A stretch of DNA of 63,557 bases, filler included, from Pelomyxa schiedti (GCA_020536535.1; 6 parts of 6 records of this genome joined end to end with filler, not necessarily neighbours in it); one strand, 5' to 3'; positions 1-63,557 are shown, numbered from the whole stretch's first letter. Notes: generated by a model not told the origin, from the sequence alone. Translations and numbers: made by a program.

Positions 1-120
1 GTTGCACCCCGTGGCCGATGGTCTTGTAGAAAACGCCTTTTTTTTCCGTCTCAGTTCCTCGTCTCTGGACTGAGAAAACTAATAAACCCGATAAAAAGTG
101 TGCACACTTGGGCAGTCCCA

Positions 121-516
121 AGGATTTGATCCCCTAGACTTACGCATTTTGCGTGTATTGTTCAGACGCGTTGAACGCCCGAACAAGCGCAACCGGAACA
201 TTTGGAATTTCCAAGTACAACTGTTTGACAACCGGAACCCGGGTTCCAGGTGAGGTGTTTTCGTCCTGCAAGCTAGATTTCCTTCACCCTTTCGAATCTT
301 ACACTTCGTTCGGGTTGCGCTTGTTCGGGCGTTCAACACGTCTGAACCACACACGCAAAATGCGTAAGTCTAGGGGATCAAATCCTGGCGGGGCTACCGA
401 ACTTTTTGGGTTTTCCAATGTTGTGTTTTCCCAGGGGGTGTGTTGGTTGGATGTGGAACTTGTGCTGTGTGGTGTGGTGGAAAAAACCAACAACCAGGGG
501 TGAAGGAAATCTAGCT
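121..516. repeat. Interleaved inverted-repeat element (A 121-199 / A' 308-386; B 271-289 / B' 498-516), possibly MITE- or SINE-like
   Basis: The 79-bp A arms are reverse complements with 4 mismatches. The B arms are a perfect 19-bp inverted repeat (AGCTAGATTTCCTTCACCC). There is a perfect palindrome GGAACCCGGGTTCC at 234-247. Confidence 0.85.
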
Positions 517-582
517 ACAGGATACTGACACTTTGGTACGTGTTCTACATCAGAAAAGAAGTTATGCATTTTGTTCTTTATG

Positions 583-1463
583 TCAGATGTATAGAGATAT
601 TACAAGGGACGTGAGGGAACAAAGTACTGTCATAACGATTCCTGTGTGCAGTGGATTATTATGTAGAGCTAGTAGCATAGAATCCATCATATGGTCACAG
701 AGGAAAACGGAAAGGAAGGTTATGGGAAGGGCAGCACAACTCAGTAAAATGTGGCTCCAATAAATCCACTGTAAAGCCACAATGCGGCAAACCACCATGG
801 CAGCTGCTACAATGAAGCCCAGTCCGAATAGTAGCCACCATACCCAATGGAAGCTGGTCTTTCGAATTAACAGTATCATGAGAACAACTGAACACCAGAG
901 CAACATGATGGCCCTGCAAAGGCAATGCGGGACACTCCCGTTAACGAGAATTATAACACCAAACAAGATGAGCCCTAGTGTATTCCGCCCCTTCATACTG
1001 AATGATATTAATGACCGGATAGAGACTGGTGGTATAGCATACTAGAGGAAACAGCCTTCTAAAACGAAAGTGGACCCCAGGATCAGCACCCAGATACTTA
1101 AGAGCCCTGATACAATAGAACTCCACAATAGCCCGCCCAAAAACACAGCGTGTACAACCTATAACATTTATTCGTTTATTTGTTTGGAGTTGGTTAAAAC
1201 CCACCAATGGCTTGGTTTCCGACTTCCACCCCAAATTACTGAACTTTATCATTACGTGAGAAGACACAAACCTTTTTCTGTGCGTCAGGGGCAGCATTTT
1301 CAGTTGGCAACAACGCAGGCAACAGAGGGCGTGCCTCATCGCCTGATGGGTAATATCCATATTTGGGAACTGGTGCTGCAGTTACGCCGTTTGGGGCCGT
1401 TGCGTTCTCGTTCGAACGGTCCCCCGCTGGCACTGGAACAACAACGTATGACTCGATCATCAT
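583..1463 (-). CDS. Spliced multi-pass membrane protein, weakly resembling the BI-1/TMBIM family; an in-frame stop near 1043 suggests a pseudogene
   Basis: Exon 1 reads MIESYVVVP...PDAQKK followed by a GT donor. The downstream frame is strongly hydrophobic (MKGRNTLGLILFG...VISLYI) with several TM-length segments. Exon 1 is duplicated at ~21740-21920. Confidence 0.4.
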
Positions 1464-2614
1464 TCCTCCTTTAGGTTCTTTGCTTAGTTTTTTCTCCGAT
1501 TCGCAAAATTTGGGGAAGGTTCCTTTTAAGGCCTACCCTGATCTGTGTGTGGCTTCCAATCGGCGTCCAAGACTCCGGCACTTGCAGCCCCCTTGCCGTT
1601 CCCCCTCAAGCGCACCAACGCGCCCCTGAAGCAGAGACGCAGCCCCCAAGAGGCCGCGCGTGCGCACACCCGTCGTCTTCCCCCCAGGCGCCGGCACCGC
1701 CTGCTCGGGCGTGCCCAAGCGCAAGCTCGCCCCGACGCAGCGCCGGCACGGCAGGTGGGTGGGCACCAACATCGAGAAGTGGGACCGCACCCACGGCAAT
1801 GCCGAGCCCGAACCCGAACCCAAAACCGAAACCACACCAAGTCGAGCGGAGCCTGGCCGAGCAGCTGCTGGCCGCCGCGTGCAGCGCGGCGGCGCACATG
1901 TGGCGGCACGACGGCCTGCCCGCCAACCTGCGCAGGGTGATTGCCGAGTCCGACCTGTTCTTTGCTGTGTGTGTGTCACTGCCCCAAAGTTCCGTGTGTT
2001 CCACTTTGGCGTTTCGCCGCTCACTCTGAGTGTATCTGCTGAGCCACGCGAGGTCTATGTCAAGCACATACAGTGCCGCAAGGCAACTTCTGCTGACCTA
2101 TTGCATATTATCTTTGTCAAGAAGGAGCTTCTCAGTCACTCCCGTACACGGTATTTGTTGATTGATGCACTGACCGGAAGGAAAGAAATCCTGCTTCAAG
2201 GCACGCATTCTTACACTCGGCACACAGCCAATCACCAGTGGTGGGTGTGCTATGACTTGCATGATAAGGTTCTACATGTAGAAAACTTGGTGGAGAAGAG
2301 ACACATCTGCTGTGCTACAGGTGACATCGATGTTCCAAAGTACACAGGTGTATTCATGTACTTGAGCAAGATAAACCGAAATGAGTTGGTGATTTGCATT
2401 GAACGTGAGGAATTGAGTGGTAAACTCCTCTACATCTTTGTGATCGACGTTGAACAGAGCTTTCGTCAGGAATATTCCGTCATTACCTACCAAACATGTT
2501 GTCCGATACCATCAAACCAACACTATGGCTCCAGCGTTGTCATCTCCAGTCTTGGCTTGGCTCACAGGGAGAGCGGACATAAAATTGGGACAAATGGCCT
2601 CACCTTGAGAACCA
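1201..2614 (+). repeat. Segmental duplication, copy 1 (copy 2 at 21668-23334)
   Basis: Both copies start CCACCAATGGCTTGG and match to ...CTTGAGAACCA. Confidence 0.95.
1548..2614 (+). pseudogene. Damaged, 3'-truncated copy of the PRCG-family gene at 22158-23708
   Basis: Near-identical DNA to 22158-23334, but the start is degenerate, there are deletions and frameshifts, and homology ends abruptly at 2614. Confidence 0.9.
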
Positions 2615-2779
2615 GCAGCGGACAGCCTTGCCGCACTCCCCTCCTCAGTGGGAAGTGTATGCCAGAGGGTAGGTATGCTTCAGTGTCTTGCATAAGGTGT
2701 GTAATGAGGAAGAGGAAGAGGATGTGGATGCCAGTGGGGGAATGGTGGAGGAGTCACCTGTTTGGTCATGGCCTCAAGA

Positions 2780-3480
2780 GAGCTCAAGCCATCATCCCGA
2801 AGGTTATTGGCCTCCAACGGAAAGTGTTGGCTGCCAATATCTACATCCACTCCATCCTCCAATACCAATCCGATTCGAAATTTTTTCCCCAACAGACATC
2901 TGGAAACCATACATGACCAATATCTTCCGATTGATCACCCCCTCAAACTGCACATCCCTGGAGCACCTCACCACCCTCAAAAAGCAAGGGGGGCTGTCTA
3001 CACCCTTGCTGGATATGATGTGGTGGAACGTTGCAACAGCAATTTCAGCCTATCGCAACCCCAATCGTCATAACCCCACAAACAAAGATGGCACCAGCCC
3101 AATTTGGGAGGTTGCCCTCCTCAATAAGCACATTCCAGCCCACATGAGCACACCCACTGACATCTACAGGAGTATCATGCAAGAACGACCCACCAAACCC
3201 CTACACCACAAACTTCACACTGCCCAGTCAAGAGCTCCTTCCTGCCTGTAGGAGTGTACAAAAATACCCCAGCATAGATATGGGTAGATATAATATTACT
3301 ACTTCAGAGTTGGGTGCCAGGGAAAACTTACATGCTGGCCATTTGGAATACCAAGAATGGTATCGTACCATAGCTCACCTATGGAGAGGACACTTTCATG
3401 TTCCTCAGTGGCAGTGGCACTTGTTCAATAAATGCATCCCCGTTGAGATTATGAAAGGATGGTGTACACAGTGAACTTCG
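2780..3480 (+). mobile_element. Degenerate L1/Tx1-like non-LTR retrotransposon, 3' (post-RT) remnant
   Basis: Motifs spread across frames: RKVLAANIYIHSILQY, LTTLKKQGGLSTPLL (like L..PK..GGLG.P.L) and MLAIWNTKNGIV (like W.IW..RN). Confidence 0.55.
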
Positions 3481-3731
3481 GCAGAGTATGTAGATGATGA
3501 ACCCAGAGTGTTCTTTGTTACGTTGAAGAATGAAAGTCGGGAAGTAAGTGGAAATTTATACACCACCTCCAGGAATAACAAGTAACCATTGTATTGTCAG
3601 TGAATTTATTACTACTAAGAGCTATGCAGGTAGGTTTCATAAACTCTATACTATGCCTTCTGTTAACCGAAATGGTGTGTATTGGCAAGTATTGCCTGGG
3701 TTTTGCTGGTGTGGAGAGTTTGGGATGTCTT

Positions 3732-6700
3732 TCATAAATAGCAACTTGTTTTGGTGGTTGATGTACAATCGCTGGCAGGGGAAACAAGTTGGTCAAGGCA
3801 TGTCAACATCAATGATGCAGTACTGGATGGTGTTGTAGGTGGCGTTGTACTTGGAGGATGTGCAGGTTGTGTCTGTATGGAAAATACAAGTGAAGAGCCC
3901 TCATCCTGAGTGGTTATCTGCAACGCGCAGTTTGCTGGAAGTTGCTTTTTTAGTCTCATTTCGGATATCTCAGTGACGACCTTGTCCTCTAGGTACAGCT
4001 GAACTTGGCGCGCTCCGAGCCGGGGCTCCACACTGTGAGCAACAAGGGCCTTGGCACCCTGGCTCATGTCTAGTATTATTCCGTCTTCTTGAAGTATTTG
4101 GGTTATTTTTTGAACCATAAGGCCAACGATTTTGAGAAGTTCATCACACGTCACACAATGTCATCCAGTCAAGCCATGAATTCTGATGGGAATCAGTCAA
4201 GGAATTAATCTGACACCACACCTGGATGAAAGCGGCCGCGGGCCTGTTCCATAACACTCTCATAAACTTCATCCAGAATTGCACCATCTGCACAGTAATT
4301 GCTAAGAAGTAGATCAGCACCAATATTTGAAGTCAGCAGAACAATTGTATTGCTGAAATCGACGGTGTGACCATGGCCATCAGTTAGGCGCCCATCGTCT
4401 AGAACTGTTGGCCAAAATGAGTGCTAAAATGGCCCAGGAGGGTGTACCTTGCAATAGTATGTCAACTACTTCTGGGTGTGCTTTTTCTACTTCGTCGAAA
4501 AGCACAACAGAATATGGTCTGCGGCGCACAGCATCAGTGAGTTGTCCACCTTCATCATACCCAAGATAACCAGGAGGTGCACCAATCAAACGGGAAGTAC
4601 TATGTGGCTCCTTATACTATGTATTTGGTAACAAGAAGTTAGAGGTGCATGGCGAGCGCAAAATCACCTCCGAGCAGTCCACTCGCACTATATGGCTTTC
4701 ATCATCTAGAAGCTCAGCAGCAAGAGCTTTGGCAAGTTCAGTTTTGCCAACTCCTGACAGTCCGAGAAACTAAAATACAGTGACAATGGGAATCACATAA
4801 TGCAAAGATTTACCATGAACTTCCCCATTGGCTTCTTTCCATATTTGTAGCCGGCCTGACACCTTAAGACAGCTTTAGCCACTGTTTCAATTGCCTTTGT
4901 TTGTCCGATGATTCTCTGTTGCAGCTTGTCTCGTAAGTGCAACGCCGTTTCTACCTCTGTATCTGCCAATCGTCCTAGGCGTATGCCAGTATACATGCTC
5001 ACAACTTCCAACACTTGCTCTGGCCCCACTGTGTCAGTGCAAAGTCGGTACTGTTTTACTTCCTCTGTAAGCTGCAAGAAAATGAGACAACAGAACAGAA
5101 CTGGGAGATGTGGTACCACTTTGATTTGAGCTTCTACACCCTTTAAGTGTGCATCTAAACCCATGACCTCAACACCTCTATTGGCACTTGCAAGTTTTTC
5201 CTTGAGAACATTGAGTTGCTTCATCTTTTCCTTGTAAGCATTGTGTAGGGCGATGAGGGAGTTCAATTCCTCTGCAATTTTTGCTAGGCTGTCTTTCACT
5301 TGGGCTAACTGCAGTTGGTTTCTTGGGTCGCTGACTCTTTCCAAGGCCTTTGCCTCTAAGGTGAGTTGGTGTTGCTTGCTTCCCAGTCTTTTAATAGCTG
5401 CTGGTTCCGTGCTCATCTGAACGAGGATGTTGGCGGCCGCTGAGTCCACCAAATCAAATGCACATTCCGGTAGGCACCTACCTGCAATGGACCGGTGGGC
5501 CAGTGTTGCAGCTGCAATCAGAGCACCATCTGTTATTTCTATGCTGTGATGTTCTTCGTAGTGCTGCTTTACTCCACGGAGAATTGTAATGACATTCTGC
5601 ACAGAAAGTTCGGGCACCCTCACTACATGGAACCTACTTGCGAGTTCACTGTTTTCAATATACTTACTATAGTCTTCATCTGTAGTGGCGCCGATGAAAC
5701 GACCCATAGTACTTGGAAGGGTGAGACACGAGATGCAGAAAGAAAGAAAGAAAGAAAGGCTTACAGAACAGTGTTGAGCAAGTTGAGTATCGCAATACAC
5801 CGCTCTTCTGGTTTTCCAAGTATATGGATATTATCAATAAACAATATATGGTCCTCGGTGAGGCGGAAATCTCATGTACAATAGCTCTGAATTTTGCCTC
5901 TAACTCCTCACACAGTCCATTTGTCAGCACCTTCTAAATCTCAAAGTTAGTATTGCACAAGAGTAAGGGAGGTCAACCATATCGATGGCAACTAGTTTAC
6001 AACACAAAGCTCTGGGAACGTCGCCATGAACTATACAATGAGCAAGCCCATTTACAATAGCAGTCTTTCCTACACCATGTTGTCCAATTAAGATTGGATT
6101 GCAGTTGTTGGCCCTAGTAGATAAATTCGTCAATGAAGAAGCAGAAGAGTGTATTACTTTGCCAGAATTTGTATCAACGCCTGAATTTCAGGATCACGAC
6201 AAAAGACAGCATCCAACTTTCCAATTTTCGCCAGTGACACCAGATCTGACCCGAAATTTCCAAGGGCAGGCTCAGATTGTACTTGTGGGGCACGCAATTG
6301 TTGTATGGCCGTCTCCAGCTGTTGTCTTGATACTCCCCTGCGCGAAAGCCACTTACTGTAGCATTGTCGCAACAAAGTCCAACTGTGAAAGTGTTAATAA
6401 AAGAAAAAACCCAGTGTAATGAACTTACGCAACAAGTGGTCCACATTAACATAGGTATCGTGCTGTTTATGTTGTTCTTCAACTGCTAACCGTAGGACTC
6501 GATCAGTAGGCCCCGTAAGGAATAGCATTTTTGAGGTCTCGATCCGATTTTGCGGTTCTCGCGCCTAGGGAACAAGATATGAGCAAGATCATAGAAGTAT
6601 ATTGAAGCAAAGACAATGACGCCAAGAAACGAATTAAAAACCAAGGGAATCACGAACGGCGCCACACACCACGAGGCCTCGTAGTTCGTGCAATGCGAGT

Positions 6701-6937
6701 TTTACGTTCCCTCCAGCTCTGCCAAACACAGCCCTCCCTTCCCCTACTGTTTTCATAGAGAAGAACGCCAACGGCCAGATGCACCGGGGCAACCCTGCGT
6801 GCTTTCCTCAGCCGCGCCAGGCTCTCGGCACATGACAGCGCGGTCTTGGCATCCTCAGTGCAGGCCCAAACAACATCGAATCCCTCGGGGTATTTCATCC
6901 CTCCGCCCTGGCCCATTGAGTCCGCACCACCGTCCAT
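3732..6937 (-). pseudogene. clpB: ClpB/Hsp100 chaperone gene, multi-intron, with disabling lesions
   Basis: Clp N-domain, NBD1 Walker A GQHGVGKT, coiled-coil middle domain, NBD2 [46 protein letters not shown] and [11 protein letters not shown]. Lesions: frameshift near 5860, TGA at 4169-4171 (EFMA*LDDIV), frameshift near 4152. Confidence 0.9.
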
Positions 6938-7849
6938 CGTGCAAGGGGCCTTTGATGAAGATGAAGGACAGCCTCATGACCCCAAAACTGTGGATCTCCC
7001 GCCCGGGCAATCAGTTTCAAAAATGTCACACAACATGTGGCGCGGTGACTTCGCATCCCTGTAGTTCTACAGTGGTTTGCAGAAGTCGTGAAAAAATTTT
7101 GACAAAAAAATTGCGCCCCAACTTTCGCGGCATTTGTTTACTCATCGGAGAACCCGCGGTTTTTAATTACGCATCGGGCTGCGGGCGTTACGGCGATGGT
7201 GAAGAGTGTCTACAGTTACGATGCACTGCACCGTGGCCCGGTAACTGTGTCACTGGCGATCTCACAGAAAAACGTACACGAGCGGTGCACGATGCACGGC
7301 CTCGCTTTGGCCCAATGTAGGCAACAAACCCCCATGAAGGCACCCCAACACCCGCGTTACAGACTGCCACATCAACACACGTAACTGCACCGTAAGTATC
7401 GGGGCCGTTGGCAACAGAAAAACAATTAGTGTGATTGTTCCTACACTGAACACCCGGTGGTGCTGTGCACCCAAATAGAATGCGCATCGGCACACAACGA
7501 CACACTTTGGTACTGCATTAGAAACCGCCACAACTTGGTGACAATGTCGGCGACGATCGACGGAAATGGCGGGCACTGTTGGCTACTGTCGTGGCAACAA
7601 TCGTGGCAACAGTGAAACCACAATCGCCAAGAATCACAGACACCATCCTCGTAGAGTCGATGAATCCAACAGTGCAGACAACAGTGAAAGGACGGCATTT
7701 GTACAACAGTTTCCAAAGCAATACAGACAACACAGAGGTCAAACAATGTGGCAATTACAAAAAATAAAATAAGAAAAAAATGTGAAGGTGGCACTGACAT
7801 ACAAACGCCCCGGCACTTGGGGTTTTTGGTTTTTTTACTTCCCAACCGC

Positions 7850-7898
7850 TTGCAAACAAACTTTGCACACGAACTTTGCAAACGAACTTCGCAAACAT
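7850..7898. repeat. 13-bp tandem repeat, ~3.7 copies (TTGCAAACGAACT)
   Basis: ttgcaaacaaact-ttgcacacgaact-ttgcaaacgaact-tcgcaaaca. Confidence 0.8.
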
Positions 7899-8654
7899 GT
7901 TTGCTTCGTTGGAAACTGTTTTCAGTCCATGTTTTGGTCAAAAATCTGGTTCATTCCACGAGCAAACGCACCCCAGTGTAACTGACTGGAGGTCCACTTC
8001 CCTGCTGCATGATTGGTAAGCTGCGGGAGAATTTTGTTGTTGAAGCCTGGACTTATGTTAAATGAACGAAGTCATCAGGTGGAACGAAAAAGCAAGAGAA
8101 TGAGAATGCTGTGACCACATCTACCCCCAAGTCAACGGCCCCACGAGAGTGTTGAGTCGCCGTCCCATTGTGGTAGTCACGCCCCGTAATCAGTGCCCAC
8201 AACTCAACAGCCGCGCAGGTCGAGATCCCCCCATCCAGATCTGTGTCAGCGCATAATAGGGAGTGCCACAGACTCATTCTCGCGACATGTGCACTCTTGG
8301 GGGCTTGCGGACAACAGCACCCCGAGACTCTGCGACACTTAGATCTATGCGGAAAATTCACACCAAGGACAAAAAAAAAAACAAACCCGGAAGCCGCTGA
8401 TGCCTGTCGTGTTGCTTGTCGTCAGCGTGTGCGTGCCCTTTGATTCTCCGCGTATACTGCGCCGAAAATCAAAGGGCATTGCGCCACCATTGGTCATGCC
8501 CCCAGTTCTGAAATCCTGCACAAGTCTGTTTTAACGATGCCGGACAACCTGTGCTGGACTGCATAAGCAGGTTTTCCTTTTTTTCTTCATCGTAATCTTC
8601 TCTCTTCCTGAATTTCAAACGCGCAACAGGCAGTGGGTGGGATTAACTTGTCAA

Positions 8655-8765
<111 letters not shown>

Positions 8766-9084
8766 TTAAATCTAAAGAGTACTAACTGTTTTTTACAATG
8801 TTCAGTACCAACAGTGTTGAGCTAAGGGAGCAGATGAAGATGGGTACCACATGTCTTCTCTACCCCGATGACACCTTCACAATCTTTCTCGGCAAAGAAA
8901 GATTGTCTGTTAGACCCCGTGGTGCGGCCCCTTCAATTTTATCCAATCTGTTATAATCACCTACCACAAGCGGTAGTATTCACGCTCCTTGGGCCAGGCA
9001 GTCAAAAGACTAACCGTCACGAAATCCACTACTCTGTATGCCAATGGGAAAGGGAGGGAATAGTAATAATAGGGAAGAAGCACA

Positions 9085-10210
9085 TTCCTAAATGGCTAAC
9101 AGAACCCGATCTTCAGCAAATATATGGTGACTGATACAGAGCTTGGCAGGTTTTTCAAGCAACCACCTACTAACACTTCTAGACTCGCCACGAATCGAAA
9201 TCCCAAACGTCTCGTTTTTTTTCCCTAATTAATCTGCTGTAGTGGTGCTGGTGGTACTGTTCTTTTAGGGTATGACTCGTATCGTGATGTGGCCATAAAA
9301 AGTGTGCACATTTCAAATGGAGATTGGAAGAGTCTAAAGGCAGAGCTGAAAATCGGCCGCATACTGAGCCACCCCAATGTCTTACCGATAATCGACTACT
9401 ACGAGAGCCCGGAAGACAACACATGTATTGTAATACCCAGGTTTAATTCCCAGACCTCAACTGGTAGTTTCACTTACTCCTTTCCCAGAGTTCATGGAGG
9501 AACTTCGTGTGAAAAAATCACGGTTGATAGTTGTCTGTCCCCCCTCCCTCTTTTTTACACCCTTTTTTCCACAGGAAGGTGCTTGTCTTACAGAGCCTGA
9601 AGCAAGAGCTATTTTTTCACAGATACTTGACAGTGTGGACTATCTTCACTCCTGTGGTATATTTCATAGGTTGCTGGTCCCTCTGTTTTTTTTTTTTTAT
9701 TCTCAATTTCTTTTGGTTCCAGGGACCTTAAGGTTTGATCAAATAAAGGCAACACTGTTCCTCACCACCAATTAGGTGGATAATGTTATGCTCATGGATA
9801 CGAGGAGCCCTCCACATGTGAAAATAATTGTACGCCTGATGTCATAGTATCCGGCCAACAAACTAATCTTTCTCAAAAAAGGATTTTGGTTTGTCGCGAG
9901 TTTTAAAAGGTATAGGACTACTTACTTTCCTTTTTCTGTTTGTCTGTTCAAACATCCTCCCAGAAGGAGAACTGGCTCACACATACTGCGGCACGCCGCA
10001 TTATAGTCTTCCATTGTAGCCAGGGGTCGAACTTGTACCAGGGGTATAGTTTTCCAGCAGATATGTGGTAAGTACCATTGAGTTGGTGACACAATCACTA
10101 ACATAAGCTCAGGTCTCTTGGCATACTACTTCATGCAATGTGAGTGAGCCAAAAACAGTCCCACCTCTTTCCCATTTACTCACCTCTTTAGGCTCACTGG
10201 GTCGTTTCTG
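9085..10210 (+). pseudogene. CAMK-like Ser/Thr protein kinase, multi-exon, damaged after the activation loop
   Basis: Spliced motifs ELG-SGAGGTV, VAIK, LSHPNV, YLHSCGIFHR|DLK|VDNVML, DFGLSR and TYCGTPHY. The APE motif is missing and there is a frameshift before ADMW. Start and end are approximate. Confidence 0.8.
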
Positions 10211-10463
10211 ATTGAACACATCCATCCCTTTGACCAGTCAATTTAACCCACTACACCGAGTTTTAGTGGTTCTGCCACGGGTGGCGTTTGGCCTGCTGCG
10301 CCGTCAGCCGTTGAGATGGGTCGTTCTGCAGGAGTCGCAGCATGAGGTCCTTGGCTGGAAGAAGACGGTGAGGTGACTGTCAGTAAGATGAAGGAGGGTG
10401 GACTGGAAATACAGACGAGCCTTTTTTTTCCCGATCAGATCTCGTCCCTGATAAGGGGAAAAA

Positions 10464-12102
10464 ATGGGACTGTGGCAGTCGACATCGAAGCAAACAGACG
10501 GCTACCGTGGCGAAGCTCGTGAGAGCATGCCCCAACAGCACAACGAAGGAACAGGCGAAGACACCAGGAATGAGGCGAACCTCGAATTGGATAGCGTGGA
10601 GGACGAGGTGGCGGAGGAGCCTGCGGCGGGGGCGGCCGACGTGGAGGAGGAAGAGGGAGAGGCCGCGGTCAGCCCGCCCCCGCCCAAGAGGCCGTTCGGC
10701 CGGACCAAGTCGTTCTACCCCTCGCCCTACGAGAAGGACCTGCTGGAGCGCCAGCGGGCTGCCTACCGCCGCATGCTCCCCACCAAGCCCCCGCTGGAGC
10801 CCCAGATCCCCCTCCCAGTGCTGCTCCCGGGCGGCGCCCCCGCCCCGCCGTCCAACCCCAACCTCCAGCACAAGCGCAGGAGGCGCGGGAGGTGGCGCCA
10901 CACCCACACGAAATACAACACTGAGCCGCTTCTGCCCACGCCCGCGCCCACGTACGGCGTCGGGCTCTGCGGTCGGTCGCAGGTGGCGGCGCTCGCGGCC
11001 GCGTGCCACCCGAGGTGCGGGGCGGGCGCGGCCGCGAGGCTTATCTGGAGGCACGAGGGGCTTCCCCGGCACTTATGGGAGTTGATCAGGGAGTCCCAGG
11101 TCTCGTTCGCGGTGTGTATCACGAACCCAAAGTTCCACGTGTTGTACTTTGGAATTTCTGCACTGACTCTGGGTGTTCTCACTGAACCGCGTGAATTCCG
11201 TGCCAAAGAATTCCGCTGCCGTAATGTGACTTCTGCTGGGCGCTCACACTTGAACATCGTGAAGAAGGAGATGCTTGGGGGCCACAGGTGCAGATACGCG
11301 CTGATGGACGCAATACAGGGTGACGTGTGGCTTCTGATGGAATTAAGTGCCTCTTATACTCGGCATGCAGCAAACCACAAGTGGTGGCTGTGCTACAACT
11401 TCAAAGAATCAATAGTGTGCATTGCAAACCTGGTGGATAAAGTTGTTGTACGCTGCTATTTGACCGTTGAAGGTGATGTCTACAACCAGGCCGCTTTCTT
11501 CTTCAACTGTGCCAATGCTGACGAGGCTGTTGTAGCGATTGAGCTTGATGGAGGGAAAGTAGAACTCGACTTGCTTGACATAGAGGAAACATTCCGTTAC
11601 CAAACTGTTACATCCACATGCACGGTGAGGTTCGTTCTTCCTGCTGGCCAAACACTGGACTCGGGGCTGGTATTCGACTCCATAGAATGTGGCGAGCAGA
11701 CCAGGAAGTGCACCTTCATTGTGAAGAGCACATACAACGGTTGCATTGACGGGGATGTGTTCCAACTGCAAGTGGCAGAACCTGCAACATCATGCCAGTG
11801 CGTACATATCTACAGCAACGCCACAGCAGTCACGCAGTTAGATGCGGCTCACTTCTGTGTCCATGGTTGACCGCTTCGATATCTGCGAATGCCACAGCAT
11901 GAAGCCGGTCAGAACCGTTGCTTGTAAACTGCCAAGTTCGCCACTCACGGAAATGTTTGCTGAAGCCGGCACTCTGATACATGTTGAAGACGGCATGGTT
12001 GTGGAGGTGCAGGACTGGGTCTCTGGGGCTCTCATTCTCACAATGTCCTTCCGTGGCACCTGGCACCCGACAGTCACTCGTGTTGCCTCGTCTCGCTCCT
12101 GA
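10464..12102 (+). CDS. PRCG-family protein (paralogue of 22158-23708) with one frameshift near 11860
   Basis: MGLWQS N-terminus and QVAALAAACHPRCGAGAAARLIWRHEGLP motif. It is collinear with the 22158 protein, and homology continues in the 11842-12102 frame. Confidence 0.8.
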
Positions 12103-12944
12103 TTGATTGCCATGAAAACCTCCACTTCGTTGTTGAAGATTCGAAACTAAAAAGGAAGAACTTTTTCCCCTGTTACGTTTCCGCGGCACCCTTTCTGTGG
12201 TTGGGTGCAAGGGAGTGAACAGAGGTGGCACTGGGGAGGAAGGTGTCCAACCTCAAGGGCGTGACTATGTTTTGGCATCAGAATCTGACTTTGGAGCTCT
12301 CATTGTACCGCTTTGTTTCACCCATCAAGCCCTTTTGGAATCCCAGAGTTTTAACATCATCCAAACAATTATTGCTGTCCTGTCAGGTTAAGGAGAGGCA
12401 AGTCCTAGGATTGTTTCCAGTTTTGCCCTATATTAATGTTATCCGTGACGAAAGTAAGGCACAAGAAAGAAACTCCTAGCAAGAAGATTTGCATGATTTT
12501 TTTAAATGGGAATACATATTAATGTGCCCGCCCGACACTAGTCGAACTGAATATTGTGAGAAGAGGGGAACCCAGTTGTTTGCCACTAATAATTTGTATT
12601 GGAGAAAGAAGTGCTTTGCGGGAAGCGATGTTCCGGTGTTCCCTCCCAACAGTGAAGATAAAGCAGTCATTGGTAGTTTAGTTTTATCGAGATTCTTCCC
12701 CTCCCTTCTAGGTAGTGAGAAAACATCATTAAAACTACATTCGATCTTCTGAGTGTTCGTTATACCTTCTGAGGTTTTTAGTTCAGTGTTGAAGTTGTAG
12801 CCTTCGCCACGAATACACAGGGCACTGCCCCATTCATTCTTCTGATAAACCACGTGTCTACTCGGAAGAAATACGAATCGAAGTGACCAAACCTACAATC
12901 TGATTCACTCAAACACAAAAACTCCCATTAGATCTTCTCAGGTC

Positions 12945-13450
12945 AAAAAAAGAAAAAAAAAAAAAAAAGAAAGAATTGATGCACATTGGTATGAGGAACT
13001 GGAAAGCTTTTAGCAAAATGAAATCCAAGTAACACATATAGATACCTACAGCGTTGCGTCCAGTGTATGGCATTACTGACTTGCTGGGGTGTCAGAGCCC
13101 CCAAACTCTCTAGACAAGGTAAGGTGCCTTCCCCTTCTTCAAACGTTGCGTTCATGTGTGGTTGGTGGGGAGAGAGTGTTGTTGGTAAAGGCAGTGGTGG
13201 GTTTATCCAAAAAGTATTTCTTGAGCAACTTTTGGTAATCCAGAGGTGCCAAAGAAAGTTACATCGAGGATAAAAATGATGACTTTCCCCACTGGGGCAG
13301 ATATGGTTCATCATAGTATACAAATCAAACCAGTAAAAGTCCAGAGGTTGACAAGGTAAGAGGTTCGTCGTCGATGAACGACTCAGTTTGCAACAGGAAA
13401 ACCAACACCAAGAGCTCTGGATATCAATTAAAACAATGAATGACATTTGA
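12945..13450 (-). mobile_element. Possible L1-like 3' remnant
   Basis: ICPSGESHHFYPRC followed by LWHLWITK resembles the L1 C-terminal CCHC and W..W motifs. Highly degenerate. Confidence 0.3.
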
Positions 13451-15589
13451 GGGATTTGTACCTTGTGGGAACGGTGCGGTGTACCTCAAGGGATGGTCAC
13501 TGCTAGCTCACTCAACAACTCACAAATGAGCTCTGAGCGGTGCAGTGGTTGTTGCCAGCGTCAACGCTCACAGCTCCGAGGGTAGTGGCAAGAAAAGAAC
13601 AGTAAAAAAACGCCATGCATGGGTGAGTGACAACATGAAGTCTTCGCTTGAGTTGCCATCCTTCCGTGCGGGCCCAATCATCACATCCCAGCAAGTCTTG
13701 ATGCTAACAAAAGGGTGGAGGGTGGTCTTTGACCCAACCAGGAGAATAAAGAAAGGCCCCTTTAAAGACCCCAAAGAAGTTCTTTATCTAAGAGAAGAAG
13801 TTGCTCCCCAGACAAGACGGAGGAGGATCAGGACTATCCATACGTACCAACACCAGCCGGTTTGGTGGAAAAAATCTGTTCTGCCGATGGAGGTCTCCCA
13901 GATGGTGCATTTTTTTTCTTCGGAGCACATAGGCCGTATCGACCTACATTCATTCATTCATTCATTCATTCTAGATGTAATCTGTGTGGCTGTGAGTCCG
14001 TATTCCCCCTCTAGAGGGGTTGGTTGGTTATCAAAACAAGTGAAAAGGGTTCCAGCTCAACAAGTTGATTTTCATTCGCACTGAAATGTGCACCAAACTC
14101 TGGGGCTAGCAAGCCAAGGAGCACTAATAACACCAAAGATTAGTTTGACTGACACTGGTGTTGTTCAGAAGTAGGCGGGACATTAAAAAAAAAAATAAAA
14201 AACCACCAGGCAGGCAGGGAACAAGTGGTCTGACTGTCAATTGGAATATCGCCCGCCATGACAGCAACAAGACACGATGGAGAGGCCGTGACGACCACTC
14301 TTCGAAGAGTTGTTCCAGGAGGAAACAAAAAAAAAAAACAAGTGCCGCTCCCAGCCGTGATGCATCTAATCCCACAATGACGGAGGCCAACCAGCTACCG
14401 CCCTGCAGGCCAACTCGAGCGACACCAGCACGCTCCCTCTCACACCACTTTCCGTCGCCACCCACGATCTACCAATTACCACCGCTCTCGCGCAAAGTCC
14501 ATCAACGTCGCGGACGCCACCATGCCGGAGCTAACAACGATCGTGGAATTCCTCTTTCGTCATCAAATCCACACACATCCCACTTCATCCCCTGGGAGAC
14601 ATCGATAATGCAGAATGTCTCCGTCCTTGGCGGGTTATCGACCTGACTCCTCATCAACCACTCTCCTCAATCGTCACTTTCTGGTTTGAAAACAAACAGA
14701 AGAACAGCCACACCGGTGGTTGATTTGTGAGAGGCAATGCATGCAACGAGATCTTCGTTGTCGCTCTCAGTGCTATTTTCAAGTGCAACTGCGCTCTCTA
14801 AGTCTATTTTCCTGAAAGCAAGATCAGACAAAATCAAGCCGAAAATTCACCAGGCAACCAAGGACAATCAATGCACCGGGAAGTGGTTCACAGGCAGCAA
14901 ATCGTTCTCGCCCCCCTGCCTCCTCCACTTTTAAGCAGAGCCGGGGTGCCCTCCGTAAGCTTTTTTCTACTTCAGCAACTAAGTTATCGGTTTCGGCAGC
15001 AACGCTCACACTCTCCTCACCGTTTCAGGGGAATACCTTTCGTAGAGTTACAGTTCGGAACAGGATTACAGGCCAAGTGCAAGTGAGTGTAATTTAATTT
15101 CCTCGTTCCTCTCCCATTCCACCAACAATAATTGGACTGATCCGAACTCTCACAGATACAAAAACCCTGGGGATGGCTTTATGATGAAGGACGGAAAACC
15201 TACTTAGCACTGATAGGTGTGCGTGAGATGTTTTTATGCCTGTAACACTTTTTCCAGAGTCGGAAGTGTACAGTGAGAAGCAATTCACCTTACGAAGAGA
15301 AAAGATTACAGGTGGAACCCATACTGAAGGTGATGAGCCAGAATCACGGGTCTGCCTAACGTATGGTCCTCCCTCAGAGTCCCTAGTCTCATCAGAAACT
15401 TGTCCTTCAGAGCTGAAGTGGAGATGACTGTGGGGGAGCAAAAACTGATGATTGGTCACTCTGTTTATCTAAACCATGGCAACAGCATTATTATCGGCAG
15501 TCAATGTAAAAATCAACTGCAAGATTTTTTCTTTAACTCCAAAAATAAAAGGCATCTATTTCTACTGGCATGATGAGTGTAATAAAAAT

Positions 15590-16151
15590 GGAGTATTTGA
15601 GAACCAGAGTAACCCTGAGCCTAAGCAATACCGCATTTTGTGGGAAGAAGGCAAACTTGGAAGGTGATCTGATTCTTCAAAATGAATCGTATCCTTGACT
15701 TGGGTTTTTTTCTTCCAGTGGTGAGTTCTCTTCAGTATGGCCTACTTTGTGCAGTGATGGTCGTAGAGTTGTCACCAAGGTAATTTTATATGTGATTGGC
15801 CCATCGATAATAGAGAATGACAAAAAAAAAAAAGGTTGTATCTCTGAATAAGTTCCGCAGCTCCCAAGAATTAATCGGGGATAGCAACCTTAAGTACGAC
15901 CATGAGTCCCCTATCAAGATTGTTGCTGATGTGTTACTTGGGGTGTATCTTTTGTTGGCGTGTTCCCAGAAGTCCGCCGCTTCTGGGTGGCCTGAGTATG
16001 GTGCATAGAGGCCGAGGATGTCTATGGCTTGATTCTCCCAGAGAATTTGAACCTTGGACATTCGGCCTTCCATCAGGACTTCGGGTTGTGTGGGGTTGAG
16101 GGATTTAAGAATCCCTACTGCCACACCATCTGAGTTTTGGCGTCCATTCAA
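15590..16151 (-). mobile_element. Degenerate APE/EEP endonuclease of an L1-like non-LTR retrotransposon
   Basis: GVAVGI...EGR...ILGLYAP...FW...ILIGD, then EESDHLP and GSGLLWFSNTPFLL in another frame. Confidence 0.8.
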
Positions 16152-16388
16152 GAACCACCAGTATTTTGGGTTCAGGTTGCAGGTGTTGTAGTGTGCTTGT
16201 TCTGTGGAGTGCGTTTCTGTGATTACAAGGATAGGTGCGTTGATTGCATTGATTGTGTCTTTGATTTGTTTGAGTTTGGGTGTTGTATGGGTGGATTGGG
16301 TTGGTGGGGTTGGTCAGTGGACAGTGGTTTTTTTGTTGTGGATGTTGGAGGCACCTAGGTACCTAACTCTCTGTAGGTCCACTTCCCT

Positions 16389-16582
16389 GTTGTTCAGACG
16401 TGTGGAACGCCCGAACAAGCGCACCCGAACATTGAGAATTGGGGAAGTGGGAGAAGGAGAGGACACAGACACATGAGTCCCTGGGTCGCCAACATCCCAA
16501 ACAAGACAGCTTTACCTGACTTTGGGAGGGCAGATGATTCCCATCGACCACCACCAATGGAATTCAATGTTCGGGTGTGCTT
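16389..16582. repeat. Partial third copy of the 121-386 repeat arm, with its own short inverted repeat
   Basis: TGTTCAGACGTGTGGAACGCCCGAACAAGCGCACCCGAAC matches 159-199. 16417-16440 is inverted at 16560-16582. Confidence 0.75.
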
Positions 16583-16599
16583 TTCGCTGCGAACCCGGT

Positions 16600-17270
16600 T
16601 GTTACGGGGGTGGATGGGGGTTGGAGAGGCGCATATCTTGGGGGTGATCCTGTTATCCTATATAGATTTTTATTCTTCAAATAATGGGAAATTGCTTTTA
16701 AACACATGAAGAAGAGAAGTGCTCCCACCCCCCCACACATCACAGTTCACCCTGTTTTCCGAGGGCTCACTGTAGCTTATATCCAGCTCAGGTCAGAACT
16801 CAGGAGCCATGAAGCCTTTTGCACCACAGGGAACTGCTTTATGAACCTTCGAAAATTGAATTGCATGACCAAAGCCAACCAAGTGTGCTTTTGGGCAATC
16901 GGGGAGGCAGTCAACAATGACGTTTGATGGCTGTGTGGGAAAAAAGGAATATTAGTTGTTCCAATTGGAAATGTATATAAATTATGGCTTACGTGAACGT
17001 TGCGGTGACATAAGCCATGGTGTTCCAAACACGTTAATGCCTCGAGCACATCCCGCAGTATTCTGCCCATCTGCGTTTCAGTGAAAGCCACCTTTTCATT
17101 AACCACCAAACATTCCAGTTGTTTCCCAGGAACCCTTTTTTTTTTTGTTTACATTGAGCTGAAGTATGACACATTGAATGTTACTTCTCCATTACTATCC
17201 ACAGTATTCTGCCCATCTGAGTTTCAGTGAAAGACACCTTTTCATTAACCACCAAACATTCCAGTTGTTT
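16600..17270 (-). pseudogene. Protein kinase remnant with a tandemly duplicated exon segment
   Basis: FTETQMGRILRDVLEALTCLEHHGLCHRNVH and GFGHA...GAKGFMAPEF*. A 69-bp direct repeat lies at 17056-17124 and 17202-17270. Confidence 0.75.
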
Positions 17271-20200
17271 TGAAGTACAGATGTAAGAATTGGGGACATA
17301 CAAAGAGAAATTGCCCATATGCTAGTAGTAGAGGTGAATCCCCCAATAGAAGCAAGTCGCCACATCGTGAGCATACTTATTGCATAAGACCGATCCAAGA
17401 TGGAAGTGATGGGGTGTTCGATAAAGAGTGTGATACAGGATCCGTACACACTATACCAGCACGTGGTTGTAGGGGTGGATCCAGGCGGGAAGGTACCTCT
17501 CGCCTGTATGATCTTGATGCCTCTGCGGTGTCAGCGGGCGCAGTGAGCCCATTTCCACCCGTACAAAGACCTCTACTTGGTCGTACGAATCTCAGCCAGA
17601 TGAGGAAATTCCTGGGGGGTCCGGACATGTAAGGGGTCTGCTGTGGTTGTTAACTTCAAGCCGGGAGGGTTGGAGAAACCTCCGTCGGGCTGTCTTGGAA
17701 AGGGTATTCTCCGCAAAAAGTCTGAAGTGCACATATGCAACTCTAACGGAAGATTTCGTTTCACACCTACATATTTGACAGTTAGATTGGCAAATCACAA
17801 ACGAGATGCATGCCTGGACTCTGGTTCAGGATACTCCCTCATTAGTGCAAACATATTGAAGGAAATTCAGGCATCAGATCCAAGAAGCATAAAAAAGGAG
17901 GCAGATTTTATAGGTGACTGCCTTACAGCAGGAAAGACAGAACTGCAAATTGACAAATCAGTGACATTGGCATTCTGGCTAGCAGGGCGAATGCTATAAT
18001 TCCCCTTTGGTATTGTCAAAAACATAAACAACTTGTTCCTACTTGGAAACGACTTCCGCTACGCATTTGAAGTGGTATTGGTATCCCCAGACATCATAGA
18101 TTTCCCGTGGCGCAAAGGAGTTAGAACGAACTCCACAGTACAGCCGCACAGGATCTTCATAACAGCACCAGTAGACCAGATCTACCCAGCACGCCAACAG
18201 GTAGTGGAACAGATGCCCGTCGCATTTGCTGAAGAAGACTGTTACTATACCATGCGTAGCGCAAATACCCTACCTGCGGATCTAGGAATAGCGAATACCG
18301 CAGGTGTCGAAGTCAACAATGGGACAGTAGTGCTATGTATCACAAACTTCACACAGAATCCAAGTGAAGCGAGGCACCATACTTGCCACACTGGATAAAG
18401 CTCAGTCTCCCAGGGATAAGAAATTCAACACGGGAACTCCCCTCTCAACGACAGCCTTCGATACATTCAACTGGGCAACTGCCCTAGGGCATCTGGAGGA
18501 GAATCAGAAGGAAGAAATAAGGAACATACTCACCGATTTCAAGCATCTCTTTGTAGAGAAATTAGAACTTGGGGCACATACAACAGTAACGGGCATTGTG
18601 GACCATGTTATTGATACTGGGGAGGCACGGCCCGTCATAGCAAAAGGCCGCAAACACTCCGAGAAAGAGCACAGCATCATCGAAGAAGAAACGAGGAAAT
18701 ACATCAAGATGGGTATCGTCCGGCCAAGCTTCAGTAATTGGTCCAGCCCTGTAGTGCTTGCACCCAAGAAGGATGGAACTGTCCGGTTTTGTGTGAACTA
18801 TAGGAAACTGAACTCCGTCACACGACGAGATGTCCACCCCCTACCACATATCGAGGAGTGCCTATCCACACTCGCAGAAAATGCCTTCTTAACGCTAGTA
18901 GACCTGTGTTCAGGGTACTGGCAAGTCCCTATAGCGGAGCAGGATAAGTCAAAGACAGCGTTCATGACAAGGCAAGGGCTCTTTGAGTTCAATGTGTTAC
19001 ATTTTGGCCTATGTAATGCACCAGCTACTTTCCAAAGGTTGATGAACATAGTGCTCAGTGGACTGCTCTGGGAGCAGTGCCTAGTGTATATTGACGATAT
19101 TCTTATTTTTGGCCGTACCCTTGCAGAACATAACGCCAGATTGCATGAAGTCCTCGTCAGGCTCGACCGAGCAAACCTACACATCCGCTTATCCAAGTGC
19201 GACTTCGCGAAAGTAGAGCTACAGTATTTGGGGCACATGGTCTCACCACAGGGTATTCGCATCAATCCAACATTAATACAGGCCGTAGCAGATTTCCCCA
19301 AGCCACAATGTGTAAAAGATGTGCAAAGTTTCCTAGGCCGTTCAGGAAAAAGCATTCCAGGCTTTGCGATCAGCATACTAGGGTTCCCAGATATGATAAA
19401 GCCTTTCTGTGTAGAATCAGATGCCTCGGGAATCGGAGTTGGAGCTACGTTGTACCAAGTGACACCTAAAGGCAGATCAACCATAGCATACTGGAGTAGG
19501 GTCTCGTCTTGCACTGAAAGGAACTATGATACACGGGAACGAGAGTGCTTAGCCGCGGTTGAAGCAATAAAGCACTGGAGGCAATATCTCCATGGAGCAA
19601 CTGTGACGCTGTATACTGATCATGCCGCCCTCAAGTACCTCATGGAAGCAAAAAATCTCACAGGAAGATTAGCTCGGTGGGCCTTGACGCTGCTGCAATA
19701 CAATATAGCCATACAGCACAGACCAGGGAAGGCCCTAGTGGTACCGCACACACTGTCACATTACCCACAGAGTGGTGTGGTCAACTTTGTCGAGATAGGA
19801 CAAGCGCAACAAGACCTAGTGCTGGCCCAGAGCCATGACACCTACATTCAAGACATTAGGGCAGTACTGGAGGGAAAGGAAATTACCTCAACTGATGCTC
19901 GTTGGAAACGTGAGCTGTTACTAACCGCAGAACAGTTCCTGCTTGGTGATGATAACATCATGTACCGATGGGTAACTTTCTCTATAAGACAGCCACCTTT
20001 GCTGTGTGTAGTCCTGCCCGTGGTCAAAAGGGAAGATATCATGCATGAGTACCATGATTCACCATACGCTGGAGGCCACCTGTCGTTTGCCCGAACGTAC
20101 GATAAAATCCGACGACGATACTGGTGGAAAAACATGAGTACAGATGTCTACAAGTACTGTAAAACATGCCTGCAATGCCAAGAGTACAAGGGAACGCAGC

Positions 20201-21567
20201 ACATCCATGCAGGGACACCCAGGAGTCTCCCAGTGGCCTCCTGCCCCAACAACATTGTAGGCATCGACTATGTGGGTAAGCTTTCCAAAACAAGGAATGG
20301 CAACCAATACATACTGGTGATGATCGATCATTTCTCCCACTGGCCAGAGGCCTACGCTGTGCCTGAGGCCGACGGCGCCACTACAGCCCGCATATTTGTA
20401 GATCACTGGATATGCAATAAGGGCACACCAGATATTCTAGTCTCAGATCAAGGGACACATTTCCTCAATGACCTTGTTGACGAGGTAAACAGGGTGTTTC
20501 AGATAGAACAACGGAAAACCACTGCATACCACCCACAAACAAATGGGCAGACGGAACGCTTCAATCGCACATTAATAGATATGCTGAGGATATACGCGGA
20601 CAAACACAAGGATACTTGGGACTGCTTCCTCCAGCCAGTGCTAGCAGCCTACAGAGCAAGCATAAACCCAACAACTGGAGAATCACCATATTTCCTAATG
20701 CACGGCCGCGAAATGCGATTGCCTGAAGACACTTACCTCAAGAATAGGGAGGAGAATGCGAACATACAGACTTACAAAGCGGAATGGATCCGTGGACTGC
20801 GTGAGGCACAAGCATTCGTTCGCTGCATGATAGAAAAGGAAAAACTACGCCAAGAACGTAATTCTAGGGAGAACATGAGGAAGTACACATACCCAATAGG
20901 GCAGCAAGTCTGGCTATTCACAAATCAAATCACCAGGCAAGAAGACATGATAGCACGAAAGTTTGTACCGCGATGGCGAGGCCCGTTCCGCGTTATTGAC
21001 TGCCTAGGGGAAGACTTATATCAACTGGAAAGCAAGGAGGGGGTACCCTTCACCCAATTGATCCATGTAAATAGAATAAAACCATACACCCCAAGGGAAA
21101 TTCCAACAGAGAAACCTGACATCTTAGACACATTTGACCCTCAATTGGAAACACCTGATGTGTATAAGGACGACAAAAAGGGAGGCGACAAGAAAACCGG
21201 AAAGCCATTGCTTCAGACAAAGAGATCTCAGGCCGCATTCAACAAATACGCAATAGATCCGTTGCAAAATGTAGAGGCGCAAGACCCAGAGTGGTACCCA
21301 GAAACCGACACAGACACTACAACGGGGAAAGCCGCATCACCAACAACACCATCTGGCAGGCCACAGAGAACTAGGCGATCTCCGGCACGCTTCCAAGACT
21401 ACGACATGACGGTCTGCAGGGACGCAGACCCTTCAGGGGGGGAATAATCTGTGAGAATGGACCGTTGATTGTTCGCGGAAGGTCTTCTGATTTGGATCTC
21501 TGGGAAACATACTCAGAGTGTGACTCAGCCTATAACTACACCAACCACCAACATAACAAAGGAGTTA
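17270..21567 (+). mobile_element. Ty3/Gypsy LTR retrotransposon, 5'-truncated and defective; 3' LTR cut by a gap
   Basis: Gag knuckle RCKNWGHTKRNC, protease CLDSGS, and domain order RT-RNase H-integrase. The PPT AGGGGGGGAA at 21435-21444 is followed by a TG-start LTR at 21450. Confidence 0.95.
18364..21447 (+). CDS. pol: Gypsy pol (RT, RNase H, integrase with GPF motif) with an in-frame deletion between RT and RNase H
   Basis: KKDGTVRFCVNYRKLN, FGLCNAPATFQR, VYIDDILI, ESDASGIGVGA, HHCC (GHL...CLQC), VSDQGTHF, YHPQTNGQTERFN and RWRGPF. Confidence 0.95.
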   Translation: MKRGTILATLDKAQSPRDKKFNTGTPLSTTAFDTFNWATALGHLEENQKEEIRNILTDFKHLFVEKLELGAHTTVTGIVDHVIDTGEARPVIAKGRKHSEKEHSIIEEETRKYIKMGIVRPSFSNWSSPVVLAPKKDGTVRFCVNYRKLNSVTRRDVHPLPHIEECLSTLAENAFLTLVDLCSGYWQVPIAEQDKSKTAFMTRQGLFEFNVLHFGLCNAPATFQRLMNIVLSGLLWEQCLVYIDDILIFGRTLAEHNARLHEVLVRLDRANLHIRLSKCDFAKVELQYLGHMVSPQGIRINPTLIQAVADFPKPQCVKDVQSFLGRSGKSIPGFAISILGFPDMIKPFCVESDASGIGVGATLYQVTPKGRSTIAYWSRVSSCTERNYDTRERECLAAVEAIKHWRQYLHGATVTLYTDHAALKYLMEAKNLTGRLARWALTLLQYNIAIQHRPGKALVVPHTLSHYPQSGVVNFVEIGQAQQDLVLAQSHDTYIQDIRAVLEGKEITSTDARWKRELLLTAEQFLLGDDNIMYRWVTFSIRQPPLLCVVLPVVKREDIMHEYHDSPYAGGHLSFARTYDKIRRRYWWKNMSTDVYKYCKTCLQCQEYKGTQHIHAGTPRSLPVASCPNNIVGIDYVGKLSKTRNGNQYILVMIDHFSHWPEAYAVPEADGATTARIFVDHWICNKGTPDILVSDQGTHFLNDLVDEVNRVFQIEQRKTTAYHPQTNGQTERFNRTLIDMLRIYADKHKDTWDCFLQPVLAAYRASINPTTGESPYFLMHGREMRLPEDTYLKNREENANIQTYKAEWIRGLREAQAFVRCMIEKEKLRQERNSRENMRKYTYPIGQQVWLFTNQITRQEDMIARKFVPRWRGPFRVIDCLGEDLYQLESKEGVPFTQLIHVNRIKPYTPREIPTEKPDILDTFDPQLETPDVYKDDKKGGDKKTGKPLLQTKRSQAAFNKYAIDPLQNVEAQDPEWYPETDTDTTTGKAASPTTPSGRPQRTRRSPARFQDYDMTVCRDADPSGGE

Positions 21568-21667
21568 NNNNNNNNNNNNNNNNNNNNNNNNNNNNNNNNN
21601 NNNNNNNNNNNNNNNNNNNNNNNNNNNNNNNNNNNNNNNNNNNNNNNNNNNNNNNNNNNNNNNNNNN
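21568..21667. other. Scaffold gap (N100)
   Basis: Run of 100 N. Confidence 0.99.
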
Positions 21668-22157
21668 CCACCAATGGCTTGGTTTCCGACTTCCACCCCA
21701 AATTACTGAACTTTATCATTACGTGAGAAGACACAAACCTTTTTCTGTGCGTCAGGGGCAGCATTTTCAGTTGGCAACAACGCAGGCAGCAGAGGGCGTG
21801 CCTCGTCGCGTGATGGGTAATATCCATATTTGGGAACTGGCGCTGCAGTTACGCCGTTTGGGGCGTTCTGGTCCGAACGGTCCCCCGCTGGCACTGGAAC
21901 AACAACGTATGACTCGATCATTCCTCCTTTAGGTTCTTTGCTTTTTGCGCAGTTTTTTCTCCGAATCGGCAAAATTTGGGGAAGGTTAAGGAACTGAAGG
22001 AGGCGGAGGAGGGGAGATGTTAGGGGCTGGGGGTGTAAAGTCCGGTCATTACCGGAGCGCACCAACGCGCCCCAGAAGCAGAGACGCAGCCCCAGATTAG
22101 CGGATTTCTGATCAGTGATGGCTTAAGACGTCGCCTCACACTAACAAAGAAAAAACA

Positions 22158-23708
22158 ATGGGTCTCTTCCAATCGAAGGAGTCCAAGACGCCGGCACTTG
22201 CATCTCTCGCCGAAGTCGACCGCCGAGCACCAGCTACAACGAAGAGACCCGCCGACGGCAGTGACAGCACCCGCGTCTACGCAGCCCCCTTGCCGTTCCC
22301 CCTCAAGCGCACCAACGCGCCCCTGAAGCTGAGACGCAGCCCCAAGAGGCCGCGCGTGCGCACGCCCGTCGTCTTCCCCCCAGGCGCCGGCACCACCTGC
22401 TCGGGCGTCCCCAAGCGCAAGCTCGCCCCGACGCAGCGCCAGCACGGCAGGTGGGTGCGCACCAACATCGAGAAGTGGGACCGCACCCACGGCAACACCG
22501 AGCCCGAACCCGAACCCAAAACCGAAACCACACACAAAGTCGAGCGGAGCCTGGCCGAGCAGCTGCTGGCCTTTGCGTGCGCGTCGCACCCGACGTGCGG
22601 GGCGCGCAGCGCGGCGGCGCTCATGTGGCGGCACGACGGCCTGCCCGCCAACCTGCGCAGGGTGATTGCCGAGTCCGACCTGTTCTTTGCTGTGTGTGTC
22701 ACTGCCCCAAAGTTCCGTGTGTTCCACTTTGGCGTTTCGCCGCTCACTCTGGGCGTATCTGCTGAGCCACGCGAGGTCTATGTCAAGCACATGCAGTGCC
22801 GCAAGGCAACTTTTGCTGACCTATCGCATATTATCTTTGTCAAGAAGGAGCTTCTCAGTCACTCCCGTGCACGGTATTTGTTGATTGATGCACTGACCGG
22901 AAGGAAAGAAATCCTGCTTCAAGGCACGCACTCTTACACTCGGCACACGGCCAATCACCAGTGGTGGGTGTGCTATGACTTGCATGATAAGGTTCTACAT
23001 GTAGAAAACTTGGTGGAGAAGAGATACATCTGCTGTGCTGCAGGTGACATCGATGTTCCAAAGTACACAGGTGCATTCATGTACTTGAGCAAGATAAACC
23101 GAAATGAGTTGGTGATTTGCATTGAACGTGAGGAATTGAGTGGTAAACTCTACATCTTTGTGATCAACGTTGAACAGAGCTTTCGTCAGGAATATTCCGT
23201 CATTACCTACCAAACATGTTGTCCGATACCATCAAACCAACACTATGGCTCCAGTGTTGTTATCTCCAGTCTTGGCTTGGCTCACAGGGAGAGCGGACAT
23301 AAAATGGGCACAAATGGCCTCATCTTGAGAACCAAGCACGCTAACCTCGTGACTGGAGACCTGTTCCATGTTGTGGAAGCCAAAAACAGTTCAAAATGCA
23401 AGCAACTATCAAGTTACGTGACGGCACTCGAGCAAGTTGACTTCCACCGCTTTTGCATATCCAAGCAAGACAGATACGAGATATGGGGATACACTGGAGT
23501 TAACGAAGAAACACCACACCAACTGAAGGAAATCACTTGCTTCCTCCCTTTGGAGCCACTCACGACCGTGTTTGCAGAAGCCGGCTTCCTTTTCAAGGTT
23601 CAAAGGGTGGCCAACTCGATTGAGGTGAGACACGCCAAGACCTGCTTTCCCATCTTCACTGTGAGGTTGGACCATGCGTGGAAGCTCACCATCACACAAG
23701 TTGTCTGA
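22158..23708 (+). CDS. Intact PRCG-family protein, 516 aa (short helical motif plus beta-rich C-terminal region)
   Basis: Long intronless ORF starting MGLFQS, with motif EQLLAFACASHPTCGARSAAALMWRHDGLP. Confidence 0.85.
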   Translation: MGLFQSKESKTPALASLAEVDRRAPATTKRPADGSDSTRVYAAPLPFPLKRTNAPLKLRRSPKRPRVRTPVVFPPGAGTTCSGVPKRKLAPTQRQHGRWVRTNIEKWDRTHGNTEPEPEPKTETTHKVERSLAEQLLAFACASHPTCGARSAAALMWRHDGLPANLRRVIAESDLFFAVCVTAPKFRVFHFGVSPLTLGVSAEPREVYVKHMQCRKATFADLSHIIFVKKELLSHSRARYLLIDALTGRKEILLQGTHSYTRHTANHQWWVCYDLHDKVLHVENLVEKRYICCAAGDIDVPKYTGAFMYLSKINRNELVICIEREELSGKLYIFVINVEQSFRQEYSVITYQTCCPIPSNQHYGSSVVISSLGLAHRESGHKMGTNGLILRTKHANLVTGDLFHVVEAKNSSKCKQLSSYVTALEQVDFHRFCISKQDRYEIWGYTGVNEETPHQLKEITCFLPLEPLTTVFAEAGFLFKVQRVANSIEVRHAKTCFPIFTVRLDHAWKLTITQVV

Positions 23709-24413
23709 TCACACAACATCAAGGAAATTTTTCCAACATCAAGGGTCCTTGTACCAACTCTTATTATGTTCAAACAACTTTATTAGGCCGGTTTTGTGTT
23801 GCGTGTGCATATCTGGAGCCCAGGGGCGGTCATTTTACATAGAGGAAAAACCACCTGATGTAATTTAGGGTGGTCACCTATCATTTCCTGTGTATCCTGC
23901 AGTCAAAAACTCCAACCAGAGGTCCCACAGAGTGTTGAACAGGTTAAAAAAGTGTTTCCCCCCATTTTCCAGCCGTCGGTGTCCATGACAAGGCTTCCGT
24001 ATTTTAATTTTAGTTTAATTATATTTATTTATTTTGTTTTTTTTTTTTTATTTTATTTACTTATTATTGTTATACAATGCAATGGACACAGTGTTTCCGT
24101 TTGTGTTTTAAGTCTTACTCTCTCCCACTAGGGCTGTCCATGGTTGTCACACTTCAATGGATGCCTCAAGCCGGAACCTGCGTGTATGTTTTGTCTTCTC
24201 TGTTTTTATTTTTCGTTTCTCACCCCAAAAACCAGGTGGTGTTGTGGGTATCATGGAAGCATCGCCGGCCTTCTGATCTCCAGCAGTTTGGTCACTAGTG
24301 TGTGGCTTCTTCTTTCTTCTTTTTCTCGTTTCACCTGAGAATAGGTGGTGGATTTTCCACTTACAGTGTAACGTCGCCAAGGTAAATCCCCCTCTCCATA
24401 TTCATCATCACCC

Positions 24414-24513
24414 NNNNNNNNNNNNNNNNNNNNNNNNNNNNNNNNNNNNNNNNNNNNTTAATTAATTAANNNNNNNNNNNNNNNNNNNNNNNNNNNNNNN
24501 NNNNNNNNNNNNN
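24414..24513. other. Artificial contig linker (also at 36709-36808, 55417-55516, 60581-60680, 62237-62336)
   Basis: N44-TTAATTAATTAA-N44, which places stops in all six frames. Confidence 0.99.
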
Positions 24514-25342
24514 AATAGCTATTGGAAGGCTATCACATAGCACCGTACACCACATTCTTTCATTCCTGTCCCCTGTCCACTGGTTCTGAATATGCCTCAA
24601 CAATCAGCAGAAATAAACGGAAGTGGTAAACATAAGTACCAACAGCCCCAGTGACAGCAATAGCAACAACAAGAAACAAAACGAAGAAAACAGAGACATA
24701 AGCGGAGACAACTTCAGAGCAAAGCATAACCCAAGCTCAGAAACAACACCACAGTTCACGCTCGTAACCCTTGTAACTTTGTGCATTACAGCCACAAATA
24801 GCTCCCTTTAAATAAAAAAAAAATCGTTTGAAACAACACACGACACCAACAGAGTGTTGTGAAAATTTGGAGGTTGCTCGGTGCATGTTCGGAGGTGGGT
24901 CCGAGGGAGAGGAAATGAGCGCCTCGGGCGCCCTCTTTCCCGTGGTCATGGCCATTATGGGATGGTTGCAGAGTCCCGAAATGGTGCAAGGATTTGGATG
25001 GAGGCAACCTCTTCGCCAAATCGAACTCCCCCTGAACTCGCTTCACAACATCCATACTACCGCGCAGGAAAGCCATTTCAACGAGTGGAGTTGTTCAAGC
25101 CACTTGGAAGCGCAGCAAGTTGTTGGAAAAGAGTCTGAAAGATCAGAAACGATCTTTCAGAGGTTGGCCCCATGGTGTTTGGGGCAGGCCGCCACAGGGC
25201 AAAACACTGACACTTCCAGGTCAGTGAGTTGTTGGATAGCACAATTTTACCGTTATGAAAAATGTGTAGTACAACGCAAAGAGATATCTCCCATTTTCAT
25301 TCAAAAAAACAAGTTCTCATCTTGTTCTTAGCAAGGGAGGTG

Positions 25343-28300
25343 TCACAAGAGCGTGCAGTCACCGTTTGAAGCTGGGGGTGGTGGTGGTATTGCCTTCACG
25401 GCATCTATCAGTTTTTGTATGGATCTTGAGTTCTGCCCTTGGAGTTGGTTTTGCATGGCGGTCATTGCGGCAAGCCTTTGGGTGTACTCCATTGATTGGA
25501 CTTCCAGCGCTTTGGACATCTTGGCATTGTTCTCCGTCAGTTCCTTGGTCATTGCCTCGAACTTGGCGAGCTGAGCCTCCCACTTATCTTCGGCAAGCCT
25601 GTGAACATCACTTGGAACAATTTCCACAATTGGGGCATCGAGAACGAAGTCCTTGATCTCTTGTGTAGGTTCATAGTACGCGTCATTTGCGTCATCAAGA
25701 CTTGCCACCTTTGGGAAGAAACCAATGTGTTTTGTGACAGGATGGCCACTCAGGATTGCCCCAACCAACATCTCCCTGTCAGATGGGTTGTTGAGTATTC
25801 TGGAGTGGGTTATCAGGGGGATTTTGTTGACGATGATGGAGTAATTCCCTTGAATCACTGGGCAGGCCTCATGAACAAGCGACATTGTCACTTGGTCGTC
25901 GGGACGAACGCGACCAGCCTCGAGGGTCATCACAAAAAATATCTTGAAGAGGCCACCAGCTTTCAGGGCGTCATGGATCTCCAGAGCGGCCTTCTTCCTG
26001 GATACCAAGTCAGAAAGCCCAGGGGTGTCCACCCAGATGTTTCCCAACGAGTCGGTAACCTTCTGGCACACCTGGGTCAGGCCATGCCCAAACGAAATGC
26101 CTGACAGGGGTCGGGGAACAAGGAGTTCAGGATTGTGCTCTTTCCAGTGCCTGGGTTTCCAATGAGAATGATTTGGATGGGCTTTACCGGTGTTGCAGCT
26201 GTGGTCTCAGAGTAAACTTGTAAATGAGTATTAGTGTGGATTGGCTGGGCACTAAAGCGTTGCTCAGCATAACACGAAATGTCACTAACTGTTTGTTGCC
26301 TCACCGGGAAGGTTTGGAACAAGTCAATTTCTTTCATGTGGCACGTTTGCTGGACACAACGGCTGCATTTCTCATCCTTGCTGGGTGACACATAGGGCTG
26401 TTGAATGGGAGGGTCCCTTCTATCACTGGAAATCTGTGGAAAAATCTTCGAAATTTTGGAAATCAGTGTTCCGATGGTCTGGAAGTTTTCTTTCGTGCTT
26501 AAAGTGTACAAAAGTGAGCGTCTCACGTTCAGTACTTCCTTAATGTGGTCAGGGTGGATGGAACTGTTCCCAAGAAAGTTGGATACAAAGAACACATCAC
26601 GGCCACGGTCAAACTGTGTGATATCCTCCAGTGTCCCAATCTGTGTGATGGCACTCGCCCCTGTCAGTTCACCACCCATATCGCAGGCAGGGGGGCACAG
26701 AAGGAGCCAGCGCATGTCGAGTGTAAGGGACTTCTTCAACCTCATAATCGATGAACATGAAACTTCAAGGAATCTCTGTGTTGAAATGTCTCCAGGGTTT
26801 GTGCAGTTCACAATGGCGACATCAGCAATTGTTGTGAGGAAGGTCACAAGCTCATTATCATAGTTCACCATGGGCTTGTCATCTGCTGCAAGTCCCTCAG
26901 TATCCAAGACCATGATGTGGTACTCACGGCCAACAGCTTTTGAGGTGGAAACTGAGTGGCTTGATGCTGAGTGTGAGAGGGGAGGGGCCGTCAGTGTCCT
27001 TTCGGCCCTTAGAATCTGCATTCTTATGCCTGGCGTGCGCTTTTCTGTGTTCGCCCAAAAGTTGCGGTTGAACATTGTGCTCAACAGAGTGGAGTTCCCA
27101 GCACCCATCGTTGTTGCAACAACAAAGACCGGCTTGTCACCCCCGCCGATGCACACGCCAATGTGATCAAACACCTTCCTTGTGCACTGGGTGTTGAAGC
27201 CAGAATGCTCATTTATTAGCTCATACGAGCATCCTTGGAAGACAAGCTCAGCCAACTTCTTGGTCAGAGCCCCAACGAGGCCATCCCCACCCAGTCCAGT
27301 CTCAAGGAATGCTTCACAGAAGTAAGTAATCTCCTTGAGGAGATTACTCCAGTTCACACTGAAATCGGCTTCCTCCCTGTGGCACACCTGGTCCAGGCAG
27401 TCCAGAAACAGCTTCAGCATGTCGGTTTTCAGCACTATGACGGATGATATGAAGGCCTGAATGGCTGGATGAAGTGGCTCCAGTAGCTGAGGCTTGATTG
27501 CGTTTTTCAGTGCTGCCTGCCTGGAGCAGCTTGTACCTTGGTTCCCGTGGCGGGAACTGAGAATCTTCCTTGCCAGTGGGGTGAGCTCCTCGTGGAACGG
27601 GCCCTTTGCCTTTCTGTCGTTGTCAGGGGCGCTCAGTGGTGCAGCACCATCGGGCTCTTCACAACCCATCAGAGAGACCACAGCCTTCGCCACCTTGAAT
27701 GCCTCCTTGATGAAGGGGTGCTCAAGATCGGAATGTGTGCAGTTTGTGCCAACTCTTTTCTTCAGCGTTTGCCATGAGTGGCCTTGTGTGGCATTGAGTG
27801 TCGAGATGGCACGCCCCACCTCATCCGTTATCCATGCCGACACAGTGGACTTCTTAGAAGCCAAGCCCATACTGTCTCCTTCTTCTCCTTCAAGGTGTCG
27901 GACATGGAAATTCGTGGGGTGCTCCGCATGAAACGCGTCGATTTCCTCCCGTTGGGTATTCTCCCCTGCAACGATGCAGAAGGCGACGTGGCTGGGGTTG
28001 GCAGCAAGGAACGCAGTGAACCGAGCCCTCGCCTGTGCTGTCCAGGTGGTAATGACGACGAGGAAGTCGCACTGTGACCACATGAAGCTCTCGTTTGTTG
28101 TTGACTTGCACCCAGGGCGCATGTTCGCAATGATGGTGTTGAAGTTGAAGGCCTCAGACCTTTCACGTGTGCATGTTGTCTGTATCTCGATGCACCCTTG
28201 GCTGTGCTTGAGGTTGCCTGGAACTTCGGAGAATATTTCCGTCTCGAAGAAAGTGGCGTTGATCAGCCGCTCCTTGAACGTGTTGGCGATACTGCACTCG

Positions 28301-31300
28301 TCAGTTTGGAGGAACCCAACAAGAGGGGCGTGCATCCTGGACAGCGAGCAGGAGACCACACGCCCAGCCTCAACCCACATCTTTTGTACCTGACCAAGGT
28401 TGTAGAGAAGGACGCTGCCATCAGCAAGCATGAATGGGAGTGGTTGGTGACAGAGGTCGATGTTGTTGAAGAAGAGTGTCTTCAGGTCGTACGGCGAACT
28501 CTGAATGACGCAATGCAGGATGTCAACGGGGTGGAGGAGTGGGGTGGAGGAACCTGCGCCATGCTCAACGGGTACGTTCAATTGGTTGTAGTTGGACATC
28601 TTGAAAATCAGCCGGTGGAGGAAGTGTATGATGTAGTTGTCGCGCGTCGGTGCGCTGGTCACAACCGAGCAACCAAAGGCCCCCTGGAGACCACCAAGTG
28701 GGTCCTCCCTCACGACGAGGAGCTTGTCCCAGCTGAGTTCCGTCACGCCCTGTTCCACAAACTCCGGGATGGTGGGAAGGATGTTGTGCTCTGGAAGGAG
28801 TTCAGGCCCCTGGAGCCACGGCGCCAGATGGCGGCAATGCTCGGCCAGCCTCCCATTGAACAACGAGACGAACTCTTGCACTTTTTCCTTGGAGTTTGCA
28901 AGATCCGGCTGGAGAAGAAACTCCCACATCAGAAGAAGGAAGGTGATACCGCCGTCTTCTTCCTTCTCCTTATCTTTCCATTTCTCAGCCTCCCCTTCTC
29001 GCCACTGCAAAAACTTCCCAACTACATGATGGAAAAGCTGCAAACTGTTGTGATGTGCTGGCAGCCCCTCTGAGGCCGTCGAGGCGAAAGATAAGAATTC
29101 TGAAAGTTGTTTTTCCCTTCTGGCCTGGCAGTCACGCTTGTGTTGCCTCATCGTGCTTCTGGAAAAAGATTGCACACAATGGAAGCAGGTGACAAGTGCA
29201 GATGGGCATCTTGTTGAGTGATCGCTCCGCTTCCTTGAGGCTGAGTAATTGCTGTTTGGTGGCAGCTTGCTCCGGCAGTCTTCGCAGAACACTGGAACAG
29301 AAACGCATTCACTGCTCTCGTGCGTAGCTATTGCCTCCACCGCGATCTGCCTGTTGCAATATACGCACTGCGTGAGTGGGCTGCAGTAATGCTTTGCTGC
29401 GGTCTCAAAGGTTCTTTGACAGTTGGAGCAGAACCTCTCCAAGCTGCAGTTGTGTGGCAGCTCCTTCAAGTAATTGCATTTCTCGCAAAGCTCGAGACGT
29501 GCACCCTCTCCACGGCAGCTTTTAAGGTGAGAAACCAAAGCTCGCCTCCGTATTTGCTCCCCACAGCTGGGGCATTTAAAGTTGCCATGGCATGAAAGGT
29601 TCTGATGTTCCTGAATTTTCGCAGCATCAATTTCGGTGTGACAGAAAATGCACACCAACAAGTGTGTTGGTCTCTTGCTGCACGCCTCGGCCATGTGCCG
29701 TTCTTTGTCAATAATTCTCACTTTTTCTCCACATTCAGGGCATTCAACTTCAGCCAGCTGAATGCACTGCTTCAAATGACTGGGTAAACCACTTGATGGT
29801 GCTCTTTGCCCACAGTGTGGACAAACGATGCATGCGGTTGGGGTGGGTAAAAGCAGTGGATCCATCAAATCAGTCTCTGGAAGAGTGTGAAATGCCTCTT
29901 CATCAACTCTTTCAGGCAGTTTCACTTTTATCTCTTGTATCAAGGAAGAAAGCTTTGCAGCGCGTTCACACATCACTATTCTATACTCATCTGATAGTTT
30001 CACGTGAATCGGCACCAGGGGGTTGTTCGGTAGTGTGAATCCCACCTGGAAATCTGGTTTTCTGCATTCCTGGCCATACGTGGACTTGCCGTCGCCAGCA
30101 CGGTGCTCAAGTTCAGCATCAGGCAAGTGCTCCTCGGCTTTGCCACCACAAAGTAAAAGCTGAACCAACTGCCAGAAATAAGTTAAAAGTTGAGGGGGTT
30201 GGGGACCACACCTTCTTGCACAGGTCATAGAGTAAATTCTTAAAGTTGACGCGAATGGAGCCCCTCATGCACATGCCAAATAGACCGACGTCGAAGCACG
30301 CATCCACGCCGATCATGGAAAAATCGTTGCCACCAGCAGATAACCACCCATCAACACATAGTGACCTCACATCCAGCACGTCAGGAGTGAGCTGTTGCAG
30401 CATCGATGTGATCAGGTCATAACCCTTTGAAATCGTAGTTTCCACGGACTCTGCCATACAAACGGTAAGCAAAATAAGATCCCTGATGCCTCTTGGAAGT
30501 GCATTGCAGCCAGGGGCCCCTGGAGAAACAATATCATTGGCCCGTTTTAGCGCCTCATCGCACACGTCAAAAATTCCACCAACACATTTCTTTAAGCCAC
30601 CAAGAATAACTGTTGCAACACTGCCCGTGGAGGAAACGTTTCCTAAAAGAACTCTGAGGCATGGGAGTTTAGTTTCCCAAGTGGCTTCCATGTGGCCGCG
30701 CAGAACAATTTCGTTGTCTTGCGCCTCATATGAAGAGTTCACTGCCTTGACGGTGTTTTCTTCAGTATTTGCGGTGCCACGCAGGGCCAGGCCGGCGCTG
30801 ATCTTCATGCTCGCACCAGACCCCTTCCTGGCTTCGAAGTCGATCTGATGTCTCAGCCGAACCGCGTTAATGGTCGGAAGAAGCTGCAGGTCCTCGATCC
30901 AATCAAAGTATGCCTTTCCTATCACAGTGTCCACATATAGGTCAAGGCTGGTTTTCCCCATGGTTCCTTCTCCAGCTTCAAACCAGGCAACTTGTCCCAC
31001 GCGACATCTGATCCCTTTTGGAAAGACCAGGTGGATCTGCAGACGCGAGGGAGCACCAGCAGAGAAAGAGCAATACATGAGAACACTGGCATCTATTCCG
31101 AGCCATGACAAATGCCCAGCAATCGCAATGCACTTCTCTTCACCATCCACCAAGGGGAAGTCAGCCCTCCCGGTTTTCTCCTTGACCAGATCCACAAGAG
31201 GGCTGCTGTCTATTGGTTTGCCATCGAACTTGGGCCTACCGTCCATGGAACCCTCTCTGGAGTGACTCAACGAGGGGATTGATCCCAGATTGTGGCCGTC

Positions 31301-34300
31301 CATTTTGAAGAGAAGCTGAAGATCCGTCACATCAGGGAAAACTTGGTCAAGGAAGGCCACATCCTTGTGGCTGCATCCGGTGACGAGCCGAACGAGCGAT
31401 CCCATTGTGATCCGTTGGCATGAGAGGTAACCCGTGGATATCGTCGGGATCCCGCCACTTCCCACCACCACGTGCAGGGCAGCCTCCATTTCTGGTTGTT
31501 GGCCGTCAGTCCACACTGCCCGAACATCACAGCCAAGTGTGAATGACTGCACCCTGGATGAGATTTCAACCTCGCCTCGAAGTCCGTGTGCGGCCAGACA
31601 TTTAAATTGTGGCAAAGAAAAGGGCAAGGGGATCTCGGTTGCAGGATGACCATCAAAGTCCAGCGAAACTGAAGCCAAGAGATGGGCTGATCTCTCCACC
31701 TCCATGGTTGCTCTCAATGGCAAACCCCAAGCAAAGTGAAAAGTGGTCTGGCCTGTGAAGCTCGTGGAGTTAATTTTGAAAGTCGTTTCGTCGGTCCCAG
31801 GCTGAAGCCCCACACCCGCGAACAGCTCAAAGCCGGCAAATTTACAAAGCAGGTATGGCTCACCGTCTGAGAACACATACTTGGCCGAAACGGGTCTCGC
31901 CTGACAGTCAAATAAAGAGTAAGTGTCCTCGGCCAGGGAGGAAACGTCGATCTTGACACAGAAAGAGGAAGCTGCATCGCTGAGCAGCAGCCGCGAGATT
32001 TTTCGGGACTGGGAAGGGGAAAGGGAACAGATGTCACTTGATGTCTGACTGCTCTTGGTGAAGGGGCACCTCTCGATGCTGCCAGGGGATGCCTCGGCAC
32101 TGCTGTACAGCCACTCAAGCGACGTTGTTGATGCGTCGGCGGGCAGCTTTCCTTCCAGACAGAGCTCCTCCATCATTGAGGAGAGGTACAGGTTCTCGAG
32201 TTCGACTGCCATGGCAGTCTTGGTTGCGTGGTGCACGATGCACCCTTGGCAGTTATTCGCATCAGACCCTCCATCTTCGGTTGACACCTGAAGGTTGAGG
32301 GCCAAAGCGAAGGAGCTTGATGCGTCGTCGCTGGCACCATCCTGCCCCCGCGGCAGGAGCAAAAATAATTTATAGTCCTGAAGGACAAACTGTTCCAGCA
32401 GCTGTTTGGCCAAATCGGAGACAGGGACACTCATACTGCACAGAACGGTGCACAGGTCGACGGAACCGCCAGCGTTGCTACGCCTGTCAGCTTCTTGCGT
32501 CGCAGATGAAACCGCTGCACTTGCAAGTGGCACCTGTGCCTTGCGCATTGTGATGAATTCGCTGCCTGTGTCCTTGCCGCCGAGAGTGAACTGACAGTCG
32601 ATGCGCAGGGGGAGACCAAAGAGGCACAAATCCTCAACATGGACAGTGCAACTCTCAGGCTCCCACCTGTAACTTCTTGCACCCAGACCGAAGTCAACTT
32701 CGCATTGGAAGACAGTTTCTTCTTGGATGGCAGATCGCAGCAAATCATGCTGGCTGATCAGCACCAACAATCTCATGGCTGCACTCAGTCCAAGGTTGCC
32801 TCTGACAGTTGACAGGCCGCGCTTGGTCACAGTAATTTCTGTGTGATAAACTGCTCCACCAGGTTCTCCAGGCTGTTCCACGAGTTGCACTCGAACCTTT
32901 GACCTACAATCTTCAGAGAAAGGGGCAGAGAGCTCCAACTTCTCCAAGTGGGCACTGACTGCATCCCCGTAACTGCAGCTGGCGCAAGTCCACATGACGG
33001 AGAGGTCAGAAAGGGTGGTGACAGCGCCAAACAGGCTGGTGCCCAAAAACCAAAGTACATCACCTGGTACAAGTGAAACCAACCTGTGCCTGGTTGCTTC
33101 ATCAAGGTCGTAGTCCTGCAGGGTAAGCCTCCATGACTTCCGGCTTCCTTCGTCGGATATACATTCCATCCTGCAGTTCTCCTTGAGGTGCAGTTCCTTG
33201 CGAATTGTCTCTCCAATTGATGTCATCGGTGCCGCTGTGGCGGCGGCTGTTGGACCTTCTTGGCTCCCTGTGCCATCAGCTCCTGTAACAGGGGCTTCCC
33301 TGTCACCCGTTGAATGTGAACTGTGCCCTTGATTGCTGTCGCATGGTTCCTTTCGCATCCCATCTTGTTGCTGTTTGTCCACTGAGGTTTTGCCGCCAAC
33401 ATCCTTGTGAACATGGTTTCCATGGGGTGCATTATCATGCTGCATCGAACTGGAACTTGTTAAAGCAGGAATTCCTGCATTACTTGCAATATTAGACGAA
33501 CCTCGCTCTGCCACATTCACCCTGTTTCTTTCTGTGTGATGTGGTGGTGTCTGGTTCTCTGGGGTGGTGGGTGGTGAAACCAAGGTTGCCCTGTCCCCGT
33601 GGCCAAAGAGGTGCGTGGTTGGAAACATATAAAGAGGTTCAGGTGGTAACGGCAGCCAAGATGTTTCCTCTGAACAGTTTTCCGTGGACTTGTAAAAGTA
33701 AATCTTGCCTGTTGTACCTTGTTCATGTACCAGTTGCACTGTAACTGTGTAAGGGTTTGCATCCTCCTCTGATTTGTTGACAGGTGGCTCGCGTTGCTGT
33801 GGATGCCATATCAAACACATAACGCGGTTCTTGGTGGAGGCACCAACACCACCACCCCTGGAATGAGAAAAATCAACCTGGATCTCGAAAAAGCCATCTC
33901 GACAAGTGTTGAAACCCATATCAGCCAGAAACACTTGTGGTGGTGCCCAGCTTTGAACTGTTCTACCATTGTCGCGAAGGTTAACTGTCTCAAGAATGTC
34001 AGATGGCACAACCCAGTGGCAGTCAAGGCAAACCCAGGGAAGAGGTGAAGATGTTGCAGAAGAAGAACTTAAACTCACTGGATTTTCCGTTATGGCCACT
34101 TGTTGGCTCACTTCTGGTGGCACCCCCTGGTTTGGTGCTGCAGAACCCAAACCCAAAACACCGAATGGAGAGGGAGCTGCAGAAATGGCACCATTGGATG
34201 GCCCACTGCTTGCAGTTGCAGCATACTGTGGCGAAGGTGGATTGGTGGAGATCGAAATCCACCGTGCAGAAGACATGTACACCCTCCCATTCAACGTGTT

Positions 34301-36263
34301 TGCAGGGTTTGAGACCAACCTTCGCCCCATCAGGGCACTCAAGGATGAGCAGCTGCGAAATCTTCCAGAGGCGTCAAAGCACTTTGATTTCATTTGGGCC
34401 AGATGCATGTTCCAGGTTTCTTCTCCCACTTGGCACGTTGCCCAGGAATAAGCTGCCTCACCCCTTTTTTCCAGCAATGCTGCACAGCGGTGAAATGGTT
34501 TCCTTTTAAATTTGAGAGGAGGCCTGTTAATACTGAGAGGAATGGTGCCCAAAACTTCATCGTTGGATGGGTCTTCCACCCAAGCCCCACAAGGCAGAAT
34601 ATAGAGGTCATCTTCATGTTGAATCAGCACATCACACAGAAACACGACCTCCTTTCCACATGATGTTCCTGTGAAAAGGGCGACTCTGTTGTGAGGCAAA
34701 GAGCGTGGCTGGGCATAACACAAAATTTTGTTGACTGTTTGGTGATTCTTCACCTCGAAAGGTTGGCATGGATCACCTGAGGCCTTCATGAGGCATGTTT
34801 GGTTGACACAATAACTGCAGTCCTCATCCTTGCTGGTGGAGCTTTGCTCATTTCTTGGTTTTTTGCACTGCTTGTCTCCTGAGACTTTCTTGGTCTTGAA
34901 CTGGTGAGACCTTTTTCGGGAGGGATTTTGTTCTGGCCTTGCTTCTGGGAGGTGACTGTATTGCGGAGCTGTTGGGGGAGCAGTGGGTGAAGCCAGGGGA
35001 GGAAGTGGAGTGGAACCTTGCCATGGTGTTGCGACATACTGCTGGGTAAACTGTTGTGTTTGCTGTGGATAGATTGAAGAATTTCTGGGTGTGTTGATCG
35101 GTTGTGTGGGAATGTTTTGTTGAGGAGGATAAATAGGTGCAGGACCATATTGGGCACTGGTCATCGCTGTGTATGCAGTTTGTGATGTGTGGTAAAGCTG
35201 GTCAGAGGATGTATAAGTCTGACTTTGAGTAGCTGGGTTGGTGTCTGGGTGTTGGGGGGGGTAGGATGGATACTGTGGTGCATAGGGAGGACTTGCCGCG
35301 TGCGTGAGTGAGGATTGTGGTTGGAACCAGGTATCTTGTTGTGTCAAATACTGCTGCTGATGTGTGGGTGAGGGTCCATATGGCCTGACTACACTGGGTT
35401 GCATCTCAGGGTATTGTGTTAGATACTGACTGGTTGGTGGAGGAGGAGCACTATTGCCTGTTGTGCGAACTACATCCCTGTATGGAGACTGTGTAAGTAC
35501 CACTGGGTTTGAGGGCAACTGTGGTTGTGGTCCTCCTGTCACTCTCGGCGGCATTTGGATACTGTCCACCTCGGGTTGTACCAGTGGTGACATTATCTGT
35601 GCCTGAGAGGGAACATGTGATTGGGCTGAAACTTGTTGAATTTGAGTGACGTGGTGCTGTGTAAACTGCTGTATTTGCTGTGGATAGATTGAAGAATTAC
35701 TGGGTGCGTTGGTTGGTTGTATGGGAACTTTTTGTTGAGGGGGATCAATGGGTGGAGGACCACACCAGGCGCTTGCCGTTGTTGTGTGTGCAGTTTGTGA
35801 TGTGTTGTAAAGCTGGTCAGAGGATGTATAAGTCTTAGTTTGGTGAGCTAGGCTGGGGTATGGTTGTTGTTGTGGCAGGTTTGAGGGCAATAGGGCAGGG
35901 TGAGTGACAGGGGGAATGGCAGTGCACGTGGAAGTGGCAGCACCCGGGGCAGTTTCGGGTAGGAGAGAATACAACGGGGGTGCAACTGGAAAAGGAGTAA
36001 ACTGGTAACCCAATTGTAGGGGCACCTGTCGTCCACAGCACGTTGGAGCTGAAGAAGAGGGGTCTTGTGGTTGCGAGTGAGTAACCTCATTCCCTGTGCC
36101 GTTTGAGCTTCGAGGCAGTATGGAACTTGCTGCTTGTAAGTACTCTTGCAACACCTCACGATTTTGTCTGCTTGTGAATGGTCAAAAAGAAAAAACAGTT
36201 TCGTGGGAAACGAAAAAAAAAAAAGAAAAAAACAAAGGGGTGGAAATACTGCCAGGACGACAT
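25343..36263 (-). CDS. Giant multidomain GTPase (~3,600 aa): P/Q-rich, Cys module, SPRY-like, beta-rich, TRAF-like Zn fingers, VLIG/URGCP region, AIG1-like GTPase, coiled coil, CaaX
   Basis: ATG at 36263. GT-AG introns at 36249-36168 and 30211-30169 join the ORFs in frame. VLIG motifs LHPVDIL, GCIEI and VLDTEGL...DNELVTF. AIG1-like motifs GNPGTGKST, DTPG and IVNK. One frameshift near 26105. Ends CTLL*. Confidence 0.8.
35040..35835 (-). repeat. ~190-bp internal coding duplication (35040-35225 / 35650-35835)
   Basis: TYTSSDQLYxTSQTA...NSSIYPQQxQQFTQ occurs twice. Confidence 0.9.
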
Positions 36264-38002
36264 GTGCTTCCGATGAGGAGCTCAAACACACCAATGTGCT
36301 TCCCAGAAAATTGGCTAATAAAAAAAACACGGACCGTCGCGTTCAGAGTTTAGGTTTTGTGTTGTTGTACACAACGAATTCAAAGAACAAACGGACTGCC
36401 GAGTGAATTTTATATCAAATTTTATTTCTGCTGCATCTTTTCAGAAGATGGGTAAATAAAAAAAACACCAGACCATCGCGTTTCTAAAGTTTAGGTTTTT
36501 TTGCTAATCACAACAGATTCGATTAGATCCGTGCACATCGAATTCAAAGAATAAGAGGTGATCGAATCGATTACGGACGTAACAGCCACAACTCAGCGCG
36601 GACATGGAACGTTTTCACACACAAGTGAAGGAGTGTCTCGCACAAAACATCAACCAAGGAATGCAATCTTTTTCGCTGCAGCAGGGGTCTCAACGTCGGA
36701 AGACGTTGNNNNNNNNNNNNNNNNNNNNNNNNNNNNNNNNNNNNNNNNNNNNTTAATTAATTAANNNNNNNNNNNNNNNNNNNNNNNNNNNNNNNNNNNN
36801 NNNNNNNNCTGAGTCATCACTTACCAAGTTCGGAAATCAAGTTCACAGAAAGATCATCGAGATACCCAAGACCTTTCCCTTGACTTTGGAATCCTTTATA
36901 AACACACACCGAGTCACTTCATTTCTACACAAATATACGAAAACACAAATACAAAATCCCAACACAAATACCTACACCCAAATGTATCCATCCATTCCAA
37001 GATGAATAAAATACTTTGTGCCTCTTTGTTCTCCTTTGGTGCAGTTTCCTTCCCACCCACTGAAGGAAACAGAGGGCTTGTGAGGAGGGAAGGAAGAAGA
37101 GCACTGACATTGCTGATATTACCGCGAAGCACCAGAATCTCATGACAAGATCGCTGCGGAACTGTGGAAGTTCAAGGAAGCTACCAAAGGCAAGAATTCA
37201 GCTGTAATACTCTGATGCATATATTACTGCTAGAAATTGTCCTAATGGACAACCGCCTCAAGTGGACATGGTAACAACCACTATACTCTGTGCATTACCC
37301 ATCTGTAAGAACCTGGTACCTTATAATCGATACAATTTCAGGTATTGCTCTTTCACTACTCTTACTCTTTTTTTTCGAGTCGGCTCACTAGAAAAAACTT
37401 CCTCACCACCCAGTGTACTAAATTCTATTCCTGCTGGGACTGGTATATGTTGGTATTTGTGTCAGCCGGTAAATAAACCCTGATTTGAACAGTGTCCACC
37501 TTGTGGAATTCCGGTGGCCATTTCCGGTTCTAATATTTACACCAAATAATAATTTTAATTAAACAATTTTGGTTCGGCTTAAGAGTGCGCGACTTTTCTT
37601 GTGTGGTGGTGCGGTGTTCTGCGGCTAACATCATTCGGTGACGCCATCGTGGATTTCGCTGCTGTCTCGGCGCGATCCTTGATGTAGGTGCCGACGTGAT
37701 CAAGTTGTGGATTCCATTCTCGCACATTAGCTTCGCGGCCATCATGTTGATCATCTAAAGTTCTATTTCTATCCAGACCACTAACACCATTATTCCAGAT
37801 TTGGAAGGGCAGCCCTGGCAACTTGTGGAAGGTGACACTATTTGTTGAAGAATTTTTGTTCCCCAAACCTTTGAAGACTGGTAATGTGGTGCTCAATTGT
37901 TCGACTTGAAAGGAAGCAGAGCAGGTGGGATGGGAGGAGCAGCAGCAGTCCAGTTCAGTTCATTTCGACTCGGAAAAAACCAACATTCGCTTCAAAAGCC
38001 AA

Positions 38003-38800
38003 ATGTCGTCCCACCAAACCGCACAAATACACACCCACAAGGAAGAGCTGCCCACAATCGAGACAACAGAAACGACACAACCAACAACGAGGCCGTGGTT
38101 TCTGTCGTGGCTGGGTGACGTGGTCGTCGGACAAGGCGGCATGGTGCTGGTGACGACCTCCCCGCGGTGTGGGGGCAAGTCGGCAGCAAGGATTATGGGA
38201 TGGCACCTCGTGAGGCAGATGTGGCGCGACTGGGTGATCAGTGCAAAGAGGGTGTTCGTGATTATGGGCCGCGCCTACCAACAAGGAGACGACGATAACG
38301 AGGACGGCGCGCTCGCCTCGCTCAAGGTCGTTGTGTCACCCATAATTCTTGGATTGATCGATGTTGGGGCACTGAAGAACGATTGGGTGTGGGGTGAGCA
38401 CTACAGCGCGCATGACGACGACGACGGCTGCATCTGTGCCAAGTCAGAGTTGCCAGTCATGAGGATTCCCATAACCAAGAGAGCGAGATTCGAGAGTGGT
38501 GAGTGCAATGTGTCAGACGAGAATTGGTTGGTGGAATACCGCCTGCACCAGCACCTGTTTCTTTCCAGAACCGACGTTGCCTCAATCGAAAGCGGTGCCG
38601 CGACATCTTTTATCCTATTTGTGCCATGTCATCACTGCATGCACTGGTTTCCTGCTGTTGGGGTGTTTCTGGAGGAAATACGGTGGTTGTCAATACTCTG
38701 GATCTGTTTGATTTCTGATTTCACTGAGCACAGTGTGGGCAGTGTAAGCTTGGGTTCCTGTGAGGTGGCGCACAAGAGAACCTTCAGTTCCCTGCAATAG
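38003..38800 (+). CDS. PRCG-family protein, probably truncated; close paralogue of the 53870 copy
   Basis: RPWFLSWLG...SPRCGGKSAARIMGWHLVRQMWRDWVISAKRVFVI. Confidence 0.7.
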   Translation: MSSHQTAQIHTHKEELPTIETTETTQPTTRPWFLSWLGDVVVGQGGMVLVTTSPRCGGKSAARIMGWHLVRQMWRDWVISAKRVFVIMGRAYQQGDDDNEDGALASLKVVVSPIILGLIDVGALKNDWVWGEHYSAHDDDDGCICAKSELPVMRIPITKRARFESGECNVSDENWLVEYRLHQHLFLSRTDVASIESGAATSFILFVPCHHCMHWFPAVGVFLEEIRWLSILWICLISDFTEHSVGSVSLGSCEVAHKRTFSSLQ

Positions 38801-38829
38801 ACACACAGTTTGAGTGAATTTTTTTCCAC

Positions 38830-39600
38830 TCCAACACAAAGTGCGCCGAGGAATGGAAAATCCTGCTGTAAATACAGTGTCCAGAAGTGCGCCACTAGGA
38901 ACCCAAGTGGCGCACTTTGTGTTCCAGAACTTCCCTCAAGTCTACCTCTGATCCTTGTGTGTACTGAGTCCCTGAAGGTTGAGCTCAAGGTTGTGTAATA
39001 CCTGTTGAAACACAACTGTGATGTTTCAAATCAATTCTCAAGTGTGTATGTAATCAAACATGTTAAACTCTGTGCCACGTTCCTATACATTCGTGCATCC
39101 AGCTGTGGAGGCACTGATCTTGACCTTAGATTTTGTTTTTTTTGTGAATGTAAACTGAGCTGAATTTGGGAAGAGGGCTGGTTCTCCCTCCCACAGCAAC
39201 CGAACAACGCACCGAACAACGGGCGTACAATGACACCACTGCCAACAGTGGGAACCAACACCAGTCCGAGAACAAGACCCATCCAAAAAATCGATTTTTA
39301 TCCAAAAAAAATTGATGTGGTTCTTGCTGTTGTGTGGTCACACCGCGCAGTGAGTGATGTGGTTGCGTGTGTTGTGCAAAGGGGTCTCCAGTCTGGTGGT
39401 TTTTGTGCCAAACGGTTGCTGGGGGGCCAAGAACGACGACCCACGAATCAAATTACTTGTCGATAAGTGCGCCAACAGCGCACTTTGTGTTTTGGAAGAG
39501 GACTTTTCACGTGACCCGAAGTGCGCCAGTGGTACACTTCGGGTTGGGGGACCAAAAAATGGTCGGCGCACTTTGTGTTTTACGGAGCAATTTTCCTGTG
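38830..39600. repeat. Two clusters of the GGCGCACTT(TGTGTT) motif in alternating orientation, possibly a non-autonomous DNA transposon
   Basis: Motif copies at 38833, 38885, 38909, 39465, 39478, 39519 and 39565. Confidence 0.65.
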
Positions 39601-39675
39601 GTGTCACTTTGAACCAGTTATGCAGTCAACTCGAACGAAGGGGGAAAAAAAAAATGATTTCCTTCGTTTCATCGG

Positions 39676-40807
39676 CTACATGGTGGAGCATGGTGGTGAT
39701 GAGGATGACTTTGCGGTCGTGGTGGATGGTGGTTCCTCGTCACAGGCATGTTTGATGGCCTGCCACAGCTCCAAGAGGTTCTTGCGTGTTTTTGCTGAGG
39801 TTTCAATGTAACCATCAGCATGGCACTGCTTGACAACGTTGAGGGCCTGCCATTGTGGAACAGCACGTTCTGGGGAGTCTGATTTGTTTCCACAGATCAC
39901 AACCTGGGAAAGAGAATCAATGAGTTCAGTTGTGAGTGAGTGAAGGGAGAAGAATGAACCTTTGTGCATCTTTCTGTAACTGCTCGCACTTTTTGCACCT
40001 GGATTTTCAACACTTCCAAGCTTTTGGGGTCTGAAATGCTGAAAACGTGAACAACAACCCTGCAGTCACTGAAAAGATTTGGTGACTGAACATCAGAGAT
40101 GCGTTGAGACCATCAACAAGAGGCACAAGGGGATGCAAAATAACAACAAAAAAGGGAGATTGTTAGTGAGTGGCCAAAAAAAGGGGTCCATGTATTACAT
40201 ACACGGAGGTCTGTGTTTTCAGGAATGTCTTGAATTTGAAACAGAAGATTAGATTCAAACAACGAAGAAGGGAGTGTGCACTGGAGGGAAAATGTGACAC
40301 ACACACACCCCAAAGATACTTCCAGGCATCACAAGCGCGGCCAATGGTGTAGCACACTCTCTTGCATTGATAAGTTGTGGTTGGCACATAGTCATCAGAG
40401 AATATATCACGACTTATCATGTCAATGAGGGATGTCTTTCCAACGCTGCTAGACCCCACAAGGTACGCTGAATTCCTCCCACCACGTGAACCACTGGCCT
40501 TCTTCCTCCCTTGTTGTGGGCACCAAATCATTCCCTTGTCAACCATGTCGTGCAGTATTTTCCTTAGTTTTCTTTTTGTGTGTGGTCAACAAGGGAAGAG
40601 GCACATCTCTTCTGATGCATGCCATGCATCATACATACACACATACACACACTCAGACACATACACAGAGGCCAATGAATGGAACACCCTGCTGACGCCG
40701 TCCAGGGCTGCCAGCGTTGGGATATCATCAATTTGTCCCACAATGCTCGTGGCCGTCACGTCTGCGACAACAACCACCCCTTCGTCACTTCTACTGGATG
40801 TGGCCAT
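39676..40807 (-). CDS. Divergent Ras-family small GTPase with an F-box-like N-terminus and CaaX (CSTM); multi-intron, apparent frameshift near 40570
   Basis: GSSSVGKTS, FSDDYVPT, IQDIPE, VFSISDPKS, CGNKSD, ETSAK and CSTM*. N-terminal IDDIPTLAALDGVSRVFHSLA. Confidence 0.8.
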
Positions 40808-41175
40808 CAAAATCAAAGCACAGACAGGCTAGAAAACGAATTTGGTTCTTCTGAATTCGGCATTTCCGGTCACGTTGCACAAGAGGAGTGGACGCAAACA
40901 CTCTTTTTTTGAGTGAGAGGAAGAGATGTGCCACCTCAGGTGAAATCAGAACCTGATTTCAAAGAAAATCGTCGGAGGAAAGCTTCCCGAAACAGCCCTT
41001 GCCGTTCTTTGCACAATGTGTAGAGTATTTCTCCCCACTCTTACTATACTACTAAATACTCTACTTTACTCTTGTAAAGGAAAAGCTAAGTCACTATTAC
41101 AGCGTTGTGTAGTAAGAGTGGGAGAAGAAACTTCATGATGGTTGATGGTTTTTCATTGAAAAATTTCATGACAAG

Positions 41176-42465
41176 TTACCATAAGAAGGAGACTCTTTGG
41201 TCCAGTGATTCAATGCACCAACCAGGGGCCAGAAACTCAATTGTAGCTGCCTTGTTTCCTGATAGTGCATCTATCACTTGAAGTTGCCTGATGTCAGCAG
41301 GGCTCACCATAAAAATGAACCCACCACCTGAAACGAAGCTGCTGTCCTTGACTTTCATTCTCCTTAATGGTTTCCTTGTTGCTGTGGAAGATGATGAAGT
41401 CTCACTGCAGTCCCAGATATCCAACACCTTGATTCCCCTGTGGTAAATGCTGAACAGCGATCCACTCACCTGGCTCAGTGGAAAAGACCCAATTTCAGAG
41501 TGGAGCTGGGTGGTGTCCCCGTTTGCCTGAACAGCATACACATAACTTTTAGGCAGGACACAACAGTCAACAAGAAACACACTTTCACCGGCCCTGTTCT
41601 GCATCATAACTGATTCTACTCGTGTGGTCATGCTAAGCCACTCTGGAGTCAGTGCACAACGGGTTGTGCTCACCACTTGCAGGCTTCCTGTGGCATGCGT
41701 TTTGGCAACATCAAACACCACCAACATTGTGCCTGGTTGATCACCATCCTCCGCAATCATCACTGCACATGATGGAATCACCCTGCTGAGGTGGAATGAC
41801 TTGCCAAAATACTTATAATCAGGCAGTGGTACAATAACAGGCTGGAAATAGTCCTCACTCTCCCCCATTTCCTCCTCGTAACCACCACCCAGTCTGAGTC
41901 TCCTCACAACCAACGAGAAGCCAGCCGCTCTCCCATTATTTACACACTGCAGGCACCACTCCTGGTTAACAAAGATTGCATCAAACAAGTTCTTGTGGGG
42001 GATAAGGAGCCTCTCCCTGCTGCTGCTGCCACCCACAATTCCATTTCCGCCAAGTTCCACCATAAATATAGCATGCCCGCGAGGAACGCAGAATCTGGTG
42101 TCATCCACCCACCACTTATAACCCCCACCACGCACGTTGGTGTTCTCCAGGCAATCAACGCGACCCACAAGTCCAAGAAGCACAGGGGACAGCTTCATCA
42201 TCACCGAGATCTTGCCAAATGTGCGCTGGATGTTAACCTCCAGGACGACAGACCTCAGGCAGCCGAGGACCCAGGAGTCCCACAATTGCCTGATGAGGTA
42301 CGGGGTAAGGATGTGCGCTGGGGAGTTGGCGCCACAGCGGGGCGAGTGGCCGGCGAGGGCCAGCGCAGCCACTTGGTCTGCAGCCCAAACCCCTTGAACC
42401 ACGCGAATGTCACCAACCCGCGATTGTGGGTGTCGTTGTTGTTGTTGAATGGGCTCTTTGTCCAT
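41176..42465 (-). CDS. Intact PRCG-family protein, 429 aa
   Basis: AADQVAALALAGHSPRCGANSPAHILTPYLIRQLWDSWV followed by a beta-strand-rich region. Confidence 0.85.
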   Translation of the reverse strand: MDKEPIQQQQRHPQSRVGDIRVVQGVWAADQVAALALAGHSPRCGANSPAHILTPYLIRQLWDSWVLGCLRSVVLEVNIQRTFGKISVMMKLSPVLLGLVGRVDCLENTNVRGGGYKWWVDDTRFCVPRGHAIFMVELGGNGIVGGSSSRERLLIPHKNLFDAIFVNQEWCLQCVNNGRAAGFSLVVRRLRLGGGYEEEMGESEDYFQPVIVPLPDYKYFGKSFHLSRVIPSCAVMIAEDGDQPGTMLVVFDVAKTHATGSLQVVSTTRCALTPEWLSMTTRVESVMMQNRAGESVFLVDCCVLPKSYVYAVQANGDTTQLHSEIGSFPLSQVSGSLFSIYHRGIKVLDIWDCSETSSSSTATRKPLRRMKVKDSSFVSGGGFIFMVSPADIRQLQVIDALSGNKAATIEFLAPGWCIESLDQRVSFLW

Positions 42466-42541
42466 TGGTACCGTGATGATCAGCCTTGATCTCAGAAAAA
42501 AAAAGTGAATTTGAAAACATTCAAAACAACGTTTTGTTTGT

Positions 42542-43994
42542 TTATGTTGAGTGCAGGTCCTGTATCTTTATGTTGATGTGAAATTTGTCAGGGGAAAAGC
42601 CATTTGGGTGTGTATACGGGATCCTCTGAAAACATGTTTCCCACCTTACAAGCATTTCCAGTGTGATGATGAACTCTAGTGTGCCCATCAGTTTGTTGTT
42701 TTCTGCAGCACTGACCTCAACCGTTATCTTTTTGGCTTGTGCAAACAGCCCCCTCCGCCAAGGAGCCACGGAGATAACCAACTCAGTTGCCAAATCCACG
42801 TTGACGAGGAATGAACCAGTTGGCGTTGTGAAAATGTTGCCTCCAGTGAATTCCCAATACCCTGACTTGAGCTGAACGTCAGCAGACCGGGTGTGGTCAC
42901 AAGTGGTGACTGTATCGTGTTGAATTTAAAGAAAAGTTTTCAGGCAGTGCTAACCTTCACGAACTGCTTCCCAGAATGCATGGCAAACCGTGCGAAGAAA
43001 AGAAGAAAAGTTGGCGGGAACATATGAAATGATTTGGGTCAAAACTGGTTGAGGAAGGTCCAAAATGTGTGCACCTTTTTAGTTTTATTTTTTTGTGCCT
43101 GTTAAATTGACTATTAATAATTCAATGTGGGGCCACAAACGCACCAGAGGTAATTTGAATGTCAGAAAATGTATTCACAAGAGTTTTATCAAATATTTTC
43201 AAGACCCGGTTTCTCGGGAATAATAGCTAGTAAATTCTTCAGCTCTGTGGAGAAATATAAATATGTGTAGGTACCTTCTGTTTTATTCTGAAATCTGTTG
43301 TATTGAGAGTTTCAAGCTTGAACAGTGAACTCTGGAAATTCGGTTATAAAAAAACAAATTACTGAGTGCGGAAAAACACACACAGAAAGATTTTCCTGTG
43401 CCTGGGATTTCAATTCGGCAATTTTCCTGTCAATTTCTCCAATCAAATGGCGTTTCAGATCAGAGAGTGCCTCGTCAATTTCAGTGCTGACTGCCATTGT
43501 GGCCTTGATATCCTTATAAAAGAAAGAAAGTGCAACACGCACATACCTGTTCGGCATTAAAAGCCAGAATATCCAAGTACGCACAAGCACCCTTCACAGA
43601 TGACCTCACTCTCTCAAGGTTATGCAGGCGAATGCTGCGCACCACATTATCACCACCGGCACCATTTAAAGCATCAAGAGAAGGATTATTGCTGGCACTT
43701 CCATCGGCACATGACTCTACACCAAGTCCTTCACCGAGAGGTGTTGTTATACTGTTATACGTTGGTAGTAAAAATAAATCGTACTGACAGCAATTTCGGT
43801 AGGCCATTCACACTAAATCAACAAGACACAAAAACAACAAAACAAACAAAACAAACAAACAAACAAAGCATAGGCACACCAGTTGCAGGTGGATTTCCTC
43901 CCACAATTACGCCGCGGACGCGTGTGCGCTTGGGCCGTGGCTCCACCACTCCCTCCCCGTCGCCATCCCCTCTACAACTGCCGATACTTGCCAT
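42542..43994 (-). CDS. Multi-exon coiled-coil protein with a C-terminal beta domain (possibly MATH/TRAF-like)
   Basis: Exon-like segments MASIGSCRG..., LERVRSSVKGACAYLDILAFNAEQ|DIKATMAVSTEIDEALSDLKRHLIGEIDRKIAELK and WEFTGGNIFTTPTGSFLVNV. Exon structure is not fully resolved. Confidence 0.45.
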
Positions 43995-44112
43995 GTCGTT
44001 CAAAATTTGGGGTCGGCGGCTTCGTGGTTCCAGTGCTCGTCCAGTTCGGGTGACTTTCTCGAAAATCAAATCAGATGTAAAAACAAACAACCAGAACGCT
44101 GCTTCTTGGGTT

Positions 44113-44290
44113 TGATGTCGCACACACCAGCACCACTGTTCAATTGGGCCGCGCCGACCAAGTTGGGACCCTTGCCCTCGCCGGCCACTCGCCCCGCGCC
44201 GGCTCCCCAGCGCGCGATTGTGGGACAGCGACCAGGCTGCGCCTCCAGCTCCGCACCTCTCGACTGCGATCGCACGTAGACAACGACCTG
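44113..44290 (+). pseudogene. 5' fragment of a PRCG-family gene
   Basis: RADQVGTLALAGHSPRAGSPAR closely matches the motif of the 41176-42465 gene. Confidence 0.7.
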
Positions 44291-44592
44291 ATAAGCAAAT
44301 ACATCTCTTCTTGTAAAAATAGAAAATGATGGGACATTCGGCATCTTGCCCAGTCAGGCAACAAGTGCAACAGACACACACAGGCAACACTGATTGAGAT
44401 GAACCTCCACTTGCAGAACAGCACCAAGGTTGCTCTTCCTTTCTGGGCTTGATTCAGTTGCACATGCTCATTTAGAGCCAGACTTTCCTGATATTTAATC
44501 AATGCGGCGCGGGTACATTTGGCATTTTGCCACAAAGAATCAACCAAGTTCAATAACACAAGCAACAACAACACCCACCCACAAGTGGCACT

Positions 44593-45415
44593 GATGGAGG
44601 CAATTCATGACCATCTAATGAACGCAAACAACCACCGCAACCTCCACCGGGTCATCACCGAGATGGTCGACGGTCGCTGGGCCCTGGAGGAGCGCGATGT
44701 GGATGCAATAATCGCAGCAAAGCACACCGACAGGTACTCATGGGACCCAGATCTCACTGTTGTTGTCCAAATCCCCGGGAGCCTCCAGGCCTGCCACGCG
44801 ACCATGATTTTCAGTGTGATCATGAATTGTTGTCAACGCATTGATTCAGGGGCATACGTGCCGATTACATTTGAAAGATACCTGCACATCCCTCCGTGCG
44901 TTTCCACTCTCTTTCCAAGTTTTCTGTTTTCTTTCGTTAACTGATGAAAAAAACCATGCAGGAACACAGCGTGGTACGCGTTCCACACAACACAGGAGAG
45001 GAATTATGCAATCACTGCAATCCAGGCAGAAAATTTCCACTGCCACGCCGTCACCCCTGCCGAATTGCTGGGCCAGCATGTGAGCGTCGAGCCACTGCCA
45101 TTTCATCATCGCGTAGCGGCAATGACTGACACTGAGCTCAGGGCCAAGTTCCAGGCACTGAACTTGACGGCACCAACTGCTGACAGGCCTCTGGCATACT
45201 GGAAAAAAATTCTTCTGACCCTGATGATGTATGTGTGCCCTTGCTTCTCGTTCTTCGAAGTTCTCAGTCACTTCCAAACAAACAGAATCTGGCGTGGTCT
45301 GGCACCTGCTGTTGATCCCTGCACTGTGCTAGTGATGGATGGAGCATGTCTTCCTGGTGCTGTTGCTCCCCCTCCAGTTCCCCCCGCACTGCTTGCCTTC
45401 ATGGCAAACGACTGA
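44593..45415 (+). CDS. Hypothetical protein, 2-3 exons
   Basis: MEAIHDHL...HIPP|NTAWYAFH... is joined in frame by a GT-AG intron at ~44896-44960. No recognisable domain. Confidence 0.55.
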
Positions 45416-47779
45416 AGACTCTTCATAAAGAGCCACCACCAAAAAAACACATTTTCCTCAGCAATGTTGTTGGTTGTTTTTTTGTTGTAGGGATCGTTTG
45501 TGTACGACAGCGAACAAGCAAGCGCAGCTACTACGACGCGTACATCATTTGCCCACGCTGGACGTCGTCGTCATCGAGGTGCTAGCACCAAAAAACTTTC
45601 TTTGGTTCGAAGACAGGAATCAGTTTCAGTTCTGTTAATCATCAATACACGGAGGCATCATGCGGAGATACCGGCATCATGGTGGCGAGAGAAGAGAATC
45701 CGGCATGGTGGAATCGTGATTGCACTGGTGATACTGCGGAATCGCTTGCGCAAGCCGCACTCTGGAGGAGAATACCGGGACTGATGCGGACATTTTCGGG
45801 ACACTGGTAGCATGCATCCTGCAACAGGCTTAGTACGAAAATTATGGGAATCGTGCATACAACAACCTGCAAACGCGGGAATGCTATATATGCAGAATCG
45901 AAGCTCGGAAATCATCCAAAGCTATGTATGATTAGTACAACTTGATTTCAATTCATTTCGGTTGTATTTATCGCTTTGTTGGCTTGTATTTGCGTTTTAT
46001 TATTTGCTAATGTGCTCAGTTAATGGCTATTGAGATTATTGAATTTCACTCTATGAGAAGTAGGAATTTTCAGAATAGTAATGATATATATTATTATTCC
46101 AAGTGAGGAATATGTACCTACTAATGTTTTGGTTGCACTCTGTCTGTGCAAGTGCTCAAGGCGGACACTGTTCAAATCAGATCAGCTGAGTGCAGCAAGC
46201 ATATCATCGGCAACACCAAGGAAATGGCACCTAGTGGCATCATCAGAAAATGATACGAAGGTTAGGAGTAAACCTGATTTGGCAAACGCAAGAAGCACAT
46301 CAGCAAGCTCAAGGCATACTAGAGCATTCAATCTGCACAAGCAAGGAGCAGTCAGCAATAGCAGCAACCTTTGCTACTTTCCAGTTAGACTCATACATCA
46401 TTCATTCATGCATACTGAGTATGCATCAGAACGAATTCATTTCATGCATAACATGTTGCGGCCGCAAGAGTTTTGCGATGCTCATAGCCATAATGTGCTA
46501 TTGCATGTTAAGTCCGAATTAACATTTCACATGCCTATACTCGAAAAAAAAAAAAAGCACCTCTGAACGCCGAACACATCAACAACAGCACATCGACACC
46601 CAGACGCGTCATTCACTTCACCATCTCACAACAACGACTCGACGCCGTACATGAGCTGATACTACGCACGACGCACAACGAATGGAACGGAGCGCGGTAC
46701 TTTTTGATTTTCAGTTTTTCTGAAGAAGAGCTCTGACCCCTACATGAAGGAGGGTCATAGATGAGTGTCTCATACAGTAGATAGAATACACAAACATACT
46801 CTATGCTACCACGACCAATCTTTTGGGTGGTTCACACAAAAAGAAATCCAGCTGGGGAATCTAAGGATTGGTCTGATACTAAGAAGAATAAAAGGGGGTT
46901 AGGTGTACTGGCTGCAGCCTTTGCTTGTACCCCAGTCTCATGTCGGTTGCACTTCCGCATGGGCTGCCAAGGATTTGCAACCTGCACCAGCACCCACCTG
47001 CAGTGTTTGGCACCTGACCTCGGTTTCAAGGAAAAGTGGCCACTTTTCCTGTGAGTTTGTCACGGCGACCCACGTTGGCCAAGCTGGTGCGTCAAAACCA
47101 AAAGTCCACGAAAGCAGGGGCCCTGGTCACCCACATTCGGTGCACTGTGCCCTGTACAGCTGCGGTGGCCAGGATCACTTTACTGAGGAAAACACCAATG
47201 AGGGTCTGCACTGCAGCAGGGCTGGTGCCCTGTTGTATCACCCTATCCCTTTGGAAGCTCACTATGGGTAGTGTGTTGCTACAGCACCAATACCCACCAT
47301 TGTTTTCACTTGCAAAAACATTTTTGCTTTTACAAAAACCTTGGCCTCTTTTTTGTGTGATTTTTATGCCAATAAAGGCCAAGAGTCATTGAGACACTGA
47401 TTGAATGCCAAAGATGTGGTCTTACAACACATCAATGCAATGTTCATTGCAACCTTTGTTGGGGGAGATCCCAGATGATGTTACAATTTCCTCCACAAAA
47501 ACAGCTGTATTTATGTGTACCAGTACTTATGGGAAGGGTTGCCCCTCCTTTCAAACACTGTTCTTCGAAACTGTGAATCTGCACATTTTCAAGAAATGGC
47601 AATCTCTTATAAAACAAGGGCCAGGAAGAAATGCAGGACAATCCAAAGCTATGTCTCATTGGTACAACTCTGCTTATACATTTTGTTTGTATTTATTTAT
47701 TGTTTTATTGGCTTATATTGGTGTTTTATTAACCAGTTATTGCTGTTGAGACTATTGAGTTTCCACTCTCTTACATAGA

Positions 47780-48360
47780 CATTTTCAGGTTCGACCTGAT
47801 ACACATCTTTGCTGGTGTTGGGAATTGCTGACCTCAGTGGGTATTTTCTGAGGAGAAGAGATGAACAACCTGTGGAATCTGCAAGCAACTCATACACCAA
47901 GTCTGCATTTTATAGAGTCCGGTTTGGAAAAAAAAGAGTAACAGTAGTAACAGCAATAAATACACACTTCCCACTCAAAGCAGCTCCACCACCACTCTCA
48001 GTGAGCTGTGTAATGTAAGGAATTATATTGCAGCAAGTGGGGCCATACCAAGAACGGGATGACGCATAGAATTCACTCAAGCCGGAAGGAGAATACCCAT
48101 GCTAGTTGCTGTAACGAGGAGACAGTCCACAATAATTCTGAACGAATTTGGCAAACCATCCCAAGTCACTTTGTATCCTGGGATTGATTCCTGTTGGGCA
48201 ATGACAGATAGGAATTGCAACGATCCTGGACATACCACAAGGCTTTATGACTTGAGGATAGGGATCGCTTTTTGAGGTGCAGGATCACCCTGATTCCATC
48301 AGCACCAGTAGTTCTTCAGCACATCTGAACAGCTGAAGGAATTGAGTCCGCATGGCTAGA
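47780..48360 (-). pseudogene. Heavily decayed TKL-type kinase remnant
   Basis: Fragments FRCAEELLVLME, PQVIKPCG and vSxxxTSKDVY sit in kinase order among many stops. Confidence 0.35.
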
Positions 48361-51300
48361 TTTCATCTCACACAAACCTGGAATAGTTTCTTGTACTCCA
48401 CACAGCATTCACATTCAGTTAGACTCTTAAGTGATTCCACCAATTTCCAATCAATACTACCAGAGACAACTCAATGCACCAATATAAGTTCAGCCAGCTT
48501 TTGTGATACGAAAACAAATTTGTGGTTTCCCTGGAGCTTAGTCTTATCTCTGTCTATAAACATTCAGTTCATTAAAGAATAATTGTGATCACCTTGTCGT
48601 CATGTGCCATTCTGTAAATTTACAGATGAAGTTTCAGACAGTGAACATGCCGGTTGTTGTCCATCTCCTGCTTAGATCACAACACTGGTTTATGTACAGA
48701 CTCAATCTGACAACCAGTGTAAGCATCTTCTCGTTGTCAATGGACTCGGCCTCTTCAGTCCCTCTTCCAGCAGTATCGTCAGAGGTAAGCATGGTCGCCG
48801 GGCACAGCAAAGGGGATTGTGATCCGCCGGTGACGGTGTGACCACAACACCCCTACCCCGACGTCGTTTTTCTGCCCTGGCTGTTCCTTGGTGTGAGTCA
48901 CAGCACATGTGTGCCAAGGCACACCGGGTGGCTGGGCGCTCCAGCACCCCACCACGACACGACGACGGTCCTTGGGTGTGATGCGCACAAATACCCAAGA
49001 TCACAACCTCACCATTGGTGTGGCATGTGAGGAAGGCTGCATCCATGGATAACCAACCGCAAATAGCTTGGCTCTCTTCTCCTCTGAGGAGGCAACCTGG
49101 CAGGCTGTCTCCAACGATGAAATTTGTATGGGATCCCCCCAGGAAGGTGGAAATCAAATGCCCTTGTGTGCAATCAGGGTTAAGAGTCCCCCAAGCATTG
49201 AGAGCGAAGGAGTTACCTGCTTGGGGAGAGGCCACCAGCGAAAGAGACATGTCGAGTCAGCAGCCAGGGGGAACACCAAAATCTTGGCGATAGAGAAATC
49301 GGGGATAAACCAGCAGGAAGAATGCGGAGATTGATGCAAGATTTGCTGGCAAGAAAGTCAAATTGTGCAGCACAATCCTGAGATGGAAACCTGATTGTAG
49401 AGCTGTCAGCCAAGCAGTACGCGGAGGTGACGTACAATTGCCGGAATGATATCTGATGTGGAATCTGTGCAGACCGAGATGTGCGGGGCGTGCCAATACT
49501 TGGAATCTCTGGTGTGGGCAAGCAGCAAGGATATGAAAGGCAACAACAAGGACTGCCTACGACTCCATCAATCAAAATAATGTGTGAGGGCAACAGTGAC
49601 ACCTTTCATGCACCAAGGCAGTTCAGCCATTATCCACATCAGCATAGATCGGCAAAAGGATAACAGTCTGGGAAGAGCACAAAGACCATCAATTGGCACC
49701 GCCGCATCAACATAAAGAGCAACCCGCCACCGCAATACATAATACCACTGGCAACATAACAGTTTTACACATATAGCCACAGAGCCGGAAACAAAAACCA
49801 GGCATTCAATCTTTTGCGTCTGATTGTAATAAATCCGAGGCAAGCTCTGAGGAAGTAAATATACCTGGCAGTTGCCAAGCACCTTCAGCTCAGCAGTGAG
49901 AGCGATACAGCAGTAGTGTTATTACGAAAGCCAGAAACAAGAATACTGAGGCGTGAACAAGGCATCATTTCCAATCATATGTAATGCACACGCTCTCAAC
50001 CCTGGCCAATGCACAAGTCAGACCAATTTATACTCCTTTCAATTGCACATACCGGAGAAAAGCCAAACACACAGCTCAACAGCCAATGGCACTTGAGAAG
50101 CTGCAACTGGATCATTGGCAACACCCAAGGCAATGGCAACCGATGGGCAGAAGCAGAAGCTGCTCCAGCAGAACCCAGGTAGAACTGCTGAAGTTGGATC
50201 ATTGATTTCAAAACAAGAGAGCAACACCTAAAAATGGATTAGAAGAACACAACAGGATACAGTGTACCCACCATTTGGGGGATACTTGGCTGAGATAAGC
50301 CGAAGCCCAAAGCGATAGTGCTGTAAGAAGCCACTGAGCTGGCTGAGAGTAGGTGGGGGGAAAAAATACCCCCCATGGCAACTGAAATAACAATAAAAAA
50401 AAAAGCCTGGACGTGTGTGTGGAAAGGGAGTGTGAGAGGCAAACATAAATAAAATTGTGAGTTGGGAAATATTCACCTTGTTGTCTGCACCCAAAAATGC
50501 CATGGGTTGGGAATTTCCAAAAGGTGAAGAGGAAGAGAGGGGGGAATGATGGCAAGTGGAAGGAACAGTGAACCACAAGTAGTACGCGCACGAAAGCGTC
50601 CCCTTCCTTATCCAAATTTTTCATTTTTGGCGGATCTCTGGCGGTTTCGGTAGCCCCCGCCACAAGCCGCTTCCCCCCTCACTCTTTCTTTCCTTCCCCT
50701 TTTCTGGTTCAGTGTCACCACACAACCTGGCCTTATTTTTTGTGGTTGGGAAGGTGAGTGAGTGGAGATCAGATCATCGTCATCATCATACTTTGCGTTG
50801 CTGGTGGCCAAAGCCATGGCAAATGGCAATGTGCACAGATATCAGCAAGCAGAGTCTGATCAAGGTCACATAAAGTGGAAAAAAGAAAAGAAAAAATAAG
50901 CCATGGAATTTTCTTGCTGCTTCTCTCAGTATCCTCTCTCGCTCTTTCTTCCACTGAGTGCAATTTTTGGGATCTATGTGCGTTTAAATGCTTTATATTA
51001 TAACGGAAGGCAAAGACCTTGGTGATGATTTCGGAAATGAGCTGGCAGTGAGGGTTCCTGATGTTGCTGACTCACTAAAAACATCGCTGCTGACTCGCTC
51101 ACAGCCTCACCTTATCCCCAGTCATCACTCCCGATATTGTTGTGTTGCAGCAAACCTCGCTCTGTCGCTCCCAATGTCGCCTTTGCACTCTTTACGTTGT
51201 AAGTAGAGTGGGGATGCTGCCGGGCAGTAGGTGGTGAAGGAACCAAGAGAGTGGTGGAGAGCAGGATTGGAGAGTGAAGAGGGAGAGGCGTGGGGGGAAG

Positions 51301-52944
51301 TTAAGCGTGAATGAAGGTGGGTTGAAGTCTGGCCTTGGTGTTTGCTCAATTCGGCAGTTGTGGCACCTATTATTTGCGATGAGAGAACAAGTCAAAAAAC
51401 ACTAACTAGGGTAAAAATTGGTAGCAGTTACAATAAAAACCAAAGGCAAGTGGCTAAAAAACACATGGACAACATGCAAAGCCGAAGAGGAAGGAATAGA
51501 GAAAAAAACCGAAACTAAAGGAAAAACAAAACAACAACAAACCCTTGTTTCTCCTATATGTGTGCCCCATCACCACCACCGCATGTCAACTTTTTTTTTG
51601 CGTTTTTACGCGTCGAACGAAACGGAAAACGAATTTGCCGGGATTCGTTTTGTCGCTGCGGCAGGGCGCAGTGGTGTTACATCTTTCGTTATTGACAAAA
51701 CGTCAAATAAATTGATGACTGCTGCGAGGGGAGACCATGTCACAAGCCCTGGGAGTGCGCATTCTTTCCCACACAATGAAACATAGGCTCCACCAATTCG
51801 GTGCTTATGCTGTTATTACTATTGCAACGCTTTTGTTCAAGTTACTTTATGTGTGGAACCAGCAATAAGTGGTTAATGAAACGCCAGTATAAGCCAACAA
51901 AGCAACAAATAAATAAATACAAACGAAATGAATAAGCAGAGTTATACATAGCTTGGGATGCTTTGAATTCAAATTCGTATCTGGCATTCCCGCGTTCGTA
52001 TGCCGGAGTCCATCATTTCCACGCTAATCCTTTTTGCAAGATGCATGCCAAAGTGCCAGTTGAAAAGCATGTTGAAGTCTCTCTCCCAGATTCAGACTGG
52101 CAGGTGACTGTGCACACCAGTCCCCCAGAAACGTGTGTGCTCCACTGGTTTTTTTTTTGCCTTAATTGTCACCCAATATTTACCTCCAATCCAGGACTTT
52201 TTCCTTCTGCTCAGCTTTGTCTTGGACGAAACGAAACAGGGTCTTCTCCGGCATTGCATACACCACATCGTTTCTGCATTTCTGGCACCTTGTGGCACTG
52301 CTGTGTTGCTTCTTTTTCTTCTTCTTGTTTGGCCTCACAGACTTTTTATCAGATGTGGAATTTCCAGCTGAGATATTCTGTCTGTCAGCTCCATGTTGGC
52401 CACTTCGATTGGATGCCGACGCTGGTGCCGACTTCGATTGGGTGCCGCGTTGAGGTCCGGGGGCGAAGCTAGAATGAGAGACGAGGAGGTGACGGCCGGT
52501 CACGGCAGAGAGAAGGGTGCACCTGGTGTTGCCGATTCGTTCTGCCAGTCGTTAGGATGGCTGTATGCTCATTGCAGTGATTGGTCTGGATGATCTCCTT
52601 GCACCTGGCTTACAGCTGCCTTGGATGAAGAATGAACATGAATTGTTCCCAGGTGTGCTTCCATTTGCAATAGATGCTTCCTTACTCATGGTGAAGGTAG
52701 AAAAAACTGCTGTTGTTGCCAACTGCTCCTAGCTTGTGCAAGCTTGAATGTTCTAGCATGCTTTGATCTGTGCTGATGGTCCTTCTTGCGTTTTGCCAAA
52801 TCAGGTTCTGCTTGTATCCTTCTTATCAGAATCTGATGCCACCAGGTGCCATTGCCTTGGCGTTGTTCCACTTGCTGCACTCAGCTGATTTGAACAGTGT
52901 CTGCCTTGCAGTATTGCTGCAACAGAGCAACAACAGAAAGCCAA

Positions 52945-53100
52945 GTTGGCGTATCCATACGAATTCTCCTGCTCACAGCTCTTTTGGAACCAGCGAACAG
53001 CCTCCTCTTCGTTCTTTTTGACACCATACCCATCCTTATACATGAGTCCAAGGCATATCTGTGAGCTGGAATGCCCTTTCTCAGAAGCGGCCAAATAGTA
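52945..53100 (-). pseudogene. Sel1-like repeat remnant
   Basis: AASEKGHSSSQICLGLMYKDGYGVKKNEEEAVRWFQKSCEQENSYGYANLAFC fits the Sel1 consensus. Confidence 0.85.
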
Positions 53101-53869
53101 TTTGTGCGCATTTGCTTTTGCAGGTATATGCAATTGAGTATATATTGATCTGACTTGCGCATTACAGTGTCCAGAGTTTGTGCAGATGCTTGGAAATGAT
53201 GCGTTGGTTCGCCTCGGAATGTTCTTGCTCATGGCGGTCCTAGCTCTCGTTGCTGAACTTCATCAGATTCTTGGCAAATAACAAGTGTGTTCGGTTCCTC
53301 AGAGCTTTCTTCTAACTCAAGAGATAGGTCCGATTTGACAGCGACATCGTTCTGAGCAATTTCCTTGTCTGGTGAACATATGCGAATTGTGGCTTCCTTG
53401 CCTTGGTTTCCTTGCTGGCGTTTTCGCATTTCCCATGCTTCCAGGTGCCTCCTGTGTGTGCAGTGACGTTCTCGCGCATTTGCGCCTATGCTGTGCGCCG
53501 ACTTGGCGTCAGAATTTCCACAAATTCCTCAGGTTGTTCATGTTGCACTGCCTCCAATTTGAACAAGGTAACACCAAACTGGACAAGGCGACCTCCATTT
53601 TCGTTCAACAATTCCAATGCTGTTTTTCAGTGCAGCGATTTCCATGTTGGAGTGCCTGCAGGGGAGCAAAGTGCGCGCATTTTTCCCATTATCACCTCCT
53701 GTAGGCCAACTAACAATTAGGTCTCACAGATAAGTCCTGGCCATGATAGCTATGAGATGTCAGGGAGCCTGATACAGTTTGAGCTTTGCTCAGCTCCACA
53801 GCACGTCGTTCAAGCACTGCATTCTTCGCTTTCTTTCGTTTGAAGAAGATCTCTGAGTCTCGGAAATTG

Positions 53870-54950
53870 ATGTCGTCGTACTCATCAGAAGACGAGTCGC
53901 CGTCACCGCCAACTGACACCGCAGCAGCGCCACCGAGGGCCGAAGAAACGACGAGGCCGTGGCATCTCTCATGGCTGGGATCGGTTTCCCTGGTGTGGGG
54001 CCTCAGGGCCCGCTACCAGGTGCTTCAGCTGGCCATCGCCACGTGCTCCCTGCGGTGCGGCGCCAACTCATCCGCGAGGATTATGGGAGGAGGAGGAGGC
54101 GGAGGCGGAGGCGCCCACCTCGTGGCGCAGATCTGGCGCAACTGGGTGATCGGGGCAAAGAGGGTGTTCGTAATTGTGGGTCACGCATCTAAAGGGCGGG
54201 CACCAGGTGGCTGGGGAGCGAGGGTCCGGGTGATTGTGTCACCGATCCTGCTTGGCCTGATCGATGCAGGTGCCGAGGGCGACAACGAGCTCTGGTGCGA
54301 GTCCAACCACGTGCACCCCGAAGACACAGGGCGGCCCAGCAAAGACGCGATGGTCCGGATGCCTGGGGCCCAGTGCTGGCATGAGAGCGGCGAATGCAGG
54401 GCAGAGAGCGACGACTGGTCGCTATCCTGGCACAGGCGACGACTGCTTGTTGCCAGTGTTTATTTTAGTTGATCTGGGTGGTGAAAGGTTCTTCCAGTGG
54501 ACGCATCGCACAGCATCACGTGTCAGTGTCTCCAGCCAAAACAAGCTCGAGGCTGCAAGGGTCCATAAGTATTCAAATGTTGTTTCTTCTTTTCACTTGT
54601 TGTTGGTAGAGGCATCGATTAGCTCGCGCAATGATGTAAGCTTACTGTGTGTCAGAAGAAGTAGGAGGAGTTGCCAGACAGATCAGCACTTTTCCAACCA
54701 GGGGCAAAGAACTCGATGCTGGCGATGGCTATGCATGGTTTCCACATGTGGATATGTTAACCAAGAGCTCTCTCCCCCCAACGAACAGAAAGCCACCAGT
54801 GATGCTACTGTCAACATCTGTGATGCTGATGGTGCTCTTGTGTTATTGCGGCCCCATACCTTCAGAACCCACATCTCTTTCCAGTTGCCGGCAACAAACA
54901 AACGATGCCTGCCAAGGCGCAATTTCCACTGGGAACTAGTGACTTGTTGA
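53870..54950 (+). CDS. PRCG-family protein, frame-interrupted near 54470
   Basis: RPWHLSWLG...ARYQVLQLAIATCSLRCGANSSARIM...AQIWRNWVIGAKRVFVI. Confidence 0.7.
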
Positions 54951-55059
54951 GCCCCATTCACACATAAGTTTGCCATTTTCACTGACAATGGCATCCTTTC
55001 CTCGATCTCGTCATCATGATAATATACCTACCCTCCCATCCTCCCTCCAGAGTTCCTTG

Positions 55060-55275
55060 TTGCCACCACCACCACCCAACGCACCCACTTCAATCACTCC
55101 CAATGACAACATTGACACCAACCCTCATCCTTACATCGAAGGCACCTGCCACGGTTTGATCAGGCCTCAGAGCACGTCCATGCAAGACAAAGACCCTCTT
55201 GGTTCCAAGCACCCAGTCCCTCCACAACTTTTCTGCCACGTGGCCGCCAATGACCCTCGCGCTGGGATCCCCCTT
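55060..55275 (-). pseudogene. PRCG-family fragment
   Basis: PARVIGGHVAEKLWRDWVLGTKRVFVLHG. Confidence 0.65.
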
Positions 55276-56501
55276 GATTGTTTTTTTTTCATCAGTACAC
55301 CGGGGGGCAAGTCAAATGAGAAAAACAGAATTTTTTAGTGAGCAAGGCAGGGTGAAGCGGTCCGATTTTGCCGGGATTTGTTGATGTTTTGTGCCGCGGG
55401 GCGGTTGCCGCGGCGCNNNNNNNNNNNNNNNNNNNNNNNNNNNNNNNNNNNNNNNNNNNNTTAATTAATTAANNNNNNNNNNNNNNNNNNNNNNNNNNNN
55501 NNNNNNNNNNNNNNNNTGGCTGTTGCTGAGGAACAGCTTGTGCTTGCTTTTCTTTGATAGAAGCCACAGCTGTTTTTGTTGTTTCCATGTTTCCAGTTTT
55601 TGCATGTTAGCTTCTGTGGGAAGAGAATAAAGCCCCACAGAGGGAAAAGAACAAAAGAGAGTAAGAGTGTAAGGGTTCTCTTGCTTGTTCTCATGCTTGG
55701 GTTGCACGTGTGAAAAGGATAATTAATTTTGAGAAATCCCCAGATATGGTCTAAGCAGCTAAAAAAGAAAAAAAAATTGTGGCTCTTGGTGGTGGTGTCA
55801 CAGAAGGTCCTTTTTGAACACCACATGTTTGTAGGGGTTGTATGTCATCATCTCTTAGAAGTGGTGGAGCTATTGGTACCAACACAGCAAGAGGAACTGT
55901 TTTAGTGGGGGAAGTTGAAATTCCACAAGGGGTAATCTCTTCTCTGGTGGTGCAAAACCATGCATTTTATGCAACAACTCAGAAAGTAAACTCTGCTCTT
56001 CAGTGACAAGACAACAACTTTTTTTCAGCTGCTTTCAGCTGGTCATATGACCAGGTTGATGCATAAAATGTATAGTCTTGCTTCACCAGAGAAGAGATTA
56101 CCCCTTGTGGATGTGTGTTAGACCTCAAAACCATCATGTCACAACTTCTTATGCACTACCACATACCACAACAGCTTGCCCACAATCAAACAGGTTTTTT
56201 GAAAGGAGAATGATACAATCTGGTCCGGGTGCCAGAAAATTGTACTTTTTTTTTCCAGCACCCGTCCAGTTACCACCACTTTTTGGGTTTCCTCAGTCCC
56301 AGTGCCTCCTTTTTCACTGGGAACCAAGGGAAACACTGCTCACAGCTCTGTACTACCTTCTCCCCCTGGTTCGACACGATTTTGACACCATCCGGACCAG
56401 ATCCAGAATTTTCTTGTGTTTTTTGGGTAGAGTTGGTTTGACCCCCAACTTTTAAAAATGACTTGGGGCAAATCACCTTCAACGAAATTCATCTTTCTCT
56501 G

Positions 56502-58698
56502 ATGGACGAGAGCACAACCACGCCACGAGAGAAGGGTTCGGTTGTGCGCGTGCGCGCGCCCACAATGACCGAGAAACAACAACAACGCAACATGATTCTC
56601 ACGATCTCACGTGTCGCGTGGGACTACGCCCTCGCCCCCGTCCTCACCCGCACCCACGACATGCTGACCCGCGACGACGTCGTGTGGGCATTCGGGGTCA
56701 CCAACGCGCTGTTCCCCCTCGTGGTGCTCGTGTGCAAGGCCGTCGCCGACGCACCCGCCGTGCTCAAGTACCCCGGCGATACCATCGAGGAGCCGCACTC
56801 GAAGCACTGGGACGTGAAGTGCGCGGGGCTGGCGGGGAGCCCGTCGTGCATCTCTTGGATCCTGAGGCACAAGTCCAAGAGGAACAACACGAGGGAGTGC
56901 CTCAGCGTGCTCTGGGGTCTGTGCGGCGGTGGTCACCTTGAAATGGCGAAGCAACTGGTCGACGCGGGAAGGAGTTATGGGCGTGGCGGCGGTGCCGGCG
57001 ACGCGGATCTGGCGTGGTGGGTGAGGGGATCGGGGTTGGTGTGGCCTGTTGGTGAGGGAAATTTGAGGGATGAGGTCAGAGCAATTGAAATAATCGATGA
57101 TGGGCAGAATGACGTCACGTTGATGTCAGAGGTGTGCAGGGGTGGTCATTTGGAGACTGCAAAGTGGGTTGTTTCAAAGTTCAGGATCAGAGAGAGTTGG
57201 GAACTGGCTGCCCCTTTTGTTGCTGCTGTTGCTGGTGGCAAAATGGAGGTGGCCCAGTGGTTGCTTGGCTCGTTTGGGGTTGGCTGGGCCATCAACATCC
57301 TTGGGTTTGATTACCCTGTGGAGGAGTTCTATTTTGGGGGAAACTTGGAGATGCTCAAGTGGTTGCTTGATGTTTTCCCTGAGACCTGGGCGTTGGAAGA
57401 AGGGAGCAAAGCGCGCTCACCTGTGCCACTTGCTGTGTGCGTAATGAACAACCACAAGTTGACACTGAAGGAACGAATCGAGGCTTTCCAGTGGCTGAAA
57501 TCCCGATTTCACTTTGATCAACAAGCAATCCAAGTCATTTATTCTTGGACAGAAAGAGTTGAATCACTCAAGTGGTTGATGGAGACCCACGGTGCACAAC
57601 CAACAGGGACAACTATGTCGCAGTGGTGGTGGGAACCAGAGGGTGTTGAGTCTGTTGAGTGGCTTGTTGAGCACTTCCCAATGGCAGTCACACCCACCAC
57701 TTTTGTTGAAGCATGTGCAAACATCAAGGATGACCTACACTGCATACAGTTGCTGTCGCAGGGTGTTGATCTCACACCAACCATCACAGAGAAAGCCCTT
57801 CTATGTGCACTGAGACATTGCAGAGTCCAGGTTGCAAACTGGTTGGAAGCAACATTCCATGTGATGGAAAAGAATGTGGGAGCAGATCCAGAGAAAGCAA
57901 ATTCCACTCTGATTGACTTGTGCAAGTCCTACGAACACCCCCGTGACACAAGGGGTATAAAGTGGTTATTTCAGCACATCCCAGTGAGTACTATTGAGGA
58001 GAGTACCGTTTCAACAGTACTGTGCCACTCACGTTCCTCGGTCTTGTCTTTCTTGATGAGCCTCTTCAATATTTCTGGTTTAACCCACAGTGATGACAAC
58101 ATAAATAAAATCGTGGAAACCACTCTCACCCATGGTTGGAACCCTCTCATTGCTCAGATCATTTCTCAGGGATATCTCAAATACTACCATGTTACATTCT
58201 ATCATGGAGTGATCAATTGTAGCAAAGCATTCAAACGCCTCTTTGATGAGTTGCATATTGCTGAGACACATTTCAGCACACATATGGTTCTTTTAGAACT
58301 GGTTAATACTGGACACACAGGCTTGACAGAGTGGTTTATCAAACGTGTTAATGTAACTTCTGATCAGGTTTACCCACCCCCTTCCTGTCTTCACCTAAAA
58401 AAAAAAAAAATACAACACATAGCTGCCAGAGACTACACCTGTGTCCTTCCAAATGTGGAAAATGTTGCTGCATGTGTTTCCAGATATGACAGGCCAGAAG
58501 CTTCTTACAGGCAACCTTAGGTTTGCACTAGTGTTGTCCCCAACCCACGCTGAGCATGCAATGAGGAACCATGGCATAACACTTGCAGGAATCACACCAC
58601 TACTCCTGGATCTGCTGCCATCACCGATACTTAACCCATTGCCTGAAACCAGGCTCTGGGCACGCCAGTGGCTTTCCAGTACAAAAAAACTACTGTAG
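56502..58698 (+). CDS. Ankyrin-like repeat protein, tandem copy 1 (intron ~58368-58422)
   Basis: Repeated CxGGHLExAKW / GNLEMLKWL motifs. The final exon ends ...STKKLL*. Confidence 0.8.
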
Positions 58699-58776
58699 CA
58701 TCTCGTTGAGAGGTGGTCTGGAAAACTTTAAGCTGAACATCAGGACTTTTCAGGGAAATCACAATCGACGAACAAG

Positions 58777-60580
58777 ATGAACGAGACCGCGGCGCGAGAG
58801 AAGGGTTCGGCTGTGCGCGTGTGCGCGCCCACAATGACCGAGAAACAACAACAACGCAACATGATTCTCGCGATCTCGCGTGTCGCGTGGGACTACGCCC
58901 TCGCCCCCGTCCTCACCCGCACCCACGACATGCTGACCCGCGACGACGTCGTGTGGGCATTCGGGGTCACCAACGCGCTGTTCCCCCTCGTGGCCCTCGT
59001 GTGCAAGGCCGTCGCCGACGCCCCAGCCGTGCTCAAGTACCCCGGCGATACCATCGAGGAGCCGCACTCGAAGCACTGGGACGTGAGGTGCGCGGGGCTG
59101 GCGGGGAGCCCGTCGTGCATCTCTTGGATCCTGAGGCACAAGTCCAAGAGGAACAACACGAGGGAGTGCCTCAGCGTGCTCTGGGGTCTGTGCGGCGGTG
59201 GCCACCTTGAAATGGCGAAGCAACTGGTCGACGCGGGAAGGGGTTATGGGCCGCGGGGAGAGGGGAGTTTGGCGTGGTGGGTGAGGGGATCGGGGCTGGT
59301 GTGGCCTGTTGGTGAGGGTAATTTGAGGGATGAGGTCAGAGCAATTGAAATAATTGATCAGGCGGTGGATGACACATTGATGTCAGAGGTGTGCAGGGGT
59401 GGCCACTTGGAGACTGCAAAGTGGGTTGTTTCAAAGTTCAGGATCAGAGAGAGTTGGGAACTTGCTGCCCCTTTTGCTGCTGCCGTTGCTGGTGGCAAAA
59501 TGGAGGTGGCCCAGTGGTTGTTTGGATCGTTTGGGGTTGGCTGGGCCATCAACATCCTTGGGTTTGATTACCCTGTTGGGGATTTCTTTTTTGGGGGAAA
59601 CTTGGAGATGCTCAAGTGGTTGCTTGATGTTTTCCCTGAGACCTGGGCTTTGGGAGAAGGGAATGAAGGTCGCTCAGCTCTCGACGATTTTGCTTTCAGT
59701 GTCATTAACAACAGGAAATTGACACCGAAGGAACGAATCGAGGCCTTTCAGTGGCTAAAGTCCCACTTCCACTTTGATCAACAAGCAGTCCAACGTGTTG
59801 CTGATGGTACAGAAAGAGTGGAATCACTCAAGTGGTTGATGGAGACCCACAGTGCACAACCAACAGACAAGAATATGATGTGGTGGTGGAGAGAGCCAGA
59901 GGGGGTTGAGGCTGCCGAGTGGCTTGTTGAGCACTTCCCAATGTCAATCACGCCAGCCACTTTTATTGCAACCTGTGCCAACGTCAAAGATGACTTGCAC
60001 TGTGTGAAGGTTCTGTCGCAGGGTGTTGATCTCACACCGGCCGTCACAGAGAAAGCTCTTGTCAAGGCGCTGACATTCAGCAATATCAAAGTTGCAAACT
60101 GGTTGGAAGCAACCTTCCATGTGATGCAGAAGGTGGGAGCAGACACAGGAAAAGCAAATTCCACTCTGATTGAGCTCTGTAAGGTCTACCACAACCACAG
60201 TGACACCAGTTCTATAAAGTGGTTCTTCCAGCACATCCCAGTGAGTATTATTGAGGAGCGCACAGTTTCAACAGCACTGTGCTATTCACGTTCCTCGGTC
60301 TTGTCTTTCTTGATGAGCCTCTTCAATATTTCTGGTTTAACCCACAGTGATGACAACATAAATAAAATCGTGGAAGCCACTCTCTCAAATGGTTGGAACC
60401 CACTCATTGCTCAGATCATTTCTCTAAAGGTTCTCTCACCCCTTCACGTTGTTACGTGCCTTGGATCATTTCCTGGAGATTTCCGTTGCACAAAAGTAAT
60501 CAAACGCTTGTGTTATGAGGCAAATGTAACTGAGGAACATGGCAGCAAAGAGCATCTCATTAATGTCGTGTTTTACTCTG
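58777..60580 (+). CDS. Ankyrin-like repeat protein, tandem copy 2 (cut by contig end)
   Basis: Paralogue of the 56502 gene with a nearly identical 5' part. Confidence 0.8.
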
Positions 60581-60749
60581 NNNNNNNNNNNNNNNNNNNN
60601 NNNNNNNNNNNNNNNNNNNNNNNNTTAATTAATTAANNNNNNNNNNNNNNNNNNNNNNNNNNNNNNNNNNNNNNNNNNNNCAATATTGTCCAATAAAGTA
60701 CCCGAAGGGTGCGGCAACGCAGAGGGACCGTGGATCTAGATCCAACCGC

Positions 60750-61599
60750 ATGGACCCATTCTTGTTGAGTGACGACGATCTCGGTGACTTGGACTTTCCT
60801 CCCAGTAACAGTGGCGTCGTTGTGGGTGGCTCCGACGCGAATGTTGCCGACGCAGCAGATACGTCCGCGGGAGACCTTCTGGACGACGCATCGAACTTTG
60901 ACATTACGCCGAATAAAACGTCCGCAAATTACCAACTTGCTCCGACGACGAGCACCACTTCTACGACGACAACCACGTCTGGAGCGGCAGACAATGATGA
61001 TTCTGTTGTGGCAGATGAAGAAGCGAAGAAAACCAAGGAGGAGGAACTCAAGGCCACCATCCACTACGATTTGGCGAATTACGTGAGATCGCAAAACAAG
61101 AAGTTTGAGGTACCGCCCACACTATGTGCGCCACGAGACTCAATTCTGTCCCGAAAACACGAGAATTTTACACCTCACTCGCACTCCTGCTTCAGTGAGC
61201 CTCATTCGTCGTGTTTAAAAAGCCACATACAAAAAAAAATAGATGACCCCGCACACTGTCGCCTCCCTGAGCGAAGTTGTCTACGAGTACATTGTCAGCC
61301 ATGCTACTGATGTCATGTATTTTGCAACACATGCCAAGCGGACCACAGGAAGGGCTGCAGACGTTCTCCTTTGCACACGAAAGAACCCACAGCTCCAATC
61401 ACAGATTTCCGCTTTTATATCTGAATGTGAATCCCACAAACATGCCAAGAGACCTCGCACTGTCACACCTCGTGCCCCTCGCGGCGGAGCCGCATCCCTA
61501 CTGAAACAAGGTAGGGGCAAGGCCCAGTCTGACGGCTTGGACGGCGCTAAACCGACAAAGAAGACCACAAGGAAAAGGCCGCCACCAAAGGACTCCTGA
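60750..61599 (+). CDS. CENPS: CENP-S/MHF1 histone-fold protein (intron 61110-61242)
   Basis: LKATIHYDLANYV...SLSEVVYEYIVSHATDVMYFATHAKRTTGRAADVLLCTRKNPQL, followed by a basic C-terminal tail. Confidence 0.85.
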
Positions 61600-62378
61600 C
61601 CACCAAACAACTACATGATGACCCCATCCTATCTCGTGCCACGGCCCCTCGTGTAACAGAACCCCCCAATATCCAGCTTTGTCAAAGTGCACCCAACCAC
61701 TACACTTCAACGAATACGTTTCAGAAGCCTTCACCCCACCAAAGGGACCAACACCTTTGACAACACCAAGCACCCCACAAATACCAGAAAACTAAGTTGT
61801 TTCCTTTCCACAACGGGAAAAAAAACGGCTTTCATCAATGGACAAGAAGGAAGTGACCGCACAAATAACGTGCCCGTGTTGCTCCTCGTTCCTCCGTGAC
61901 CCAAGGTGAGCAACTCCCGTTCCAAAATTTTAAAAGTTCTTCCATCACCCCCACGCACGACGCCCCAGGCTGCTGCCGTGTTTGCACAGTTTGTGCCTCG
62001 AGTGCGTCACCAGGTGTTCGCGAGGGGAGCTCCCCTCGGCGCCGAACTCCGCCACATCGTCGTCACTGACGTGCCCTGTGTGCCAATTCCAGGTCCCTCT
62101 GCGTGCCTTTACTTGACGAAAAATAAACCAACAGTCACAAAAAAACACACCACAACCTGTCGACAGGCCGCAATTCCGCAAGGGGGGTTCCCAGTGGACC
62201 TTTGGAAGCGCCACCTGTTGGACCTGGCTCCACTTGNNNNNNNNNNNNNNNNNNNNNNNNNNNNNNNNNNNNNNNNNNNNTTAATTAATTAANNNNNNNN
62301 NNNNNNNNNNNNNNNNNNNNNNNNNNNNNNNNNNNNACCTCTTGATGCACAAAAAAAACCCATGACAAAAACACAGAG

Positions 62379-63557
62379 ATGAAAGTGAGAATGACACCTG
62401 TTTTGACCATCAACGAGTCAGACTTGAAATTTGTTTCTCCCTTGGGGATTGGAAGTTACGGGACAGTGGTCAAGTGCATGCACACACCCTCTGGAAGAGA
62501 AGTTGCTGTGAAAACACTTCATGACATCATCAGTTCTGAGAGAAATGTTGTGAGTTTCATGCTTGAGGCTGAGGTATTTCGTACCTAGGTTCCCAATTTG
62601 TAAAAATAAATACATGCAGATTGTGAGTGCATTGAGGCATCCCAACATCGTGGAATGCATTGGAACATCGACAACTGGCACTGGGAAACTCCAGATTGTG
62701 TCTGAGCTCTTGTGTTGCAGCCTCAGGCAACTTATGGCACAGGTTTGATGATTATTTAATTCACCAATACACCACCAATCCAAAAAGAAACGACTGAGCA
62801 TCAAGGAAGTTTCAGCCATTGCATTTAATGTTGCCAAGGGAATGGACAGCCTCCACAGGTCCATGTATTTTTGCTGGCACAACACTCAAATACACACAGG
62901 CAAAACTTCATGCACAGGGATCTGAGCAGCAACAATGTACTTTTTGATGCCAATGGTGTTCCGAAGATTTGTGATTTTGGTATGATTGTCGAATGATGTC
63001 CTCTGAATGATACACCAGGTGTGTCACAAGCCATGGACTCACAAGGGACAACAACACTGATGACTCAAGGTACCAACAGAACCATTGGGCCTGGAACACC
63101 TTTTTACATGGCTCCCCAGATGTCAACTGCACATTACTCCATCAAAGGTTGAGTGGTTTCATTTTTCTTGCTTGAATCCAAAAAAACACTCTCAGGGGAC
63201 ATGTAGGGGTTTGGAATACTGATGACTGAGATGCTCAATGGTGCCATTGTTGATTCCCCCTTTGACAGCCTCCAGGAGCTCCACTTACAGGCCGAATTCA
63301 TGAACGAACAGAGGAGATTGCTTTCATCCCAAGAAGTAGAAGGTTTCTTCCTTCTTTTTTTCCTGTACTTTGTGTTGCTAAATTAAAACAGAGGTGAACA
63401 AACTTTGTCGGGAGTCAAGGGAATCGTTCATTGGAAGCTTCCTGAGCAGGAGGAATGCTTCCATTGATGCTGTTAACCACCTCACTCACTCCCCTGATTC
63501 CCCACTGCTTCAGTTGACAAATGGAACAGCCCAACCAACAGCAGTGGCAGACCTCAT
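62379..63557 (+). pseudogene. TKL-group protein kinase, multi-intron, with an in-frame TAG; runs off the window
   Basis: LGIGSYGTV, VAVK, LRHPNIV, HRDLSSNNVL, KICDFG and GTPFYMAPQ. DM*GFG has TAG at 63204-63206 replacing the conserved Trp. Confidence 0.85.

Follow-up and report, generated by a model that had tools for sequence, protein, structure and literature searches.

The closest described counterparts of the locus examined here are the very large GTPases of animals (VLIG-1, GVIN1 and URGCP). These are also giant cytosolic proteins, with the same order of an URGCP domain followed by a G domain of the dynamin superfamily. The defence role of this family has been reported only recently, with human GVIN1 forming coats on intracellular Burkholderia (bioRxiv 10.1101/2025.03.24.645074). 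A second relevant group is formed by the AIG1/GIMAP proteins, including the Entamoeba histolytica family; in common with the locus, they have a small TRAFAC G domain that contains G1 and DTPG and, behind G3, a hydrophobic box. Downstream of it are a coiled coil and a membrane-targeting C-terminus. AIG1 families are known in Archamoebae (PMC5884625). Both GTPase types are combined in predicted GVIN1-like proteins of teleosts, with AIG1, URGCP and URGCP_GTPase domains in one chain (XP_062387315.1 from Sardina pilchardus and XP_049318924.1 from Astyanax mexicanus). The large defence GTPases with a CaaX box (GBP1, GBP2 and GBP5) coat membranes by means of a C-terminal prenyl group.

The window, i.e. 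the whole stretch of DNA that was analysed, comprises 63,557 nucleotides (filler included) from six records of one genome; all positions are counted from its first letter. The locus takes up the entire contig JAHLWZ010001219.1 (12,195 bp) of Pelomyxa schiedti, an anaerobic amoeba, in agreement with a preliminary description that had read the organism as an amoeba. P. schiedti harbours obligate bacterial and archaeal endosymbionts (PMC10579272). The gene layout, a 43-nt intron and the domain homologies are established by the analyses below. The preferred reading, which we hold with evenly balanced confidence, is one large gene of ~3,350 to 3,600 codons, whose product would run through to a C-terminal CTLL and act as a membrane GTPase. 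From N- to C-terminus, this product would consist of a P/Q-rich region, a lineage-specific part, C2HC zinc fingers, a VLIG/URGCP module, a small GTPase, a coiled coil and a CaaL terminus.

Compared with animal VLIG/GVIN1 proteins, the host is amoebozoan, GAGNST takes the place of GKST in the P-loop, HQN has disappeared, GVIN1_C is absent, and the flanking modules are different. Unlike in AIG1/GIMAP proteins, the G4 motif is mostly NKxx, the domain forms part of a giant chain, and a frame break divides it. In the teleost fusions, AIG1 is N-terminal and strong (178-213 bits), whereas the Pelomyxa small GTPase is C-terminal and marginally AIG1-like; the teleost proteins also lack a CaaX box and a zinc-finger array. 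The fish and amoeba fusions probably arose independently. The preliminary description knew of no account of this architecture; its pairing of AIG1 and VLIG has a precedent, as the teleost proteins already join the two in one chain, in the opposite order; this recurrence suggests that the two GTPase types work well together. In the CaaX-bearing GBPs, the prenylated module is dynamin-like, while in the Pelomyxa protein it would be the small AIG1-like domain; the comparison with these GBPs is one by analogy.

Reading frames, introns and annotation

Three long ORFs are found on the minus strand:

30119-36154, minus strand: ORF1, 2011 aa
26077-30228, minus strand: ORF2, 1383 aa
25343-26071, minus strand: ORF3, 242 aa, C-terminus CTLL

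All three had been proposed from the sequence, and ORF calls show each to be real. At a GC content of ~50%, open frames of 2011 (ORF1) and 1383 (ORF2) codons are not due to chance. The following features concern the join between ORF1 and ORF2 and the 5' end of the gene:

30169..30211, minus strand: GT-AG intron, 43 nt, joining ORF1 to ORF2 (public model, paralog alignments, paralogous locus)
36250..36263, minus strand: putative first coding exon, consisting of the ATG and 11 further nt (derived by hand)
36168..36249, minus strand: putative GT-AG intron, 82 nt, containing long pyrimidine tracts (derived by hand)
35033-35254 and 35648-35869, minus strand: two in-frame 222-nt repeats, 82% identical, spacing 615 nt

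Splicing from the GT at 30211 to the AG at 30169 merges the frames of ORF1 and ORF2, giving the product DLCKK|LVQLLL. The intron had been predicted beforehand, and three observations bear it out: it is also applied in the public model KAH3732226.1, paralogs are continuous over the same point (DLCKK-LIQFVL and DIAKK-LLQFLL), and a paralogous locus has a gap of ~43 nt at the equivalent position. The proposed gene start at 36263 is not confirmed as written, because it needs the additional putative intron 36249-36168; with the ATG at 36263, the GT at 36249 and the AG at 36168, this splice would lead into the ORF1 frame. The public model (Pelo_16943 / KAH3732226.1; 3157 aa) begins at M188 of ORF1 (35593). 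Ahead of this first ATG, a further 187 codons of ORF1 contain no stop, and one in-frame copy of the 222-nt repeat lies within that stretch, which together suggest coding sequence upstream of M188.

The public annotation of the locus comprises two genes, with products of 3157 aa and 195 aa. The 195-aa product lacks G1, G2 and G3, and therefore cannot be a GTPase. The earlier view of a single ~3,600-aa gene spanning all three ORFs stands in part: the last G domain is shared between ORF2 and ORF3, but the frame break between them and the two-gene annotation speak against it. The clustering places the giant gene by itself as a single member, and relative searches found no second protein with its exact domain layout.

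The C-terminal small GTPase and the frame break

The last G domain extends across the end of ORF2 and most of ORF3:

26107..26184, minus strand: small GTPase, N-terminal part, read in the frame of ORF2 and containing the G1 box GNPGTGKST, 26160-26134 (profile of standalone relatives)
26107..26121, minus strand: frame break, 1-nt frame shift in ttg ttc ccc gac ccc (profile scores, ORF frames)
25601..26083, minus strand: small GTPase, remainder in the ORF3 frame, with GLTQVCQ, DTPGL (26029-26015) and VNK (25831-25823)
25391..25609, minus strand: C-terminal long helix or coiled coil (single-sequence AF2 model)
25343..25357, minus strand: CaaX box CTLL plus stop codon (ORF3 translation)

Against a profile built on 11 standalone relatives, ORF2 residues 1349-1382 align to positions 5-36, and ORF3 residues 1-225 align to positions 42-266 with 235 bits. 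When an X is placed at the break, the profile recognises one domain with ~298 bits, with a plateau for switch points 26127-26109. Both parts belong to a single last G domain, divided by a frame shift of 1 nt in a C-rich run. This also upholds the proposal that the G1 box ends ORF2 and the rest of the domain lies in ORF3. G1 to G4 are all present (GNPGTGKST, the T of GLTQ, DTPG and NK) and conserved in the family alignment, while the D of NKxD is absent in most members (NKxx). ORF3 retains DTPG, a TLExGRxRPDD box and NK over its 242 open codons.

The nearest relatives of this domain are standalone GTPases of Archamoebae, namely those of Mastigella eilhardi (EP01105_P000289) and Pelomyxa sp. JSP (EP01106_P003242 and P010964), to which it is 38-46% identical across the entire G domain and coiled coil. 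Each of these relatives is encoded on its own, with a start codon and a length of 246-379 aa, whereas the P. schiedti domain is fused. On AIG1 (PF04548), the ORF3 piece alone reaches 11.5 bits (E 0.18), a low score attributable to G1 being in the other frame; the intact relatives P0152 and P0156 reach 27.8 and 32.2 bits (cutoff 27). Their MMR_HSR1 scores are higher (33-38 bits), so that the AIG1-like label initially given applies just marginally: intact relatives barely exceed the AIG1 cutoff, and MMR_HSR1 fits better. The domain belongs to an Archamoebae TRAFAC family at the AIG1/MMR_HSR1 border, whose scores narrowly pass both thresholds.

In a single-sequence AF2 model of the 264-aa C-terminal piece, residues 176-248 form a helix (pLDDT ~90). 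The terminal CTLL has a Cys at -4 and a Leu in last position, directly followed by the stop codon; this corresponds to a geranylgeranyl-type CaaX box, provided that the frame break is an artefact. CTLL also ends the metagenomic relative P0156, and another relative has a hydrophobic tail. The predicted second, small GTPase with a C-terminal CTLL is thus recovered by the profile and the ORF3 end, with the same proviso concerning the break.

A spliced join between ORF2 and ORF3 is refuted: a check by hand found no GT-AG interval of the required length (2 mod 3) at this position, and the frames can be connected only by a change of 1 nt. They share an overlap of ~40 codons, with the ORF3 frame open back to ~26200. 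The genome derives from single-cell amplified DNA, with a SPAdes assembly of Illumina and Nanopore reads (PMC8887013); given this origin and the C-rich run, an indel at the break is plausible. The frame change may stem from a mistake in assembly or amplification, or be a lesion of very recent date, and in either case the native product would continue to CTLL.

If the break is real, the product corresponds to the public 3157-aa model, or to a version extended somewhat at the 5' end; it stops at 26077 and retains no more of the second G domain than its P-loop. ORF3 would then be the remains of a sequence inactivated not long ago, and the whole 3' half may be turning into a pseudogene. The break is indeed present in the deposited sequence and its annotation, the VLIG-type G domain further upstream has already degenerated (K to N, HQN lost, 17-residue insert; see below), and the gene is a singleton. 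We nevertheless regard a real break as rather unlikely: the 242 codons of ORF3 are still free of stops and keep all family motifs and the identity to relatives given above, ORF2 is open for 1383 codons, and the site is a C-rich run in an assembly from amplified single-cell DNA.

Another possibility is a giant URGCP-like gene and an independent small GTPase gene overlapping the end of the large ORF. Its assessment involves a Cys motif that occurs twice at the locus:

34703..34888, minus strand: basic stretch and Cys motif DEDCSYCVNQTC..., copy 1, in ORF1 (likeness to the ORF2 copy)
26257..26436, minus strand: Cys motif DEKCSRCVQQTC..., copy 2, ORF2 residues 1265-1324 (likeness to the ORF1 copy)

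The copies are 45% identical over 62 aa, with a 52-nt DNA core that is 83% identical. In the transcriptomes of Mastigella and another Pelomyxa, the relatives are standalone and have a Met 1-46 residues ahead of G1; in addition, a 195-aa gene is annotated by itself, and M1298 of ORF2 lies 59 residues upstream of G1. However, M1298 is inside copy 2 of the Cys motif, whose ORF1 counterpart is internal, and there is no ATG between M1298 and the G1 box (ORF2 residue 1357). The G1 box is in the frame of the 1383-codon ORF2 with no intervening stop, the annotated 195-aa product is devoid of G1 to G3, and a separate gene would still require the identical frame correction. Two genes are, in our judgement, very unlikely.

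The VLIG/URGCP module and a putative role at membranes

Two further domains lie upstream of the small GTPase, in the order known from VLIG/GVIN1/URGCP proteins:

27928..28536, minus strand: URGCP domain (PF25496), ORF2 residues 565-767, 32.6 bits (cutoff 27), E 7e-8
26731..27363, minus strand: URGCP-like (VLIG-type) GTPase domain (PF25683), ORF2 residues 956-1166, 54.5 bits

The PF25496 match was obtained when the segment was scanned alone; it is absent from the scan of whole ORF2, and is marked weak in the precomputed matches of the public model. The PF25683 match is half a bit below its cutoff of 55 (E 1e-14) and covers profile positions 107-310 of 396. The P-loop of this G domain is GAGNST (27105-27088), in which the lysine is replaced (Asn codon AAC); all 25 aligned relatives have GKST. 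DTEG is kept (26907-26890), HQN is lost, and there is a 17-residue low-complexity insert. A scan of ORF2 residues 900-1383 with E as high as 10 gives no match to GVIN1_C (PF26772), and only ~100 residues separate the end of the G domain from the Cys motif; GVIN1_C is present in P0002, the closest relative. The assignment as a VLIG/URGCP region, made earlier without database searches, stands as regards the URGCP domain, the PF25683 match just short of its cutoff and the GVIN1-like relatives, while the P-loop lysine and GVIN1_C are missing. By its sequence, the module appears to be truncated, without GVIN1_C.

An exhaustive search returned 185 relatives, those with names being GVIN1-like (clams, fish and a bird); the nearest of these are animal proteins named "interferon-induced very large GTPase 1-like". 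As the named relatives of the VLIG/GVIN1/URGCP module in this search are all animal proteins, a clear sequence relative in an archamoeba means that the module is not confined to animals. The parts joined to it, zinc fingers spaced as in the TRAF type and a prenylatable AIG1-like GTPase, are likewise of kinds employed by cell-autonomous immunity in animals and plants.

All functional statements on the giant protein are drawn by analogy. The C-terminal GTPase may be an active, geranylgeranyl-anchored, self-associating module that would put the protein on a membrane, and the VLIG-type domain with its GAGNST loop may be a non-hydrolysing scaffold or regulator. Overall, a membrane-coating or scaffolding GTPase can be envisaged, possibly on compartments containing bacteria or symbionts, as with GVIN1, GBPs and GIMAPs. 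Given the endosymbiont-bearing lifestyle, a putative membrane-targeted GTPase could reasonably be considered for the handling of symbionts or prey; the preliminary description went as far as a single-chain sensor-scaffold-effector for defence or symbiont control, which is at most a tentative reading. A more specific version, an independent amoebozoan single-chain double GTPase akin to the teleost AIG1+VLIG proteins, with a non-hydrolysing GNS P-loop domain as scaffold or regulator and an active, geranylgeranylated AIG1-like domain anchoring and polymerising the protein on bacteria-enclosing membranes, appears doubtful. If true, coats of the GVIN1/GBP type would have a protist forerunner or a convergent counterpart, in an organism whose bacterial and archaeal endosymbionts are permanent. 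The evidence comes from a single locus, whose sequence has a frame break as well as a degenerate P-loop and belongs to a fragmentary single-cell assembly, and a decaying lineage-specific gene is equally possible; the K to N change, the loss of HQN and the frame break together mean that the 3' half could be decaying.

Zinc fingers and N-terminal regions

The remainder of the protein contains the following:

29128..29832, minus strand: about nine C2HC zinc fingers, ORF2 residues 133-367 (motif listing, Pfam, PDB profile)
30212..32794, minus strand: beta-rich domain, ORF1 residues 1121-1981 (common to Pelomyxa paralogs P0004, P0006, P0007 and P0009)
33569..34042, minus strand: candidate SPRY/Neuralized-like module, ORF1 residues 705-862 (language-model features)
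34790..36154, minus strand: low-complexity N-terminal region, P/Q/S/T-rich, ORF1 residues 1-455 (composition)

The N-terminal region contains 16.5% P, 14.3% Q, 11.2% S and 10.8% T. The lineage-specific part that follows may combine a SPRY-like module with the beta-rich domain, and is common to at least four Pelomyxa paralogs. In language-model features, residues 705-862 resemble Neuralized and SPRY clusters (0.90), with a recognition lower than is usual; they are conserved in P0006 (42% identity). Neither SPRY (PF00622) nor a related Pfam profile matches them at E up to 10, and a PDB profile search with a two-sequence profile matched nothing. The SPRY-like module claimed at the outset is thus not confirmed, and is retained as a weak lead.

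The beta-rich domain is 30-39% identical to its counterparts in the four paralogs. Its AF2 model (pLDDT 52.9) has mostly long strands and a helical hairpin. With a model of this confidence, Foldseek and VIA-align gave nothing specific and no clear PDB match; the YhdP, AsmA, YdbH and TamB Atlas clusters gave weak shape matches (TM 0.23-0.37 overall, and 0.26-0.37 for YhdP/AsmA/TamB-like clusters). The likeness to AsmA-like or repeating beta-groove proteins (YhdP, TamB and VPS13 type) is correspondingly weak.

The zinc fingers are arranged in tandem with the spacing CxxC-x7-18-H-x1-4-C, mostly x11 and x3-4. The best Pfam matches of the array are a weak one to CEP104_ZnF with 33.9 bits (cutoff 27.4) and one to zf_UBZ with 21.6 bits, and the TRAFD1/FLN29 zinc finger (2d9k) matches it with E 0.0018; zf-TRAF (PF02176) is absent from the Pfam matches of the giant protein. 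Of the TRAF-like zinc fingers proposed earlier, the C2HC array with TRAF-type spacing and a weak TRAFD1 match remain, without the zf-TRAF profile. Together with the N-terminal modules, the fingers may serve in partner binding.

P0004, P0006, P0007 and P0009 all combine an ORF1-like part with zinc fingers and lack the URGCP part. Multiple-displacement amplification yields chimeras, and the contig could be an assembly or amplification chimera of ORF1-like/zinc-finger, URGCP-like and small GTPase genes, to which the 52-nt motif duplicated inside the gene would also be suited. This is extremely improbable: zinc fingers and URGCP domain share one uninterrupted ORF of 1383 codons, and a random junction would rarely be in frame. 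Moreover, base composition along the contig shows no abrupt change, and the sole break, a shift of 1 nt, falls within a domain and does not mark a junction of two domains. Among the paralogs, P0004 has a zf-TRAF match of 28.4 bits elsewhere in its chain.

Gene structure and 5′ end

Pelomyxa schiedti is an anaerobic, free-living archamoeba, and window positions 24514-36708 represent the complete contig JAHLWZ010001219.1 (12,195 bp) of its assembly GCA_020536535.1. Three ORFs on this contig are, given their lengths at ~50% GC, not chance ORFs, and the giant gene to which they belong is real. The contig contains no RNA families (Rfam) and no tandem arrays.

Features of the giant gene (positions along the whole stretch)
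30119-36154, minus strand: ORF1, 2011 aa
26077-30228, minus strand: ORF2, 1383 aa
25343-26071, minus strand: ORF3, 242 aa, C-terminal CTLL
~455 residues at the N-terminus, minus strand: low-complexity region rich in P, Q, S and T

ORF1 and ORF2 are joined by a GT-AG intron. Removal of the 43 nt from the GT at 30211 to the AG at 30169 gives DLCKK-LVQLLLCGGK and keeps both ORFs in frame. This intron is used in the public protein KAH3732226.1 (Pelo_16943, 3157 aa), which corresponds exactly to ORF1 from Met188 (35593), the 43-nt splice, and ORF2 to its stop. Two Pelomyxa paralogs of the ORF1-like part, P0006 and P0007, read across the join (DLCKK-LIQFVL and DIAKK-LLQFLL), and at the paralogous locus L003 ~43 nt lie between two tblastn matches in the same place. 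The intron proposed in the preliminary description (30211-30169) is thus borne out.

At the other end of ORF1, no ATG precedes residue 188, yet 187 codons are open upstream. An in-frame 222-nt duplication within the P/Q-rich region (35033-35254 and 35648-35869, 82% identical) has one of its copies ahead of the annotated start codon, suggesting that 5′ coding sequence is missing from the public gene model. A putative 82-nt intron, placed by hand from the GT at 36249 to the AG at 36168, connects an ATG at 36263 with the ORF1 frame; this ATG coincides with the start coordinate in the preliminary description. Two introns, one confirmed and the other putative, lie within the ~10.9 kb of the giant gene (25343-36263); the genome mean is 7.43 introns per gene (PMC8887013). 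Paralog P0006 is intron-free too, across ~4.7 kb of its ORF1-like part.

Several repeats were observed in and around the N-terminal region. Upstream of the gene, 36299-36554 contains two to three copies of a unit spaced at 132-164 nt, each a T-run followed by a conserved box of 20-30 nt; the unit may be a duplicated promoter-proximal element. The P/Q-rich ORF1 residues 91-361 reach 61% identity over 130 aa with L003:22981-23859, where a gene with an RRM domain, on a different Pelomyxa contig, has a low-complexity part; this reflects either a common low-complexity module or compositional similarity. The N-terminal part also includes a basic stretch and the Cys motif DEDCSYCVNQTC, recurring at ORF2 residues 1265-1324 with 45% identity. 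A 52-nt core encoding CxxCxxxxC is 83% identical in DNA between 26333-26384, in the linker before the small GTPase, and 34785-34836, in the N-terminal region, which suggests that an internal duplication or a gene conversion occurred recently.

The frame break in the small GTPase

The second join lies inside a GTPase domain. The G1 box GNPGTGKST (26160-26134) belongs to ORF2, which stops 17 residues beyond it, and the ORF3 frame, free of stops as far upstream as ~26200, overlaps that of ORF2. All GT-to-AG intervals in 26119-26060 were checked by hand, and none has the length (2 mod 3) of a GT-AG intron connecting the two ORFs. A 29-nt GC-AG intron fits the frame, but is too short to be plausible, and its excision would delete conserved residues. 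When the ORF3 piece was used in a word search, the matches were small GTPases (228-375 aa) of Mastigella eilhardi, Pelomyxa sp. JSP and metagenomes, in which the G1 box continues directly into F-x-SG-[VI]-[SA]-F-G-x-GLT-x-VCQ and then DTPGL. In a profile of 11 such relatives, ORF2 residues 1349-1382 occupy positions 5-36, and ORF3 residues 1-225 positions 42-266. Exons were searched separately; the only read-through, with an X at the break, was scored locally against this profile and gave ~298 bits in one domain, with the best frame-switch point between 26127 and 26109, within ttg ttc ccc gac ccc. Since the profile spans both the ORF2 tail and ORF3 with this score, and no GT-AG interval fits, a 1-nt frame change within a C-rich run splits a single G domain. 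G1, G2 and G3 are missing from the annotated 195-aa gene (25930-25343), which is therefore an artefact of the frame break. An exact-pattern scan of metagenome contigs gave no match to the junction sequence. The earlier view of ORF2 and ORF3 as one gene holds in substance, as one G domain extends across both; the mechanism, however, is a 1-nt frame break and not splicing.

The P. schiedti genome was assembled with SPAdes from Illumina and Nanopore reads of amplified single cells (PMC8887013). The frame break is either an assembly error, an amplification error or a real mutation; a genuine frameshift, with the 3′ half of the gene now decaying, is possible but rather unlikely. Two further explanations, namely two separate genes (a giant URGCP-like one and a small GTPase) and an amplification chimera, are disfavoured, because the G1 box continues the uninterrupted 1383-codon ORF2 with neither a stop nor a nearby start, and the sole defect is a 1-nt shift within one domain. 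A single gene in which the frame break is merely an error would encode a protein of ~3,400-3,600 aa.

The small GTPase carries the motifs GNPGTGKST, GLTQ, DTPG and NK, followed by a long helix, a proline run and CTLL. In a single-sequence AF2 model of the ORF3 piece (overall pLDDT 48), only the C-terminal helix is confident (~90). Intact relatives pass the MMR_HSR1 profile with 33-38 bits and barely pass AIG1 (27.8-32.2 bits, cutoff 27). Membrane-targeting ends differ between members of the family: a metagenomic relative ends in CTLL, and the Mastigella relative in a hydrophobic tail. This variety resembles that between tail anchors and lipid anchors in GIMAPs and GBPs.

N-terminal modules and the VLIG/URGCP module

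By eye, ORF1 residues 705-862 resemble SPRY; no profile from Pfam or the PDB matches this stretch, and the one supporting result is a 0.90 feature match, of low recognition, to Neuralized and SPRY clusters. Word-based protein search with ORF1 residues 480-2011 matched only the gene's own public model, and PDB sequence search with the whole of ORF1 and ORF3 gave no useful match. A β-rich domain (ORF1 residues 1121-1981) is common to the Pelomyxa paralogs, with 30-39% identity. Its AF2 model, built from five sequences, has low confidence (pLDDT 52.9) and consists mostly of long strands. Foldseek against the PDB and a wide VIA-align search returned only generic β-sheet and helical-hairpin matches; an Atlas shape search with the same low-confidence model found YhdP, AsmA, YdbH and TamB clusters at TM 0.23-0.37. 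The AsmA/TamB-type likeness is a lead only, and an AsmA/VPS13-like label was dropped in view of the model's confidence and the generic fold matches.

ORF2 residues 133-367 form an array of ~9 C2HC zinc fingers, most of them CxxC-x11-H-x3-4-C. The array scores 33.9 bits with CEP104_ZnF (cutoff 27.4) and falls under the cutoff with zf_UBZ; the TRAFD1/FLN29 finger 2d9k matches it with E 0.0018, and zf-TRAF has no match in the giant-gene protein. The ORF1-like part and the zinc fingers together characterise a Pelomyxa paralog family, whose other members (P0006, P0004, P0009 and P0007) lack the URGCP module.

This module relates the giant gene to the VLIG family of animal interferon-induced very large GTPases. 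The URGCP domain (PF25496, ORF2 residues 565-767) exceeds its cutoff of 27 with 32.6 bits, and the URGCP-like G domain (PF25683, residues 956-1166) falls just short of its cutoff of 55, with 54.5 bits (E 1e-14); NCBIfam gave P-loop noise only. Word-based search with ORF2 residues 400-1383 matched only the gene's own public model, so an exhaustive search was needed to reach relatives, of which it found 185. Those with names are 'interferon-induced very large GTPase 1-like' proteins from clams, fish and kiwi. The two closest, both unnamed, come from metagenomes and score strongly with URGCP and URGCP_GTPase; one of them (P0002) also carries GVIN1_C, which the Pfam scan did not find in the giant-gene protein. 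The P-loop of the VLIG-type G domain reads GAGNST, against GKST in each of the 25 aligned relatives. This domain has also lost the HQN motif and contains a 17-residue low-complexity insert. A hidden in-frame intron in this insert was rejected, as the only GTGAGT...AG interval would remove the conserved DTEG. The P-loop Asn codon, AAC (27094-27096), is one third-position change from Lys.

The domains named in the preliminary description are partly borne out: URGCP (above cutoff), the two GTPases (the VLIG-type one just under its cutoff) and the zinc fingers (with the 2d9k match) were recovered; SPRY and zf-TRAF have no profile match and AIG1 is marginal.

Architecture and possible function

Pairing of AIG1 with a VLIG-type GTPase is already in databases, since predicted GVIN1-like proteins from Sardina pilchardus (XP_062387315.1) and Astyanax mexicanus (XP_049318924.1) carry URGCP and URGCP_GTPase preceded, on the N-terminal side, by a strong AIG1 domain. 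The Pelomyxa gene is set apart by its amoebozoan host, the C-terminal placement of the small GTPase, the CaaL box and its other modules. Its architecture is not categorically new. Within incomplete literature coverage, no paper was found that reports amoebae or protists with a relative of VLIG/URGCP.

By sequence comparison, the giant gene combines three types of component in a lineage-specific fusion, because the ORF1-like part and zinc fingers occur in paralogs without URGCP, one other URGCP-type G-domain fragment (P0005 on contig L002, GKS intact) exists elsewhere in the assembly, and the small GTPase stands alone in related species.

Provided that the frame break is not real, a mechanism can be proposed by analogy with GIMAPs, prenylated GBPs and the GVIN1 coat. 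The C-terminal AIG1-like GTPase, with its coiled coil and a geranylgeranyl group, would place the protein at membranes and might cause it to self-associate in a nucleotide-dependent way. Having no P-loop lysine, the VLIG-type domain may serve as a non-hydrolysing scaffold or regulator, and the zinc fingers and N-terminal modules might bind partners. P. schiedti has obligate endosymbionts (PMC10579272); a role in handling these or bacteria would be plausible.

The fragment on L002 (2845-3600) is annotated as Pelo_5692, a 204-aa piece of URGCP-type G domain with a GKS P-loop, on an 8-kb contig with unrelated neighbour genes. It shows neither the URGCP domain nor the C-terminal part, and could be the relic of a gene or a faulty gene model. 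Downstream of the giant gene, an unannotated 96-codon ORF with an ATG lies on the minus strand at 24786-25076.
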